From contig JBHLOC010000023.1 of the NCBI GenBank assembly GCA_048940925.1, positions 18,980 to 82,979 on the forward strand: a stretch of DNA of 64,000 nt, read 5' to 3'. Under the pieces are notes generated by a model, which saw only the letters and a list, made by a program, of their open reading frames with translations, searched no databases and was not told the origin of the DNA. Made by a program: the position numbers and the translations under genes. This stretch comes from Promethearchaeota archaeon (GTDB taxonomy: Archaea > Asgardarchaeota > Lokiarchaeia > Sigyniarchaeales > SOKP01). Numbering within the stretch: the stretch's first letter is position 1; every line of letters begins with the position of its first letter. Shown piece by piece: positions 1-64,000 of this stretch.

Positions 1-3000
1 GTATTTTTTAATGGTGAAAATAAAACTAATAATCCAATATTTCAAATATCTGCTAAAACAGATTTAAATATCACTGTTAAATATCCTGACGCAATGGGCA
101 ATCATATTCCTCAAGCTATTGTAGAATTAACTGGAAATCTTACGGGTTTTCTACAAGAGAATGAGACTTTGGAACAATATACGATTATCATTGATACAGA
201 AGATTTACCTATAGGAGAAATATATTTTGATATAGTAGCTCATAGAATAAATTATGAAGCCCAAAAAGTAGGTGCTTTACTAACAGTTTCTAAAATCAAT
301 ACCCAAAGTTTACAAATTTTTTTAAATGGAGAAGAAAAAACTTCATTTCCTTTCTTAGATGTACCTCTCAATAAGTTATTAAATATAACCGTAAAGTATA
401 AAGATACCACAGGAGATCATATTTCAGGTGCTGCAGTACAACTAATCGGAGAAGGAATTTTAGAAGATTTAGAGGAAGATTTTAATTTTGAACAATATAC
501 AGTTCTACTCAATACATCAATAAAATTTCAATTAGGAGTTAATAATTTATTAATAAATGCTGAAAAAGAAAGGTATCAAGAAGAAAGTATCAATCCAAAA
601 ATAACAGTAAGAAAAATAAACACACAAATTATATCTATGACTGGATCAAATAATATAAACATTAGACCAGGAAAAAGTGCTACAATTAGTGTTTTCATTA
701 ATGATACAGATTTCAATAAAATCATAAAGGGATTAACACTCACTTATACATGGGAATTTGGAGATGGGATTTTAAAAGATGATAATAATGATGGAATATA
801 TGAAGTGATACTTAATAATGTGCCTGTTGGGACGCATTATGTTAATATTAGCGCCTTTGGGAGCGATATTTATAGGTTTGAGACTTATAGAATAACAATT
901 AATGCTCTAAGACCAAAACAAAATATGCTTCTTTTTCAAATTTTATTAACAATAGGAATTATTGCGTCTGGAGTAATCGCTGGCTATATTTATGCTTATC
1001 AGAAAATTTTGAAATATCCAAGACAAGTGAGAAAAGTTCGTAAGTATAGAAAAACGCTAAAGAAGAAAAAAGCACCTAGTGGGGTAATTAAAACTCGTGA
1101 AACCACTTTTAACAGTGCATATCAAAAAGAATTAAATAAAACATCAAGATTTGTAAAAGGAAAAGCTACTTTTAAAAAATCGGAAGAACAAGAAACCCCT
1201 GAAAAAAAAAGAGGGGAACCTAAATTGAATTCGGGATCTAAAAGTGAAAATAATATAAATTCAAATACAAACAGCACTGGTTTTGATAAACAAAAATCCT
1301 TCAGTAAACAAAAATTGATCATATTAAGAAAATTAAGATTAGGTCTTTTAAAACCAAAAAAAATTCGTCGATTTATTTCTATTTTAATTGTTACCATTTT
1401 ACTTTTGAGTCCTTTTATCATTAGTTTTTACATATACCAAAATTCAAAAAATCCTCTAAGAGATGATAATTCAAGTAAAATAAGAATATCTGGTCAAAAA
1501 ACTAACTCTACAGAATGGTTGAAAGATACATCTTTTGATAATCTGATAGATCCTATTTGGTTTGCATCTTATGGAGATTTGGGAGATAGGAAAGATGTAA
1601 ATGCAATATTAGGTCCTGGTTATGCTAATATGACTGTTAGAGGTGATAATGGAACATTCTCAGCAATTTCAGGGATACCATCTTCAACAGATTGGCTAAA
1701 TGTGACTAATCCGGATTTTCCAGCATTACCTGATTTTAACGAAATCGATGAGGATGGTTGTCGTGTATCTCATACTTGGATAGATCCGGATGATCCTTTC
1801 CAGATTGTAAGTATTCACTGGGATAATAATATCACTTTACCGGTTAATATGTCAGATTATATTATTACATCAGTTTCATTGAGCGCAGTGATAAATGCTT
1901 CTGTCACAACTGTTGGAACAGGTCCTCTTTACCGAGGAGGCGTAGATGTAGAGGGTGATACAATTGATGGGTCTGATCCGGATTTTGCAAGAGAATATGA
2001 TTATGTAAGGTTTTATGTGTTAATATCAGATTTAGATAAAAATGATGTGTTTGAAGCAGCATATAATCAAACAACTAACCTAGGGCAAGATTCTCCTCCT
2101 ATTGCTACTATATCAGATACGGAAATTTTTACAAGACCAGAGGAGAGTTTAATTTCATATTTAAATACTGTTTTAGAGAATGACCCCGATCATCAAAATT
2201 TTACATTAACTTTAGGAATGAGAATATATTGTGCGGATAATGGTCAAGGGGATAGGGATACTTGGGACTCACTTCGATTTAAATCATGTAATTTTTCATT
2301 GAGTTATGAAAAAAAGATTGATCAATTCACCTCTGTATCATGGAATCAAGATGCTAAAAAAATAAGTGATATTAGTAGTGATCCAGAAGAAGAAGTGGTA
2401 GTTAATGAAGCGATAATGAATTTCAAATATAAAATTGATCAAAATTGGACTGAATTATCTCCTAATTCAGAATTAAGGATTCTAATTAATGGTAATCCTC
2501 ATACTGAAACTGTAAAGCTGAGTACTGCTAATGAAACATTTCAAGAAGGAAAAATAGATGGATTTGATGTCACACATCTGATAACTGATGATGTAAATGT
2601 CTCTATTCAACTCTTTTTGACAGATAAATTCAGACTAAACCGCAACATTACTGTTTCTATAGATGATGTTACTCTTAATATTACGTATACAATATTTTTT
2701 CCGCCTCGCGGATCGAGCCTTCAACTCTTTATAAATAATGAAAATAAAACTTTAGATCCTAATTTTGAGTTATATGTAGGAGAACAATTAAATATAACTA
2801 TAAAATACCTTAATGAGACAGGTGTACCTATCCCTAATGCTACAGTTTCGTTATCAGGCAATTTTACAGGAACCTTGAAGGAAAATAAAACATTTGGACA
2901 ATATTCTATTATTATCGATACTGATATATCCAATATTGGTGTTAATTTTCTGACCATCACGGCTTATGCAGAGGATTATGTCAGTATGTTAATAACGCCC

Positions 3001-4050
3001 GTAATATCTATTATCAAATTTGATACAAAAAATCTTCAAGTATTCTTAAATAATGAAAATAAGACTCTCAATCCAGAGATTGAACTTAGAATTGAACAGG
3101 AATTAAATATCACTGTTAGGTATAGTGATTCAATGGGAAATTATGTTCCTAATGCTACAGTAAGGCTGAAATCCGAAGGGATAACAAAAGATCTGAATGA
3201 AAGTTCAATTTTCAAGCAATATACAACTATTATAAATACTGCTGATAGATTTAAAATTGGGCTTAATTATTTAACAATCGAGGCACAGCATATAATTCAT
3301 CAAACCGAATTTGCTGTTATAAGACTCTATATTCGAAAGATTAATATTGATATTGCAACTGTATCTGGGTCAGACAGAATAAATACTCAAGCGGGAAAGG
3401 ACATTACTTTAAAAGTAAATCTTAATAATACTGATTTAGGCGTGTTAGTTACAGGTGCTAATGTAACATATAGCTGGGTGAATGGTGGTGGAATACTTAA
3501 AGATCCTGATAATGATGGTATATATGAAGCTACTATTGAAAATATTCCGCAAGGTACTTTTACGATCACAATTTCTGCTTTTGCTGGTGATGATTATGAA
3601 GCTCAAGATTATGAGATAACAGTTGTAGCTGCCGGAGAAGATGAAGCAGCTACTTTGTTATTTCAAACATTATTTATCCTTTCTGTAGTAATTGCGTTAG
3701 GGTTAGTGAGTTATCTTATCGCATATCAAAAATACTTAAAATTTCCAAGGCCAGTTAGGAAAGTTCGAAAATTTAGAAAAACTTTAAGAAAGAAAAAAGC
3801 TCCCTCCATAAATATTGTAGGGCGAGAAGTAGCCTTTAAATCAGTATATAATAAAGAAGTAGGCACATTTCCCAGTGATATCAAGTTAAAGCGAATACAA
3901 CCGAAATTTAAAAAAACTGAAGAAAAAGAAATTCCTGATAAAATTAAAGCCAAGCCGTTAGAACAAGAAATGGAATCAGATAAACTTATTGACAAATCAA
4001 TTGAAAAAAAGGAAGAATTAGATGAGTTAGTCGATAAATCCTCAAAATAA
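1..4050 (+). CDS. Large multi-module surface/membrane protein (5'-partial): Ig-like repeats, TM, basic cytoplasmic motif, second TM, large extracellular domain, Ig-like repeats, C-terminal TM and tail
   Basis: Frame is open from base 1 (VFFNGENKTNNPIFQ...) into the ORF-track ATG at 94. Repeated LQ(I/V)FLNxExKT...LNITV(K/R)Y units, DxxNDGIY loops, three hydrophobic segments, two YQKxLK(Y/F)PRxVRKVRK(Y/F)RKTL motifs. Confidence 0.8.
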   Translation, partial: VFFNGENKTNNPIFQISAKTDLNITVKYPDAMGNHIPQAIVELTGNLTGFLQENETLEQYTIIIDTEDLPIGEIYFDIVAHRINYEAQKVGALLTVSKINTQSLQIFLNGEEKTSFPFLDVPLNKLLNITVKYKDTTGDHISGAAVQLIGEGILEDLEEDFNFEQYTVLLNTSIKFQLGVNNLLINAEKERYQEESINPKITVRKINTQIISMTGSNNINIRPGKSATISVFINDTDFNKIIKGLTLTYTWEFGDGILKDDNNDGIYEVILNNVPVGTHYVNISAFGSDIYRFETYRITINALRPKQNMLLFQILLTIGIIASGVIAGYIYAYQKILKYPRQVRKVRKYRKTLKKKKAPSGVIKTRETTFNSAYQKELNKTSRFVKGKATFKKSEEQETPEKKRGEPKLNSGSKSENNINSNTNSTGFDKQKSFSKQKLIILRKLRLGLLKPKKIRRFISILIVTILLLSPFIISFYIYQNSKNPLRDDNSSKIRISGQKTNSTEWLKDTSFDNLIDPIWFASYGDLGDRKDVNAILGPGYANMTVRGDNGTFSAISGIPSSTDWLNVTNPDFPALPDFNEIDEDGCRVSHTWIDPDDPFQIVSIHWDNNITLPVNMSDYIITSVSLSAVINASVTTVGTGPLYRGGVDVEGDTIDGSDPDFAREYDYVRFYVLISDLDKNDVFEAAYNQTTNLGQDSPPIATISDTEIFTRPEESLISYLNTVLENDPDHQNFTLTLGMRIYCADNGQGDRDTWDSLRFKSCNFSLSYEKKIDQFTSVSWNQDAKKISDISSDPEEEVVVNEAIMNFKYKIDQNWTELSPNSELRILINGNPHTETVKLSTANETFQEGKIDGFDVTHLITDDVNVSIQLFLTDKFRLNRNITVSIDDVTLNITYTIFFPPRGSSLQLFINNENKTLDPNFELYVGEQLNITIKYLNETGVPIPNATVSLSGNFTGTLKENKTFGQYSIIIDTDISNIGVNFLTITAYAEDYVSMLITPVISIIKFDTKNLQVFLNNENKTLNPEIELRIEQELNITVRYSDSMGNYVPNATVRLKSEGITKDLNESSIFKQYTTIINTADRFKIGLNYLTIEAQHIIHQTEFAVIRLYIRKINIDIATVSGSDRINTQAGKDITLKVNLNNTDLGVLVTGANVTYSWVNGGGILKDPDNDGIYEATIENIPQGTFTITISAFAGDDYEAQDYEITVVAAGEDEAATLLFQTLFILSVVIALGLVSYLIAYQKYLKFPRPVRKVRKFRKTLRKKKAPSINIVGREVAFKSVYNKEVGTFPSDIKLKRIQPKFKKTEEKEIPDKIKAKPLEQEMESDKLIDKSIEKKEELDELVDKSSK

Positions 4051-4270
4051 GGAGTTGGACATTGAAAAAAAGGAATAAAAACTATGAATTATAATTATCA
4101 ATAAATTATTTTTTTTACTTTTTTTTTCCATTCTTTAAATGAATATAGTATTTGAAATAATTCTCCAAATATATAATTTAAATTATATATCATTTTTCCT
4201 TAAGTTACTTATTTAAAAGTAAAAGGATTTTAGAATATATTATCATTCAATTTAAAGGTAAATTTAAGAT

Positions 4271-7200
4271 TTGAAGTCTAAAAGTCTGAAAAATGTAAAA
4301 TTTCTCCTTACTATTATTTTTTTGTTCATTCTATCTCTAAATATTTTTACGGTAATTTTAAGCGAACATCAAAAAGTATATTTTAATTCTAGTAACTCTT
4401 TTTACAATAATGAACTTGAATTCAGAAACAATCTACATATTTCCGCTGCTCAATTAACTAAAAAAACTTATGTAGATCAATGGATAGAGAATTCAGATTT
4501 TAATAATAACACTAATTGGATATCAGAAATCACTGGTGATAAAACAGATATTACTACTGACATCAATGAAGGAGTTGCAAACTTTAATGTAGAAGGAGCA
4601 AGCTACACAGAAACACTGATATCAGGCACCCCCAATTCATCAACATCAGAAAATTGGTATAATACTACAAATCCTGATATCCCTGTTTATCCTACTCAAG
4701 GCTATGGAATTGATGAGTCTGGTTGTTTTGCTTCTCATTTGTGGGCAGAGCATAGTGGGACCACCACAAATGCCTATCAAAAAACTAGTGTCCAATGGGA
4801 AAAAGTAATAACGGCACCACACAATTTATCTGATTATACTATAACGGATGTTTCTCTTGATCTATTAATTAATGCTACTGCAAAAGCCTATGAAGGAGGC
4901 AACGATTTAGATATTTGGAGCTGGGAAGGTGTTGAAGTATATGGGGATACCTATGCGAGATTTAATGAAGGAGATTACATAAAATTTTATGTTAGATTCT
5001 TAAATTTGGATAAAACTGTAAATTATAAGGTTTTTGAATATCAAACTAGCACATTAGGACAAGATGGAGACAAAGTCCTCGATAGTTATGATTATCTATA
5101 TGATGTCTTATTTGAAGCAAATAATACAAGTGATCTTATATTTTACTTGAATCAAGTATTAGAAAATGGAGATTATCAAAATTTTATAATAGCATTGGGA
5201 ATGGAGTTCAATTGCGAAGATAACCAAGTAACAGATTTAGACGAATTTACTGAAGCATATATTAAGTCCTGTAATTTTACAATTTCATACATCAAAAAAA
5301 TAAATAGATTAACCTCAGCATCATGGAAATATCTTGGAAATAAAATTGATAATAGAGGGGGTATTGTTGAAATAAATAATGCAAATCTACAGTTTGATTT
5401 TAAAATTAATAAAGACTGGCCAACTAATTTATCACCAAATTCAGAAATTAGGATTTTGATAAATGATAAAGAGCATACTGAGGCTATTGGATTAAGGTAT
5501 GCTGAAGAAAAGTTTATCCCTGCAAAAGCTGAGGGTTTTGAAGTAGGCACATTAATTCCTATAGCTGATGTGATAAATATCTCTATACTAATATTTCTTG
5601 GAGATGAGTTTAATTTAGCAGAAGATCTAATAATTAGTATAGATAATGTTAAATTAAACATATCGTATGATATTTTCCTTCCCACTAAGGGAGATACCCT
5701 CTTTATAGGCTTACTAATTGGAGCTTTAATTAGCTCTATTTTATTAGGAGGATATTTCATTTATTATAGAATGGTTTTAAGATTTCCTAAGCAAGTTAGA
5801 AAAGTAAGAAAATATCGTAAAACTCTCAATAAAAAAGAGCCCCCAAAAATTACAATTAAAAATCGTGAAAAATCTTTCGGCTCAAATTATAATAAGGAGA
5901 TAAAGAAGACTTCAAGTTTAACTAATTTAAAACACATTAAAAAAGCGGTACCGAAAAAGCAAAACGCACATTCAATGAAAGAGAACCCCGAATTTTTTAA
6001 AAAACTTGTGCTTGTCTTATTTATTATTTTAGGCTTGCTTTTTATACCAATCTATGGATACCTCGTTCCTAATTCATATATTACCGAAGAAAAAACAATG
6101 AGTTTAAATTTGCTCCAGGTTGGAAACTCTAATTTATTTAGAAAAGTTTCTCATAATGAACAATGGATCGAAAATCCCAATTTTGATACAAGTGATAATT
6201 GGTCTTTATCTCAGCAAGGTGATTTTTCAGATCTATCTTTAGATATTAGTGATGGTAGTGGAAATTATGAAATTCTAGGAGATTATGGTAAACAAGATTT
6301 TTTAGAAGATGGTACAAGTTCGAATTGGACTAAACTCCAAAATGAGGATAATATTGTGTTACCAGATAATTTTACTATTGGTGATTCCGGTATGAATGAA
6401 AGTGGATGGTATGCATACTTTTTTTGGCCAGATAATGAGCCTCAGTCGGTAAGAGTTCAATGGAGAAAAAATTTTTCGATGAGTGTAAATATGTCTGATT
6501 ATTATATTACATCTGCATCATTAAAAACTTGGATTAATGGCTCAGTTCAGGCAACATCTATGGATAATGGGGGAATTGATCGCCCAGGAGATACATTAGT
6601 TAATAATCCAAGTAATGAACTTCAAATAGCTACTGGAGATTTTGCTCGGTATTTTATCATGATTTCAGATATTGAACAAAATAGAGAATTTGTTGCCGCT
6701 CAATATCAAACCGATGAGTTAGGTAAGGATGGTCCTCCTGCTATTACTCAGTTAAATGACACTCTCATTATGCCTATTAATGAAGAAACCTTGGTATTTT
6801 ACCTTGAACAAGCTTTACAATACGATCATCAACACTTCGCTATCACTTTGGGGATGTATTTCTGGTGTGAAGATAGTGGTCATCCAGGAGATTCGGATAA
6901 CTGGCAAATGATGATAATTAAAAACTTTTCTTTATCAATATCTTATGAAAAAAAGATTAATCAATTTAATAGCGGAACATGGAAATATAGGGGAAAAAGA
7001 ATTGAAGCTAATGGGTATAGAGTTGAAGTTACTGATGCCCAACTCAATTTCGAATATAAAGTGGATCAAACCTGGCCTTCTGATTTATCACCAAATTCTA
7101 GATTTAAAATTTCGATAAATGAAGTTGAACATAATGAAACAATTAGATTAAGTGAAGCAGACACGTCATTCAAGAATGCTACAGAAAATGGATTTGATGT

Positions 7201-7765
7201 TGGAAAAATTATTCCAAATGATAAAGAGATTAATGTTTCAATCCAAGTATATATTGCAGATGAATTTGCATTGCGAGAAAATATTAAAATTTCAATTGAT
7301 AATATTTACTTATGGATTTCTTATGATGTTTATATACCCGTAAAAGAGTCTATTCTATTTCAAGCATTATTTATTTTAGCTTGTATTGGTGCTGGAATTT
7401 TAGCAGCTTATACAATACTTTATCAACGAGTATTAAAATATCCCAGACAAGTTAGAAAAGTGAGAAAATATCGTAAAACTTTACGCCAAGAAAAGATTCC
7501 TGAAGTTCCCATCTTAAGTCAGGAAGAAGCATTCAAAAGAAGATATAATCAAGTAATACTTAAAACAACTCAATTATTAACTGCTAAATTAATGCTTCGT
7601 AGAGGTGAATCAATTGAGTCAACGGAAAAAGAATCAAAACTGCTAAAAACTACTTATAAAAAATTGGAGAAAGAATCTAATTCTGAAGAATTAATAACTA
7701 AATCTTTAGAGAAAAAGGAAGAATTGGATAAAATAGTTAAAAAATTATCTAAAGAAAGTAATTAA
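4271..7765 (+). CDS. Large membrane-anchored surface protein made of two tandem copies of an extracellular domain + TM + basic motif; paralog of the upstream gene
   Basis: 1164-aa ORF with N-terminal hydrophobic signal. Two copies of a domain with SDYxIT, LG(Q/K)D and LSPNS motifs also found in 1..4050; shared C-terminal KS(I/L)EKKEELD. Confidence 0.8.
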   Translation: MKSKSLKNVKFLLTIIFLFILSLNIFTVILSEHQKVYFNSSNSFYNNELEFRNNLHISAAQLTKKTYVDQWIENSDFNNNTNWISEITGDKTDITTDINEGVANFNVEGASYTETLISGTPNSSTSENWYNTTNPDIPVYPTQGYGIDESGCFASHLWAEHSGTTTNAYQKTSVQWEKVITAPHNLSDYTITDVSLDLLINATAKAYEGGNDLDIWSWEGVEVYGDTYARFNEGDYIKFYVRFLNLDKTVNYKVFEYQTSTLGQDGDKVLDSYDYLYDVLFEANNTSDLIFYLNQVLENGDYQNFIIALGMEFNCEDNQVTDLDEFTEAYIKSCNFTISYIKKINRLTSASWKYLGNKIDNRGGIVEINNANLQFDFKINKDWPTNLSPNSEIRILINDKEHTEAIGLRYAEEKFIPAKAEGFEVGTLIPIADVINISILIFLGDEFNLAEDLIISIDNVKLNISYDIFLPTKGDTLFIGLLIGALISSILLGGYFIYYRMVLRFPKQVRKVRKYRKTLNKKEPPKITIKNREKSFGSNYNKEIKKTSSLTNLKHIKKAVPKKQNAHSMKENPEFFKKLVLVLFIILGLLFIPIYGYLVPNSYITEEKTMSLNLLQVGNSNLFRKVSHNEQWIENPNFDTSDNWSLSQQGDFSDLSLDISDGSGNYEILGDYGKQDFLEDGTSSNWTKLQNEDNIVLPDNFTIGDSGMNESGWYAYFFWPDNEPQSVRVQWRKNFSMSVNMSDYYITSASLKTWINGSVQATSMDNGGIDRPGDTLVNNPSNELQIATGDFARYFIMISDIEQNREFVAAQYQTDELGKDGPPAITQLNDTLIMPINEETLVFYLEQALQYDHQHFAITLGMYFWCEDSGHPGDSDNWQMMIIKNFSLSISYEKKINQFNSGTWKYRGKRIEANGYRVEVTDAQLNFEYKVDQTWPSDLSPNSRFKISINEVEHNETIRLSEADTSFKNATENGFDVGKIIPNDKEINVSIQVYIADEFALRENIKISIDNIYLWISYDVYIPVKESILFQALFILACIGAGILAAYTILYQRVLKYPRQVRKVRKYRKTLRQEKIPEVPILSQEEAFKRRYNQVILKTTQLLTAKLMLRRGESIESTEKESKLLKTTYKKLEKESNSEELITKSLEKKEELDKIVKKLSKESN

Positions 7766-7775
7766 ATAATAGAAA

Positions 7776-8330
7776 TTAATCTTTTTTATTTTTTGTGTAA
7801 GCTAGAACGATAGCATCATAATATTTTCCTTGAAATTTTAAATATTGCTTTAAGGTACCTTCTTGTAAAAAATCGCACTTTTTAAAAAGAATTATTGATC
7901 GTAGATTATCAACAGCAATATGAGCCTCAAGTCTATTTAATTTGAGATGATTAAATCCTATTATTTTGATTAAGTTTAAAGATTTTTCCCCATGTCCTTT
8001 ATTCCAGTACGGAGGAATTATCCAAATACCAATTTCAGCTCTCATATGTCTCCAATTTACATTCCAAAGGCTTATAGATCCTATTTTTTCTTTTTTATCT
8101 TCTCTTACTTCTATAATATAATTGAATTGCGCATAATTATCCCAGTATTTTAAATAATTCTTTATGAGCCTTTTGGAATACTCTAAAGTTGATAATGGAC
8201 CAAGTGATAAATAAGTGGTTAAATCTTTCAAATTCAAACTGTGAAAAAGAAACTCAGCATCATGTTTTGAGATTTTTCTTAGAAAGAGATTTCCATCATT
8301 GATTTCTTCGATTAACTCTGCGTTATACAT
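7776..8330 (-). CDS. GNAT family N-acetyltransferase (RimJ/RimL type)
   Basis: AEIGIWIIPPYWNKGHG acetyl-CoA motif, LKLNRLEAHIAVDNLRS, EGTLK. Confidence 0.85.
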   Translation of the reverse strand: MYNAELIEEINDGNLFLRKISKHDAEFLFHSLNLKDLTTYLSLGPLSTLEYSKRLIKNYLKYWDNYAQFNYIIEVREDKKEKIGSISLWNVNWRHMRAEIGIWIIPPYWNKGHGEKSLNLIKIIGFNHLKLNRLEAHIAVDNLRSIILFKKCDFLQEGTLKQYLKFQGKYYDAIVLAYTKNKKD

Positions 8331-8438
8331 ATTATCACTAATACTGAATGTATATATCTCTAGAATTATAAATTCTTATTATAAATTTATCAAAAAAAAA
8401 GAATTAAAAAAATTATGAAAAATTAGATTTATGGTTTT

Positions 8439-9269
8439 TTACATTCCACCAGTGAATTTAGGTTCTCGTTTTTGTAAGAAAGCCATAATTCCTTCGTTAA
8501 CATCTTTAGAACCTGCATTAACACCAAATCCTAACATCTCGAATATATTCCCTATCTCTATAGGTACCTGAGTACCAAATTTCACTGCTTTTTTAATAAC
8601 AAATAAACTAGTTGTGGCAGCATTCCCTAACCATGAAGCTTTCTCATGAATCAATTTTTCAAATTCCTCACCATCATCACATACATAACTAACATGACCC
8701 CATTCTAACATCTTTTCTGCAGGTATACGCTCTCCAAAATAGATTATGTTCAATGCACGATTCACTCCAATACGTCGAGCCATTCTCTGAGTACCTCCAT
8801 TACCAGGAAATATTCCTCTTAAAATTTCTGGGAATCCAAATTCAGATCTTTTAGTAGCAATTATTATATCACATACTAAAGTCAATTCACAGCCTCCTCC
8901 GAAAGCATATCCATCTACTGCAGCAATCACAGGTTTAGGATATTGTTCAATTAGGGTATAATATTTATGTTTTTGTTGCATTGCTAACGCTTGGTGCGCG
9001 GGAATATTAGGTTTAAGACCTTTTCCCATACCAGCAGATAAATCAGCACCAGCAGAAAAAGCAGCTTTCTTAGTAATATTTTTAGTACCTCTCAGCACAA
9101 TACATCTTACATTGCTGTCGATTTCAAATTGTTCCATCGCTTCATAAATTTCTCTTAATGTGTCGGTTGTAAGGGCATTTAATTTGTCTGGTCTGTTTAT
9201 AGAAATAACAGCATAGTTTCCATCTTCATTTATTTCTACAAGTACGTCTTCAAATTTTTTTTCTGACAT
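8439..9269 (-). CDS. Enoyl-CoA hydratase/isomerase (crotonase family)
   Basis: INRPDKLNAL, FSAGADL, KPVIAAVDGYAFGGGCEL, FGFPE, GGTQR. Confidence 0.93.
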   Translation of the reverse strand: MSEKKFEDVLVEINEDGNYAVISINRPDKLNALTTDTLREIYEAMEQFEIDSNVRCIVLRGTKNITKKAAFSAGADLSAGMGKGLKPNIPAHQALAMQQKHKYYTLIEQYPKPVIAAVDGYAFGGGCELTLVCDIIIATKRSEFGFPEILRGIFPGNGGTQRMARRIGVNRALNIIYFGERIPAEKMLEWGHVSYVCDDGEEFEKLIHEKASWLGNAATTSLFVIKKAVKFGTQVPIEIGNIFEMLGFGVNAGSKDVNEGIMAFLQKREPKFTGGM

Positions 9270-9452
9270 TTTCTCAACTTTACTTTAATTGGCTTTTAAT
9301 TTAATATTCTTTAATCTTTATTTAGATGATTTAAAGATAGTTAGTATTATTTTTACTAGAATTAAAAATTTTCAAATAGAATTTTAAGAGCTTTTTTATT
9401 AATTACCCAAATAGTAAAAGAAATAAGAAAAAAAATATAATTTTAAAAATTT

Positions 9453-10625
9453 CTATTTATATTCAACCCATTTCCCACTCTTTAAGAGTTCACAAGGTTT
9501 AAAATACTCTACTCCTGTTAATTCAACAAGTTCATTTAAAACTTCGACTTGGCGTTCCCATGTTTTTACATTTGCAGCCATGGGTCCGGGCATATTCATC
9601 CCTGCCATTAGTGTATCGTCTATGACTTTCCAGCTAGTTGTAATACCTTCCTCGAGTACTCTACATGCTTCATTCATCATGATAGCTAGAGGATATTTCA
9701 ACTGGTAAATCTTTGCTTTTCCTGCTTTTTTATCTGGTTGTGGTCTTCCTTTAGACCAATCTCGGAATCCTTGACCTGTTTTAGCGCCTAATTTTCCTTC
9801 ATTAAATAACTTTGTTATAACCTTTCCAGGTTTAAAGTCAGGAGAGAGTGTTTCTGAATAATACATCTGACCATGATATAATACATCAATGCCTACATAA
9901 TCAGCTAAGACTGTCATAGACATAGGACCACCCATACCATCATTATCAAGTTGGTCCCATGAAAAACCTTCTTCAGCAGCTTTATCGAAGCAATAATTTT
10001 GATAAATCTGAGCAGGAGCAGTTACTCGATTACAAATAAAACCAGGTCTGTCTTTTAAAACTTTTGGGACATATCTTTTTCCCCTGAGGCAAGGAATATA
10101 TTCTGCAAATTCTACACCTTTATCAACGCTTTCATCTGAAGAATGATCACTGTAAATAACTTCAATTAATCTCATTAAAGGAACAGGATTGAAAAAATGC
10201 ATACCTATACACTTATCTTGTCTGCCAGAATCTTTACCTATCTCAGTTATGCTCATAGTTGAAGTATTTGAAGCAAGTATACAATGTGGAGGTGCGTTCT
10301 CTCCTGCGGTTTTAAATACAGCTTTTTTAATCTCCATCCTTTCGACAACAGCTTCAATCATGATATCAGCATCTTTAACAGCTGAAGCCAAATCTGTTGA
10401 CTTCTTACAATTTGCCATTATAGTAGATGCTGTTTTACCTTCAGGTAATGTTCCTTTTTGTTCAAGCTTTTTCATACCTTCATCTATTTTAGCTACTCCC
10501 TTATCAACAAATTCATCTTTGATATCCACCATAGTTATATTATAACCTGCTAGCAACGCCATCTGGCCAATACCATGCCCCATTTGACCCGCTCCAACGA
10601 CTACAACGTTTTTTATATCAACCAT
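9453..10625 (-). CDS. 3-hydroxyacyl-CoA dehydrogenase
   Basis: GAGQMGHGIG Rossmann motif, IEAVVE, ASNTST, GMHFFNP, PGFICNR. Confidence 0.93.
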   Translation of the reverse strand: MVDIKNVVVVGAGQMGHGIGQMALLAGYNITMVDIKDEFVDKGVAKIDEGMKKLEQKGTLPEGKTASTIMANCKKSTDLASAVKDADIMIEAVVERMEIKKAVFKTAGENAPPHCILASNTSTMSITEIGKDSGRQDKCIGMHFFNPVPLMRLIEVIYSDHSSDESVDKGVEFAEYIPCLRGKRYVPKVLKDRPGFICNRVTAPAQIYQNYCFDKAAEEGFSWDQLDNDGMGGPMSMTVLADYVGIDVLYHGQMYYSETLSPDFKPGKVITKLFNEGKLGAKTGQGFRDWSKGRPQPDKKAGKAKIYQLKYPLAIMMNEACRVLEEGITTSWKVIDDTLMAGMNMPGPMAANVKTWERQVEVLNELVELTGVEYFKPCELLKSGKWVEYK

Positions 10626-11055
10626 TCTAAACCAACCTTTTTGAATTTAAAATTTAAGTTTTTATAATATGAAGTTAATTGATGTAATATTGTTTTTTTT
10701 TTAATCTTTGACATTTTATACACCAAAAGTAACAATCCATAATCTAAATGAATATAATTACTTATCATTTTCTAAATCCTTAATGACTAAATTTAAAAAA
10801 ATAAAGTTCAGAAGCTTTAAAGATTAATAATTTGAATATTTTGAAATATAAGGAAATATGAATTTGATTTTAAAATTATAATTGATAATAAATACTCCAT
10901 TTCTATTAATAATACCAAGAGTTTAATTGGTGTGTTTGTATTATAAGTTTAGAAATCGAAATATACGAATTCTTTGAAGTAAATTTAGTTATTACTAAAA
11001 TAGATTTGAATCAAAAATTTCGATTTTAAAAAGCAATTATATTAGAGGAAAAATT

Positions 11056-12180
11056 GTGAAAATAGGTACAATAAAAGGTATTGGAATTAAAATTCATTTA
11101 TCGACGCTTTTAATTGTTGGGTTAGTAGGTTTTTATGCTGCTAGTTTCTATATTTCAATAAATAATAATGCTCCATTCATTGAGATTTTTACAGTAGGTC
11201 TGTTAAATGGATTAATAATTTTAATTTCAATTCTGATTCATGAATTAAGCCATTCTATTATGGCTCAACGATATGGTCTTGAAGTAAAGGAAATTGAATT
11301 ATACATATTTGGCGGAGTTTCTAAAATAGAAGAAGAGCCAAAAACCCCAAATTCAGAAATGCTAATAACTTTTGTTGGTCCTTTATCAAGTTTATTAACA
11401 GGAGGGATTTTACTAATAATAAATCTTTTACCCTTATCTGCTCCCGCTTTAATTTCGTTTACTTTATTTTATTCCGGTATTTCAAATATAGGATTAGGAA
11501 TTTTTAATTTACTTCCTGCATTTCCTATTGATGGAGGAAGAATATTACGTGCTCTTTTATGGAAACGTCGAAATAATTTGATATCTGCTACACGAACTGC
11601 ATCTAATGTTGGTGTTATAGTTGGTTATGGTTTAATAGTATATGGAATCTTCCAAATTTTTACATTAGGATTTATAAACGGATTATGGTTAATCTTAATG
11701 GGTTCATTTTTAAACTCATCTGCAAGGCAATCTTATACTCAAACTGTAAATGATGTGGCTCTCTCAAGCATAACTGCAAAGGAAATTGTTAATTTACCCA
11801 ATTTTAAAATTCCATTTGAAATAAATATATTAGAAGCATTACGAAGTTACTTTTTTCCTTATAAAAAATCTTATTTCCCTGTCGTTCAAGACTATAAAAT
11901 AGTAGGATTAGTTCATATTGAAGATATCAAAAAAATACCTATAGAACAAAGATCCAATATAATTATTGGATATGTCATGAGAAAAATCTCTGAATTTCCT
12001 TATGTAAACATCGACGACACAGGAAAAGAAGTGATGAAAAAATTAAGAAAATCAGGCAAAAAACCATATATTGGTATTGTACGAGAAAGAGAGAATGGCG
12101 CTTTAATAGGATTCATAGCAGAGGAAGATTTGATTTCTTCATTAAAATTCTGGGATTTAAATCAAAAAAACCTTAATTAA
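11056..12180 (+). CDS. Site-2 protease (M50) with C-terminal CBS-like pair
   Basis: HELSH zinc motif, FNLLPAFPIDGGRIL, several TMs, CBS-like C-terminus. Confidence 0.9.
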   Translation: MKIGTIKGIGIKIHLSTLLIVGLVGFYAASFYISINNNAPFIEIFTVGLLNGLIILISILIHELSHSIMAQRYGLEVKEIELYIFGGVSKIEEEPKTPNSEMLITFVGPLSSLLTGGILLIINLLPLSAPALISFTLFYSGISNIGLGIFNLLPAFPIDGGRILRALLWKRRNNLISATRTASNVGVIVGYGLIVYGIFQIFTLGFINGLWLILMGSFLNSSARQSYTQTVNDVALSSITAKEIVNLPNFKIPFEINILEALRSYFFPYKKSYFPVVQDYKIVGLVHIEDIKKIPIEQRSNIIIGYVMRKISEFPYVNIDDTGKEVMKKLRKSGKKPYIGIVRERENGALIGFIAEEDLISSLKFWDLNQKNLN

Positions 12181-12212
12181 AATTTTTTTAAAAAACAAAC
12201 TAGATGAAAAAG

Positions 12213-12740
12213 CTAGATAAAGAAATTTAATTCTTCAATACATACATCTTTTTCAACATCATTTTCAAGAAAGTTAACTTCAACCTTTTTTATTTTATTA
12301 CCCAATAATTTTTGAAACACTGTTTCAAAGTATCCCTTATTTACTCTGCAAAATGTTTTACCATAATCTAATCTTTCACGGTTTTTGATGGATTGACGCA
12401 AGAAACAATGATTTTCTATGATTATTCTATATCTATCAGCATATTGTTCAATATCACGGATTTGCACCGAGTAATATTCTTTTAATTCATCCATTAAAAT
12501 TACAATAGCTTCCATCATTTCAAATTCTTCCTTATTATATTCTTTTTTGATTCTCTCTGCTATTATAGTACCTGGAAAGACTCCTATTTGATATAAAATT
12601 GAAAGCAGACTATTTCTCCCAAAAACATCATATACTTTGTATACAAGACTCTCTGTAATAATCTCAAATCCTTTAACAGAATTAATATTTTCAATTGGAT
12701 TATGAATTCTTTCATTTAATTTCTTTTTATACTCTTCCAA
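12213..12740 (-). CDS. V4R-like small domain protein
   Basis: LYQIG...G, HCF, FCRVNKGYFETVF and C-terminal VC pattern resembling the V4R fold. Confidence 0.55.
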   Translation of the reverse strand: MEEYKKKLNERIHNPIENINSVKGFEIITESLVYKVYDVFGRNSLLSILYQIGVFPGTIIAERIKKEYNKEEFEMMEAIVILMDELKEYYSVQIRDIEQYADRYRIIIENHCFLRQSIKNRERLDYGKTFCRVNKGYFETVFQKLLGNKIKKVEVNFLENDVEKDVCIEELNFFI

Positions 12741-12867
12741 TATTGAGTTCCCCTAATTACAAGAATGAGGTGTGATAACTTTTCTTTTGCTAATAAATAA
12801 ATATAACATTCAATCTATTTAAAAATATAATTTAAAAAAAAAAAATTCGTTATATTGTAATAGAAAT

Positions 12868-13614
12868 TTATAATATCGCTGTTTTTCTCTGAAATAAAAC
12901 AATGCCAATCACTATTAATCCTAGTCCCCACAGAGCGACGTAAATTAAATTTAATCCAACCACATCAAATGCAATACTACCCTCAAGCATTACAGCAACC
13001 ATAGCTTCTTTAGCTAAAGATGTAGGTATAAAGTTTATAATAGGATCAGTAAGTAATCCGCCCAAAAACTGGAGAGGTAAAATGATAAACCAGGCTATAC
13101 CTGAAGCTGATCCACCAGATTTAACAAATGATGCAAGTAATAGACCAAATCCAAGAGATACAAATGCAACCAAGAATGGAATAAAGAATAATAAGAATAT
13201 ATTAGCATTAGAATTAAAATAAGCCCCGAACAATAAACACAATAATAGCATAATAATAATTTGTATTGTTCCTACTATTAATTGTGAAGCCATACCTGAA
13301 GCTAATACTGCTGAACGTGAGACAGGAGTAGTTATTAGGCGTTGTAATGTTCCTGATTCTTTTTCTTCAGCAAAATGACTTGCTAATTGTGAAATTAATA
13401 CAATTGGAGCTAATATTATAATACCTGGAGCAAATAGTTCAAATACCGTATATGGTGTTCCTTCAACAAGTCCTTCTCCATATCCAAACCTTAATAAGAG
13501 TATGAAAACAAATGGATACCCTAAAATCCATATTACTTGAAATTTGTCGCGGATCATGGATTTAAAATTTTTAATAGTTAAGTACCATACCTGTTTGGTG
13601 AATTTGGGTTCCAT
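12868..13614 (-). CDS. ABC-2 type transporter permease
   Basis: Six TMs, EEKESGTLQRLITTPVSR motif; abuts the ATPase gene. Confidence 0.9.
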   Translation of the reverse strand: MEPKFTKQVWYLTIKNFKSMIRDKFQVIWILGYPFVFILLLRFGYGEGLVEGTPYTVFELFAPGIIILAPIVLISQLASHFAEEKESGTLQRLITTPVSRSAVLASGMASQLIVGTIQIIIMLLLCLLFGAYFNSNANIFLLFFIPFLVAFVSLGFGLLLASFVKSGGSASGIAWFIILPLQFLGGLLTDPIINFIPTSLAKEAMVAVMLEGSIAFDVVGLNLIYVALWGLGLIVIGIVLFQRKTAIL

Positions 13615-14552
13615 TAATCTCTCAACCTCCTACCTGTTAAATCAATAAATACATCTTCCAATGTATTTTTACGAACAGAAATATCTTCCATTCTTACTAC
13701 AACTTTATCCATAATTTCAGATACCCGCCTTAATCCATCGAGAGCATTAAGAACAACTCTGTGCTTTCCAACAGACTTTCCCCATCTAACAAAATCTAAA
13801 GTCTTTACTCGCTCAATTATTTCTTCTCTCTGGTCTGCTTCTTTAACTTTGAATTCTAATATATCTCCTTCACCTAATTTTCCTTTTAATTCTTCAGGAG
13901 TGCCTTGAGCAATAATCTTTCCATAATCAATTATAACTAGTTCATCTGAAAGATCATCTGCTTCTTCCATGCTATGTGTTGTTAATATAATTGTACTTTC
14001 TTTTTCTTGAAAATCTCGAATAAAATCCCATACAACTCGCCGTGATTGAGGATCAAGTCCAGCTGTGGGCTCATCAAAAAATAATAGTTCTGGTTCATGA
14101 ATCACAGCCATTAGCACGTTTATTCGTCGTTTCATTCCACCAGAAAAGTTTTTAACTAAATCACCAGAACGATCTAATAAATTCATTTTTCCTAATAATT
14201 CATCTGTTCTTTCTTTATAATCTTTTTTTACCATCCCGTGCATTTGTGCAATTAGATGAATATTCTCTTTTGCATTTAATCGCGGATAAATTACAAGTTC
14301 TTGAGGACATACCCCAATACGTTTTCTAATTTCACGAGCTTCTTTTCTGATATCAAAACCTAATACTTTAGCATCTCCGTCAGTAGGGTGTAAAACAGTT
14401 GACAACATTCTAATTGTGGTTGTTTTACCTGCTCCATTTGGTCCAAGAACACCATATAATGAACCTTTTAGTATTTTTAAATCTATTCCATCCACAGCAT
14501 GAATATCATCAAAATACTTTTTTAAATTGTTGGTTTCAATCGCTATTTCCAT
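13614..14552 (-). CDS. ABC transporter ATP-binding protein (DrrA-like)
   Basis: GPNGAGKTT, FSGGMKRR, FFDEPTAGLDP, TTHSMEEAD. Confidence 0.95.
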   Translation of the reverse strand: MEIAIETNNLKKYFDDIHAVDGIDLKILKGSLYGVLGPNGAGKTTTIRMLSTVLHPTDGDAKVLGFDIRKEAREIRKRIGVCPQELVIYPRLNAKENIHLIAQMHGMVKKDYKERTDELLGKMNLLDRSGDLVKNFSGGMKRRINVLMAVIHEPELLFFDEPTAGLDPQSRRVVWDFIRDFQEKESTIILTTHSMEEADDLSDELVIIDYGKIIAQGTPEELKGKLGEGDILEFKVKEADQREEIIERVKTLDFVRWGKSVGKHRVVLNALDGLRRVSEIMDKVVVRMEDISVRKNTLEDVFIDLTGRRLRD

Positions 14553-14687
14553 AAAAATCCCTCTATTAAAAATTATAATAGATAGTGTTTGTTTTAATTT
14601 TTTTAAATATAAATCTTTCCAATACCTTACAAGAATGATTAAGAATATTTTATGATAAAAAGTTCCGTTAATAAAGAAGAAAGAAGA

Positions 14688-15170
14688 TCATGGAGAGTTG
14701 TTTAAAAAAATAATTTTATCTATTGCTTTCTTAACGTTCTTGTCAATATTCTTTAAAACATTTCTATAAGTAGCACTTGAAGTAAAATAAGGATCGATTA
14801 TATCTAGGTCTTCCATTTCTCCGTTAAATTTTCTTAATGTACAAGTTTTTTTATCAATATTTTTGATGTTATTAAAACGACTTTTAATATCTTTAGAATG
14901 TTTTCTTTCCATTGTAAGGATTAAATCTTGGTTTTTTAATAAAGAATGAGTAATTAATTGAGGATGAAAATCTGAGTGATCAATATTTTTTAAATTTAAA
15001 TATTCTTGAGACTCTCTTTGCATATATGAAAACGCATTTATAAATCCAGCACTGCTAAAAATTAGATCAACGTTACTTCTTTTAGCATAATAACGAGCTA
15101 GGTATTCAGCTGCAGGAGATCGTGCCGTATTTCCTAAACATACAAAGAGAACATGCTTAATTTTATTCAT
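14688..15170 (-). CDS. Low-molecular-weight protein-tyrosine-phosphatase family protein
   Basis: VLFVCLGNTARSP P-loop (CX5R), DLILTM, DIIDPY. Confidence 0.88.
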   Translation of the reverse strand: MNKIKHVLFVCLGNTARSPAAEYLARYYAKRSNVDLIFSSAGFINAFSYMQRESQEYLNLKNIDHSDFHPQLITHSLLKNQDLILTMERKHSKDIKSRFNNIKNIDKKTCTLRKFNGEMEDLDIIDPYFTSSATYRNVLKNIDKNVKKAIDKIIFLNNSP

Positions 15171-15295
15171 ACTATATCAATTATGAAAAAAACTTGAAAT
15201 TTAATTAAAATTTATGGTTAAAATTCTAACAAAAGTATTAAATAAAATAAAACCTCTAAAGAGTAATAATAATAATTATTTTTTGAATATTTAAA

Positions 15296-16939
15296 ATGAA
15301 AAGTGAATCCGTTAAACAATGGTTTATTAGAGTATTTGTAAGAGATATCAACATACCTAAGAACACATGGATTTATTTATTCTTCTCTTTACTTTCTATT
15401 GTATTGGTTGCTGAATCTTTTTTATTTAGATATACAGTTATAACTGGTGGAGTGTTGTTTGTACAGATTGAAATTTATATTTTTTTACTCATACTTGCTA
15501 TTAGTTTTATTATATCTGGTATTGTTGTTGATTTAATTAAGAACAGAACAAAATATTTCAATTTAATGCTATTATTCTGTATTATTGGGCTTTTTCTAAG
15601 TGCTTTTCAGGGAACGATTATATATTATATAGGATTATTAATTATACTCTTAACGATTCCTCAATTAGTTATATTATGGTTCACTATATTTGTTCATGAA
15701 ACTAATATATTAAATCGGGGCAGAGTAGCGGCTTATTTATTGATCTCTTGTTTTTCCTTAGGATACATTTCTGTTGTTTTTATATTGTTTGACTTTTTAT
15801 ATATTTATTTCAGCCTTTTAGAATTCGGACTTTTAATAGTTATTTTATGGGCTTCCCGCAAGTACTCATATATAGAGACCCCAAAAAGATTAAAATCAGA
15901 CAAGAAATACTTCAAAATTATTTTTGAAAAGCATTTTTTTAGATATTCTTCAAGCTTTACAATATTAAGTTTTATTTTGGGAGATTTAATCGCAAGATAT
16001 ACTTTTGAAGTTGATCTTTTAATTTATGCAATCGCATCTTTTTCCTATATTATAGCTGCAGGTTGTTTTTTAGATAATATCGGTCGTAAAACTTCAATTG
16101 TATTGGGAATTTACGTTCTTTCATTTTTTCTTATATCTTATGGCTCATATATTAACGCTGATTATATTTTTGGTATGCCTAGAAAAACATTTCTCTCAAT
16201 TCACTATGGTTTCTCGATATTACCTCTTTTGCTTGCAATCTTTACAATTTCGGGAGATTTTTCAACAGAACGAGGGAATTTAAAATTTAGGGGACGTATA
16301 AATGGTCTATTTATGTCATTATTATTTTTTGGAGCAATAATGGGATTTGTATTTAGTCGTTGGCTAAATGATATATACAGTAGATTTCCAGTTTTATACG
16401 AATATTTGCCTAATATCCCAGATCTTTTAAATGGATTTATCCTAGTTGCTCTTTTAGTGTGGATGATGGCAATGAAAGAGTTTTTAGTCTCTACAGATAA
16501 GAATTGGGCAAAAACATTGAAAAATATCTTTATTCTTAATAAACATGGAGTATGTCTTTATCATCACAGTTTTGAACATAAAGACTTGTTTAAAGAAGAA
16601 GAAGAACACTCTGAATTAGATGAAGATCTTATATCAGGAGTTTTATCAGGAGTGATTTCTATAATATCTGAAATAACACGTAGCAAAAAACAGCTGAGAC
16701 AAATCCAAAAAGAAGAGGCTACTTTAATATTTGCATATGGAAAATATCATATTATTGCTTTAATCGTATCTATGGAATTGCCAGTTCTATTTAAAAAACT
16801 GGATGAATTCTCAAGAGAGTTTGAACAGAAATTTAGTAAAGAGCTAAAAAATTTCAAGGGAAATGTTCAGCGTTTTGATCCGACCAAATTTCTTGTAGTG
16901 AAGTATTTCAGTCAGAAATACGGAGAAATTGCTGAATAA
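15296..16939 (+). CDS. Polytopic (MFS-like) membrane protein with C-terminal longin-like domain
   Basis: About 12 TMs with DNIGRK loop; soluble C-terminus IFILNKHGVCLY...DEDLISGVLSGV...FxxxF typical of Asgard longin-like domains. Confidence 0.7.
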   Translation: MKSESVKQWFIRVFVRDINIPKNTWIYLFFSLLSIVLVAESFLFRYTVITGGVLFVQIEIYIFLLILAISFIISGIVVDLIKNRTKYFNLMLLFCIIGLFLSAFQGTIIYYIGLLIILLTIPQLVILWFTIFVHETNILNRGRVAAYLLISCFSLGYISVVFILFDFLYIYFSLLEFGLLIVILWASRKYSYIETPKRLKSDKKYFKIIFEKHFFRYSSSFTILSFILGDLIARYTFEVDLLIYAIASFSYIIAAGCFLDNIGRKTSIVLGIYVLSFFLISYGSYINADYIFGMPRKTFLSIHYGFSILPLLLAIFTISGDFSTERGNLKFRGRINGLFMSLLFFGAIMGFVFSRWLNDIYSRFPVLYEYLPNIPDLLNGFILVALLVWMMAMKEFLVSTDKNWAKTLKNIFILNKHGVCLYHHSFEHKDLFKEEEEHSELDEDLISGVLSGVISIISEITRSKKQLRQIQKEEATLIFAYGKYHIIALIVSMELPVLFKKLDEFSREFEQKFSKELKNFKGNVQRFDPTKFLVVKYFSQKYGEIAE

Positions 16940-17171
16940 AATATTCAGTAATATTCATATCTTTTCTTTAGATCTAATAAAAAGTTCATATAAATGAATC
17001 AATTTTTACAGCTGTTCTTATCAAGATTTAGCCATAAAATTAAATAAAAAAGCATACTAACAGATAATGCAAATATTAAATTTATGAAATTCAGATCTTA
17101 ACTAAATATTATAAACTATAGTAAATAAAATAATATCTATTAGATTTAGATATATCTATAATGCGTTCAAG

Positions 17172-18812
17172 ATGAAAAGGAGTGTCAAAGACAGGTTTAT
17201 CAAAACATTTGCTAGAGATGTAGAAATAGATAGAAACATATTCTTTTACTTATTTTTTACATTTCTGGCAGTTATATTTATAGTTGAATATTTCATCATT
17301 AAATCATTAATTAACATGCAGAAGGGATTAACACGGGAGCTTCCAGCGATTTATATTCTTTTAATAATCTCACTCATTTTTCTATTGTCTGGTTTTCTTG
17401 TTGATATCATTAAAAATAAGACACGATTATATATCGCAGCTCTTCTTATTTGCATAATAGGTTTATGTTTAACTTTTCATCCGTCTCCCCTCATAGATCT
17501 TTTTAGCATATTAATTATCCTATTTACAATACCAATATTAATAATTGTATGGTTTTCAACTTTAATCCATGAAACGAATATTTTAAATCGATCAAGAATT
17601 ACTGCCATAATATTAGTATTTTCTTTCCTATTTGGTTTGATCAACCTTATCTTTGTATTTTTCAAAGATTTTTTCATATTTCTTATAATTATAGAGTTTA
17701 TATTTTTGATAATTATCGTATTATATTCAAAAAACTATCAATATATTGAAACTGAAGAGAGACTTAAATCTGAAAAGAAATATTTGAAAATAATTTTTGA
17801 GAAGCATTTCTCTAGATATTCAATTAGTTTGGCCTTGTTAAGTGGTCTTTTAGGAGGATTATTGTATACTACCATAGATATATTTGACAGATTTGAGATA
17901 GATATTATTACATTTTCTATTATATCGTTTTTTTATGTTCTAGCAGCAGGTTGGTTCTTTGATAATATTGGTCGAAAGACAACTCTAGTCATCGGGATTT
18001 TGATTGTATCTTTTTTTTATATAACACATGGTTCTTTTTATCATGCTCCTATGCCAAGTATATTTGGTATCCCCCTAAATATCCATATATCTATTCATTA
18101 TGCGTTCGCGATTCTTCCACTTATATTAGCAATATTTACGATATCTGGAGATTTTTCGACTGAAAGAGGTAACTTGAAATATAGAGGCGCTATTAATGGA
18201 CTTTTTTTGGCTTTAATGTGTTTTGGTATCGCATTAGGTTATTTATTATATCGATTAATTAATTTGATCCCCGAAATAGAAGAATGGGCACCAAATTTAC
18301 CAAATCTGTTAAACTCATTTGTTTTAGTTATTGTATTAGTGTGGATGATGGCAGGAAAAGAAATCCTAATCTCAAAAGAAAGGGAATGGGCTTCTTCTAT
18401 CAAACAACTTTATGTATTAAATTATCATGGGGTGTGCCTTTACCATAAAAACTTTGAACTAAAGGAAAAGAATAAAGATAAGCATGATATAGATGAAGAT
18501 CTTGTATCAGGCACTCTTTCAGGAATAGTAACAATCGTAACAGAAATAACAAAAAGTAAAAAACATCTTAGAAAGATAATTAAGGAAAATAACTATTTTT
18601 ATTTTTCATACGGAAAATATCATATTGCAACTTTAATATCAAGTTTAGAATTACCCGTTTTATTAAAAAAACTTGATGAATTTTCAGGAGAATTTGAGGA
18701 ATCCTTTGTAGAAGATCTTAAAAATTTTCAAGGAAATGTCACACGGTTTGAACCAACTAAGTATTTAGTTAAGAAATACTTTGAACAAAAACATATCTTA
18801 CTTGGTAAGTAA
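17172..18812 (+). CDS. Polytopic (MFS-like) membrane protein with C-terminal longin-like domain, paralog of 15296..16939
   Basis: Shares HETNILNR, KIIFEKHF, DNIGRK, IFTISGDFSTERGNLK, HGVCLY, DEDLxSG, YGKYHI, KKLDEFS. Confidence 0.7.
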   Translation: MKRSVKDRFIKTFARDVEIDRNIFFYLFFTFLAVIFIVEYFIIKSLINMQKGLTRELPAIYILLIISLIFLLSGFLVDIIKNKTRLYIAALLICIIGLCLTFHPSPLIDLFSILIILFTIPILIIVWFSTLIHETNILNRSRITAIILVFSFLFGLINLIFVFFKDFFIFLIIIEFIFLIIIVLYSKNYQYIETEERLKSEKKYLKIIFEKHFSRYSISLALLSGLLGGLLYTTIDIFDRFEIDIITFSIISFFYVLAAGWFFDNIGRKTTLVIGILIVSFFYITHGSFYHAPMPSIFGIPLNIHISIHYAFAILPLILAIFTISGDFSTERGNLKYRGAINGLFLALMCFGIALGYLLYRLINLIPEIEEWAPNLPNLLNSFVLVIVLVWMMAGKEILISKEREWASSIKQLYVLNYHGVCLYHKNFELKEKNKDKHDIDEDLVSGTLSGIVTIVTEITKSKKHLRKIIKENNYFYFSYGKYHIATLISSLELPVLLKKLDEFSGEFEESFVEDLKNFQGNVTRFEPTKYLVKKYFEQKHILLGK

Positions 18813-18826
18813 TTTAACATTAATTT

Positions 18827-19321
18827 TTATGATTTATTAATTTCAATAATTTTCCTAAGAGTATTTATAACACCCTTTTCAATTCGCTCAAGAACCATAT
18901 TATATTCTTGTTGAGGTAAATAAAATGGATCTTTAATCTCTAAATTCTCTTTTTCTCCGGCAAAAGTTAATAATAAATATAATTTCTTATCAAGATTTTC
19001 AAGATTTTTAAACTTTCTTTTCAATTTGTTAATATGGTGCTTTTGTTCGAATCCTAAAATTAGATCTTGTTTTTCCAATAATTGAATATCAATTTTTTTT
19101 GTTTTAAAATCCCCAATCTCTATACCTTTAGATTTTAAATAATTGATAGTTTTTGGTTGAGCAGTTTTATAGTAATGATAGATCCCAGCAGAATCGAATT
19201 CGACTTCCTTTAATTCTTTTTTATATACTGTATTTTTTAGCCAATTTGCATATGCTTCAGCAAATGGGCTTCTACAAGTATTTCCTGCACAATAAAAGAG
19301 GACATGTTTTATCTTTGCCAT
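18827..19321 (-). CDS. Low-molecular-weight protein-tyrosine-phosphatase family protein
   Basis: VLFYCAGNTCRSP, DSAG, DLILGF, IKDPFY. Confidence 0.88.
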   Translation of the reverse strand: MAKIKHVLFYCAGNTCRSPFAEAYANWLKNTVYKKELKEVEFDSAGIYHYYKTAQPKTINYLKSKGIEIGDFKTKKIDIQLLEKQDLILGFEQKHHINKLKRKFKNLENLDKKLYLLLTFAGEKENLEIKDPFYLPQQEYNMVLERIEKGVINTLRKIIEINKS

Positions 19322-19542
19322 TTAAATCATTTCCCAATCTTACTTGATCTTGAATTTATACTTTCAAAAAAAATTTTTGATTGACTTCAAAAGTGAATAA
19401 AATTATGAACAAAACAATGAATAAGAACTTAGCAGTTAATTGAAATAACCATGGATTGTGAAAAAAATACAGAATTTAATTTTCTAAGAAATAAATTTTT
19501 AATGTGATTATTTGTATTTTAATATAAGTTTCTATTTTATTA

Positions 19543-21135
19543 TTGGAAAAAAGTAAAAGTCTATTGAAGTCAAAAACAGATTTTTTAATTATTGGGAGCG
19601 GAATTTCTGGGCTATCCTTAGCTCTTTATCTTTCAAAATTAGTTCCAGATGAAAGAATTTTATTAATCACCAAGGAAAGCCTTCACCAAAGTAGTACCTA
19701 TAATGCTCAGGGAGGGATTGCTTGCGTCTGGAATAATAATGATAATTTTGAAAAGCATATACAAGATACTTTAATTGCAGGAGATGGATTATGTGATGAA
19801 AAAGTAGTAAGGCATATTATTACTCAAGCTCCAGAAAGAATAAAAGACTTAATAGATTTCGGTGTGGAATTTAATAGAAATGAAGATGGTGAATTTAATC
19901 TTGGACAAGAAGGGGGACATTCAGAAAGAAGAATACTCCATGTAAACGATCAAACAGGTCAGACCATCGAACAAACTTTAATAAAAAATGTAAAAAAAAT
20001 AACAAATCTTGAAATTAAGGAAAAATGGTGTGCGGTTAATTTATATGTTAAAAATTTAAAATGTCATGGTGCGTATGTTTTAGATCAGGAAACTGATGAA
20101 ATTTATAATATTGCTTCAAAAGCTACCATTTTAGCCACAGGAGGTGCAGGTAAGATATATCTTTACACCACTAATCCCGACATAATTTCGGGAGATGGTA
20201 TTGCAATGGCGTATCGAGCAGGTGCTATGATATCTAACATGGAATTTTATCAGTTTCACCCTACCTGTTTGTATCATCCTTATGCAAAAGCATTTTTAAT
20301 CACAGAAGCATTAAGAGGTGAAGGGGCAATCTTAAAAGATTTTAGGGGAAATGAATTTATGCAAAAATATCATCCACAAAAAGATTTAGCCCCACGTGAT
20401 ATTGTATCAAGAGCTATTGATGCAGAACTAAAAAAGTCTGGAGATGATTATGTCTACCTAGATATTGCATCCTATAGAGATCCTAATTTCATTAAAGATC
20501 ATTTTCCTGGAATCTATGAAAAATGCTTAGAGTTTAATATAGATATTACAAATGAACCTATTCCAGTAGTTCCCGCAGCACATTATTGTTGTGGAGGTGT
20601 GAAGGCTGGAATTGATGGTACTACAGATATAAAAAATCTTTTTGTCATTGGGGAAGCTTCATGTACAGGATTTCATGGAGCAAATAGATTAGCAAGTAAT
20701 TCATTACTTGAAGGTTTAGTTGGAGCATATGAATGTGCAAATTATTTATCAAAACACATTTCTAATTTAAAGATCAAGGATTTTATTGAATGGGAGCATG
20801 GTAATGCTGTTCCTTCAACTGAAGCAGTAGTAATAACACAGAATTGGGATGAAATAAGAACTTTAATGCAAAATTTTGTAGGAATCGTCAGATCAGATAT
20901 GCGACTTAAAAACGCACTTAAAAGAATAAACTTATTTTCAGAAGAAATTGATTTCTATTACTGGAATTATAAGATTGAGAAGAATTTAATAGAGTTAAGA
21001 AATCTATCTATGGTAGCTGAAATCATAATCAGATGTGCCTTATCTAGAAAAGAAAGTAGAGGAACTCATTTTAATGAGAATCACCCCATTAGATTAAAGT
21101 TAGCAAGAAATTCTTACATAAAAAGACCTTGGTAA
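19543..21135 (+). CDS. nadB: L-aspartate oxidase
   Basis: IIGSGISG, AQGGIA, EGGHSERRILH, EFYQFHPT, LITEALRGEGA, LAPRDIVSRAI, PAAHYCCGG, HGANRLASNSLLE. Confidence 0.93.
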   Translation: MEKSKSLLKSKTDFLIIGSGISGLSLALYLSKLVPDERILLITKESLHQSSTYNAQGGIACVWNNNDNFEKHIQDTLIAGDGLCDEKVVRHIITQAPERIKDLIDFGVEFNRNEDGEFNLGQEGGHSERRILHVNDQTGQTIEQTLIKNVKKITNLEIKEKWCAVNLYVKNLKCHGAYVLDQETDEIYNIASKATILATGGAGKIYLYTTNPDIISGDGIAMAYRAGAMISNMEFYQFHPTCLYHPYAKAFLITEALRGEGAILKDFRGNEFMQKYHPQKDLAPRDIVSRAIDAELKKSGDDYVYLDIASYRDPNFIKDHFPGIYEKCLEFNIDITNEPIPVVPAAHYCCGGVKAGIDGTTDIKNLFVIGEASCTGFHGANRLASNSLLEGLVGAYECANYLSKHISNLKIKDFIEWEHGNAVPSTEAVVITQNWDEIRTLMQNFVGIVRSDMRLKNALKRINLFSEEIDFYYWNYKIEKNLIELRNLSMVAEIIIRCALSRKESRGTHFNENHPIRLKLARNSYIKRPW

Positions 21136-21220
21136 GAATAATTTACCTTATAGAACTATAATTTTAAATTCTTACTCTCATTTATATTGATAAACTTAAA
21201 CTTAAAGATTTTGAGCCTTA

Positions 21221-22024
21221 ATGTCGAATATTGGCAAGAATATTAGGATAGAACGAATAATCGATCGGAAAAGTAAGAGAACTATTATAATTCCCATGGA
21301 TCATGGACTCACACTGGGAACTATTAAAGGTCTTGAAAATATTGCTAAAATGGTTGACGAAGTTGCACGAGGAGGAGCAAATGCAGTGTTAATGCATTCA
21401 GGGATGGTCGGAGCAGGACATCGCCAATATGGAAAAGATATTGGTTTAATTATACATTTATCTGGAGCTACAACTTTAGCACCCGATCCAGATAGAAAAG
21501 TACTTGTCTGTTCTGTAGAAAGAGCATTAAAAATGGGTGCTGATGGTGTTTCCATCCATATTAATATAGGTGCCGATGAAGAACCTGAAATGCTCCAAGA
21601 TGCAAGTAAAGTAGTAGAAGCTTCAAGAGTATGGGGTATGCCATTGGTGGCAATGATGTACCCTAGAGGAAAAAAAATAATAGATGAGAACGATCCAGAA
21701 GTTGTAAATATAGCTGTAAGAGCAGGAGTTGAATTGGGAGCTGATATTATTAAAACAAATTATACAGGAGATATAGATTCCTTTCAATATATAGTTAAAA
21801 GTGTTCATCCTCCAGTAATAATTGCTGGAGGTCCTAAAATGGATACAATTCCAGATTTGTTCCAAATGGTCTATGATTCAATTCAAGCGGGAGGAGCTGG
21901 TGTAGCATTTGGTCGAAACATATTTCAGTCGGAAGATCCAGCAAAAATTGTTTCAGGGATCTCGAAAATCGTTCATGAAAATTACACTGTCGATGAAGTT
22001 TTAAAAGAGTATAAATTTGCATAA
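21221..22024 (+). CDS. DhnA-type class I aldolase, probably 2-amino-3,7-dideoxy-D-threo-hept-6-ulosonate synthase
   Basis: [49 protein letters not shown]. Confidence 0.8.
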
Positions 22025-22045
22025 CAGAAAAAAACAATTACAAAC

Positions 22046-23296
22046 ATGAATAATCAAAAAATCTATGCACCATTTCAGGAAAAAATTAAAAATCAAAGTA
22101 AGGAAATAAAGTCTAAAGTAATTTTTTCATTTGAGAATATATCCCAAAGAGATGCTTTTATCTCAAAAAATAAAAAATTAGAGACATTATTTAAATTTAA
22201 CATTATACCGTCAGTTTGTATGAGTTTAAGTAATGATGAAATACGTAAATTTGAAAAAAGTAAAAGCATAAAAAGAATTGAAGAGGATCAAAAACTCCGA
22301 CTTTCAATATTTAATGTATCTAAAATACTGGGATTAGATGAATTTAAAGCATCGGAGTTTTCATATACAGGAAAAAATATTAAAATTGGTATAATTGATA
22401 CTGGAATTACAGGATATTTCCCTTCAGTAACTAATATTGTTTCCAGACATTATAACCTGAATAAAGAAATAAGACCTAAAAAGGAAATTTCACATGGCAC
22501 CATTATGGCAAGTTTAATAGGAAATCAATTTAAAGATTCAGAAGGACATTTCATAGGAATTGCTCCAGATGCGAAAATTTTAGATTTCAACATTTCAAAT
22601 TCAGAACAACAATATTACTTTTCTGATGTTTTAAGGGTATTTGATTTAATTATTGAGAAAAATATTAAAGTTGATGTCCTTTTAGTATCTTTGACAACTA
22701 TCACTCCTTCAGATGGGAAGGATATCCTATCTTTAGCATGCAATTTATTAATAGAAAAAGGTATCATAATAGTTTGCCCTGCTGGTAATAATGGTCCACA
22801 ATATTACACAATTGGGAGCCCTGGTGCTGCTGAGAATGTCATTACCATAGGAGCTCTTACGGAAAAGGAAAAAATCTCTCATTTCAGTGGAAAAGGACCA
22901 AGTTTAGACGGAAGAATAAAACCAGATTTTTGCTTACCAGGATCAGAGATTAAAATTCCTTTATCAAAAGAATTAACAATAAAAGTAACAGGGACAAGCG
23001 TAGCTGCAGCTTTATGTGTAGGTATAATTTCTCTTATTAAAGAATATAATCTAAACATTTCTCTTTATGAAATAAAAGAATTACTTGTAAGGACAAGTAT
23101 AAATCTTAATCAAAATATATACTCTCAAGGATTTGGACTTCTAAACGCTGTCAATATCTTTAAAAGTTTGAATGTATTCAATGAAAGAATAATTCCTTAT
23201 GGTTATTTGATTAAAAAATCCTTAGGGATTACAATTGAATTTATTATTATAGCAATTATTATATTCTTTATTTTTTACTTTTTTATGTTCATCTAA
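22046..23296 (+). CDS. Subtilisin-like (S8) serine protease with C-terminal TM
   Basis: Catalytic motifs IIDTG, SHGT, PAGNNG, GTSVA; hydrophobic C-terminus. Confidence 0.85.
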   Translation: MNNQKIYAPFQEKIKNQSKEIKSKVIFSFENISQRDAFISKNKKLETLFKFNIIPSVCMSLSNDEIRKFEKSKSIKRIEEDQKLRLSIFNVSKILGLDEFKASEFSYTGKNIKIGIIDTGITGYFPSVTNIVSRHYNLNKEIRPKKEISHGTIMASLIGNQFKDSEGHFIGIAPDAKILDFNISNSEQQYYFSDVLRVFDLIIEKNIKVDVLLVSLTTITPSDGKDILSLACNLLIEKGIIIVCPAGNNGPQYYTIGSPGAAENVITIGALTEKEKISHFSGKGPSLDGRIKPDFCLPGSEIKIPLSKELTIKVTGTSVAAALCVGIISLIKEYNLNISLYEIKELLVRTSINLNQNIYSQGFGLLNAVNIFKSLNVFNERIIPYGYLIKKSLGITIEFIIIAIIIFFIFYFFMFI

Positions 23297-23324
23297 ATTA
23301 TTTTTATGTAGAGAGGGAATACTA

Positions 23325-23837
23325 ATTTTTCCAATATTTCATTTGGCATTACCATTACTTATCACAGAGATTCCTCAAATTAAAAGATTCAGAATAAATA
23401 GATTTGCTTTAATAATTGGTTCCTTATTACCAGATATAATTGATAAACCTATACTCCTACTAGGTCTAGGAAATGGAAGATTTTTCTCCCATAATCTACT
23501 TTTCATTATTACAAGTTTTCTAATTGTATTCTTTTTATCGAAAAGAAATCTTGAGATTTCTATTCCATTTTTAGTAGGAACATCTATTCATCTTATTTTA
23601 GATCTTCCTTATGTTCCTTTATTTTATCCATTTATTTCTTATGAGTTTATAGTGGTTGAGGAACCTGTTTTATATTGGTTTAATACTCTCTTTACAAATC
23701 CAATTGTTCTTTCAACAGAAATCATCGGAATTGCCATTCTTATCTTTATATTGATACATAATAAATTGTATCATGTTGAGGATATTAAAAAATATTTAAA
23801 TGGAAGTTTACAGATAGCCTACAAAAACGAGGATTAA
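23325..23837 (+). CDS. Membrane metal-dependent hydrolase (YdjM-like); likely start at ATT 23325 rather than TTG 23343
   Basis: GSLLPDIIDKP, GRFFSHNL, HLILD; the N-terminal His (FPIFH) lies upstream of the ORF-track start, behind GAGAGGGA. Confidence 0.7.
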   Translation: MFPIFHLALPLLITEIPQIKRFRINRFALIIGSLLPDIIDKPILLLGLGNGRFFSHNLLFIITSFLIVFFLSKRNLEISIPFLVGTSIHLILDLPYVPLFYPFISYEFIVVEEPVLYWFNTLFTNPIVLSTEIIGIAILIFILIHNKLYHVEDIKKYLNGSLQIAYKNED

Positions 23838-23939
23838 AAATTTCTTATTGTCCTTTCCATTTTATTATATGAAATTATTAGTTTAATAATTCTAATATGA
23901 AATATTTAATACTTAACGTATTTATTTTTTATTTGAAAT

Positions 23940-24683
23940 ATGAACCATAATAAGATACTTCACATTACAATAGATCACAGAGAAAACAAGCTTAAAACTA
24001 TATTAGATAAGAAAAAGGATACAATAACTTATGAATCAAAGCAATTAGATGTAGCAGATATAATCATTACTAATGAAGTTGCTATTGAAAGAAAAGAAGG
24101 TTTCGATTTTATTTCTTCAATTATGGATAACCGATTATTTGATCAGTTATTTCGACTAAAAGAGATTTATGAAACTCCGATTTTAATATTAGAGGGACTA
24201 AATGATGAGGTATTCGAAAACACAGGAATGAAGATCTCATCAATTTATGGGGCTCTTTCCTTTATATCTTATAAATTAGGTATTGCTGTTATCCCTACTA
24301 GGAACATTGAAGATACTGCGATTGTAATAGAAAGGATTGCTAGTAGAGAACAAGGAGGTAAAGATAGTATGCCAATACTATCAAGAAAAGCGCCCAAAGA
24401 CATGTCTAAAAAAGAAAGACGCTCCTTTATTATAGAAGGATTGGAAGATATCGGTCCTAAGAAAGCTAAAACATTGATTGAGAGATATAAAACTCCTTAT
24501 CAAGTATTTAAGGCAATAAGACATACAGAGATTTTATATACTAAGACAGGAAATCCTAAGGGAATACAAGGTCCACTAGAGGTTCTTACTGGATTTGGAT
24601 GGAAATTTGTAGAAAAAAATCAAAAAATTCTCTTTGGGAAAAAGAAAAAAAGTCCTCAGAAAAAAATCAATGATCAATATTGA
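23940..24683 (+). CDS. ERCC4-domain (XPF/Mus81 family) structure-specific endonuclease, short form with HhH
   Basis: IDHRE, VADIII, IERK, PILILEG, EDIGPKKA HhH. Confidence 0.85.
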   Translation: MNHNKILHITIDHRENKLKTILDKKKDTITYESKQLDVADIIITNEVAIERKEGFDFISSIMDNRLFDQLFRLKEIYETPILILEGLNDEVFENTGMKISSIYGALSFISYKLGIAVIPTRNIEDTAIVIERIASREQGGKDSMPILSRKAPKDMSKKERRSFIIEGLEDIGPKKAKTLIERYKTPYQVFKAIRHTEILYTKTGNPKGIQGPLEVLTGFGWKFVEKNQKILFGKKKKSPQKKINDQY

Positions 24684-24775
24684 TTTTATATTTATTTTTC
24701 TCAATTATATGGGAGAATAATTTAAATTTAGTGCATTTTTAATCTCTATAATTTTACTAAAAAAGTTACCAAATA

Positions 24776-26170
24776 ATGAAAGAAAAAATCATCCAATTAG
24801 AAAAAATAATTCGTAACTATATGCGAAAATATAAAGTTCCAGGACTTGCTATTAGTATATTTCAAGAAGACCAGACTATTTATTCAAAAGGATTTGGAGC
24901 TCGTGATCTCGAGAAATTTCTCCCAATGACTCCTCATACTCTTATTGGGATTGGGAGCATAACCAAATCTTTAACAGCATTCGGTATTATGAAACTTGTA
25001 GAAAGGGGTCTGCTATCTCTAGAAGATTCTGTGTCGAAATATCTAAATTTTGCTCCTTTCATCAATCATCCTGATATCCAGATACAACATATTTTATCAC
25101 ATTCAAGTGGAGTTCCTGCAGCTGATGGAGGACTTGCTTCATTGTTTTATACTTTTGGAGATTATAAAAAAATATATCCCGCTACAAATCGTGATGATTT
25201 TATTGCCCATCTTGGTGAACCTGAAGAGTTCATTATTTTCAAACCAGGAGAAAAATTTTATTACAATAATGATATGTTCACATGTTTAGGTTTTATAATA
25301 GAGAAATTATCAGGAATTTCATATTCTGAATTTATTCGGAAAGAGATCCTCGATCCACTCGAAATGAAGCGTGCTGTGTTTTCAAAAGAAGATTTTGAGA
25401 AAGATCCCTTGAATGACATAATGACAGGATACATACCTAAGAAGGAAGATGATAAAATGGTACCCGATAAGAAACCTGTTCCACTTTATGAATATCTAAA
25501 TGCACCTGGAGGATTATATGTGTCAATGGAAGAAATGGCGCACTATGCTCAATGTTTACTTCAGAAGGGAAATTACAAGGGTGACAAATTGCTTTCTACA
25601 CAATTATTTGAAGAATTATGGAATCCAAGAATTACAAGTCCTTACGGATATGGAAAAGATCCAAAGTATTGTCTGGGATGGGTTTACGAGGATAATTATT
25701 ATCCTAATACTTATTTTCATCATGGAGGAGGATTAGGAACCAGTTGCGCAAGTTTCGGTCTTATCCCAGAAAAAAAATTAGGTGTTTCGGTCGGACAAAA
25801 TTCTTGTACAGGATTAGTTTCCTCAATTGAACGAGCTGCTTTATCTCTGTTGCTTGATTTAGATCCAATGAATCATGTTGAAGAACTCAAAATAGGTCAA
25901 ATATTAGATGATATCAGTGGAGTTTATAAATCATCTCTTGATCTATATGAATTAAAAATATATCTTAAAGGACCTATACTTTTTGCTGATATTGAAGTTG
26001 ATGATGGGTTTATGAGCTTTCCTCTAATTCCAAAACAACTGAAAGACCTTTCTTTTACTATCTGTAGTACTTTACCTATGATGAGAGAAGGTATTCGATT
26101 CATTAAGGATAAGACAACAAAACAAGTGCAATTTGCTACATACGATAGATATCTTTATCGTAAAGCTTAA
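24776..26170 (+). CDS. Serine hydrolase, beta-lactamase/S12 peptidase family
   Basis: GSITKS (SxxK), ILSHSSG, YYNN (YxN), APGGL, HGGG. Confidence 0.88.
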   Translation: MKEKIIQLEKIIRNYMRKYKVPGLAISIFQEDQTIYSKGFGARDLEKFLPMTPHTLIGIGSITKSLTAFGIMKLVERGLLSLEDSVSKYLNFAPFINHPDIQIQHILSHSSGVPAADGGLASLFYTFGDYKKIYPATNRDDFIAHLGEPEEFIIFKPGEKFYYNNDMFTCLGFIIEKLSGISYSEFIRKEILDPLEMKRAVFSKEDFEKDPLNDIMTGYIPKKEDDKMVPDKKPVPLYEYLNAPGGLYVSMEEMAHYAQCLLQKGNYKGDKLLSTQLFEELWNPRITSPYGYGKDPKYCLGWVYEDNYYPNTYFHHGGGLGTSCASFGLIPEKKLGVSVGQNSCTGLVSSIERAALSLLLDLDPMNHVEELKIGQILDDISGVYKSSLDLYELKIYLKGPILFADIEVDDGFMSFPLIPKQLKDLSFTICSTLPMMREGIRFIKDKTTKQVQFATYDRYLYRKA

Positions 26171-26538
26171 ATCAGTTTTTTAATTAAAATTTTTCTTAAA
26201 AAAATTAGATTCAAATATCAACTTTTCTATATATGCTAAAGATTGCAATAATATATATAAATCTCTAGGTAACTTTACTTGTTTTAACCAATTTTACTGA
26301 ATATCGGATTTCTTAGACAAAGATTATTCTTCCGATTCTTATAATTTGGAATTCCTGCTACAATTCGTAATATGTTCATTTTAAATTATATTAATTAATT
26401 TGAGTTCATATAAACTCAGTAAGTTATAATTACTTGATTTAGTAATGATAAAAACCAAAAATCAATCCAGACTTAAAAAGTATTAAATACTTCATTCTCA
26501 TCTCTTTAATTAACAAAAAATATAAGGTAAGATATACA

Positions 26539-28446
26539 ATGATGTCAAAAAGAGAAAGGTTAATAACCTTATTAATAATTGGGCTTTTAATTCCGTCATT
26601 GATAAATAAAAACATTAATTTCAAGGATAATCATAATATTATAAAAACTGAAATAAAAAGCTCAGGAGAATATACTGAATCATTCATTCATATTGATGGA
26701 AGCATGCCTGGTAATTGGACAGCTACAACGAGTTATGATTGGTGTAGCGGTGATGGGTCATGGAGTAATCCTTATGTCATTGAAAATGTAACTATTGATG
26801 CAAGCAATTCCCCTACTGAATATGGAATATTTATCGAAAAATCAAATGTCTTCTTCATAATTCAGAACTGCCATGTTTATAATTCTGTTAATTATGGAAT
26901 CTTATTGGTCGAGGTGAATAATTCTAGATTAATTAATAATAATTGTTCTAATAATGATTATGGTGGAATAAGCGTACAAACTGAATGCTCAAATAATACT
27001 ATTCAGGAAAATATTGCAAACGAAAATGGACAATATGGGATATATTTCTATGAAGAATGTATCAATAATACTGTCTCAAGAAATATAGTAAAATATAATG
27101 TTGATACAGGGATTTCGCTACATTGGTATATTAATAATTCTATTATTAATGAAAATATCGTAAACAATAACGGCATTCATGGGATAGAAGTGATTGATTG
27201 GTGTGGATTTAATACAATTTCGAACAACATTGTAAAAGATAACGAAGAAGATGGGATAGATTTTCAATATAATTGCAAAAATAACACTGTTTCAGACAAT
27301 ATCATAAACAATAATGATTTATATGGAATATATGTATACTCATACTGTGATGACAATATTCTCTTGGAAAATACTCTAACGAATAACTCTGAAGGGTTAA
27401 GATTAGATTCTGATTGTGATTATAATATTATAACAGGAAATACTATAAGCGATAATATACAATATGGAATATATTCATTTGGTGGGGTAGAGGATTCCTA
27501 TAATGATTATAATAAAATTAACGATAATGTTTTATTTAAGAATAATATTGGAATACATCTTAATCCCACTTCAAATAACAGCACACTTTCTAATAACTTC
27601 TTTGTGAGAAACTTAAAACATGCGACTGATGATGGAACTGATAACAAGTGGAATTGTACTACAATAGGCAATTATTGGGATAATCATACAAGTCCAGATG
27701 CTAATAATGATGGAATAGTAGATGAAATATATACATATATAGGTGGTTCTATGGGAAGTATAGATTATTTGCCTATAGCTGAAGACGGTGAACCACAGAT
27801 CATTATTAATTCTCCATCTGAGGGAGATGCATTTAGGTTAGTTGCTCCTAACTATAATGTGACAATAACTGATGATTATTTAGATACTATGTGGTACACT
27901 CTAGACGGAGGTTTACATAACTTCACTTTTACAGATAATGGCAAAATTAATCAATCTGCATGGGAGGGGATAGATGATGACAATATTACATTAAGTTTTT
28001 ATGCAAGAGATATACCAAGAAATATTGGTTATGCTGAGGTTAATATCATAAAAGACACTACAGCTCCAATCATCATTATCAATTCACCTGAGGAAGGAGA
28101 TAAATTTGGTAAAAATTCACCATTATTCAACATAACTGTTTTAGATGATAACATAGAATTGGTATGGTATTCTTTTGATGAGGGCTTGACTAATTATGAT
28201 ATTACTAATAATATTTTCTCTAATCAAACAGCATGGTCAGAATTGGATGAGGGAGAGATAACTGTTATGTTCTATGCCAGAGATATTGTAGGAAATGAAG
28301 TAACTGAGAGTGTGACAATCTTTAAAAGCATTCCGAGTGGATTAGAACCAGGTATCATAGCAATTATTGTAGTTATTTCCATAATAGGGGGCATTGCGTT
28401 AATAGGTGCTGTCTATATTCTTATGAAAAAAAGAGGAACAACATAA
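26539..28446 (+). CDS. Surface protein with NosD/CASH right-handed beta-helix repeats, two Ig-like domains and C-terminal TM
   Basis: N-terminal signal, PYVIEN, repeated NNT(I/V)xxNxxxxNxxGI, GNYWDN, DANNDGIVD, PxIIINSP repeats, TM plus KKR tail. Confidence 0.85.
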   Translation: MMSKRERLITLLIIGLLIPSLINKNINFKDNHNIIKTEIKSSGEYTESFIHIDGSMPGNWTATTSYDWCSGDGSWSNPYVIENVTIDASNSPTEYGIFIEKSNVFFIIQNCHVYNSVNYGILLVEVNNSRLINNNCSNNDYGGISVQTECSNNTIQENIANENGQYGIYFYEECINNTVSRNIVKYNVDTGISLHWYINNSIINENIVNNNGIHGIEVIDWCGFNTISNNIVKDNEEDGIDFQYNCKNNTVSDNIINNNDLYGIYVYSYCDDNILLENTLTNNSEGLRLDSDCDYNIITGNTISDNIQYGIYSFGGVEDSYNDYNKINDNVLFKNNIGIHLNPTSNNSTLSNNFFVRNLKHATDDGTDNKWNCTTIGNYWDNHTSPDANNDGIVDEIYTYIGGSMGSIDYLPIAEDGEPQIIINSPSEGDAFRLVAPNYNVTITDDYLDTMWYTLDGGLHNFTFTDNGKINQSAWEGIDDDNITLSFYARDIPRNIGYAEVNIIKDTTAPIIIINSPEEGDKFGKNSPLFNITVLDDNIELVWYSFDEGLTNYDITNNIFSNQTAWSELDEGEITVMFYARDIVGNEVTESVTIFKSIPSGLEPGIIAIIVVISIIGGIALIGAVYILMKKRGTT

Positions 28447-28595
28447 TAATCCTTACTTAAATAGTTTCTTCTTATTTTTTTCTATTTTCTTGAGATTTAT
28501 CTTAACATTAGTTAAAACCTCTAATTTCAGAGTGAATATTACTAAATAGTAGTACTAAAATTATTTAAAAAAAATTTAAAAGAAAAAGAAAAAAA

Positions 28596-29855
28596 TTATA
28601 AAAGTCTTACATATCTCTGAATTTGTCCTTGAATTAAAAGTAATTGTATATTGCGTGCCCCACCTATAACTTCTTCAATTTTACTCACATCTACTAATTC
28701 ATCAACAGGAGTATTATCTGTAACTGATACCCCCCCCATATGCTGTTGTACTTCATAACAGATCTCATGAGTAAGCTTAGCAACATAATATTTGCCTTGT
28801 GAAGAAATAGCAGCAACCCACTTTTCTGCCTCTTTTGAAGGTTCTTCTGTAAACAGAATTTTTTCATCATAAACCTGAGCTGCTTGGAGAGCTAATGCTG
28901 TTGCAGCATTAGATTTTGTTATTAAGTCTGCTAAGCCGTAGCCCACCCCTTGATATCTAATAACTGGTTTTCCAAATTGTTTTCTCAAATTGGTATAGAT
29001 AATACCATATATTACCCCTGCCCAACAGATCCCTATACCACTGCCCATTATTGAGAGTCTCTCAGGAACCAACCCTTCAAATAATCTTTTATATCCAAGC
29101 CCATCATCAGCAAGTATATAATCTTTAGGTACTTTTACGTTGTCTAGAATAGTGTGTGCTATATGAACGCGAGGTACTGAAGTAATCTTTAGTCGTTCAG
29201 TTTTTACACCGAATTCTCGGGCAATGATTGCCTGCACCATAGTATCACGTGGATTCGATTCATCATAGACACCATAACAACAAAAATAATCGGCGCTTGG
29301 ACCATTTGTAGTATATACTTTTTCGCCGTTATATATAACACCATCATCTGTTTTAGTGCATACGGTGGTTAAATTAACTGCGTCTGAACCTCTTTCAGGT
29401 TCAGTGATACCTATACATCCTATTTTTTGTCCGGATAATAATTCATCTTGGACTTTGAGTGCAGTATCATATTCCCCTCCATATTGGTAATAGTGAAAGG
29501 TAGGATTGCCACATAATATTCCACTTGCTAAACGTGCCAATTCTAACTGTGGATCGAGCATTGAGATATGGGCACCTAATAATATTTCTTTTTTCATTCC
29601 AACCGGTTTGAAGTCTCTCCATGGATTGATTCGCTGGATATATCCTTCCTTTCCAAGTTCAGGGAGCAAATAATACACATCTCTCGATTTGTCGATTTTA
29701 GGGTGCAAATCTAAGCAAAATTCTTGAAGTTTGTGGCAATATTCTCGTTCTTCTTCATTTAACATCGGAAAAACATTATCATTGAAGATTTTAAACACAT
29801 TTTCTAATGACATCTTCTCAAGGATTTGGTCATTAATAATTTTCTCTTGAAACAT
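28596..29855 (-). CDS. Acyl-CoA dehydrogenase
   Basis: CIGITEPERGSD, NGEKVYTTNG, RKQFGKPV, QQHMGG, IGGARNIQ. Confidence 0.92.
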   Translation of the reverse strand: MFQEKIINDQILEKMSLENVFKIFNDNVFPMLNEEEREYCHKLQEFCLDLHPKIDKSRDVYYLLPELGKEGYIQRINPWRDFKPVGMKKEILLGAHISMLDPQLELARLASGILCGNPTFHYYQYGGEYDTALKVQDELLSGQKIGCIGITEPERGSDAVNLTTVCTKTDDGVIYNGEKVYTTNGPSADYFCCYGVYDESNPRDTMVQAIIAREFGVKTERLKITSVPRVHIAHTILDNVKVPKDYILADDGLGYKRLFEGLVPERLSIMGSGIGICWAGVIYGIIYTNLRKQFGKPVIRYQGVGYGLADLITKSNAATALALQAAQVYDEKILFTEEPSKEAEKWVAAISSQGKYYVAKLTHEICYEVQQHMGGVSVTDNTPVDELVDVSKIEEVIGGARNIQLLLIQGQIQRYVRLL

Positions 29856-30033
29856 TTTTTGTCAACTCAAACTTTTTTGTTTATAATTTGAAAGAATTTT
29901 TATTAATTAGTCTAAATTATTTATTCCAATTAAATCTTTAAGATTAAAAGCGGATTAGCTCTGAGGATTTAACGACTAAAGTAAATAAAATAAGTTTTGA
30001 ATTATTACAAAAAAATAATAATTATTAAAAAAA

Positions 30034-30798
30034 TTAATTTTGAGTAGTTACAGTTTCTATAATTTTTCCATCTCGCATCTTCATAATTCTTTCAGCAAGA
30101 GCACCAACCATAGGATCGTGAGTTACCATTAATATTGTTTGATTAAGCTCTCGATTAAGTTCTCGTAATAGCTTAACAATCTCCATACCCATTATTGTGT
30201 CTAATTCGCCGGTTGGCTCATCAGCAATTAAGATAGAAGGTTCATTACATAGTGCACGTGCGATAGCAACTCTTTGTTGCTCTCCGCCTGAGAGTTCTGA
30301 AGGTAGATGATCTTTCTTCTCTATTAAACCTACAAGTTCTAGAAATTTATTAACATTTCCTTCTATTTCCTCTTTAGGCCTACCCGCAAAAAGCATTGGA
30401 AGTTCAGCATTTTCATAAGCTGAAAGTACTGGTACAAGATTATAAAACTGAAAAATGAATCCTATTTCTTTAAGTCTTAAATTTGTACGTTGTGTATCAT
30501 CCATATGAGCTATATTTGTTCTATCTATGTAGACAGCACCAGTTGTAGGATTATCGAGAGCCCCTATCATGTTTAAAAGGGTTGTTTTTCCCGAACCTGA
30601 TGGTCCCATAACTGAAACAAATTCCCCTTTCTTGATATCTATATTGACTCCATCTAGGGCTCTAATTTCAATCCCTTCAGTAATATTATAAATTTTAGTC
30701 AAATCAAATGTTTGGATCATAGCATTAGGATCTAATTCATAGTCTTTTTCTTCAAGAGATATTAACTTTTTTTTTTTACTCTTTTTGGTGTTTCTCAT
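30034..30798 (-). CDS. ABC transporter ATP-binding protein (LolD/MacB type); likely start ATG 30798
   Basis: GPSGSGKTT, LSGGEQQRVAIARAL, ADEPTGELD; GGAGGA precedes ATG 30798, which avoids overlap with the upstream gene. Confidence 0.92.
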   Translation of the reverse strand: MRNTKKSKKKKLISLEEKDYELDPNAMIQTFDLTKIYNITEGIEIRALDGVNIDIKKGEFVSVMGPSGSGKTTLLNMIGALDNPTTGAVYIDRTNIAHMDDTQRTNLRLKEIGFIFQFYNLVPVLSAYENAELPMLFAGRPKEEIEGNVNKFLELVGLIEKKDHLPSELSGGEQQRVAIARALCNEPSILIADEPTGELDTIMGMEIVKLLRELNRELNQTILMVTHDPMVGALAERIMKMRDGKIIETVTTQN

Positions 30799-30814
30799 CT
30801 TTTTTTCCTCCGAT

Positions 30815-31627
30815 TTAACTATTATAGATTTCTTCAATTGGTTTTCCACCCTTTTTTTCACCAACAAATTCTCCATCTGTGAGAGTTATAATCCTATCAG
30901 CTACCTCAGCTATTCTTCTATTATGCGTAACCATTAAAATTGACTCTCCAGCATTTTTTAAGTCAAGGAAAATTTTCATAATACTGGTAGTAGTCTCTGT
31001 ATCAAGTTCACCTGTAGGTTCATCAGCAAGAATAATAAGAGGGTCATTAACTAAAGCTCTTGCTATCGTGACTCTCTGTTGTTCTCCTCCTGACATCTGC
31101 GTAGGTAGATGTTCCATTCGTTCATCAAGCCCAATTCTTTTTAAAAGATTTTTAACTTTTTCTTCTCTTAGTTTAGGATCCTTTTTATCTAACACCATTG
31201 GAAGCTCTACGTTCTCGTAAGCAGTGAGAATTGGAAAAAGATTATAAAATTGAAAAATTAATCCTATTTTTCTCAATCTCATTTTTTTATGTTGTTTGTT
31301 GGTCATTTTTGTGACATCAAGCCCCATTCCCTTAGCATCAACATTATATATGATCTTGCCTGAGTCTGGAAAATCAAGAGCACCTAGACAATTTATTAAA
31401 GTGGTTTTTCCTGAACCAGATGGCCCTACAATTGCGATAAATTCACCTTTTCTTACCGTTAGATTAACATTTTTAAGTGCTGTAATTGTGGAATTACCTA
31501 CAGTGTAAGTTTTGATAAGATCATGGACATCTAGAACTATATCGGGATCTATCCTAATTGCTCTTGCTGTAGACCTTTGTTCTTTATTCATCCTTATTTT
31601 TTTCTTTTTAGTTGAAATTTTTACCAC
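30815..31627 (-). CDS. ABC transporter ATP-binding protein (LolD/MacB type)
   Basis: GPSGSGKTT, MSGGEQQRVTIARAL, ADEPTGELD, VTHN. Confidence 0.92.
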   Translation of the reverse strand: MVKISTKKKKIRMNKEQRSTARAIRIDPDIVLDVHDLIKTYTVGNSTITALKNVNLTVRKGEFIAIVGPSGSGKTTLINCLGALDFPDSGKIIYNVDAKGMGLDVTKMTNKQHKKMRLRKIGLIFQFYNLFPILTAYENVELPMVLDKKDPKLREEKVKNLLKRIGLDERMEHLPTQMSGGEQQRVTIARALVNDPLIILADEPTGELDTETTTSIMKIFLDLKNAGESILMVTHNRRIAEVADRIITLTDGEFVGEKKGGKPIEEIYNS

Positions 31628-31644
31628 CTTTTTTAAATTCTATA

Positions 31645-34600
31645 TTATCTCGTCCTCACTGCATCTACAATATTTAGATTAGCTGCCCATTTTGCTGGAT
31701 ATCTTGAGCTAAGAATTACTGTAAGTAATACAGCTCCTACCAGAATACTAATAGTTAACCATGGGATAGTCCAAGTAACGGTGAGAAAACCTCCTCCGGG
31801 CATTGTATCCACCATCAAGGTACCCTGAATTAAACCCGCAAAAATACCTGTAAATAGGCCTAAAAGTGCTAAAATTAATGTCTCTCCAGATATTGATCGT
31901 ATGACACCTTTTTTACTTAATCCTATGGATCTAAGCATACCTATTTCCCTCCTACGCGCCATAGTTGTAAGAAGACTATGAAGAGTCAAACCTATCATTG
32001 CGATGATTATGGATAATACCAGTAAGCCAGTCGTTATGAAAACAATTAAATTAAGCATAGTTCTGAATGTGGAACTCATAAAAGATTTTGTAAAAGAAAA
32101 GATTATAAGATACCCTCTATCTTCTATATAATTAACTAGTTCTTCTAAAACAATTTCATCTTTTACTCCTTTTTCTGTCCAAGCAAACCAGTCATATACA
32201 TTGGTTCTATATTGTAGAGTGAAACTTTTAGGATCTACTATTGACCAATTTCCACCTGCTAGAGATTGTAGATTTTGAGCAAGTAAATTCTTAATAGGGG
32301 TAATGTTATATGGATCTTCACAATGAATTAGGACTGAAGTTATATTATCATTTGAATAATTAGATCCCTTATAATTTGCGTATATAAGATTTCTTGCTTT
32401 ATCATAATTAATATATATCGAATTTCCACTAATATCAAAACCTGTCTCAAAACCAGCATACCAATTATACTTTTCTGTATTATAATAAGTAGGTGTGTCT
32501 ATTATACCAACGATTTCAAATTTTGGCCAGGTGCTTGGAGGTGATGGAAATGGTGGGAATGGAGAGATACTAATATTATCACCGATTTTCACAGAAGGAT
32601 GATTTTTTATGAATGTTTCATCAACCACACATATATTCTCAGTTGTAATGTTTAAGAGTTCTTCCATTGTATTTCCTTCATATCCAGTTTGTCGTTCAAC
32701 AAGACTATTATTTCCAAAAAATGAATCAGATTTTAATTTTCCATTTGAAATTGTATGAACACCAACAACCGAAGTCATATTATCTATTTTTGAACCATTA
32801 TATGAATAGGTATAATAATCCATTCTTGTAGTATAATACTCAATTCCACTAGCAGTGTTCAATATATTCTTAACTTTAGAAAAATTAAACCAATTTGGTA
32901 ATGCTGCATCCACCAAAGGATCTCCAGTTTGAGGTTTTTGCCTTATAATCATATCAGTTCCTCCACCAGGTAAATTTTTTGACGCAATCTCTTCATAAGT
33001 TGTCCAAGAAACAAACATATTATAAGCCTTGCCCTGGCTTCTACCCATAAGATTCAAGTTCGAAAAACCTCGCAGATTTCTAATAATTGCAATGACACTC
33101 ATATTTAATATAATTGTATCTTCATGTATATTATAATCATCTCCATCCAATATTGCAGTTAAATTCGCATACGTTAGACCTAAAGAGAATTTAACTGACA
33201 AATTTTCACCCACTTTTACATTATAGTCATCAGCAAATTCCTTATCAATTATAATTTTATATCCCATTTCAATGTCATTCATAATTTCACTTAGTGTCGC
33301 TGTTGAAGGTGACACTATTTCAGCTGTCATATGCTCCTTAATCTTAGCTGTATCTAACACATTTATCGTAATAGATTCATTCCCTGCGGTATCAAGTAAG
33401 CTACGTCCAATCCAATCATTATTTATTTGAACCTGAGCATTTTGATGGGTTACCCCCATGACATCCTCTACTCCTGATTGGTTGATGAGCCCGTCCTCAA
33501 AAGAACGAGGTGTATTAAAAGTATAAACACGAATATCAGCGCCCATAAAGTTATTAATAGTAGTATTTACACCTGATCTCATTGAATCCATCATAACACT
33601 CATCCCAATAAGAAAACTTGTTGTCAACGCGATCATAGTGAAAGTTAATGTTGTTCTTCTTCGATGCCTTAGAATATTCTTCTCAGTTAATAATCTTGTT
33701 TTTCGGAGATAGGGAGAAAATACTAACACAAATGCTCTATTAAGCGGTTTGATACAAAGCGCCATTAACCAAATAATGCCAAATAAGATAAACATTGGAC
33801 CAAGCATTGCTGTAATTATTCCCTGAGAAGGTCCAGGCCCTTGAATTTCAGCTCTAGTTTCAGGACTGGAAGTCATAAGCCACACTCCACTGAAAATTAG
33901 TATCCCCCCTAAAATGAAGAATAGTAGCCTTCTCCAAAAATGTTTTTTCTCTCTTTTAGACTTCTCTTCAATAGGATTTAAGCATTCAATAATAGGTTTA
34001 CGACTTGCTTTCCAGCTAGGATAAAGTGAAGCAATTATACAAGAAATTAGCCCTATTATAAATGTAATAATTAATGTTGTAGGATATAACACAATTTCAA
34101 AATCTGAAATTGCAAATCCTCCCATTTGAGCTGCAATATCTCGGATTGCTTGCAATGTTGCAGAAAATATTAAATAGGCTATAAAATAGGAAAATATTGT
34201 TCCTATTGTTGCTCCGATTATTCCCATTACTATACCTTGGGTTAAAAACATCTTAAAAGTTTCTGATTTAGATGCTCCTATCGCTTGAAACATACCTGTC
34301 TCGTACTCTTGTTCTTTCTTGATAATATTAAAAATATTCATCATTAATATGATTGATAAAATTAACGCTATAATACCAAACATTGTAAACATGGTCCGCA
34401 TCGAGCTCATTGTAGTTTCAATCATCTCTAGGCTGTCTGATTTTAAGTCTTTGACTTTCCAATCCATTTCATCATTAAGATCTATTAAATTGTTTTCAAT
34501 ATTCTTGGCTACTGAAGACACACTATATATATTATCAACACCTACAACGCCCAGATTATATTCACCAGTGTGATTTTCTGTGCCATCAACAAGTTCATGA

Positions 34601-35337
34601 GTGTTATTAATATTAGCAAATATGCCAGGTCCTTGCGAAAAAAATGAAGTTCCTGAAGACTCTTCAGAGGGATTGAAATCGCGAGCTTCTCCAATATCCC
34701 GTATGATAGCGACAACACTATACTCAATCCATGTCCCTGTATCTAGAGGGTTATATCCCAAAGATTCACCTTCATTTGGCAAAATCCAAACACTATCATT
34801 CACTTTAAAATCTTTCCCTAATTCAATTTTTAGCGATTCTGATATAACTAGTACTCTATCTCCCGTAATTTCTTGTGTATAATCAAGTAGTTCTTCAATA
34901 GTATCACCACTACTAATGGATTCTAATATATATGGTTTCGCTCCTAATTTTTGCTCATCTATATTTCGATAATCAATACCATAGATTCCAGTCCCTGTAC
35001 TATTATCTACTTGATCCCCTTTATCAGTAGCGCTAACATAAACGTTAAATCCTGAAATCCTGAAGGCAATCGATTCAACATGCTTAATATCCTCGATTTC
35101 ACCCTGTATTTCAGCAGGATTAAACCAACCATCTGTACTATTAGCAGATCTTATTAATATGTCTGCTGTGCCCAATTGTTCATCAATAGTATTTAACATC
35201 ATCACTGTAAATGAATCAGAGACAATCATAACTCCTCCAAACAAAGCTACACTAATTACAAGTGTAATTGTTGTAAGAATATAGCGAACTTTACGTCTTT
35301 TCATATTGCGTAAGGCAATTTTAGTAATTACACTCAT
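31645..35337 (-). CDS. FtsX/MacB-like ABC permease, fused double unit with large extracellular domains
   Basis: IALRNMKRRKVRYILT, ETGMFQAIGAS, YPSWKASRKPIIECL, second unit RRREIGMLRSIGLS, YPAKWAANLNIVDAVR. Confidence 0.9.
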   Translation of the reverse strand: MSVITKIALRNMKRRKVRYILTTITLVISVALFGGVMIVSDSFTVMMLNTIDEQLGTADILIRSANSTDGWFNPAEIQGEIEDIKHVESIAFRISGFNVYVSATDKGDQVDNSTGTGIYGIDYRNIDEQKLGAKPYILESISSGDTIEELLDYTQEITGDRVLVISESLKIELGKDFKVNDSVWILPNEGESLGYNPLDTGTWIEYSVVAIIRDIGEARDFNPSEESSGTSFFSQGPGIFANINNTHELVDGTENHTGEYNLGVVGVDNIYSVSSVAKNIENNLIDLNDEMDWKVKDLKSDSLEMIETTMSSMRTMFTMFGIIALILSIILMMNIFNIIKKEQEYETGMFQAIGASKSETFKMFLTQGIVMGIIGATIGTIFSYFIAYLIFSATLQAIRDIAAQMGGFAISDFEIVLYPTTLIITFIIGLISCIIASLYPSWKASRKPIIECLNPIEEKSKREKKHFWRRLLFFILGGILIFSGVWLMTSSPETRAEIQGPGPSQGIITAMLGPMFILFGIIWLMALCIKPLNRAFVLVFSPYLRKTRLLTEKNILRHRRRTTLTFTMIALTTSFLIGMSVMMDSMRSGVNTTINNFMGADIRVYTFNTPRSFEDGLINQSGVEDVMGVTHQNAQVQINNDWIGRSLLDTAGNESITINVLDTAKIKEHMTAEIVSPSTATLSEIMNDIEMGYKIIIDKEFADDYNVKVGENLSVKFSLGLTYANLTAILDGDDYNIHEDTIILNMSVIAIIRNLRGFSNLNLMGRSQGKAYNMFVSWTTYEEIASKNLPGGGTDMIIRQKPQTGDPLVDAALPNWFNFSKVKNILNTASGIEYYTTRMDYYTYSYNGSKIDNMTSVVGVHTISNGKLKSDSFFGNNSLVERQTGYEGNTMEELLNITTENICVVDETFIKNHPSVKIGDNISISPFPPFPSPPSTWPKFEIVGIIDTPTYYNTEKYNWYAGFETGFDISGNSIYINYDKARNLIYANYKGSNYSNDNITSVLIHCEDPYNITPIKNLLAQNLQSLAGGNWSIVDPKSFTLQYRTNVYDWFAWTEKGVKDEIVLEELVNYIEDRGYLIIFSFTKSFMSSTFRTMLNLIVFITTGLLVLSIIIAMIGLTLHSLLTTMARRREIGMLRSIGLSKKGVIRSISGETLILALLGLFTGIFAGLIQGTLMVDTMPGGGFLTVTWTIPWLTISILVGAVLLTVILSSRYPAKWAANLNIVDAVRTR

Positions 35338-35371
35338 GAGTATTGATCTCCATTATACAGAATTTTATTTG

Positions 35372-35953
35372 TTAATTCATCTTTATACATTTTTTTTTAA
35401 ATTTTGATATAGATTTTTCACAATGTTGTTTTAATTCATTTAACTCATTAATTTTTCGGGATATTAGTGAATTTTGAAATTCTAAAAATTCTAATTTATC
35501 TTCTGTAGATTTTTCTTGATAACTCTCGATTTCATTATATTCAAAAGGAAATCTAAAAAGTTGAATTTTATCAAATAGTATAGGTAATAATTCTTTATCA
35601 GTTCCAATAGTATACGTTATAAGAGTATTTATTGCATTTCTCAACTTCAAATACTCTTCAAGAATAATCTTTAAAGTTTCTGTTCCTTTTTTTGTTATCG
35701 TATAAATCTTTCTAATCCGGCTGTCATAAGATTTCTCAGTATATTCTACAAGTTGTTCGTTATACATATTATTAAGTACCGTATATATCGTGGAAAGAGG
35801 TGCTTCTAATACTCCGAAGGTCAAATCTTCTATTATCTTTTTAAGTTTATAACCGTGACAAGGTCCTTTTTCAAGTATTAATAATATTTGAATTCTAATA
35901 AAACCCTTTCTTATTGCTTTATCAAAATTAATCGCAATTTCCTCAACTTTAAT
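35372..35953 (-). CDS. PadR family transcriptional regulator; true start upstream of the ORF-track call, probably ATT
   Basis: In-frame upstream sequence reads IKVEEIAINFDKAIRKGFIRIQILLILEKGPCHGYKLKKIIEDLTFG...STIYTVL...RIRKIYTITKKG, a complete PadR wHTH. Confidence 0.85.
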   Translation of the reverse strand: MKVEEIAINFDKAIRKGFIRIQILLILEKGPCHGYKLKKIIEDLTFGVLEAPLSTIYTVLNNMYNEQLVEYTEKSYDSRIRKIYTITKKGTETLKIILEEYLKLRNAINTLITYTIGTDKELLPILFDKIQLFRFPFEYNEIESYQEKSTEDKLEFLEFQNSLISRKINELNELKQHCEKSISKFKKKCIKMN

Positions 35954-35984
35954 AATATCACCGAAAAATTATTTTAAAAAAAAC

Positions 35985-36035
35985 ATATCAATTTCTGAAA
36001 TATAACCAATTTTGATATATAAAATTTTTTGATAT
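35985..36035. promoter_or_regulatory. Three abutting 17-bp imperfect palindromes (consensus ATATCA-N5-TGATAT), candidate PadR operators
   Basis: atatcaatttctgaaat, ataaccaattttgatat, ataaaattttttgatat directly upstream of the PadR gene. Confidence 0.45.
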
Positions 36036-36211
36036 AATAAGATTTAGCTTTTAAAGATGTCCTTTTATAAGTAATAGATTTCGTGTATTATGAATATAGG
36101 AATATTTTCTACAATTATAAAAATTTCTTTAAAGCAATATATAGAAAATTTATTTAGGTAGTGAATTATGTAATATTTCTACAATTAAATAAATGTTGAA
36201 TGTGAAAATAA

Positions 36212-36898
36212 ATGGATCTAGATGTTTATAAAGATTTATTTCTAAATCAAAAAAGAGATCAAACACCTATTACTGATATTATGGGAAAAATAACTCGAGG
36301 TAAAACTTCTAAAGATTTTAAGACATTGACCCATGATCCTACAAGGAAAATAGTAATGTTAATGGGATCTGATGGTCTTGAGCGTATTTTGGGTAATTCA
36401 GGATTAGAAACATTAGTTGAGATTGGGTATACACAAGATCATATTCACCATTTGATAAATCAAGGATTTAAGTTTAAACTAGTAATTTTTAATGCAGTAA
36501 GCTCTTGTTTATTAGCAACATGGGATAATACCGCAAAATTAGCTTCCAAAGTTTATCCTAAAGCGAAAAAGAAAATTTACAACAAATTAGAAGAACTAAC
36601 ACAAGTCTCTTTTGAAAAAATTGAGAAAGAGTCATCAATGATCTGGGGTGAAATTGATAAAATCGGAACATCAGATCCAAATTTTATGACTTATAAAAGA
36701 TTCAAACAATCAAAAGGGACATTGATAGATGTAAGGAAGTTTTTTTATTTTACACTTCATTTTAGAGAATTGTTTTCTGGTGATGGCTTTACATATAATC
36801 AAAAAGGAGAAAAGACTTTAAAGGAATATATTTGCCTAAATCAAAAACTTAAGAACTTTTCTGATTATAGATTGATAGATATAGAAATTTCGATATGA
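36212..36898 (+). CDS. Hypothetical protein
   Basis: 228-aa ORF with normal composition; no motif recognised. Confidence 0.7.
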   Translation: MDLDVYKDLFLNQKRDQTPITDIMGKITRGKTSKDFKTLTHDPTRKIVMLMGSDGLERILGNSGLETLVEIGYTQDHIHHLINQGFKFKLVIFNAVSSCLLATWDNTAKLASKVYPKAKKKIYNKLEELTQVSFEKIEKESSMIWGEIDKIGTSDPNFMTYKRFKQSKGTLIDVRKFFYFTLHFRELFSGDGFTYNQKGEKTLKEYICLNQKLKNFSDYRLIDIEISI

Positions 36899-37006
36899 AA
36901 TGTATTTTTGAATCCAAAAAAATGGAATAATTAGTATAAATAACTTAAACTTTTCGATTAATGAGAATAATATTAATTATTATAATTATATGTATTGAGC
37001 TAATTG

Positions 37007-38770
37007 TTATTTATAATTATTGTCTATATACTTCATTACTTTATGGATTTCTTCTAAATGAGTTTCAATTCGCCCAAAAATATAGAATCTAACCTCTGGT
37101 CCTGTTCCACTTGGTCTGAAATAAAGTGTAGAATCTTCACTTTTTAATTGATAAATATCAATCATATTATTATTGTCTGATAATGCATGAATTTTATAGT
37201 TTTTATCACCTATTTCAATCATTTTTCCATCATTTTTTTCAAAATTCTTCATAATTCTTACTTTTTCTTCATCAACGGCAGAAATTGTACGGTTAATTCC
37301 TTTTATTGTCCAGTCAATTGCCTCTGAAATGATATATCCCCTACATAAAAGCTCAGTTATGAGCACCAAAGCAGGAACAGGATACTTATCCGCTATAATT
37401 GTAAACTCTGTCGAAAAGCTATATTCTCCAGTATTTATATTTTTTGAAACATTCAGAATACTTAATGTATGTCCTCCACTTTCTTCCCAAAAAACCATTA
37501 GAAAATCTTGTTTTTCGATATCTTGATTTTCCATTAATTTAATCAATTGTTCTCTAAGAGGGACTGCATTATCAATCTTTATCAAATTTCGGTTCTCATT
37601 TTCAAAATAAAGAATTGCCGTATCAATTTTAGACTTCTCTACTTCTATTCCAAGGAGGAAATACATAATTATACCTAAATGTTTATAACCTACTCCTGTC
37701 AGAATATTTATAAAACTTGTATGATCTCCACGTAAATCACTCGGTATGGTTCTCACATTAATTATTTTCTTATTATATTCGTTAGCAAGAATATTATGCA
37801 AAGCTGTATAGATTTCATTAGGAATGTAAGTAAAATATTCTCCATTTTGCTTTACATATAATGCAATCCTATCTCTATCAGCATCTAACAACAATGCAAT
37901 ATTGGAATCAACTTGAGTCATTAATTCCTGTAATTTTTTCTCGTGGATATTCTTCAAAGGATTTGGAGGATTAAGTTCCTCTTCAATAAGAGTAATATTT
38001 GCTCCATAGTATTTGAAGAGATCAACAATTCCCCTTGCTTTACCTAAGTATGGCCAAATTATTATATTCCTATCTCGGATGCTCTTTATTTCGAGAACTT
38101 TTGATAATAAATGAATAATATAATCATTATTTTTTTTCTCAGCATCAATTATATTGGGAGAATATTCTGCTTTAAAGTGAATCTCTTTTAATTCAAGAGC
38201 TTTTTTAGATACATCTTTAATAAGATTACCAGATATGGGTATTGAGTAGTCGATATAAAACTTTATTCCATTCCATGATAAATCGTTGTGACTAGCAGTC
38301 AACACGATAATGAGATTAATATCATCATATAATGCAACTGAGGCAGCACCATAAGGAGAAGAAACTTTAGATTCTCCGGGAATGTCTTTCTGATAATAAA
38401 TTTCATACCCCTCGTAAGAGAAAATCTGAGAACAATATTTCAAAAGAATATCTTTACTTGGTCTATTATCAGTAACAATTAATATTTTTAAATTTTGATT
38501 TTCTTTCATTTCTTTAAATTTTAGACTAATTGCTTTGAAAACTCTAAGAAATAAAAAGAGTTTTCGTTTGGTTAGTACATACTTTTCTTTATCTTCTTTT
38601 AATTCGATGTTAAATATTTGAATTCTTAATCCGGATGTAGGTGCCACAATTGGGTCAATTAAATACTCTTCTTCTCTAGTTAAATCTGGTAATTTAAGGT
38701 ATTTAATACCTCCTTCTAAATTTTCTAATTTTATATCTTCAATCTCAAAATCAACCAAGAAACTCACCAA
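37007..38770 (-). CDS. Phosphohexomutase (PGM/PMM superfamily), divergent
   Basis: TASHN phosphoserine loop, NGIKF, DADRDR metal loop, GVGYK, EESGG, RPSGTGP. Confidence 0.85.
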   Translation of the reverse strand: MVSFLVDFEIEDIKLENLEGGIKYLKLPDLTREEEYLIDPIVAPTSGLRIQIFNIELKEDKEKYVLTKRKLFLFLRVFKAISLKFKEMKENQNLKILIVTDNRPSKDILLKYCSQIFSYEGYEIYYQKDIPGESKVSSPYGAASVALYDDINLIIVLTASHNDLSWNGIKFYIDYSIPISGNLIKDVSKKALELKEIHFKAEYSPNIIDAEKKNNDYIIHLLSKVLEIKSIRDRNIIIWPYLGKARGIVDLFKYYGANITLIEEELNPPNPLKNIHEKKLQELMTQVDSNIALLLDADRDRIALYVKQNGEYFTYIPNEIYTALHNILANEYNKKIINVRTIPSDLRGDHTSFINILTGVGYKHLGIIMYFLLGIEVEKSKIDTAILYFENENRNLIKIDNAVPLREQLIKLMENQDIEKQDFLMVFWEESGGHTLSILNVSKNINTGEYSFSTEFTIIADKYPVPALVLITELLCRGYIISEAIDWTIKGINRTISAVDEEKVRIMKNFEKNDGKMIEIGDKNYKIHALSDNNNMIDIYQLKSEDSTLYFRPSGTGPEVRFYIFGRIETHLEEIHKVMKYIDNNYK

Positions 38771-38854
38771 TTAATTAATAAGATAATAGAGAATAGGATT
38801 AACTATTTTATAACTATTTTTATTGGAGGGTAAAATAAACTTCTCTCATAAAAT

Positions 38855-39724
38855 TTATGATAAATCTTTAATAGCTTCTTTTAATATTGCTATTATTTTC
38901 TCACGATACATTGGTTCAATAGCAATCATACCATAAGTTTTAATACGACGTTTTTCACTCGACAATATTTTCTCACAAAATTCAGGAGTTAGTCTATTAG
39001 GTAAATCCTGTTTATTTGCAATACCTAAAACCATTTTGTCCTGAAAAAATTTATCCAACAAATCATGAATAATTTCTTTTGAACCATTAATATTTTCAAA
39101 AGTTGAATCCGTAACAAGTAGAGCAATATCGGAACCTGTCAATAAACTTTTCCACAAAGATCTAAATTGAGCTTGACCTGCAAAATCCCACAGCGTGACC
39201 GTTCTTTCAAATTCATCTCCCTCATAAGACACAATATCAGCTGTGATTGTTGGCACATATTCAAGATTAACATCTTTACCAGCTATAAGACGAGTTAATG
39301 TAGTTTTACCTACACCCCCAAATCCTATTATGGAGATTTTAATTGCTCCTAGTATTAAATTATCTAATTCTTTTTCAAATTCATAAAATATGGTTCTATT
39401 TCCAGCCCAACTTCCATCTTCTAATAATTTCCCATATTTCTCCATGAATTTGGCTCTTATACTGAGAATCTTAGAATTAACTAGAGAATCATCATCTTCT
39501 AAATCTGTACAAACAACAATAATGATGGTATCAATTATCGTATAGAAATATTTAAAATCTTCCGTTTGAGTACTCTTAATATCACTCTGGCTAATCTCTT
39601 TCATAAATCCTGAAAAAGCACTCAAAAAACCAGCTAATAAATCTCTATCTACCTCAGAGGTCCCATAATTTCTGAATAACAATGATTTTCCGTCTCTTGT
39701 TAAGATGTTAACATACTGTATCAA
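38855..39724 (-). CDS. Longin-like domain fused to a Ras-superfamily small GTPase
   Basis: N-terminal ILTRDGKSLL...DLLAGFLSAFSGF; GFGGVGKTT, PTI, WDFAGQ, ANKQD. Confidence 0.88.
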   Translation of the reverse strand: MIQYVNILTRDGKSLLFRNYGTSEVDRDLLAGFLSAFSGFMKEISQSDIKSTQTEDFKYFYTIIDTIIIVVCTDLEDDDSLVNSKILSIRAKFMEKYGKLLEDGSWAGNRTIFYEFEKELDNLILGAIKISIIGFGGVGKTTLTRLIAGKDVNLEYVPTITADIVSYEGDEFERTVTLWDFAGQAQFRSLWKSLLTGSDIALLVTDSTFENINGSKEIIHDLLDKFFQDKMVLGIANKQDLPNRLTPEFCEKILSSEKRRIKTYGMIAIEPMYREKIIAILKEAIKDLS

Positions 39725-39857
39725 GTTTTACACGAGAGAAGTTTTTTATAATAGAATTATATTTATTAAATAATAAAATTCAATAAAAAATAAATTTTGT
39801 AAAAGATCTACTTTTTATTTAACGGCATCTCAATTAACAAGCAAGAGAGGAATATTA

Positions 39858-40430
39858 ATGGAACCTGAAAAAACTGATGAGAAGCTTGATAATTTTGCTT
39901 CAGTGCTTGAAAAATTCGGGCTTGATATTATAACTAAAATGGGACAGACAAATTTAAAAATAAATATGCTCACTGATAAAATCGATGAATTAAGTAAAGC
40001 TACTCTCGATGTAAAAGCACTTTTACCTCAACTAACTAATGTAATCGAAAATCAAAAAATTTTGGAAGCTGAACTTGATTTAATTAGAACCTTAATTCAA
40101 AAATCAACTATAACATATCAACCGAATGAAATTGAAAGTGAGGGCGTAGAGAGGGATACTTCTGCAACTGATAAAAAAAAAGCGATTATCGATCAATTTC
40201 ACACCTTAGAAAAGTATATTGAAGAAAATGATGGCCCTGAACATGTGACAACAAGTTTAGCTAATATTAAAGAAGAGATTTTCGTATTTACTGGAGGTCA
40301 TAGAATTCTTTATGAAATTGGACAATTTACTAGTAAAATGAATGGTTTGGACACCCTTAATGATGATATAAAAAGGGAACTAAAAGAAAAAATCACATTC
40401 TGGATCAATAAATTGTCAGTAAAAGGATAA
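39858..40430 (+). CDS. Hypothetical coiled-coil protein located between two small-GTPase genes
   Basis: 190-aa ORF, heptad-rich N-terminal half, GAGAGG upstream. Confidence 0.7.
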   Translation: MEPEKTDEKLDNFASVLEKFGLDIITKMGQTNLKINMLTDKIDELSKATLDVKALLPQLTNVIENQKILEAELDLIRTLIQKSTITYQPNEIESEGVERDTSATDKKKAIIDQFHTLEKYIEENDGPEHVTTSLANIKEEIFVFTGGHRILYEIGQFTSKMNGLDTLNDDIKRELKEKITFWINKLSVKG

Positions 40431-40454
40431 AATAAAGTTATAAAAAAATTTCTT

Positions 40455-41066
40455 TTATCTTTCTTCCAATTTTGAAAGTAAGGTAAGTTCTCCTATTTTA
40501 TGAAATATTAGTTTAACATTATCTCCCGTTAATGCTGAGGTTTCGAAAAAAGGAGCGTTCAATTTCTGGCTAAGGTGTTCAGCCATTGGTAATATTATTT
40601 TTCTCTCGTCTTTTAAATCTATTTTATTGCCGACTAAGATTTTTGGAATACCTGAAAGTCCATATTTAACAGCTGTATTCCACCAATTATTTATATTCGA
40701 GAATGAACTAGACCTTGTAATATCATAAACTAACATCATCCCATCAGCTCCGTTAAAATATGGACGATGAAGCATGTAGAATTGCGGATAGACGCAATAG
40801 AGGAGAGCTCAATTACTTTGTCCAGCAATATCCCATACCATAAGAGTTATGTCCATATCTTTTCCCATATCGTTCTTTACTGTTACTTTCTCCTTGGTAA
40901 TGTTAACTCCAACTGTCGGAATATATTCATATTCAAACTTTTCAGCACAGAAAGTCTTCAGAAGACTCGTCTTACCCACAGCGGGATCTCCGATTACAAT
41001 AATCTTGTATATCATCTCAGAGGGTTTGTGGAACACTAATTCCTCTTCTTCTTTATCTGTAGTCAT
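40455..41066 (-). CDS. Rab-like small GTPase, two exons (41066-40818 and 40787-40455), 193 aa after splicing
   Basis: Exon 1 has G1 GDPAVGKT, G2 PTVG, G3 WDIAGQ. Exon 2, same frame, has PQFYMLHRPYFNGADG, LVYDIT, G4 GNKID, G5 ETSAL. A 30-nt insert with TGA separates them. Confidence 0.88.
40788..40817 (-). other. Putative 30-nt archaeal bulge-helix-bulge (BHB) intron in a protein-coding gene
   Basis: Insert AGUAAUUGAGCUCUCCUCUAUUGCGUCUAU. Central helix GGAC/GUCU, bulges AA^A and AU^C, inner helix GUAAU/AUUGC, outer helix AUUGC/GCAAU. Predicted cuts equal the boundaries that restore the GTPase. Confidence 0.82.
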
Positions 41067-41351
41067 GGTATATTAGATAATTTTAGATTTTTTAATTAAT
41101 TAATTAATGAAGTTCCAATATAAAAATTTTAATTGTTTTTAATAAGAAGTATAAAAATAAAATAAAAAGAAGATTATTCCATTTCAAAAACACTAATTTA
41201 TTTCTTCCATCTAAAAATATTTTTTAAATTTAATTTAAAAGTCAAACTCTATAAGATAGCTTAGAGCTCATTTCGTTAATCAAGAGAAAGTTTATCAATT
41301 GCATAATTTTATTTTATTTAATTGAATATAACTCCTTTTAATTGACATAAA

Positions 41352-41957
41352 TTGATTAAAAACATTATCTTTGACTTAGGTAACGTTTTATTGAATTTTA
41401 AACCAGAAGAATTCCTGTTAAGATACACCCAAGATGGTAAACTTATTAAAAAATTTATTTCTAAAGTGATTAGAAGTCGAATTTGGTTGAAATTAGATCG
41501 TGGTACACTTTCGGTGCAGAAGGCCAGAGAAGAGTTCCTTTCACGGTTTCCTGAAGATAGTCATTTAATAATTTCATATTTTGATCATTGGATGGAGATG
41601 CTGACACCTATACAGAATAATGTACGAATTTTAAGGGATTTAAAGATGAAAGGTTATAAACTGTATATTTTATCTAATTTTATTGAAGAAGCTTTCAATT
41701 ATGTATGTAATAAATATGATTTCTTTTCTCTTTTTGATGGTGGAATAATTTCATGTAGAATTCATATAATTAAACCCGAGATTGAGATATTTAAAAAAAT
41801 TATAGAAAAATTCAATCTTGATCCTGAAGAATGCCTTTTTATAGATGATGTAGCAACTTTTTTGTTTAAAGCGAGAAAGTTTAAGATTAAAACTATTCAA
41901 TATCTCCCATATACAGATTTACGCGAAGAGTTACGAAATCTGAATATTGATGTTTAA
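41352..41957 (+). CDS. HAD-superfamily phosphatase (YihX-like)
   Basis: IIFDLGNVL, ILSN, IKPEIEIF, CLFIDD. Confidence 0.9.
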   Translation: MIKNIIFDLGNVLLNFKPEEFLLRYTQDGKLIKKFISKVIRSRIWLKLDRGTLSVQKAREEFLSRFPEDSHLIISYFDHWMEMLTPIQNNVRILRDLKMKGYKLYILSNFIEEAFNYVCNKYDFFSLFDGGIISCRIHIIKPEIEIFKKIIEKFNLDPEECLFIDDVATFLFKARKFKIKTIQYLPYTDLREELRNLNIDV

Positions 41958-41980
41958 ATGCTGTGATTATGGAATTTTTC

Positions 41981-42523
41981 TTAGCCATTCAGCTTCATTT
42001 GTTTTGAAATTTTAAATTTTGATGCTTTGTTGTCTTCTCGGGATATAAAATAAATAGTATTTAGAGAGAATGTGATTTCCTCCCAATTTTTCTGTAATTT
42101 GTTTATCAATTTATTTAATTTGTCTTTCCCCATAATCTGTCCAACGCTTAAATGAGGTCTAAATCCCTTTTTGAATTTATTTACATCATTACAATCAGGT
42201 ACAATATTTAGAATTTTTGCCTGTAAAGTTATGATAGATTCAATTGGTTCAGGATCAAGCCATAAAGTAAATCTTTGTCTTCCATGACCAAAGTAATCAA
42301 ATTTTCTTAAAGAAATCTTAAATTGTTTAATAGGTTCGCATATTTCTGAAAAAATCCTCTCCAGTTTCGAATATTCATTTTCAGGCGTAAATGGGTATAA
42401 TAGCGTTATATGTGGCATCCATCTATTGATTTGACGATCATATAGTTTGCGAATCTTTTGAATTGGTGCCCACTTTTCTATAGGAGGGATTATAACTACA
42501 GCAGAGTTATAGGATTTATTCAT
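41981..42523 (-). CDS. 2H phosphoesterase (2'-5' RNA ligase/LigT-like family)
   Basis: Two HxT/S motifs: PHITLLYPF and PHLSVG. Confidence 0.85.
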   Translation of the reverse strand: MNKSYNSAVVIIPPIEKWAPIQKIRKLYDRQINRWMPHITLLYPFTPENEYSKLERIFSEICEPIKQFKISLRKFDYFGHGRQRFTLWLDPEPIESIITLQAKILNIVPDCNDVNKFKKGFRPHLSVGQIMGKDKLNKLINKLQKNWEEITFSLNTIYFISREDNKASKFKISKQMKLNG

Positions 42524-42545
42524 ATCATTTAATAATTTATCTTTT

Positions 42546-43667
42546 TCAAATTCTATTACTATTTAACTCATTATAGCTATTATTTCTTTTCTCAATAAGT
42601 TTTGCAAAGCCTGAACTTAACCTAGCTATTTGAACTTTTAAAGACGCCTTACTCCCCCATTTCTTATATACTTCTCTTAATGTAAGCTGAAAACCAATTA
42701 TGACAATAATAATAACAAAAAAATAATAGAAAGGATTAATTTGATTCCTAAAAAGAAAATATAAAATGTTATGAGACAAATAGATAGTTAGCGAATAATA
42801 AGAGAAATAAAATGTAAATTTATAGCTTTTTTTCGTCTCAAAAAGGTTAAATTCTTCAACGGATACCAAAAATGTTACAATAAGCAAATTAAATCCTAAT
42901 GCAAAAATGATCAATGGAAAAGGTTGATCTATCAAAATAAGTGGATAAAATGGAAAAAAGTGAAGGCCAATGAGAATGAATCCTAATATTGATGAGGGAA
43001 CTAAAAACTTATTCTTAAAAGCAATTCTTCTATCTTGTTGATTATTTATAATAAAAATATCAAAAATTATGTTTCCTACAACGGTTCCAAATAAGAAAAA
43101 AGGGAAATATACTAAAATTGGATCAAAATCTAAAGAGTTATATAATATATGGAATAACCCTCCATATAAGTTAAATTGTCCTTTATAGGGTAAAAGAAAT
43201 GCTAAGATAAAGTGATTTATTATCCAAATGCCTATTGCAATAAAAATTCTAAAAATTACTGAGCACTTTAATAACGGCCATGCCATAAAAAGTGAAACTG
43301 AAATTGATAATAACATGTACCATGTCCAAATCCAGGAAATATTGTTCAGCCTTATGACAGTAAAAGAATTATAGATAATTGCAATAATAAAAATTGAGGA
43401 TGCTCGAAATAGATATTCATTTCTCATCATGTGAAAATTGTAATTTTCATCAGTACTTACTTCTTGGATTTTGTTCTTATACCATAGAAAAGTGCTTATA
43501 CCTGAGACGAATAGAAAACTAGGGGCAAATATTTTAGCTAAAAATAGATTAATTTCATATAAAAGCCAAGAGTTATAATCTACTACCCACCAGTCATATA
43601 AATGAATCCAAAGCATTATAAGAATTATAAATCCTCGAAATGCATCTATGCTTTTTAGTCTCTTCAA
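42546..43667 (-). CDS. Membrane acyltransferase-like protein (DUF1624/HGSNAT-like)
   Basis: KRLKSIDAFRGFIILIMLWIH, FLFVSGIS, SLTIYLSH, many TMs. Confidence 0.75.
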   Translation of the reverse strand: MKRLKSIDAFRGFIILIMLWIHLYDWWVVDYNSWLLYEINLFLAKIFAPSFLFVSGISTFLWYKNKIQEVSTDENYNFHMMRNEYLFRASSIFIIAIIYNSFTVIRLNNISWIWTWYMLLSISVSLFMAWPLLKCSVIFRIFIAIGIWIINHFILAFLLPYKGQFNLYGGLFHILYNSLDFDPILVYFPFFLFGTVVGNIIFDIFIINNQQDRRIAFKNKFLVPSSILGFILIGLHFFPFYPLILIDQPFPLIIFALGFNLLIVTFLVSVEEFNLFETKKSYKFTFYFSYYSLTIYLSHNILYFLFRNQINPFYYFFVIIIVIIGFQLTLREVYKKWGSKASLKVQIARLSSGFAKLIEKRNNSYNELNSNRI

Positions 43668-43803
43668 ATAATATACCTATAATCATAAAAAGAAAGTTAA
43701 TTTTGCTTTCTAGTATGATATTTTTAAAGAATTAAAAGGTTTTTAATACCAAAATCCATAAAATTAATTTATAAAATTATATAAATTTATTAGGGTAAAT
43801 TCT

Positions 43804-45066
43804 ATGTCTAAAGAATTTGAAAAAAATTTAGAAAAATATGCTGAACTAATTGTAAAAGTAGGTCTTAATTTACAACCTGGTCAGTACTTGTTGATCGGTG
43901 CTCCCGGACCTCCCCTTTATGGTACTCCTATTGAACTAGCACCTTTAATACGATTGATTGCAGTTAAAGCTTATCAAATTGGTGCGAAGTTTGTTGATGT
44001 TATGTGGGAAGATGATCAATTACATCATATTCGATTTCAGTATGCCAGCAACGATTCCTTCGAAGAGTTTCCGAGCTGGCGGGCTGATCAGGCAATTAAA
44101 ATTGCAAAAGCAGGTGATGCAATCATAATGATAGCTTCTGAGAATCCCGATTTACTAAATGGACATAATATGAAAAGAACTAGTAAATTCTTGGATACTT
44201 GTTGGAAGTATTATAAACCTTTAATGGACCTGCGGCATAAAAAAGCGATGAATTGTACCCTTATTACTCCAACGCTCGAATCATGGGCTGAAAAAGTTTT
44301 ACCTGATATTCCTCAAACCAAGAGAAAAGGAAAATTATGGGATATCATCTTTGATTTATGTCGTGTGAAACAAGATGATCCAGTTACAGCATGGAGGGAT
44401 CATGTTAATCAACTCATCGCTAGGGCTAATTATTTAAATAATAAACAGTATTATTCATTAAGATTTGTAGCTCCTGGAACTGATCTGACAATAGGTTTAC
44501 CTATGGGGCATTTATGGCAAAGTGCTCATATGACTAGTCAGAAGGGGATCAATTTCCTTGCTAATTTCCCATCTGAAGAAATATTTACAATTCCCCATAA
44601 AGATAAAGTGGATGGCATTGTTAGAGCAACTAAACCTCGGTTTGCAGAAGTAATGATTGAGGATTTTAACTTAACTTTCTCTGAGGGTAAGGTTATTAAA
44701 GCAACTGCTAAGAAAGGTGAAGAAATTTTGCTTGATAAACTCAAAAAAGATGTGGGTGCAAGTCGATTAGGTGAAGTTGCACTTGTTCCTCATAGTTCGC
44801 CTATTTCACAATCAGGTTTGATTTTTTATAATGTAATTCTTGACGAAAATGCCTCATGTCATCTTGCTCTTGGTCAATGTTTAAGATTATGTATGAAAGA
44901 GGGTGAAAAGATGTCTGATGATGAACTATTGGCTGCAGGGGGCAATATTAGTGGAATTCATTTAGATTTTATGATTGGATCAGGTGAATTGAATGTTGAT
45001 GGCATATTTGAAGATGGAAGAGTCGAATCAATCATGCGAAAGGGTGAATGGGCATTTACGGTATAG
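43804..45066 (+). CDS. Aminopeptidase, M29 (AmpS/PepS/AmpT) family
   Basis: LEKYAELIVKVGLNLQPGQ, ANFPSEEIFT, LGEVALV, DENASCHLALG, HLDFMIG. Confidence 0.92.
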   Translation: MSKEFEKNLEKYAELIVKVGLNLQPGQYLLIGAPGPPLYGTPIELAPLIRLIAVKAYQIGAKFVDVMWEDDQLHHIRFQYASNDSFEEFPSWRADQAIKIAKAGDAIIMIASENPDLLNGHNMKRTSKFLDTCWKYYKPLMDLRHKKAMNCTLITPTLESWAEKVLPDIPQTKRKGKLWDIIFDLCRVKQDDPVTAWRDHVNQLIARANYLNNKQYYSLRFVAPGTDLTIGLPMGHLWQSAHMTSQKGINFLANFPSEEIFTIPHKDKVDGIVRATKPRFAEVMIEDFNLTFSEGKVIKATAKKGEEILLDKLKKDVGASRLGEVALVPHSSPISQSGLIFYNVILDENASCHLALGQCLRLCMKEGEKMSDDELLAAGGNISGIHLDFMIGSGELNVDGIFEDGRVESIMRKGEWAFTV

Positions 45067-45172
45067 GATGAATCTTTCATTGTATATAGAAAGAATTTTT
45101 CCTTTTTTTTTTGAAGTAATTAAAAATAATTAAAAGATTTTTATGTCAGAAAAATTAATTGTAATTTGAAAA

Positions 45173-45679
45173 ATGAAAATTAAGCAACGTCATTTCATTA
45201 GGAAATCCGAATTGAAATCCCTGAAGAATGATATCATAAAGCAATATGATCGTAAATTTATTGATCAAATTTTCCAAAAAAAGGCGAATGTAGAACTTAT
45301 TCAAACAGAATCTGGAGATATGCTTTATGCTATTAATAATGAATTGAAATTGTGGAAGTCAAAAGATGGATATATTCCTGTATTAACCTTGCTTTTAAAC
45401 AATAGAGTGGACCTGAAAACTATAGTTGTAGATTTTGGAGCAGTCCGTTATGTAGCTAATGGCGCAGATGTTATGCGCCCTGGAATAACCAAAATCGATC
45501 CATCAATTAAAAAGGGAGATATCGTACAAATTAGAGAAGAGACACAAAATCGAGCGTTAGCCGTAGGAAAGGCTTTGTTTGATGCTCAAGAAATGGAATC
45601 TAAAACTTCTGGAAAAGTAATAAAGAATCTACATACGATTCAAGATTCTGTGTGGGAATTTGAGAAAGAATTTAAGTAA
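45173..45679 (+). CDS. PUA-domain RNA-binding protein (MCT-1/Tma20-like)
   Basis: VVDFGAVRYVANGADVMRPGI, ALAVGKA, GKVIKNLH. Confidence 0.9.
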   Translation: MKIKQRHFIRKSELKSLKNDIIKQYDRKFIDQIFQKKANVELIQTESGDMLYAINNELKLWKSKDGYIPVLTLLLNNRVDLKTIVVDFGAVRYVANGADVMRPGITKIDPSIKKGDIVQIREETQNRALAVGKALFDAQEMESKTSGKVIKNLHTIQDSVWEFEKEFK

Positions 45680-45992
45680 ATTCTGCTTTCAAAATTAATT
45701 TCAGTTCTTTTCTTTCAGATTCAACTAACTCATTAAGAGAATAACTTTCTGATTCATAATAATCAATTAAACTTCCAATTTGTTGAAATTTTGACAAGTT
45801 AAGTATAATTTTTAAACCTTCTTCAATAATTTTTGTATCTTCAACCTCACATGAGATTTGCATTAAACGGATTATTGAATTTGATCTCCATAACTCATTT
45901 TCATAAACTTTATTTTCCAAACATAGGAAATCTTCAAAAATTTTATGGAAAAACTCGGTTTCTGAGATCAATTTTAACTTAAACCACCTCAA
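45672..45992 (-). CDS. Hypothetical protein
   Basis: 106-aa ORF convergent with the PUA gene; GAGGTG inside its 5' end suggests a slightly later start. Confidence 0.55.
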   Translation of the reverse strand: MRWFKLKLISETEFFHKIFEDFLCLENKVYENELWRSNSIIRLMQISCEVEDTKIIEEGLKIILNLSKFQQIGSLIDYYESESYSLNELVESERKELKLILKAEFT

Positions 45993-46604
45993 CCCTTTCC
46001 AATTAAAAGAATAGAATTTCTCCTAGTGTTAACATGTTAATATATCTAGTCTAATATTTTAATCCCAATTATTTCTGAAATATTGCGTTATAGTATTACA
46101 TACATCTGAAAATTCCGAATGAAATGTTCGAAATGCTATATTCTTCTATGCATCAATTATCAAAATTGAATAGATTTTACTATTTTTTCAGTGCTTTTCT
46201 AAAATCTTATTTACTTTTTTATTATTGGTTTTAAACTGATACGATTAATATAAATTATTTATTTTTAAAATAATTAAAAAAGCTCATATTATCTGGATAT
46301 GTAAAAAAATCTCCAGTGGAAAGATAATATTTGTAACCCCACGTAAATTTTCTTTAGTGGATAGTTCTGAGCTTTTTACTTTATGATTTATAAGTGAATT
46401 CGGAAATATTGTTTCTTGTGTAATATAGAATCAGAGAATCATAACATCTGAGTGATATATGTGTGTTTCATGCATATTACACGATGTTATAATAGAACTC
46501 GATTTTATATTATTCGGAACTATCTATTGATGGTCATATTGAGTATATTAATAAATATATCTCGATGACTTATCATCGTTATAACAAAAAAAGAGGTTGT
46601 ATGT

Positions 46605-46910
46605 GTGAAAATGAGCATGTATCGATCATATTTGCTAAAAAATAACTTCTGGGCCAAAAAAGGGAATGAAAAGAGTCCAAGTGCCGAAAAAGTTTTTATC
46701 AAACATGATTTAGAGGTTGGTGGAATTTATGCCATCATTGAAAACGAGAAAAAAGGAGTAAAAATAATTACTGAGGGCAGAGAATATTTTTTCAATAATT
46801 TTGACAAGTTAGATTCTTTTCTAAATCGTCTACAACAAAGAAAAGATGATTTTATGAAAATTCTCAGAAGGAAAAATATTTCTAAAAAATTAAGAATGTT
46901 AGAGATTTAG
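46605..46910 (+). CDS. Hypothetical protein
   Basis: 101-aa ORF preceded by GAGGT. Confidence 0.55.
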   Translation: MKMSMYRSYLLKNNFWAKKGNEKSPSAEKVFIKHDLEVGGIYAIIENEKKGVKIITEGREYFFNNFDKLDSFLNRLQQRKDDFMKILRRKNISKKLRMLEI

Positions 46911-46928
46911 ATTTTTTTCATTTTATAT

Positions 46929-48542
46929 TTAAATACTATAAACTGGTTGAAGTCCTGTTTGAAAGTGTCGTAATCGTAATTCAGCTCCTCGAGAAATTTC
47001 AACTCTTGGAATCTTGTCTCGATTTTTATATAATTCAATAATTGCAGCAACAGCATAATCAATATGTGAGGCACTATAAACATTTCTCGGAACAGCAAAG
47101 CGAACTAAATTCAAAATTCCTTTCTGCTGCTCTGGAGATTTTTTATCCCATTCAAAAGCAAATGGTCCTAATTCACAAGCTCTAATACCATATTGTCTTA
47201 ATAGTTCAATAGTAAAACCTACGCCACCAAAATCTTCTTTTTTCATATCAATTCCTTCAAAAAATTTATCCATATCAAGATATATTGCATGACCACCAGC
47301 TGGAAGTATTACTGGGATACCTTTTTCTGCTAATTTTCTTGCAAACTCTCTAATTTGCATCTTTCGCTCATTAAGATAAGTTTCTTGTATCACTTCATAA
47401 AGACCAGCTGCAAGTGCCATAATGTCTCTACCTGACATACCACCATATGAATCATTACCAAATGTTAAAATCTGTTTTTCTTTCAATTTAATTCCAATAT
47501 CTTCATCAATAGAAAATTTCTTATGGAAAATTCCTTGGTCTCTGAAAAAGAATCCCCCACCCATATTAGCCAATCCATCCTTTTTGAAACTTATAGTAAA
47601 ACCATCAACATAAGAAAACATTTCTTGAATGATTTTAGGTATAGAACGTTTTTTATAACCATTTTCGAACTCTTTTATGAAACTAGCATTTTCAGCAAAT
47701 CGACAAGCATCAAAAAAGAAGGGAATATCATATTTTTTTGCTATTTCATGGACTTTTCTAATATTTTCCATAGATACAGGTTGTCCTGCGGCTGTATTAT
47801 TAGTAATCGTTATATAGATTAATGGTATAGATTCTACATGTTTTTCTCGGATAAAAATCTCTAGTTTTTCAACATCCATATTTCCTTTAAATGGATTTCT
47901 TTTATCCATTTCGTTATAAGGAAATTCTTCAAATAAATTCACAGAAAATAAATTTAAAGGTTGAATTCCATTTGCTATTATATTAGCTTCTGTAGTATCA
48001 AAATGACCATTATTAGGGATATAGAATTTTCTATTAGGGAAATTTTTCCTTAAAATTGGTGAAATCGTTGAAAATAATAAATGTTCTGCACATCTTCCTT
48101 GAGGTACTATAAAAGCATTTGGTCGGGAAAGCTGATGTATACCTCCGTTTACAAATCCTCCTTTATATGTAGTCAAGTAAAGCTCATCCATTAATTTCTT
48201 AATAGAAGTTTCTCCAGAAAGGATTAAATTAATAGCTCTCTTTGGATTATCACCTCTCTCAAATGTATCTCTAATAGCATCTAAAAGCACATAATATCCT
48301 TTATTTCGAGCGTAAGATTCATCTCCATGGAAGAGAGCAGCCCATTGGAAATCTGTCATAGTCCCTGAGCCAGAGTCCGATAAAAAATCTAAAAATAATA
48401 AATCTGCTGGAAAAGAAAACATGTTATATTCAGTTTTTTTAAGTGCATATTCTCTTTGTTCCTTTGATACTTCTTTAATTGTCCTTACAACTAATGGTTT
48501 ATTAGCGGGGATTGGAATCCCTAATTCATTTTGCAATTTCAA
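46929..48542 (-). CDS. Tryptophanase / beta-eliminating lyase (PLP), long form
   Basis: YNMFSF, DFLSDSG, GDESY, PQGRCAE, HFDTTEAN, TITNNTAAGQPVS, DACRFAEN, SFKKD (PLP Lys), SYGGMSGRD, RFAVPR, LRHF. Confidence 0.85.
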   Translation of the reverse strand: MKLQNELGIPIPANKPLVVRTIKEVSKEQREYALKKTEYNMFSFPADLLFLDFLSDSGSGTMTDFQWAALFHGDESYARNKGYYVLLDAIRDTFERGDNPKRAINLILSGETSIKKLMDELYLTTYKGGFVNGGIHQLSRPNAFIVPQGRCAEHLLFSTISPILRKNFPNRKFYIPNNGHFDTTEANIIANGIQPLNLFSVNLFEEFPYNEMDKRNPFKGNMDVEKLEIFIREKHVESIPLIYITITNNTAAGQPVSMENIRKVHEIAKKYDIPFFFDACRFAENASFIKEFENGYKKRSIPKIIQEMFSYVDGFTISFKKDGLANMGGGFFFRDQGIFHKKFSIDEDIGIKLKEKQILTFGNDSYGGMSGRDIMALAAGLYEVIQETYLNERKMQIREFARKLAEKGIPVILPAGGHAIYLDMDKFFEGIDMKKEDFGGVGFTIELLRQYGIRACELGPFAFEWDKKSPEQQKGILNLVRFAVPRNVYSASHIDYAVAAIIELYKNRDKIPRVEISRGAELRLRHFQTGLQPVYSI

Positions 48543-48776
48543 AAATTTAACACCAAAATGAGTTTTTCACATCTGTTAGTGTTTATCATAAATTTTACAA
48601 GGTTTAATAATTTATTTCCATGTGAATTGAAATAATGGGATATAACATTTGGGAAATTAAGTTAACTAATTAAGAGTAGACATTATTAAAATTAAAAATT
48701 TAAATATTATAGTTTTAAATAGAATATTATTATATTTTGAACTAAACTTAAAGCAAAAAAAAAGAAGTGTTGGAGT

Positions 48777-50447
48777 ATGGAACTCCCAGATTATATTAAA
48801 AATAGAGTATGGCAAGATTCTTTACCTAAAGGAATGACTTTAGAACTTGAGATTCCTGATGATATGACCTTAATTGATGTAGCACTTAACGGTGCGAAAA
48901 AATTTAAAGAGAAAATAGCAATGGATTTTTATGGAAGAGAATATACTTTTGATGAAATGGGAATATTAACTAGGAGATTTGCAGCAGGTTTAAAGGATTT
49001 AGGAATAAAAAAAGGTGATATTGTAGCTTTATGGCTACCTAATTGTCCACAATTTGCCATTAGTTATTTCGGTACAATTTTAATTGGAGCAACAGTCACA
49101 GCTATAAGTCCGTTGTTCGTTGCAAGAGAATTAGAATATCAAATAAAAGATTCTGGAGCTAAATATCTTATCCTTTTAGAGAGATTTTATAAGCAATTCA
49201 AGCGAGCTAATAAAAATTTGGATTTACACAAAGCGATTATAATCAATATTGAGGGTAATATTCCGGAAATCCCCGAAAATGACCAAATTATTCATTATAA
49301 TACAATTTTAGAAAAAAATCAAGAACCGTTAGATCAATTTCCAGAAGATATTGATCCTAAGAAAGATGTTGCTGTAATTCAATATACAGGGGGTACTACA
49401 GGCTTACCAAAAGGCGCACGTTTATCTCACTATAACATAGTAGCAATGACACTCGAGATTAAGCAAATTACTGATTATATGAAGGAACACTATTTTAAAG
49501 GTGATTTGGTGACGTTATCTATTTTACCCTGGTATCATATATATGGGCAAACTTGTGAGTTGATCAGCAACCAATTCGCAGGAGGAAGAGGGATTTTAAT
49601 ACCAAGTTTTGACCTTAAAATGATTGCGCAAGTTATAGATGATTATAAACCCAATTTAGTTTTAGGAGTTCCAACTATGTTTATTAACATGTTGAATTCT
49701 CCACACCTAAAAGATATTGACATATCTTGTTTGAAATATGCTAACGTTGGGGCAGGAGCACTACCAGTCGAAGTGGCTAAAGAATGGGAAGAAAGGACAG
49801 GATTCCAAATGGCTGAAGGTTATGGACTTAGTGAAACTAGTACAGGAGTCAGCACTATGCCACCATGGTCGAAAAAGAAGGAGGGAAGCTGTGGTCTTCC
49901 TTTTGCTAATACATATATAGGAATTATTAACGAGAATTTAAAATTTCAACCACTTGGAGAACCAGGTGAATTAGTAGTATCAGCGCCTCAGGTAATGTTG
50001 GGTTATCATAACAGACCAGAAGAAAACGAAAAGGTTTTCTTTGAAGCAGGGGGAATGAAATGGTTGAGGACTGGCGATTACGCAAAAATGGATGAAGAAG
50101 GTTATGTTTTTCTTTTGGATCGATTAAAAGATATGATAAAATATAAAGGACATTCAGTCTATCCAAGAGAAATAGAGGAAATTCTATATGAGCATCCAGC
50201 TGTCTTAGAATGTGCTGTAATAGGTGTAAGTGATCCATTAAAAGGAGAAGAAATCATGGTTCATATAATTTTAAAACCAGAATTTAAAGATAAGATTTCG
50301 GAAGAGGAAATCATTAATTGGTCAAAAGAAAATATGGCAGCGTATAAATATCCAAGAATAGTAAAATTTGTACATTCCTTACCAAAAAGTGCAATCGGTA
50401 AAATTTTACGACGTACTTTAAGAGAAAAAGAAGCAAAACGAGTGTAA
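48777..50447 (+). CDS. Long-chain fatty-acid--CoA ligase
   Basis: QYTGGTTGLPKG, EGYGLSET, WLRTGD, DRLKDMIK, PKSAIGKILRR. Confidence 0.93.
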   Translation: MELPDYIKNRVWQDSLPKGMTLELEIPDDMTLIDVALNGAKKFKEKIAMDFYGREYTFDEMGILTRRFAAGLKDLGIKKGDIVALWLPNCPQFAISYFGTILIGATVTAISPLFVARELEYQIKDSGAKYLILLERFYKQFKRANKNLDLHKAIIINIEGNIPEIPENDQIIHYNTILEKNQEPLDQFPEDIDPKKDVAVIQYTGGTTGLPKGARLSHYNIVAMTLEIKQITDYMKEHYFKGDLVTLSILPWYHIYGQTCELISNQFAGGRGILIPSFDLKMIAQVIDDYKPNLVLGVPTMFINMLNSPHLKDIDISCLKYANVGAGALPVEVAKEWEERTGFQMAEGYGLSETSTGVSTMPPWSKKKEGSCGLPFANTYIGIINENLKFQPLGEPGELVVSAPQVMLGYHNRPEENEKVFFEAGGMKWLRTGDYAKMDEEGYVFLLDRLKDMIKYKGHSVYPREIEEILYEHPAVLECAVIGVSDPLKGEEIMVHIILKPEFKDKISEEEIINWSKENMAAYKYPRIVKFVHSLPKSAIGKILRRTLREKEAKRV

Positions 50448-50666
50448 AAATAAGAAAATCCACCTATTATCGTTTTAAAGTTTCCGAATCCTAACTTAAG
50501 AATACTGCATTCTTTTACCTTTTTTGTATTTCTCTACTTAAAGAAATAAACAAGGTTCTTTCAATTTTGAAAATGTAGAAAAAGATTGAAATATTATAAC
50601 ATTAGAGTAGTGGTTTATTTATGCAAGATTTTAATTTATGAAAAATATCGAAGTATTTTAAAAATT

Positions 50667-52427
50667 ATGAAAAAAGATAAGGAAAAGAATAAAGAATATA
50701 GGAAGTGGCTTTTAAAACACCTCTTTAGACAAAAATACCTTGTAATGTTAGTTATTATAGGAATCTTTGTGGTAAGTTTAGGTGTCACTATAATGCCAAT
50801 AATAATTGGCAGAATCATTGACAATGTCTTAATAACTCGAGATTTAGGTAATTTACTGATATTACTTGTTATCGGACTTTCTGTATCTCTCGCATATAAT
50901 ATATCTGATTATTTGGTAATGATGCTGGGGCACTTTCTTGGCTTGAAAATTGAAAAAAATATGAGACAAGAATTTTTTGACACAATCCAATTAAAAACGT
51001 TAAGTTTTCACGATAATGTTCGAACTGGGGATTTACTTGCATTTGCTACGAATGATGTTCGAGTAATTAATACAATGGTCGCCCACGGAAGTTTTTTTAT
51101 TTATCCTTTCATCCAAATATTCATAACTTTATATTTATTAATCGAAGTTTTAGACTATCGTTTAGCTTTATTTAGTTTGCCTTTCATAGTTTTATACTTT
51201 TATTTTATTTTGTATTATCGAAAAAGTCTTTCTCCTTTTGTTACTAACCGAATGAAAAAGTATTCAAATTTAGCCGTAGTGCTACAAGACTCAATAAGTG
51301 GTGCAAATGTAGTCAGAGCTTTTAATGCTGAAAGGTTAGAAAGAAAAAAGTTTAGAAGATCTGTAATTGATTACAAGAATAATATGGTTGGGCAAAACAT
51401 TGTCCAAGCTAGATATTATGCTTTACTAATCCTTTATCTATTGATAGGATGCACGTTGTTAATGTGCTCCTTTTTAGTTTATCAAAATTCACTAACAGTA
51501 GGAGATCTAGTCGCTATCAATATCCTTCTTATAGCACTCATCGAACCTACAAGGATGATTCATTGGTCCACAAATGATATGATGAATGGATTTGCTGCCG
51601 CTTCACGATTATATACTTCGCTTTCTAGCGGAGAAAGTGAGACTGATAAAGATACGACTTTAGAATGGCCAAGGAAATTCAAAGGAAAAATTGAATTCAA
51701 TAATGTATCATTTACTCATGAGAATGAAATTAAAAATCCTCGACCAACCCTAAGCAATATAACCTTTAGTATTGAACCATTTGAAAGAGTTGCTCTTGTT
51801 GGTCCTACTGGATGTGGGAAATCAACTTTAGCAAAATTAATTTTATCTCTTTATAAACCACAAGAAGGATCTATTCTTTTAGATGGAGTAGATATAAGAA
51901 ATTATCCTCTTGAAGCTTTAAGAAAACATATTGGTTATATTGAGCAAGAAATTTATCTTTATCCAAGAACTATAAAAGAAAACATCAAATTCGGTAAACC
52001 TTATGCTACTGAGGAAGAGATATTTAAAGCTGCGGAGTTAGCTCAAGTTGATGATTTTGTTAAACAGCACCCTAACGGATATGAGTCTATTGTGGGTGAA
52101 AGGGGAGTGCGACTCTCTGGAGGAGAAAAACAACGCATAGCCATTGCTCGAGCATTTTTGACAGACCCAAAAATTCTCATTTTTGATGACTCTGTTTCCG
52201 CAGTTGATAGTGAAACTGAAGAGAAAATAGGTCTTGCCATGGAAAATATCTTAAGAAATAGGACTACCATAATAATTACTCATCGTTTACATACAATACG
52301 AACTTCAGATAAAATAATTGTACTTAGGAACGGAAAAATTGTAGCAGAAGGGAAGCATAATGAATTGTTACAGATTTCAGAGGATTATCGACGAATTTTT
52401 GGTAAAAAAATACTCAATCAAGTATAA
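50667..52427 (+). CDS. Heterodimeric ABC exporter, subunit 1 (degenerate Walker B); likely start ATG 50667
   Basis: TMD plus NBD; GPTGCGKST, LSGGEKQR, IFDDSVSAVD (Asp in place of catalytic Glu). Confidence 0.9.
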   Translation: MKKDKEKNKEYRKWLLKHLFRQKYLVMLVIIGIFVVSLGVTIMPIIIGRIIDNVLITRDLGNLLILLVIGLSVSLAYNISDYLVMMLGHFLGLKIEKNMRQEFFDTIQLKTLSFHDNVRTGDLLAFATNDVRVINTMVAHGSFFIYPFIQIFITLYLLIEVLDYRLALFSLPFIVLYFYFILYYRKSLSPFVTNRMKKYSNLAVVLQDSISGANVVRAFNAERLERKKFRRSVIDYKNNMVGQNIVQARYYALLILYLLIGCTLLMCSFLVYQNSLTVGDLVAINILLIALIEPTRMIHWSTNDMMNGFAAASRLYTSLSSGESETDKDTTLEWPRKFKGKIEFNNVSFTHENEIKNPRPTLSNITFSIEPFERVALVGPTGCGKSTLAKLILSLYKPQEGSILLDGVDIRNYPLEALRKHIGYIEQEIYLYPRTIKENIKFGKPYATEEEIFKAAELAQVDDFVKQHPNGYESIVGERGVRLSGGEKQRIAIARAFLTDPKILIFDDSVSAVDSETEEKIGLAMENILRNRTTIIITHRLHTIRTSDKIIVLRNGKIVAEGKHNELLQISEDYRRIFGKKILNQV

Positions 52428-52477
52428 TTCTTAAAAAAAGAGAGAGATGATTAAGGACGGGCCTTTATGCGGGATTA

Positions 52478-54286
52478 ATGAACGAAGAACGAAGACGAAA
52501 TTATTCCGATAGGGAATTGTTTGTTCGATATGTCAAAAGAATTAATCCTTTTAAAAAAAGTGTTATTCGTATAGCACTTTTCATTGTAATTTCGGCAGGA
52601 GCAGATATTCTTAATCCTTTAATACTTTCGTATATTGTAGATGAGTTTATTAAGTTAGAACCGAATTTTTTTCTAATTTTTGGTGCTTCATTCCTTTATA
52701 TTATATTATATGGTGTAATATGGTTGATGTTTTACCTACAATATAAAGAGATAGCTAGATTTACTCCTTTTTTTGCAGAACGACTCCGAATGGACATTTT
52801 TGATAAGTTGCAAGAGCAAGATATGAGTTTCTTTGATAATCATCAAACAGGTGGATTAAACACAAGAGTTACTAACGATGTCGTTGATTTTGGTGATATA
52901 ACATTTTTGATAGTGGAAACAATTGGAAATCTTTTTCTAAGTGGTTTAACTCTTGGTATCCTTATCTGGTTAAATACTTCTCTGGCTCTTATTGCCCTTG
53001 CAACAGTTCCCTTTATCTTATTGTTGATGATTTCCCTTAGAAAGCTCGCAAGAAGAGTAAGTAGAAGGTATAGGAAAGCATTAGACAATGTTAATATATC
53101 TATGGTTGAATTAGTCGAGGGTATACATGTTTGTAAAAGTTATGGACAAGAATCAATAATTTCTGAACAATTTGATGAGATAAATAAAAATTATTTTAAA
53201 GCGGGATTTAGATTGACAGCCGTGACTCATCTGTGGAGGAGGCTGCTTGGTTTTATCTCTACTCTTACATTTATTATTATAATGTATATAGGAGGTCATT
53301 TAGTCTTTAGAGATTTGTTAAGTCCTGGGAGGCTGTTTGTATTTTATCTCTATCTTCCAACATTTTTCCGTCCTATTATGGTACTCACAACTTTTTTCCC
53401 TCAATTCAGTACAGGTATGGCTGCATACGAACGCATTCTAGAAATTCTTGATTCAAAACCAATTGTTATCCAAAATCCTAATGCTATCGATGTGGAGGAG
53501 GTTGAAGGAGATATTGAATTTGAAGATGTCGATTTTAGTTATAATAGCAATGAGTGGGTTTTTAAAGGTTTAAATCTCAAAATAGAAAAAGGCGAGAAAC
53601 TTGCCATAGTTGGACATACTGGTTCTGGAAAAACATCTTTAGTTTCACTACTTGCGAGGTATTATGAATTTCAAGGGGGATCAATTAAGATTGATGGAAT
53701 TGATATCAGAGATATGACCTTAGAATCATATAGAAAAAACCTTGGTATGGTTCCGCAGGATGTTTTTTTATTTTCAGGAACTATAGAAGAAAATATCCGA
53801 TATGGGAGACAGGATGCGGCAGAGGAGGATTTATGGAGAGCTATTAAGGCAGTCCATGCAGAAGAATTAATTGAATATTTACCAGAAGGATTTCAAACAC
53901 AAGTAGGTGAGAGAGGAAAGGGAGTCTCAGCAGGCCAAAGACAATTAATTAGTTTTGCTCGGGCACTCTTAACCGATCCAAAAATCCTAATTCTTGATGA
54001 GGCGACCTCAAGTGTAGATGCATACACAGAAGCAGTAATTCAAGAAGCTCTAGATGTTTTATTATCTAATCGAACCTCAATTGTTATAGCACATAGATTG
54101 TCAACAGTAGTTAATGCTGATCGAATATTAGTGATGGATCATGGGGAAATCATTGAAGAAGGTGATCATAAGTCTTTACTTGCAAAAGGTGGAAAATATG
54201 CTCAATTATATAAGCAGTATTTTGAACATCAAAATCTGGATTGGCATCCAACTTATACGACATCAGAAGTTCAAAGCTCTAAGTAA
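52478..54286 (+). CDS. Heterodimeric ABC exporter, subunit 2
   Basis: TMD plus NBD; GHTGSGKT, degenerate signature VSAGQRQ, ILDEATSSVD, IAHRLST. Confidence 0.92.
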   Translation: MNEERRRNYSDRELFVRYVKRINPFKKSVIRIALFIVISAGADILNPLILSYIVDEFIKLEPNFFLIFGASFLYIILYGVIWLMFYLQYKEIARFTPFFAERLRMDIFDKLQEQDMSFFDNHQTGGLNTRVTNDVVDFGDITFLIVETIGNLFLSGLTLGILIWLNTSLALIALATVPFILLLMISLRKLARRVSRRYRKALDNVNISMVELVEGIHVCKSYGQESIISEQFDEINKNYFKAGFRLTAVTHLWRRLLGFISTLTFIIIMYIGGHLVFRDLLSPGRLFVFYLYLPTFFRPIMVLTTFFPQFSTGMAAYERILEILDSKPIVIQNPNAIDVEEVEGDIEFEDVDFSYNSNEWVFKGLNLKIEKGEKLAIVGHTGSGKTSLVSLLARYYEFQGGSIKIDGIDIRDMTLESYRKNLGMVPQDVFLFSGTIEENIRYGRQDAAEEDLWRAIKAVHAEELIEYLPEGFQTQVGERGKGVSAGQRQLISFARALLTDPKILILDEATSSVDAYTEAVIQEALDVLLSNRTSIVIAHRLSTVVNADRILVMDHGEIIEEGDHKSLLAKGGKYAQLYKQYFEHQNLDWHPTYTTSEVQSSK

Positions 54287-54400
54287 TGATTCTATTTATC
54301 TTATATTGTAAAAACAATTTTATTGAAAAACATATTATTATTACCTTAGTCCTAGAAATTATGAAAAACAGATTTAGTTTTTTCTATCCTTGGTAGAAGT

Positions 54401-56761
54401 ATGAATGAAAGAATAAAAAAACTACGTACTCAAAGTCGTGAAGCAATTCCCTATCTTTCTTTAGAACGAGCATTATTAATAACCGAATTCTTTAAAACTG
54501 GTGCAACTCATAAATTCTCTCCTGCAATAGCTAGAGCAAAAGCATTCGAATATATCTTAAAGAATAAAGAAATCTATATTAATGAAGGAGAGTTAATTGT
54601 TGGAGAGCGTGGTCCAGGACCAAAAGCAACTCCAACATATCCTGAAGTATGCTGTCACAGTTTACAAGACTTAGAAATTTTAAATATTCGAGAAAAAATA
54701 TCATTTAAAGTATCAGAGCAATCAAGGAAAGAAACAAAAGAAATTATTATTCCTTATTGGAAAGGTAAAACGATTAGAGAGAAGATTTTTTCCCAAGTTG
54801 ACCGAGAATGGATTGATGCCTATGAAGCAGGAATATTTACTGAATTTATGGAACAACGAGCACCAGGACATACTGTAGCGGGAGATATTATTTGGAGAAT
54901 GGGATTTTTAGAATTTAAAGAATTAATTAAAAATTCTATAAAAGAATTAGATTTTTTTACCGATCCTGATGCTTTTGATAAGAGAGAAGAATTGAATGCT
55001 ATGACCATAGCAGCAGACGCAATTATCGCTTATGCTAATAGATATGCTGAAAAAGTGAAAATTTTAGCTGAAAAGGAAACTGATCCTATAAGAAAGAAAG
55101 AATTAGAAAGAATTTTTGAAATCTGTTCCTATGTACCTGCAAATGCTCCGAGAAATTTTTGGGAAGCATTACAGCATTATTGGTTTATTCATCTGGGTGT
55201 TATAATTGAGTATAATACTTGGGATTCTTTCAATCCAGGACGTCTCGATCAGCATTTATATCCCTTTTTCAAAAAGGATATTTCCGAGGGTAACCTCACT
55301 AAAGAGGAAGCCATAGAATTGCTTCAAGCGTTCTGGATAAAATTTAATAACCAACCAGCTCCACCTAAAGTAGGTGTTACCGCTGAGGAAAGTAGCACTT
55401 ATACAGACTTTTGCAATATTAATATAGGTGGACTAAAAGAAGATGGTTCTGACGGTGTTAATGAATTATCATATATTCTTCTGGATGTAATAGAAGAAAT
55501 GCGTATCGTACAACCAAGTAGTAATGTGCAAATTAGTAAAAAAACTCCTGATGATTTTTTAAAACGAGCTATTAAAATTATAAAAACTGGATTTGGTCAA
55601 CCTTCAGTGTTTAATGCTGATGCGATTATTCAAGAACTTATACGCCAAGGAAAGTCATTGATCGATGCAAGAAAATCCGGGGCAAGTGGATGTGTAGAAG
55701 CTGGAGCTTTTGGAAAAGAAGCTTATATACTAACAGGATATTTTAATTTAGTGAAAATCCTCGAAATTACTCTTAATAATGGAATAGATCCTGCATCTGG
55801 AAAACAGATTGGATTAAAAACGGGGAATCCTATAGTTTTTAAAAATTTTGATGAGTTAAAAGAAGCTTTTGCTAGTCAAATAAATTATTTTGTAGATATA
55901 AAAATAAAAGGTAACCAAATTATTGAACGAATTTGGTCTCAAAGTCCCTCTCCATTTTTATCTATAATAATTGAAGATTGCATTAAGAATGGTAAAGATT
56001 ATAATGATGGAGGTGCAAGATATAATACTTCTTATATTCAAATCGTAGGTATGGGAAGTATAACAGATTGCTTAACATCTTTAAAGTACAACATTTATGA
56101 CAATAAATTCATAAATATAGAGGAACTTTTAAAAGCACTAAAGAAAAATTTTAAAGGATATGAAGATTTACGTCAAAGATTAATAAATAAGTCCCCTAAG
56201 TATGGCAATGATAATGATTATGCGGATTCCATCACTCAGGATGTCTTTGAAATTGTATATAATGCGATAAATGGACGTCCCAATACAAGAGGTGGTGTAC
56301 ACCGGATAAATCTTTTACCAACAACTGTCCATATATATTTTGGTAAAGTAACTGGTGCAACTCCAGATGGTAGGAAAGCATTTGAACCATTATCAGAAGG
56401 TATTTCTCCTGTTCAGGGAATGGATCTTAAAGGTCCAACCGCAGTGATTAAATCTGCGGGAAAAATTGATCATCTACGTACTGGAGGGACATTATTAAAT
56501 CAAAAATTCTCACCTAAATTCTTTTCGAGTGATACAGGTATAAATAATCTGTCTTATTTAATTCGGGCCTATTTTAAAATGGATGGCCACCATATACAAT
56601 TTAATGTAGTCGCAGCAGATACTCTACGAGCTGCACAGAGAGATCCAGGGAAATTTAAAAATCTAATCGTCCGAGTGGCAGGTTACAGTGATTATTTCAT
56701 TAATTTAGGCTCTGATTTGCAGGATGAGATTATAAAAAGAACGGAACATGCAATAATTTAA
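54401..56761 (+). CDS. hypD: Glycyl radical enzyme, trans-4-hydroxy-L-proline dehydratase
   Basis: PTYPEVCCH, FTEFMEQRAPGHTV, WDSFNPGRLDQ, FNNQPAPPKVG, ESSTYTDF, SGCVE, LPTTVHIYFG, RVAGYS; matches the HypD sequence as recalled. Confidence 0.85.
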   Translation: MNERIKKLRTQSREAIPYLSLERALLITEFFKTGATHKFSPAIARAKAFEYILKNKEIYINEGELIVGERGPGPKATPTYPEVCCHSLQDLEILNIREKISFKVSEQSRKETKEIIIPYWKGKTIREKIFSQVDREWIDAYEAGIFTEFMEQRAPGHTVAGDIIWRMGFLEFKELIKNSIKELDFFTDPDAFDKREELNAMTIAADAIIAYANRYAEKVKILAEKETDPIRKKELERIFEICSYVPANAPRNFWEALQHYWFIHLGVIIEYNTWDSFNPGRLDQHLYPFFKKDISEGNLTKEEAIELLQAFWIKFNNQPAPPKVGVTAEESSTYTDFCNINIGGLKEDGSDGVNELSYILLDVIEEMRIVQPSSNVQISKKTPDDFLKRAIKIIKTGFGQPSVFNADAIIQELIRQGKSLIDARKSGASGCVEAGAFGKEAYILTGYFNLVKILEITLNNGIDPASGKQIGLKTGNPIVFKNFDELKEAFASQINYFVDIKIKGNQIIERIWSQSPSPFLSIIIEDCIKNGKDYNDGGARYNTSYIQIVGMGSITDCLTSLKYNIYDNKFINIEELLKALKKNFKGYEDLRQRLINKSPKYGNDNDYADSITQDVFEIVYNAINGRPNTRGGVHRINLLPTTVHIYFGKVTGATPDGRKAFEPLSEGISPVQGMDLKGPTAVIKSAGKIDHLRTGGTLLNQKFSPKFFSSDTGINNLSYLIRAYFKMDGHHIQFNVVAADTLRAAQRDPGKFKNLIVRVAGYSDYFINLGSDLQDEIIKRTEHAII

Positions 56762-56851
56762 ACCTAGATCTCGAATGTTGAAACTAAATTTCTCAAATTT
56801 TCTGAAAAAAGCTGTCTAAAATAGGTTTCTTAGGTGATTTTCTTTTTTTAG

Positions 56852-56921
56852 TGTACATATTCAGTACATAAGATTTAAATATAATAATTCTTAATTTGAT
56901 CATGTACATAATCAGTACATA
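56852..56921 (+). promoter_or_regulatory. Two 19-bp direct repeats flanking a TATA-like box; candidate RHH operator
   Basis: tgtacatattcagtacata (56852-56870) and tgtacataatcagtacata (56903-56921), 18/19 identical, each with GTACATA repeated at 11 bp; tttaaata lies between them. Confidence 0.7.
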
Positions 56922-56995
56922 GAAAAAATTATGATTAAAGAAAATGAAAAAAAATAAGTATTATTCGAATTATTAAAAGGGTGAAATTTGAATAA

Positions 56996-58267
56996 ATGAG
57001 TGAAAATCACAATTTAAAGATAGAGGAAGCCGAAACTTTAAAAGAATTAGAAGAACTAATAAGTAAATCTATTCCTCGGGTAGAAGACATAAGGGATGCA
57101 ACCTTTGGGGTGAAAATCGATGGTGATCATATAACAATGTTAAAGCTGGATGGTAGTGTATTACGAAAACTAGGTAAAAAATTAAGAACACTTCCAGAGT
57201 CAATTGGAAACCTCACATCACTTAATTTTCTTGATTTACGTTATAATAATCTAAAAACTATCCCTGAATCGATTGGAAATCTCACATCGCTTGAATATCT
57301 TAATTTAAGATCAAATAGAATAGATACATTTCCAGATTCAATAGGAAAAATGAAATTTCTTAGAATACTTATTTTAGAAAATAATCCATTAAATAATATC
57401 TCTAAATCGATCGGAAAATTATCATCACTTAAGGAACTCTATTTAGCGGGAGCAAAGTTAACAATGCTCCCTGATTCAATTGGAGAACTTTCCTCTTTAA
57501 GATATCTAAGTCTTGGAAATAATCAATTAACCACTCTCCCAGAGTCAATAGGGAATCTTTCCTCACTTAGAACCTTATGGTTGAGTGAAAATCAATTAGA
57601 AGTACTCCCAGAGACTATTGGAAATTTAAAATCTCTAAAAGTACTTTTTTTAGCGCGTAATAATCTCACATATCTTCCCAAGTCATTTAAAAATTTAACA
57701 TCCTTAAAATCTCTTTTTCTATGGCATAATAAAATAAAGGAACTCCCAGAGTCAGTAATTCAACTTGGATCGCTCCAAACGTTACGATGGGATGATCCTG
57801 AAGCACCAGTATCATATAAAGCTTCAGTTGGAGAAAATTCCTCACCTATCTCTCTTAGAACTAATATAATGAGCGAATTAAAGAAAAAAGCAATTCCCGC
57901 TCATAAAAATGGAATTTATCTGGCAAGACCAAATGAGGAAGAAATAGAAGTGAGAAAAGTCGAAAGGCTCAAACGTATCGAAGAATTAAGACAAGTAGAA
58001 GAAGCCATGAAAAAAACGCAACAAGTCAAATTTTTAGCTAGTATCGCTGAATTAGATGATATTAAGTATTATGCACAAATTACTCACCAATCACAATCTG
58101 AATTTATTCGTAATGCAATAAGGGAAAAAATAAGACTTATGGAAGCTCAATCTACAGAAAAAGGTTTGAATAAGCTTGAAAGTAAACAAAAAGTTAAGTT
58201 AAGCTTTGAAGAATTAAAAAAGATTAGAAAAGCATTAGAGAGATTAGAAAGGAAAGAGAAATCATAA
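56996..58267 (+). CDS. Leucine-rich-repeat protein with C-terminal ribbon-helix-helix domain
   Basis: About nine 23-aa LxxLPESIGNLxSLxxLxLxxN repeats; C-terminal QVKFLASIAELDDIKYYAQITHQSQSEFIRNAIREKI resembles CopG/Arc RHH. Confidence 0.8.
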   Translation: MSENHNLKIEEAETLKELEELISKSIPRVEDIRDATFGVKIDGDHITMLKLDGSVLRKLGKKLRTLPESIGNLTSLNFLDLRYNNLKTIPESIGNLTSLEYLNLRSNRIDTFPDSIGKMKFLRILILENNPLNNISKSIGKLSSLKELYLAGAKLTMLPDSIGELSSLRYLSLGNNQLTTLPESIGNLSSLRTLWLSENQLEVLPETIGNLKSLKVLFLARNNLTYLPKSFKNLTSLKSLFLWHNKIKELPESVIQLGSLQTLRWDDPEAPVSYKASVGENSSPISLRTNIMSELKKKAIPAHKNGIYLARPNEEEIEVRKVERLKRIEELRQVEEAMKKTQQVKFLASIAELDDIKYYAQITHQSQSEFIRNAIREKIRLMEAQSTEKGLNKLESKQKVKLSFEELKKIRKALERLERKEKS

Positions 58268-58396
58268 GTAAACAAACTCAATTTGATTTTTGGATAACAA
58301 ATTTATATCTTGTAGTATTGCGAAAAGTTCAAGATTATTGAAGTAAACTTTTACATTATACATCTAATGAATAAACCATTTCAATAAAACACACTG

Positions 58397-58732
58397 GTGA
58401 AAGTTATCGAAAGTATTCATATTGATGACAGATCGTATCGCAGATTAATTGATTTATTAAGAGGTAAAACAGGTTTAAATTTTGAATATTATAATCCGAT
58501 GTTTGTTGAAAAAAGAATAAAATCAAGAAGGATTCGAGTCAACTGTCAGTCAGCTGAAGAATATTATGAGTATCTATCTTCAAAGAAAGAGGAGATAAGG
58601 AAGTTTGTTGACGGTTTTACCATAAATTTTACTTTTTTCTTTAGGTTTTTTTATCTCTCTAACTTTAAAAAATACAAATCATTTTTACTTTTATTATTTA
58701 GATTAGGAGATTTATTCTTGAGTAGAAGATAG
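58397..58732 (+). pseudogene. Truncated CheR-type methyltransferase (N-terminal helical domain only)
   Basis: GLNFEYYNPMFVEKRIKSR...YYEYL...FTINFTFFFR matches the CheR N-domain and TxxxTxFFR motif, then low-complexity sequence; no SAM-binding domain follows. Confidence 0.65.
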
Positions 58733-58735
58733 GTA

Positions 58736-59947
58736 ATGGAAAGTATTCACCTTAATCAAAAGTGGCGATTTTGGCCCATACTATGTTTAGCATTCATATA
58801 TGCATTTAGTAATCCCCTATTAATGTTAGCAACTCCAATTTATTTCTTTCAACAAGGAGTTCAAATAAAATTTATTAGTATATTATCCACAGCTCTCACA
58901 GTCACCTATAGTATTTCTCCCATTGGATTAAATAAAATCTCCGATAGATTAGGACGAAGAAAAAGTGTTATTATTTCTATGATAGGAGCTACATGTGCTC
59001 AATTAACATTTTATATTACATTGGCACCTATTGCTTTTTTAATTGAGAGGTTATTCGAAGGTTTTATCTTAGGTTTCTTTTTTCCAAATCTTCAAGCAAG
59101 TATTTCGGATAATCAGTCTATCGATCATAATATATATCTAGCAAAATTTAATTTGTCTTGGAGTATCGCAATAGTATTAGGATTATTATTTGGTGCAATA
59201 TTATTACAATTTACAGATAATTTACAACTTCTTTTTTATATTAATCCTATTTTCTTAGCAATAAATGCTTTTATAGCAATTTTATTCTTCCAAGAGCCTA
59301 TCAATCCTAATTTCGAAATTCAAAATAGTGCTTCTGATTTTAATATTAATCATTCTGAAGATATCCAAACATCAATAACAATAAGTAATTATTATATTCC
59401 TGTAATCATCCCTTTACTATTTATACTTGCGAGTTCCTTTGCGTCAGGAAATGGTACTTTATTGTATCCAATTAGATCTGAAATACTAGGGTTTCATCCT
59501 TCAAGCACGTATTTTGTTAATGTATTTGCAACACTTAGTCAAACATTAGCAATGTATGTGGCAACACTTATCGCTTTAAATAAACTAAAAATTACTGCAG
59601 CATTTATATTGATTATTTACTCTTTTCTATTCATTTTATTCAATTTGAATGAAATTTATCCTCTTTTTATTATTTTGTTTATGTTTTCAGGATTCTTTTA
59701 CGGATTTCTATATGGAGCAGCATCAAAACTATTCCTCACTCTTAATATAATAAAGAAAACTTCCAAATATAGTAGCATTTCAGAAAGCTCTGTTGGAGTT
59801 ACATTTTTTATATCACAACTTTTTCTTGGGTTTATGGCGGATATTAACATAAGTTTAGCATATTCTATGTTATCTTTAACATTGATTGTAATTTTTCTCA
59901 TAAACCTTATTTTCATAAGAAAATTTCAAGAAGTTGAGAAAGTATAG
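58736..59947 (+). CDS. MFS transporter
   Basis: About 12 TMs, KISDRLGRRKS motif A, RLFEG. Confidence 0.88.
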   Translation: MESIHLNQKWRFWPILCLAFIYAFSNPLLMLATPIYFFQQGVQIKFISILSTALTVTYSISPIGLNKISDRLGRRKSVIISMIGATCAQLTFYITLAPIAFLIERLFEGFILGFFFPNLQASISDNQSIDHNIYLAKFNLSWSIAIVLGLLFGAILLQFTDNLQLLFYINPIFLAINAFIAILFFQEPINPNFEIQNSASDFNINHSEDIQTSITISNYYIPVIIPLLFILASSFASGNGTLLYPIRSEILGFHPSSTYFVNVFATLSQTLAMYVATLIALNKLKITAAFILIIYSFLFILFNLNEIYPLFIILFMFSGFFYGFLYGAASKLFLTLNIIKKTSKYSSISESSVGVTFFISQLFLGFMADINISLAYSMLSLTLIVIFLINLIFIRKFQEVEKV

Positions 59948-59948
59948 A

Positions 59949-60635
59949 ATGATTTCAAAAAAAGTTCTAAAAATATGTGCATCTATTTTAAATATAATCG
60001 GCTGTATTCAGTTCATAATTTTAACTAGCATTGCTATGTTGTATTATACAGGTGGGACTTACGCTGATCCTACTACTACTAATTATCAATTCTGCTATAA
60101 TTTTTTTAGTGATCTAGGTCGAACAGTTGCCCATTCAGGAAATCCTAACAAAATTGCTTTTATTCTTTTTTTAATTGCACTTTCTATTTGGGGATTATTA
60201 CAAATTCAATTTTATATTGCCTTAACCTTTTTATTTAAACATAATATAAATTTAAAATATTTTTCTTATACAGGATCAATTTTAGGAGTTCTTGCTGGAA
60301 TATGCTATATAGGGATTGCTTTTACACCATCAAATCTCTTAAATCCTCTTCATGATTTGTTTGTTGTAATAGCATTTTCTTCTATATTTTTAAGTATTTT
60401 ATTCTATTCAATAGCATTTTTTAAAAATAAGAATTTATCCCGTCTCTATGCCATAGCATTAATAGTTTCAGCATGTATTTTAGCTATTTATTTTGTGTTA
60501 TTATATCTATATCCAAACCATAGAACTCCAAAAGATTTATTTATCCAAGTAACCGGGCAAAAAATAATGATATATACATTATTAGTATCTGGGATTCTGC
60601 TCGGATATGCTTCCTTAAAATATAATCTTTCTTGA
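59949..60635 (+). CDS. Integral membrane protein (DUF998-like)
   Basis: YTGG, NFFSDLGR, H in TM4, QK in last TM; ATG 59949 follows the MFS stop. Confidence 0.65.
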   Translation: MISKKVLKICASILNIIGCIQFIILTSIAMLYYTGGTYADPTTTNYQFCYNFFSDLGRTVAHSGNPNKIAFILFLIALSIWGLLQIQFYIALTFLFKHNINLKYFSYTGSILGVLAGICYIGIAFTPSNLLNPLHDLFVVIAFSSIFLSILFYSIAFFKNKNLSRLYAIALIVSACILAIYFVLLYLYPNHRTPKDLFIQVTGQKIMIYTLLVSGILLGYASLKYNLS

Positions 60636-60713
60636 ATCAATTCTAAAATAAAATTTAAAGTCTTTGACCTTTTTAAATAAATAACACTTATTCTTTGTAT
60701 TAATGATAAAATT

Positions 60714-61445
60714 ATGAATAAAGAGAAAGAATTAATAAAACGACTACAAAATGGCTCGTTTCGTGGAATAGTATTTGATTTTGATGGAACTATATTGGAT
60801 GTAAGAGAGCTTCTTGAAAGATCTATCAAAGAAGTTCTTGAAGAGTATGGGATTGCTACTGATATGGATACTACCATTCAAGAAATAGGAGCTTTACTTG
60901 AAACCATTCAAGGATATTCTCTCCCGAAAGTCCTTCTTGAATCTTACGAGATATTCAAATATATTACTGTCCTCAGCGATTTGTCATATTTTAAAAAACT
61001 GCGAATTGCGATAAAAATTTTCTCAAAATACTTAGAATATTCAAAAGAAGCTCCCTTATTCCCTGCAGTAAGACCTCTCTTAAAAAGGCTAAAAAATAAG
61101 GTAGATCTATTTGTGGTTTCTCATAATAAAACAGAAACAATAATAGAGCATCTTAAAAGCAAAGATATTTATGACAATTTTAAAGGAATTTTTGGAAGTG
61201 ATATAATTCCAGCTCAAAAACCAGATCCTATGGCACTTCAACCAGCAATAGAATGTTATGATACAAGAAGAAGAGATGAATTTGTGATGGTAGGTGATAT
61301 GCCTTCAGATATTATTGCTGGCAGAGAAGCAGGATTTTGGACAGTAGGTATCGCTAGTGGAATTAGTAAAAAAGAGATGTTGGAGGAGCAGGATCCTGAT
61401 TTATTAATCGATTCATTAAATGATTTATTGCATTTAGTACAATAA
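60714..61445 (+). CDS. HAD-superfamily hydrolase (phosphoglycolate-phosphatase-like)
   Basis: VFDFDGTILD, VVSHN, QKPDP, MVGDMPSDIIAGREAG. Confidence 0.9.
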   Translation: MNKEKELIKRLQNGSFRGIVFDFDGTILDVRELLERSIKEVLEEYGIATDMDTTIQEIGALLETIQGYSLPKVLLESYEIFKYITVLSDLSYFKKLRIAIKIFSKYLEYSKEAPLFPAVRPLLKRLKNKVDLFVVSHNKTETIIEHLKSKDIYDNFKGIFGSDIIPAQKPDPMALQPAIECYDTRRRDEFVMVGDMPSDIIAGREAGFWTVGIASGISKKEMLEEQDPDLLIDSLNDLLHLVQ

Positions 61446-61590
61446 AACCTATTCTAGGCAACATTCAAAAACGTATAAATAAAAAGCACTACTCAATCAA
61501 GTTAATTATGAATATAAGAAGATAATACTAATAATTATAATTAATTCTTATAGTAAGCTTGTATTAAATAGATATATAAATGAGATTTAA

Positions 61591-61728
61591 GAAGAAATAA
61601 CCTTAGAATTTACTTTTTCAGAAAAACCAAGAGATGGATTTATTCCAGAATATCCTCTTTTCTTAATGCTAACTATTTTCACTGTAATTATTGCAATCCT
61701 CATCAGAATACACTACAAAAAGTTTTAA
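61591..61728 (+). pseudogene. Orphan C-terminal remnant of a Loki-CTERM-like surface gene
   Basis: Translates EEITLEFTFSEKPRDGFIPEYPLFLMLTIFTVIIAILIRIHYKKF*, homologous to the C-terminus of the next gene; in-frame TAA directly upstream. Confidence 0.65.
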
Positions 61729-61871
61729 ATCTTAAAAATTATTTTTCTTTTATTTACTTACATTTACATAAACGTCCTAATATGAGCGAAATATTTTTAT
61801 ATTTAATTATCAGATCTTTTAACCAACCGCAAATCTACATAAAATTTATACAGTTAAATGGTTTTACAAAA

Positions 61872-62927
61872 ATGAAAAATTCACGAAAAACAATTTTGAT
61901 TTTAAGTTTTAGCATAATCTTAATTTGGTCATTTTTTGCTCCGAGAACAGCTGCACAAGAATGGACCTATGATGGGGCAGATACAGAAAAAATACCTGAC
62001 TTTTCAGTGTATCCTTCTGAGTGGTATGTATTTAATGTTACAGTTTCCTCAATTCCCCCAGAAAATTATACAATCTTTGAAATAGAAAAAGGAAACTATT
62101 CAGATCCATATGATGTGGGATCTAATGGAACTAGTGTCTTTGGAAAGTTGTGGATGGTAAATGATACCTCACAAGAAAAATACTTACTTGATTCAAACTT
62201 CCCTTTTGTACAGTGGAATAAATCTGTTGGATATTTTACATCAATTATGGGGATTATCCCTGTTGAAGCTAATGGAATAGTTTCAGAGCAAATATTAGAT
62301 AATGTATCTGATTTCATTGAAATAGGTTTTGCTTTTTTTGGTTTTACTTTCGAACATTACGCCGTTTACCCAGATATATATTCATTTGCCCATTGGAATA
62401 GTTCTTATAATAATGCATACTTTTATGCGAATTTTACAAATGATGGAATTACAAAATCAGTTAATCATAATCTAGGACCTTCTTTCTATCCTAATATAAC
62501 ATTAATGTCTCAGCCAGCACAGCTCCCTCCAGAATTCAGTTTTACCACAGAACATGATACTTTAACTGTGAATTCAACAGAATTCAAGTTAAAAATCAAT
62601 GTTACTGATGCTGATAATAACAACGATGGAAAAGTTGATACAGATTATCTTTATCGTATCCAGAATGGTACAGAATGGTCAAACTGGACTACAATACCGA
62701 ATCTTCTAGATTGGGATTTAGGGGACGTCGAAGCGGGAAGTTATGGCATAACTGTAGAAGTAAAAAATATGTATGGAGTTACTCAAAAGGAAATAACCAT
62801 CGAATATGAGCCCCCTAAGAAAAAACCTGGAATTATCCCTAGTTATCCAATTGCCCTGATTTCTATAATTGTACTTTTTAGCATTTCTATTATCATTCAT
62901 AAATATCGGAAAAAATTAATACTGTAA
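61872..62927 (+). CDS. Secreted/surface protein with Loki-CTERM-like anchor; likely start ATG 61872
   Basis: Signal MKNSRKTILILSFSIILIW...AAQ, many NxS/T sequons, DADNNNDG loop, C-terminal IPSYP-TM-HKYRKK. Confidence 0.82.
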   Translation: MKNSRKTILILSFSIILIWSFFAPRTAAQEWTYDGADTEKIPDFSVYPSEWYVFNVTVSSIPPENYTIFEIEKGNYSDPYDVGSNGTSVFGKLWMVNDTSQEKYLLDSNFPFVQWNKSVGYFTSIMGIIPVEANGIVSEQILDNVSDFIEIGFAFFGFTFEHYAVYPDIYSFAHWNSSYNNAYFYANFTNDGITKSVNHNLGPSFYPNITLMSQPAQLPPEFSFTTEHDTLTVNSTEFKLKINVTDADNNNDGKVDTDYLYRIQNGTEWSNWTTIPNLLDWDLGDVEAGSYGITVEVKNMYGVTQKEITIEYEPPKKKPGIIPSYPIALISIIVLFSISIIIHKYRKKLIL

Positions 62928-63177
62928 AAAAACTATAATTAAATTCTCTATATCTTTTTTTTTATTTCTGTTATAGATTAAAATTACGCTAAACTAAACC
63001 ATGTTTAGTTATCATTAAAACAATTCATAATTATATTTTCAAATATAACGATAAAAAGGATTTGAAACCCTCTACTGCTATGAAGTAAAGATTTAAATAT
63101 GATTTATACTTACATCTCTAACGACATTTTTGTAATTTAATTTAAAATAAAATATGGAATTCAATGTGAGTAAAAAT

Positions 63178-64000
63178 ATGAAAAATACACTAAAAACAAT
63201 TTTGATTCTAAGTTTCAGTATAATCTTAATCTGTTCTTTCTTTATTCCACAAGCTAATGCACAAGAATGGACCTATGATGGAGCAGACACAGAAAGAATT
63301 CCTGGTTTTTCAATATTTCCTTCTGAATGGTATCTTTACAATTGGACAGGGCCATACTTTGCTCCTGAAAATTATACTATAATGGAAGTAAGCAAAGCAA
63401 ATATTTCTGAGGAAGATTATCCTCTTACTATGACACCTGCGAATGGTACAACTGTTTTTATAAATATGTATATGGTAAATGCAACCTCTGGAGAGAAGTC
63501 CACAATAGTGGAGGATGGTGAATTTTTTTGGTGGAATGAATCTGTAGGATATATTGCTATTCTTCCTATAATTATACCTGTAGGAGATAATGGTAAAGTT
63601 ACAGAGGATATACTAGATGATATATCTTATTATTGGAATTCATGGCTTGGCCTTGGCGGTGAAGCTTATGAATATCGTGCCATCTATCCAAATATCAATT
63701 CTTTTGCTTTATGGAATGTTTCTTATAATACTGCTTATTGGAAACAAAACTTTACAGATACCGGAATAGGGAAAACCCTTGAATACAGTGGCCAATATTG
63801 GGGTGGTCCTAATATGACGCTTATATCACAACCTGCACAGGAACCTCCAGAGTTCAGTGTTACTACAGAACATGATACATTAACTGTGAATTCAACAGAA
63901 TTCAAGTTAAAAATCAATGTTACTGATGCTGATAACAACAACGATGGAGATGTTGACACAGATTATCTGTATCGTATTCAAAATGGTACCGAATGGTCAG
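63178..64000 (+). CDS. Paralogous surface protein (3'-partial, absent from the ORF track)
   Basis: MKNTLKTILILSFSIILICSFFIPQANAQEWTYDGADTERIPGFSIFPSEWY..., open to the window end, collinear with 61872..62927. Confidence 0.85.
   Translation, partial: MKNTLKTILILSFSIILICSFFIPQANAQEWTYDGADTERIPGFSIFPSEWYLYNWTGPYFAPENYTIMEVSKANISEEDYPLTMTPANGTTVFINMYMVNATSGEKSTIVEDGEFFWWNESVGYIAILPIIIPVGDNGKVTEDILDDISYYWNSWLGLGGEAYEYRAIYPNINSFALWNVSYNTAYWKQNFTDTGIGKTLEYSGQYWGGPNMTLISQPAQEPPEFSVTTEHDTLTVNSTEFKLKINVTDADNNNDGDVDTDYLYRIQNGTEWS

What the first reader, a model, noticed from the sequence alone, without database searches (positions are those of the whole stretch)
40779..40832. Bulge-helix-bulge mRNA intron inside a Rab-like small GTPase gene of an Asgard-type archaeon
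Seen: the ORFs 41066-40809 and 40775-40455 are in the same frame. The minus strand reads TGG GAT ATT GCT GGA CAA [AGT AAT TGA GCT CTC CTC TAT TGC GTC TAT] CCG CAA TTC TAC ATG. Removing the 30 bracketed nt (40817-40788) gives WDIAGQ-PQFYMLHRPYFNGADG, the same spacing as Rab WDTAGQ-ERFxxxxxxYYRGA and the neighbouring GTPase WDFAGQ-AQF. Independently, the RNA folds as: outer helix AUUGC(40829-25)/GCAAU(40785-81) with one U:C mismatch; 4-bp central helix GGAC/GUCU; 3-nt bulges AAA and AUC on opposite strands; inner helix GUAAU/AUUGC, then U:U and GAG/CUC closing a 5-nt loop. Established: archaeal EndA cuts after the second nucleotide of each 3-nt bulge and RtcB ligates. Here that gives AA^A and AU^C, exactly the boundaries required by the protein. 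BHB introns are typical of tRNA and rRNA; the main mRNA case I know is crenarchaeal cbf5. Inference: a eukaryotic-signature gene is expressed by tRNA-type mRNA splicing, conceptually like HAC1/XBP1 splicing, and other split Asgard genes may hide such introns.
Basis: partly seen in the sequence, partly recalled or inferred. Interest (0 to 1): 0.96.

Follow-up and report, generated by a model that had tools for sequence, protein, structure and literature searches.

The report
tRNA-type mini-intron in Asgard Rab gene
A Rab-like GTPase gene of an Asgard archaeon is broken by a 30-base insert shaped like an archaeal tRNA intron, and comparison with 53 related genomes shows the gene only reads correctly once that insert is cut out of the mRNA, which published work documents inside the coding sequence of only one archaeal gene (cbf5).

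Summary
A Ras/Rab-family GTPase gene on the minus strand (41066-40455) is interrupted by exactly 30 nt (40817-40788) carrying an in-frame TGA.

[quoted passage not shown] The canonical cuts, after the second base of each bulge, fall exactly where the protein needs them.
- **Orthologues:** 41 in the same genus are open and lack the insert at exactly these boundaries (…WD[IV]AGQ|PQF…). Two (G052, G054) carry a homologous 30-nt insert at this site. G018 and G069 each carry a different 30-nt BHB insert elsewhere in the gene.
- **Selection:** carriers are under strong purifying selection (dN/dS 0.03-0.08, dS above 1.3).
- **Chance:** this motif at a fixed site occurs about 5e-6 per position in this genome.
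- **Other genes:** the genome holds more 30-nt introns of the same build in EF-2-like, PurM-like and AMP-phosphorylase-like genes. In relatives, two of these keep their pairing through base changes.
- **Machinery:** EndA (alpha and beta subunits) and RtcB are both encoded.
- **Missing:** RNA proof, because no RNA run holds this locus.

This scan has reported the same kind of intron before on other Asgard DNA and elsewhere in this genome. In the papers I could search, only cbf5 is documented. I put about 0.88 on a real EndA/RtcB-spliced mRNA intron.

The parts
40818..41066 (-). Exon 1 of the Rab-like GTPase: start ATG 41066-41064, G1 GDPAVGKT, switch I PTVG, G3 WDIAGQ. Its last base is 40818.
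   Evidence: alignment with orthologues.
40788..40817 (-). The 30-nt BHB intron: 1 nt of bulge 1, a 23-nt hairpin, the 4-nt 3' strand of the central helix, and 2 nt of bulge 2. It holds an in-frame TGA at 40811-40809.
   Evidence: Absent at exactly these boundaries in 41 congeneric orthologues. Homologous 30 nt at the same site in G052 and G054. Present in an independent assembly.
40455..40787 (-). Exon 2: begins CCG CAA TTC (PQFYMLHRPYF), carries G4 NKID and G5 ETSAL, and ends with the stop at 40457-40455.
40825..40829 (-). Outer helix h, 5' strand AUUGC (exon 1). U40824 is left unpaired opposite C40786.
   Evidence: pair list.
40820..40823 (-). Central 4-bp helix H, 5' strand GGAC (exon 1).
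   Evidence: (three of four pairs invariant in three species; the closing pair is G-U here and G.A in G052 and G054).
40817..40819 (-). Bulge 1, AAA. The predicted 5' cut lies between 40818 and 40817.
   Evidence: The cut rule is from PMC2738675. The junction is fixed by the orthologues.
40794..40816 (-). Inner hairpin h': GUAAUUGAG, loop CUCUC, CUCUAUUGC (9 positions, 8 paired, one U-U; 5-nt loop).
   Evidence: The same 9+5+9 build is seen in the other 30-nt introns.
40790..40793 (-). Central helix H, 3' strand GUCU (intron).
40787..40789 (-). Bulge 2, AUC. The predicted 3' cut lies between 40788 and 40787.
   Evidence: Diverged insert-free homologues in metagenome contigs stop aligning exactly at 40787.
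40781..40785 (-). Outer helix h, 3' strand GCAAU (exon 2).

Best explanation
The 30 nt at 40817-40788 are an archaeal bulge-helix-bulge intron inside the coding sequence of a Rab-like small GTPase. The gene is transcribed with the insert. In the pre-mRNA, exon and intron bases pair into an outer helix, a 4-bp central helix with a 3-nt bulge on each strand, and a 9-position inner hairpin with a 5-nt loop. The splicing endonuclease cuts after the second base of each bulge (AA^A and AU^C). In this genome it is a catalytic alpha subunit plus a non-catalytic beta subunit, the broad-specificity heterotetramer type. RtcB then joins the exons to give ...GGA CAA|CCG CAA..., that is WDIAGQ-PQF, so a normal 193-aa GTPase is made. 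Unspliced mRNA would yield only an 85-aa fragment. Shown here: the structure, the exact boundaries, the intact and selected exons, the machinery genes, and sister introns with conserved pairing. Inferred: the cleavage and ligation themselves.
For: - **Unique boundaries.** 41 orthologues in the genus are open and read ...GGN CAR|CCN CAR TTY... with no insert. The BHB cut rule predicts exactly that deletion. The chance of such a motif at a fixed site is 5.1e-6.
- **Not an assembly error.** A contig from another study spans 40400-40906 with one difference.
- **Insert-free relatives.** Homologues at 83-87% nucleotide identity in the same metagenomes stop aligning at 40787 and continue as ...WDIAGQ. 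The closest database proteins (183/193 identical) are uninterrupted 193-aa Rab GTPases.
- **Same site in other species.** G052 and G054 carry a homologous 30-nt insert there. G018 and G069 have different 30-nt inserts at switch I and before K|IIVIGD. Each is a BHB whose canonical cuts restore the conserved protein.
- **Selection.** All spliced reading frames are open. dN/dS is 0.03-0.08 with dS above 1.3 between carriers. The intron differs at 20-33% of bases, against 40-47% at synonymous third positions.
- **Same build in other genes of this genome.** EF-2-like, PurM-like and AMP-phosphorylase-like genes carry 30-nt introns, and Pfam domains span them.
- **Pairing kept in relatives.** The EF-2-like intron is in 9 genomes, with 95% of stem cells paired and one G-C to A-U compensatory change. 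In the six PurM-like carriers aligned, 119 of 120 cells are paired, with C-G, U-G and U-A at one pair; slid controls give 26-56%.
- **Machinery.** EndA alpha and beta genes and RtcB are present.
Against: - No RNA data exist for this locus, so neither the spliced junction nor a circular intron has been seen.
- The BHB is not the computed minimum-energy fold: -12.5 against -15.1 kcal/mol.
- The motif is relaxed next to the 3' bulge. There is a U.C mismatch here, and the closing pair of the central helix is G.A in G052 and G054.
- At this particular site, three species show no compensatory double change and a few pair-breaking changes (84% of cells paired).
- Genome-wide, loose BHB plus ORF-fusion hits are no more frequent than a mirrored decoy (8263 against 8321). 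The motif alone is therefore weak evidence; the case rests on its position.
Confidence: 0.88

Rival explanations
1. The gene is a recently inactivated pseudogene. The 30 nt are a dead insertion that happens to fold, and no functional protein is made.
For: There is an in-frame stop. Only 3 of 46 orthologues found in the genus have the insert at this site. The organism has about 95 Ras-family paralogues, so losing one might be tolerated.
Against: The exons have no other lesion. dN/dS is 0.03-0.08 with saturated dS between carriers G000, G052 and G054, which share a homologous insert. The insert is more conserved than synonymous sites. The same build interrupts an EF-2-like gene in 9 genomes and a PurM-like gene in at least 9 while those genes stay intact. 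The fixed-site motif chance is 5e-6.
Confidence: 0.04
2. The gene is a split GTPase. The two ORFs (85 aa holding G1-G3, and 106 aa starting at ATG 40775 holding G4-G5) are translated separately and assemble without covalent joining, and no RNA splicing occurs.
For: The second ORF starts with an ATG four codons after the insert.
Against: That ATG is the conserved Met of PQFYMLHRPYF in all orthologues. In G018 and G069 the inserts sit at other sites, where the pieces would be very unequal. A split would remove PQFY from switch II. It also does not explain the BHB geometry or why the insert is always 30 nt.
Confidence: 0.03
3. Recoding happens at the ribosome. Either the TGA is read through or read as selenocysteine, giving a 10-residue insertion, or the ribosome hops over the hairpin as in phage T4 gene 60.
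For: A stop codon followed by a stable hairpin resembles bypass and read-through signals (own knowledge).
Against: Sister introns carry TAA, TAG or two stops in a row. There are no matching take-off and landing codons at 40818 and 40787. A 10-residue insertion directly after DxxGQ is absent from all 41 open orthologues. The insert-encoded peptide is not conserved beyond what nucleotide identity explains.
Confidence: 0.03
4. The insert is an assembly or sequencing artefact.
For: The genome is a metagenome assembly in 90 contigs with 8.4% estimated contamination.
Against: A contig from a different study carries the identical insert. Two other species' assemblies carry a homologous insert at the same site.
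Confidence: 0.01

Closest known systems
BHB intron in the cbf5 (pseudouridine synthase) pre-mRNA of Crenarchaeota (Watanabe 2002; Yokobori 2009, PMC2738675)
   Same: It is a BHB intron inside a protein-coding sequence, with cuts between the second and third bulge bases. The motif is often relaxed and is handled by a heteromeric (alpha-beta) endonuclease. Presence is patchy among relatives, read as gain and loss.
   Different: The gene (a Rab-like eukaryotic-signature GTPase) and the phylum (Asgard) differ. It is one of several such introns in the same genome and gene family. The build is a stereotyped 30 nt (1 + 9/5/9 hairpin + 4 + 2). Three different insertion sites occur within one orthologue group. 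Splicing is not yet shown experimentally here.
Archaeal tRNA and rRNA BHB introns, including the heavily interrupted tRNA genes of Asgard archaea (PMC11291895; bioRxiv 10.64898/2026.10.13.758758)
   Same: The same RNA motif and the same predicted enzymes (EndA, RtcB). Asgard genomes commonly have two EndA paralogues consistent with an (alpha-beta)2 enzyme.
   Different: The substrate is an mRNA coding region, so cut precision sets the reading frame. Those papers report tRNA introns only and do not mention protein-coding genes.
BHB intron in the 5' UTR of Haloferax volcanii HVO_1309 (PMC7714728)
   Same: An mRNA is processed at a BHB by the splicing endonuclease. It was shown in vitro and by circular-RNA sequencing.
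   Different: That intron is 46 nt and lies in the untranslated leader, so it does not interrupt a reading frame.
HAC1/XBP1 unconventional mRNA splicing (Ire1 cleavage; ligation by Trl1 in yeast or RtcB in metazoa). From own knowledge, not tested here.
   Same: A non-spliceosomal endonuclease-plus-ligase removes a short intron from an mRNA and changes the reading frame outcome. RtcB is the ligase in metazoa.
   Different: The nuclease (Ire1) and the motif (twin stem-loops with 7-nt loops) differ, and that system is a regulated stress response. Nothing here indicates regulation.

Membership tests
Archaeal BHB (EndA/RtcB-spliced) intron | Two 3-nt bulges on opposite strands, each 3' of its strand of a 4-bp central helix | tested here: met
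   GGAC/GUCU (one G-U) with bulges AAA and AUC, in the same orientation as tRNA BHBs. The fit is relaxed: a U.C mismatch adjoins the 3' bulge, and the conformer sits 2.6 kcal/mol above the minimum-energy fold.
Archaeal BHB (EndA/RtcB-spliced) intron | Flanking helices h (exon-exon) and h' (intron) | tested here: met
   Outer helix of 5 bp, AUUGC/GCAAU. Inner stem with 8 of 9 positions paired around a 5-nt loop.
Archaeal BHB (EndA/RtcB-spliced) intron | Cutting after the second base of each bulge yields the functional product | tested here: met
   The predicted product ...WDIAGQ|PQFYMLHRPYF... equals the sequence of 41 uninterrupted orthologues. The boundaries cannot be slid.
Archaeal BHB (EndA/RtcB-spliced) intron | The genome encodes the splicing endonuclease and an RNA ligase | tested here: met
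   Two PF01974 genes (102 and 70 bits). One keeps the Tyr/His/Lys catalytic residues and the other lacks Tyr and His (read by eye). RtcB scores 556 bits.
Archaeal BHB (EndA/RtcB-spliced) intron | Pairing conserved or covarying in homologous introns | tested here: inconclusive
   At this site, three species give 84% paired cells against 25-57% when slid, with no double changes. Sister introns of the same genome do show it: the EF-2-like intron has one compensatory pair, and the PurM-like intron has 119/120 cells paired with CG/UG/UA at one pair.
Archaeal BHB (EndA/RtcB-spliced) intron | Excision seen in RNA (spliced junction, circular intron) | not testable with these tools
   No RNA run holds the locus.
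cbf5-type pre-mRNA intron (by descent) | Located in cbf5 at the catalytic Asp codon, in Desulfurococcales or Sulfolobales | tested here: not met
   The host gene is a Ras-family GTPase in an Asgard genome. The mechanism is the same but the intron is not.
Ire1-type (HAC1/XBP1) splice site | Twin stem-loops with 7-nt loops cut at a conserved G | tested here: not met
   The junctions lie in 3-nt bulges of one continuous helix, not in 7-nt hairpin loops. Presence of Ire1 was not searched.
Ras/Rab small GTPase | G1-G5 motifs in order within one domain | tested here: met
   GDPAVGKT, PTVG, DIAGQ, NKID and ETSAL are all present after removing the 30 nt. Pfam Ras E 4e-42. Relatives are named Rab family GTPase.

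The most novel reading that the evidence does not exclude
The window's intron is one member of a dynamic, genus-wide population of stereotyped 30-nt BHB mini-introns in protein-coding genes. They are repeatedly lost precisely, or spread laterally: carriers interleave with non-carriers on the EF-2-like gene tree. They sit preferentially in the G+C-richer codons of Gly/Ala-rich nucleotide-binding loops, which can supply the exon half of the motif in a 30% G+C genome. On this reading, endonuclease-based mRNA splicing is a routine step of gene expression in the closest archaeal relatives of eukaryotes, affecting eukaryotic-signature genes, and it may be open to regulation.
Probability: 0.55. Interest if true: 0.93.

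Novelty: new member of a known kind. Interest (0 to 1): 0.85.

Why it matters
- **Published record.** Papers I could search document endonuclease-spliced introns inside archaeal coding sequences for cbf5 only (PMC2738675; PMC7714728 says so explicitly in 2020). The Asgard tRNA-intron papers do not mention protein genes.
- **What is new here.** A eukaryotic-signature Rab-like GTPase needs tRNA-type splicing to be expressed. The same genus carries such introns at three sites of this gene, and in translation-factor and metabolic genes.
- **Annotation.** Asgard gene calls that report two fragments or a pseudogene are wrong at these places, and BHB-aware gene finding is needed.
- **Evolution.** The closest archaeal relatives of eukaryotes tolerate and turn over introns in mRNAs using an RNA cut-and-ligate pathway that eukaryotes still use for tRNA and for XBP1/HAC1.
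- **Testability.** The 30-nt uniform build and the presence/absence polymorphism give a tractable system for asking how such introns arise and are lost.

Tried and rejected
- **RNA evidence.** No RNA holder was listed for the locus, so expression and splicing could not be examined.
- **Protein database.** A search of 5.8 billion proteins found no product identical to the spliced protein. The best hit is 183/193 identical, from uninterrupted relatives. This says nothing either way about splicing.
- **Loose genome-wide scan.** BHB plus fusion of two open frames of at least 60 codons gave 8263 hits against 8321 for a mirrored decoy. Loose motifs are noise from adjacent genes. Only strict, in-frame, short hits stand out: 5 against 0, and 20 against 7. 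At L = 30 the count was 15 against 8.
- **tRNA intron lengths.** ARAGORN gave heterogeneous and unreliable values (9-89 nt), so no link to the 30-nt class could be made.
- **Minimum-energy folding.** It does not return the BHB for G000, G052 or G054.
- **Covariation at the window's own site.** None was found with three sequences.
- **Candidate at G000 C56:49670-49699.** Its best stem is out of register with the central helix and no Pfam domain spans it. I left it as doubtful.
- **Selenocysteine, read-through and T4-like hopping.** Considered and rejected; the reasons are given under the rival explanations.

Full report
**What is in the sequence.**
On the minus strand, ORFs 41066-40809 and 40775-40455 lie in one frame. 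With the single TGA (40811-40809) read through, the stretch is one Ras-family domain (Pfam PF00071, E 4e-42, residues 21-192). The break comes straight after the G3 motif WDIAGQ. Removing 40817-40788 (30 nt) gives WDIAGQ-PQFYMLHRPYF.

- outer helix AUUGC/GCAAU, followed by a U.C mismatch;
- central helix GGAC/GUCU, with one G-U pair;
- bulges AAA and AUC, each 3' of its strand of the central helix, as in tRNA BHBs;
- an inner stem of nine positions, with one U-U, closing a 5-nt loop.

RNAfold does not choose this conformer. The minimum-energy fold pairs GGA with UCC (-15.1 kcal/mol, z -1.76). The BHB conformer scores -12.5.

**The organism.**
The window lies in a 4.8-Mb, 29.7% G+C genome. It has 95 Ras-family matches, five actin-family genes (best 441 bits) and two Snf7 genes. 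The closest database proteins are named Rab family GTPase of Promethearchaeota or Lokiarchaeota. It is an Asgard archaeon.

**Is the insert real, and where exactly does it lie?**
A contig from a different study spans 40400-40906 with one difference, so this is not an assembly error.

I searched all 53 other genomes of the genus and found 45 orthologues. Forty-one are open, 30 nt shorter, and read ...GGN CAR|CCN CAR TTY.... That fixes the boundaries uniquely, because sliding by one base changes the protein. These boundaries are the ones given by the BHB rule of cutting between the second and third bulge bases (PMC2738675).

Diverged insert-free homologues in the same metagenomes stop aligning at 40787 and continue as ...WDIAGQ. 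The closest proteins among 5.8 billion (183/193 identical) are uninterrupted 193-aa proteins. A 30-nt motif of this quality occurs at 5.1e-6 of positions in this genome.

**Other introns in the same orthologue group.**
- G052 and G054 are more distant than several insert-free species, at 77-78% protein identity. They carry a homologous 30-nt insert at this very site. The TGA is kept, and 6-10 of 30 bases differ.
- G018, the closest relative at 91%, lacks it. It has a different 30-nt insert in switch I: GCGU UA^C, a 9-bp stem with a 5-nt loop, then GCGU AA^A. This restores PTVGV|NITK.
- G069 has a third: UUUC AA^G, an 8/9 stem with a 5-nt loop, then GAAA AC^A. This restores FK|IIVIGD.

All have the same build: 1 nt + 23-nt hairpin (9+5+9) + 4 nt + 2 nt.

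**The gene is alive.**
After removing the inserts, every reading frame is open and all G motifs are intact. dN/dS is 0.03-0.08 with dS above 1.3, including between G000, G052 and G054, which share the insert. The intron differs at 20-33% of bases, against 40-47% at synonymous third positions.

At this site three species keep 84% of pairs (25-57% when the partners are slid). They show no compensatory double change, and the closing pair of the central helix is G.A in G052 and G054. In those two species a synonymous GCT to GCG change in the exon closes the outer helix.

**The same kind of intron elsewhere in the genome.**
A scan for BHB motifs whose removal fuses two long open frames is dominated by noise at loose settings (8263 hits against 8321 for a mirrored decoy). 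Strict, in-frame, short hits do exceed the decoy (5 against 0, and 20 against 7). They include 30-nt introns in three genes, with Pfam domains spanning the inserts:
- an EF-2-like GTPase, placed before DEEQERGITI;
- a PurM/AIRS-like gene;
- an AMP/thymidine-phosphorylase-like gene, where removal restores DKHS|T|GG.

*EF-2-like intron.* It is present in 9 of about 40 congeners and is always 30 nt. It has a G-C to A-U compensatory change and several U-G wobbles, the loop varies freely, and 95% of stem cells are paired against 29-45% when slid. The exon half of the central helix (TCAG) is fixed in carriers but varies in non-carriers. A second 30-nt intron splits AH|IDHGK in G018 and G054. On the gene tree, carriers interleave with non-carriers. 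That implies either repeated precise loss or lateral spread.

*PurM-like intron.* At least nine genomes carry it. In the six carriers aligned, 119 of 120 cells pair, with C-G, U-G and U-A at one pair; slid controls give 26-56%.

**Machinery.**
There are two EndA genes. One keeps the catalytic Tyr/His/Lys and the other lacks Tyr and His (read by eye). That fits the alpha-beta heterotetramer that cleaves relaxed BHBs and the cbf5 intron (PMC2738675, PMC5829648 abstract). RtcB is present.

**Mechanism.**
Inferred: the pre-mRNA folds into the BHB. EndA cuts at 40818/40817 and at 40788/40787. RtcB joins the exons and probably circularises the 30-nt intron. Only spliced mRNA encodes the GTPase.

Also inferred: the exon half of the motif needs some G/C pairs. 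In a 30% G+C genome these are found mostly in Gly/Ala/Pro codons, which would explain why these introns sit in nucleotide-binding loops.

**Rivals.**
Four rival readings fit worse: pseudogene; split protein; read-through, selenocysteine or ribosomal hopping; and artefact. Their evidence is set out under the rival explanations.

**Literature.**
In the library, coding-region BHB splicing is documented for cbf5 only (PMC2738675). PMC7714728 adds a 5' UTR intron in Haloferax and states that cbf5 was the only other example of such an mRNA intron. The Asgard tRNA-intron papers (PMC11291895; bioRxiv 10.64898/2026.10.13.758758) do not mention protein-coding genes.

**Earlier notes of this scan.**
The scan's notes report many introns of this kind in other Asgard genomes and in this genome. 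I used them as leads only. I had found the EF-2-like and AMP-phosphorylase-like introns independently before reading them.

**Verdict.**
RNA-level proof is still missing.

Noticed in passing
L004 (G018:C24), 30 nt within L004:1501-2109 (+ strand): The closest orthologue of the window's GTPase lacks the G3-site intron. It has its own 30-nt BHB intron with an in-frame TAG in switch I: GCGU UA^C, a 9-bp stem with a 5-nt loop, then GCGU AA^A. This restores PTVGV|NITK. Its outer helix is weak (3 of 7).
   Followed up: yes
L057 (G069:C17:96300-97060, minus strand): A third intron position in the same orthologue group: 30 nt holding TGA and TAG between FK and IIVIGD, just before the P-loop strand (UUUC AA^G ... 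GAAA AC^A).
   Followed up: partly
G000 C32:27895-27924 (-), loci L034/L037: A 30-nt BHB intron in an EF-2-like GTPase, before DEEQERGITI. It is shared by 9 congeners and shows one compensatory change. A second 30-nt intron splits AH|IDHGK in G018 and G054. Carriers are scattered over the gene tree.
   Followed up: yes
G000 C30:66095-66124 (+), loci L033/L058: A 30-nt BHB intron (ACGU AA^A ... GCGU AU^C, outer helix of 7 bp) in a PurM/AIRS-like gene, carried by at least 9 congeners. In the six aligned, 119/120 structure cells are paired, with CG/UG/UA at one pair.
   Followed up: yes
G000 C64:13177-13206 (-), locus L035: A 30-nt BHB intron with TAG TAA in an AMP/thymidine-phosphorylase-like gene. 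Removal restores the DKHS|T|GG motif. Orthologues were not compared.
   Followed up: partly
G000 C68:60948-61562 (-): One open frame encodes the C-terminal half of a small GTPase (WDIAGQERF ... NKND ... ETSAL) followed by an N-terminal half (GEAAVGKS ... TVG). It is either a circularly permuted GTPase or fused fragments.
   Followed up: no
window 38855-39724 (-): The neighbouring 289-aa protein has a Roc/Arf/Ras-type GTPase domain (residues 129-240, WDFAGQAQF) behind an N-terminal region of about 125 aa with no Pfam match.
   Followed up: no
window 41981-42523 (-): A 2'-5' RNA ligase / 2H phosphoesterase superfamily gene (PF13563, E 2e-34) lies about 0.9 kb from the intron-bearing gene. Such enzymes act on 2',3'-cyclic phosphate RNA ends, which EndA produces. 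This is probably coincidence, and it is not in the same operon, because a plus-strand HAD hydrolase gene lies between them.
   Followed up: no
All introns listed above: The intron sites cluster in Gly/Ala-rich nucleotide-binding or active-site loops (G1, switch I, G3, DKHSTGG). The exon half of each BHB uses the G/C of those codons. This could be a requirement for a stable motif in a 30% G+C genome, or a detection bias.
   Followed up: no
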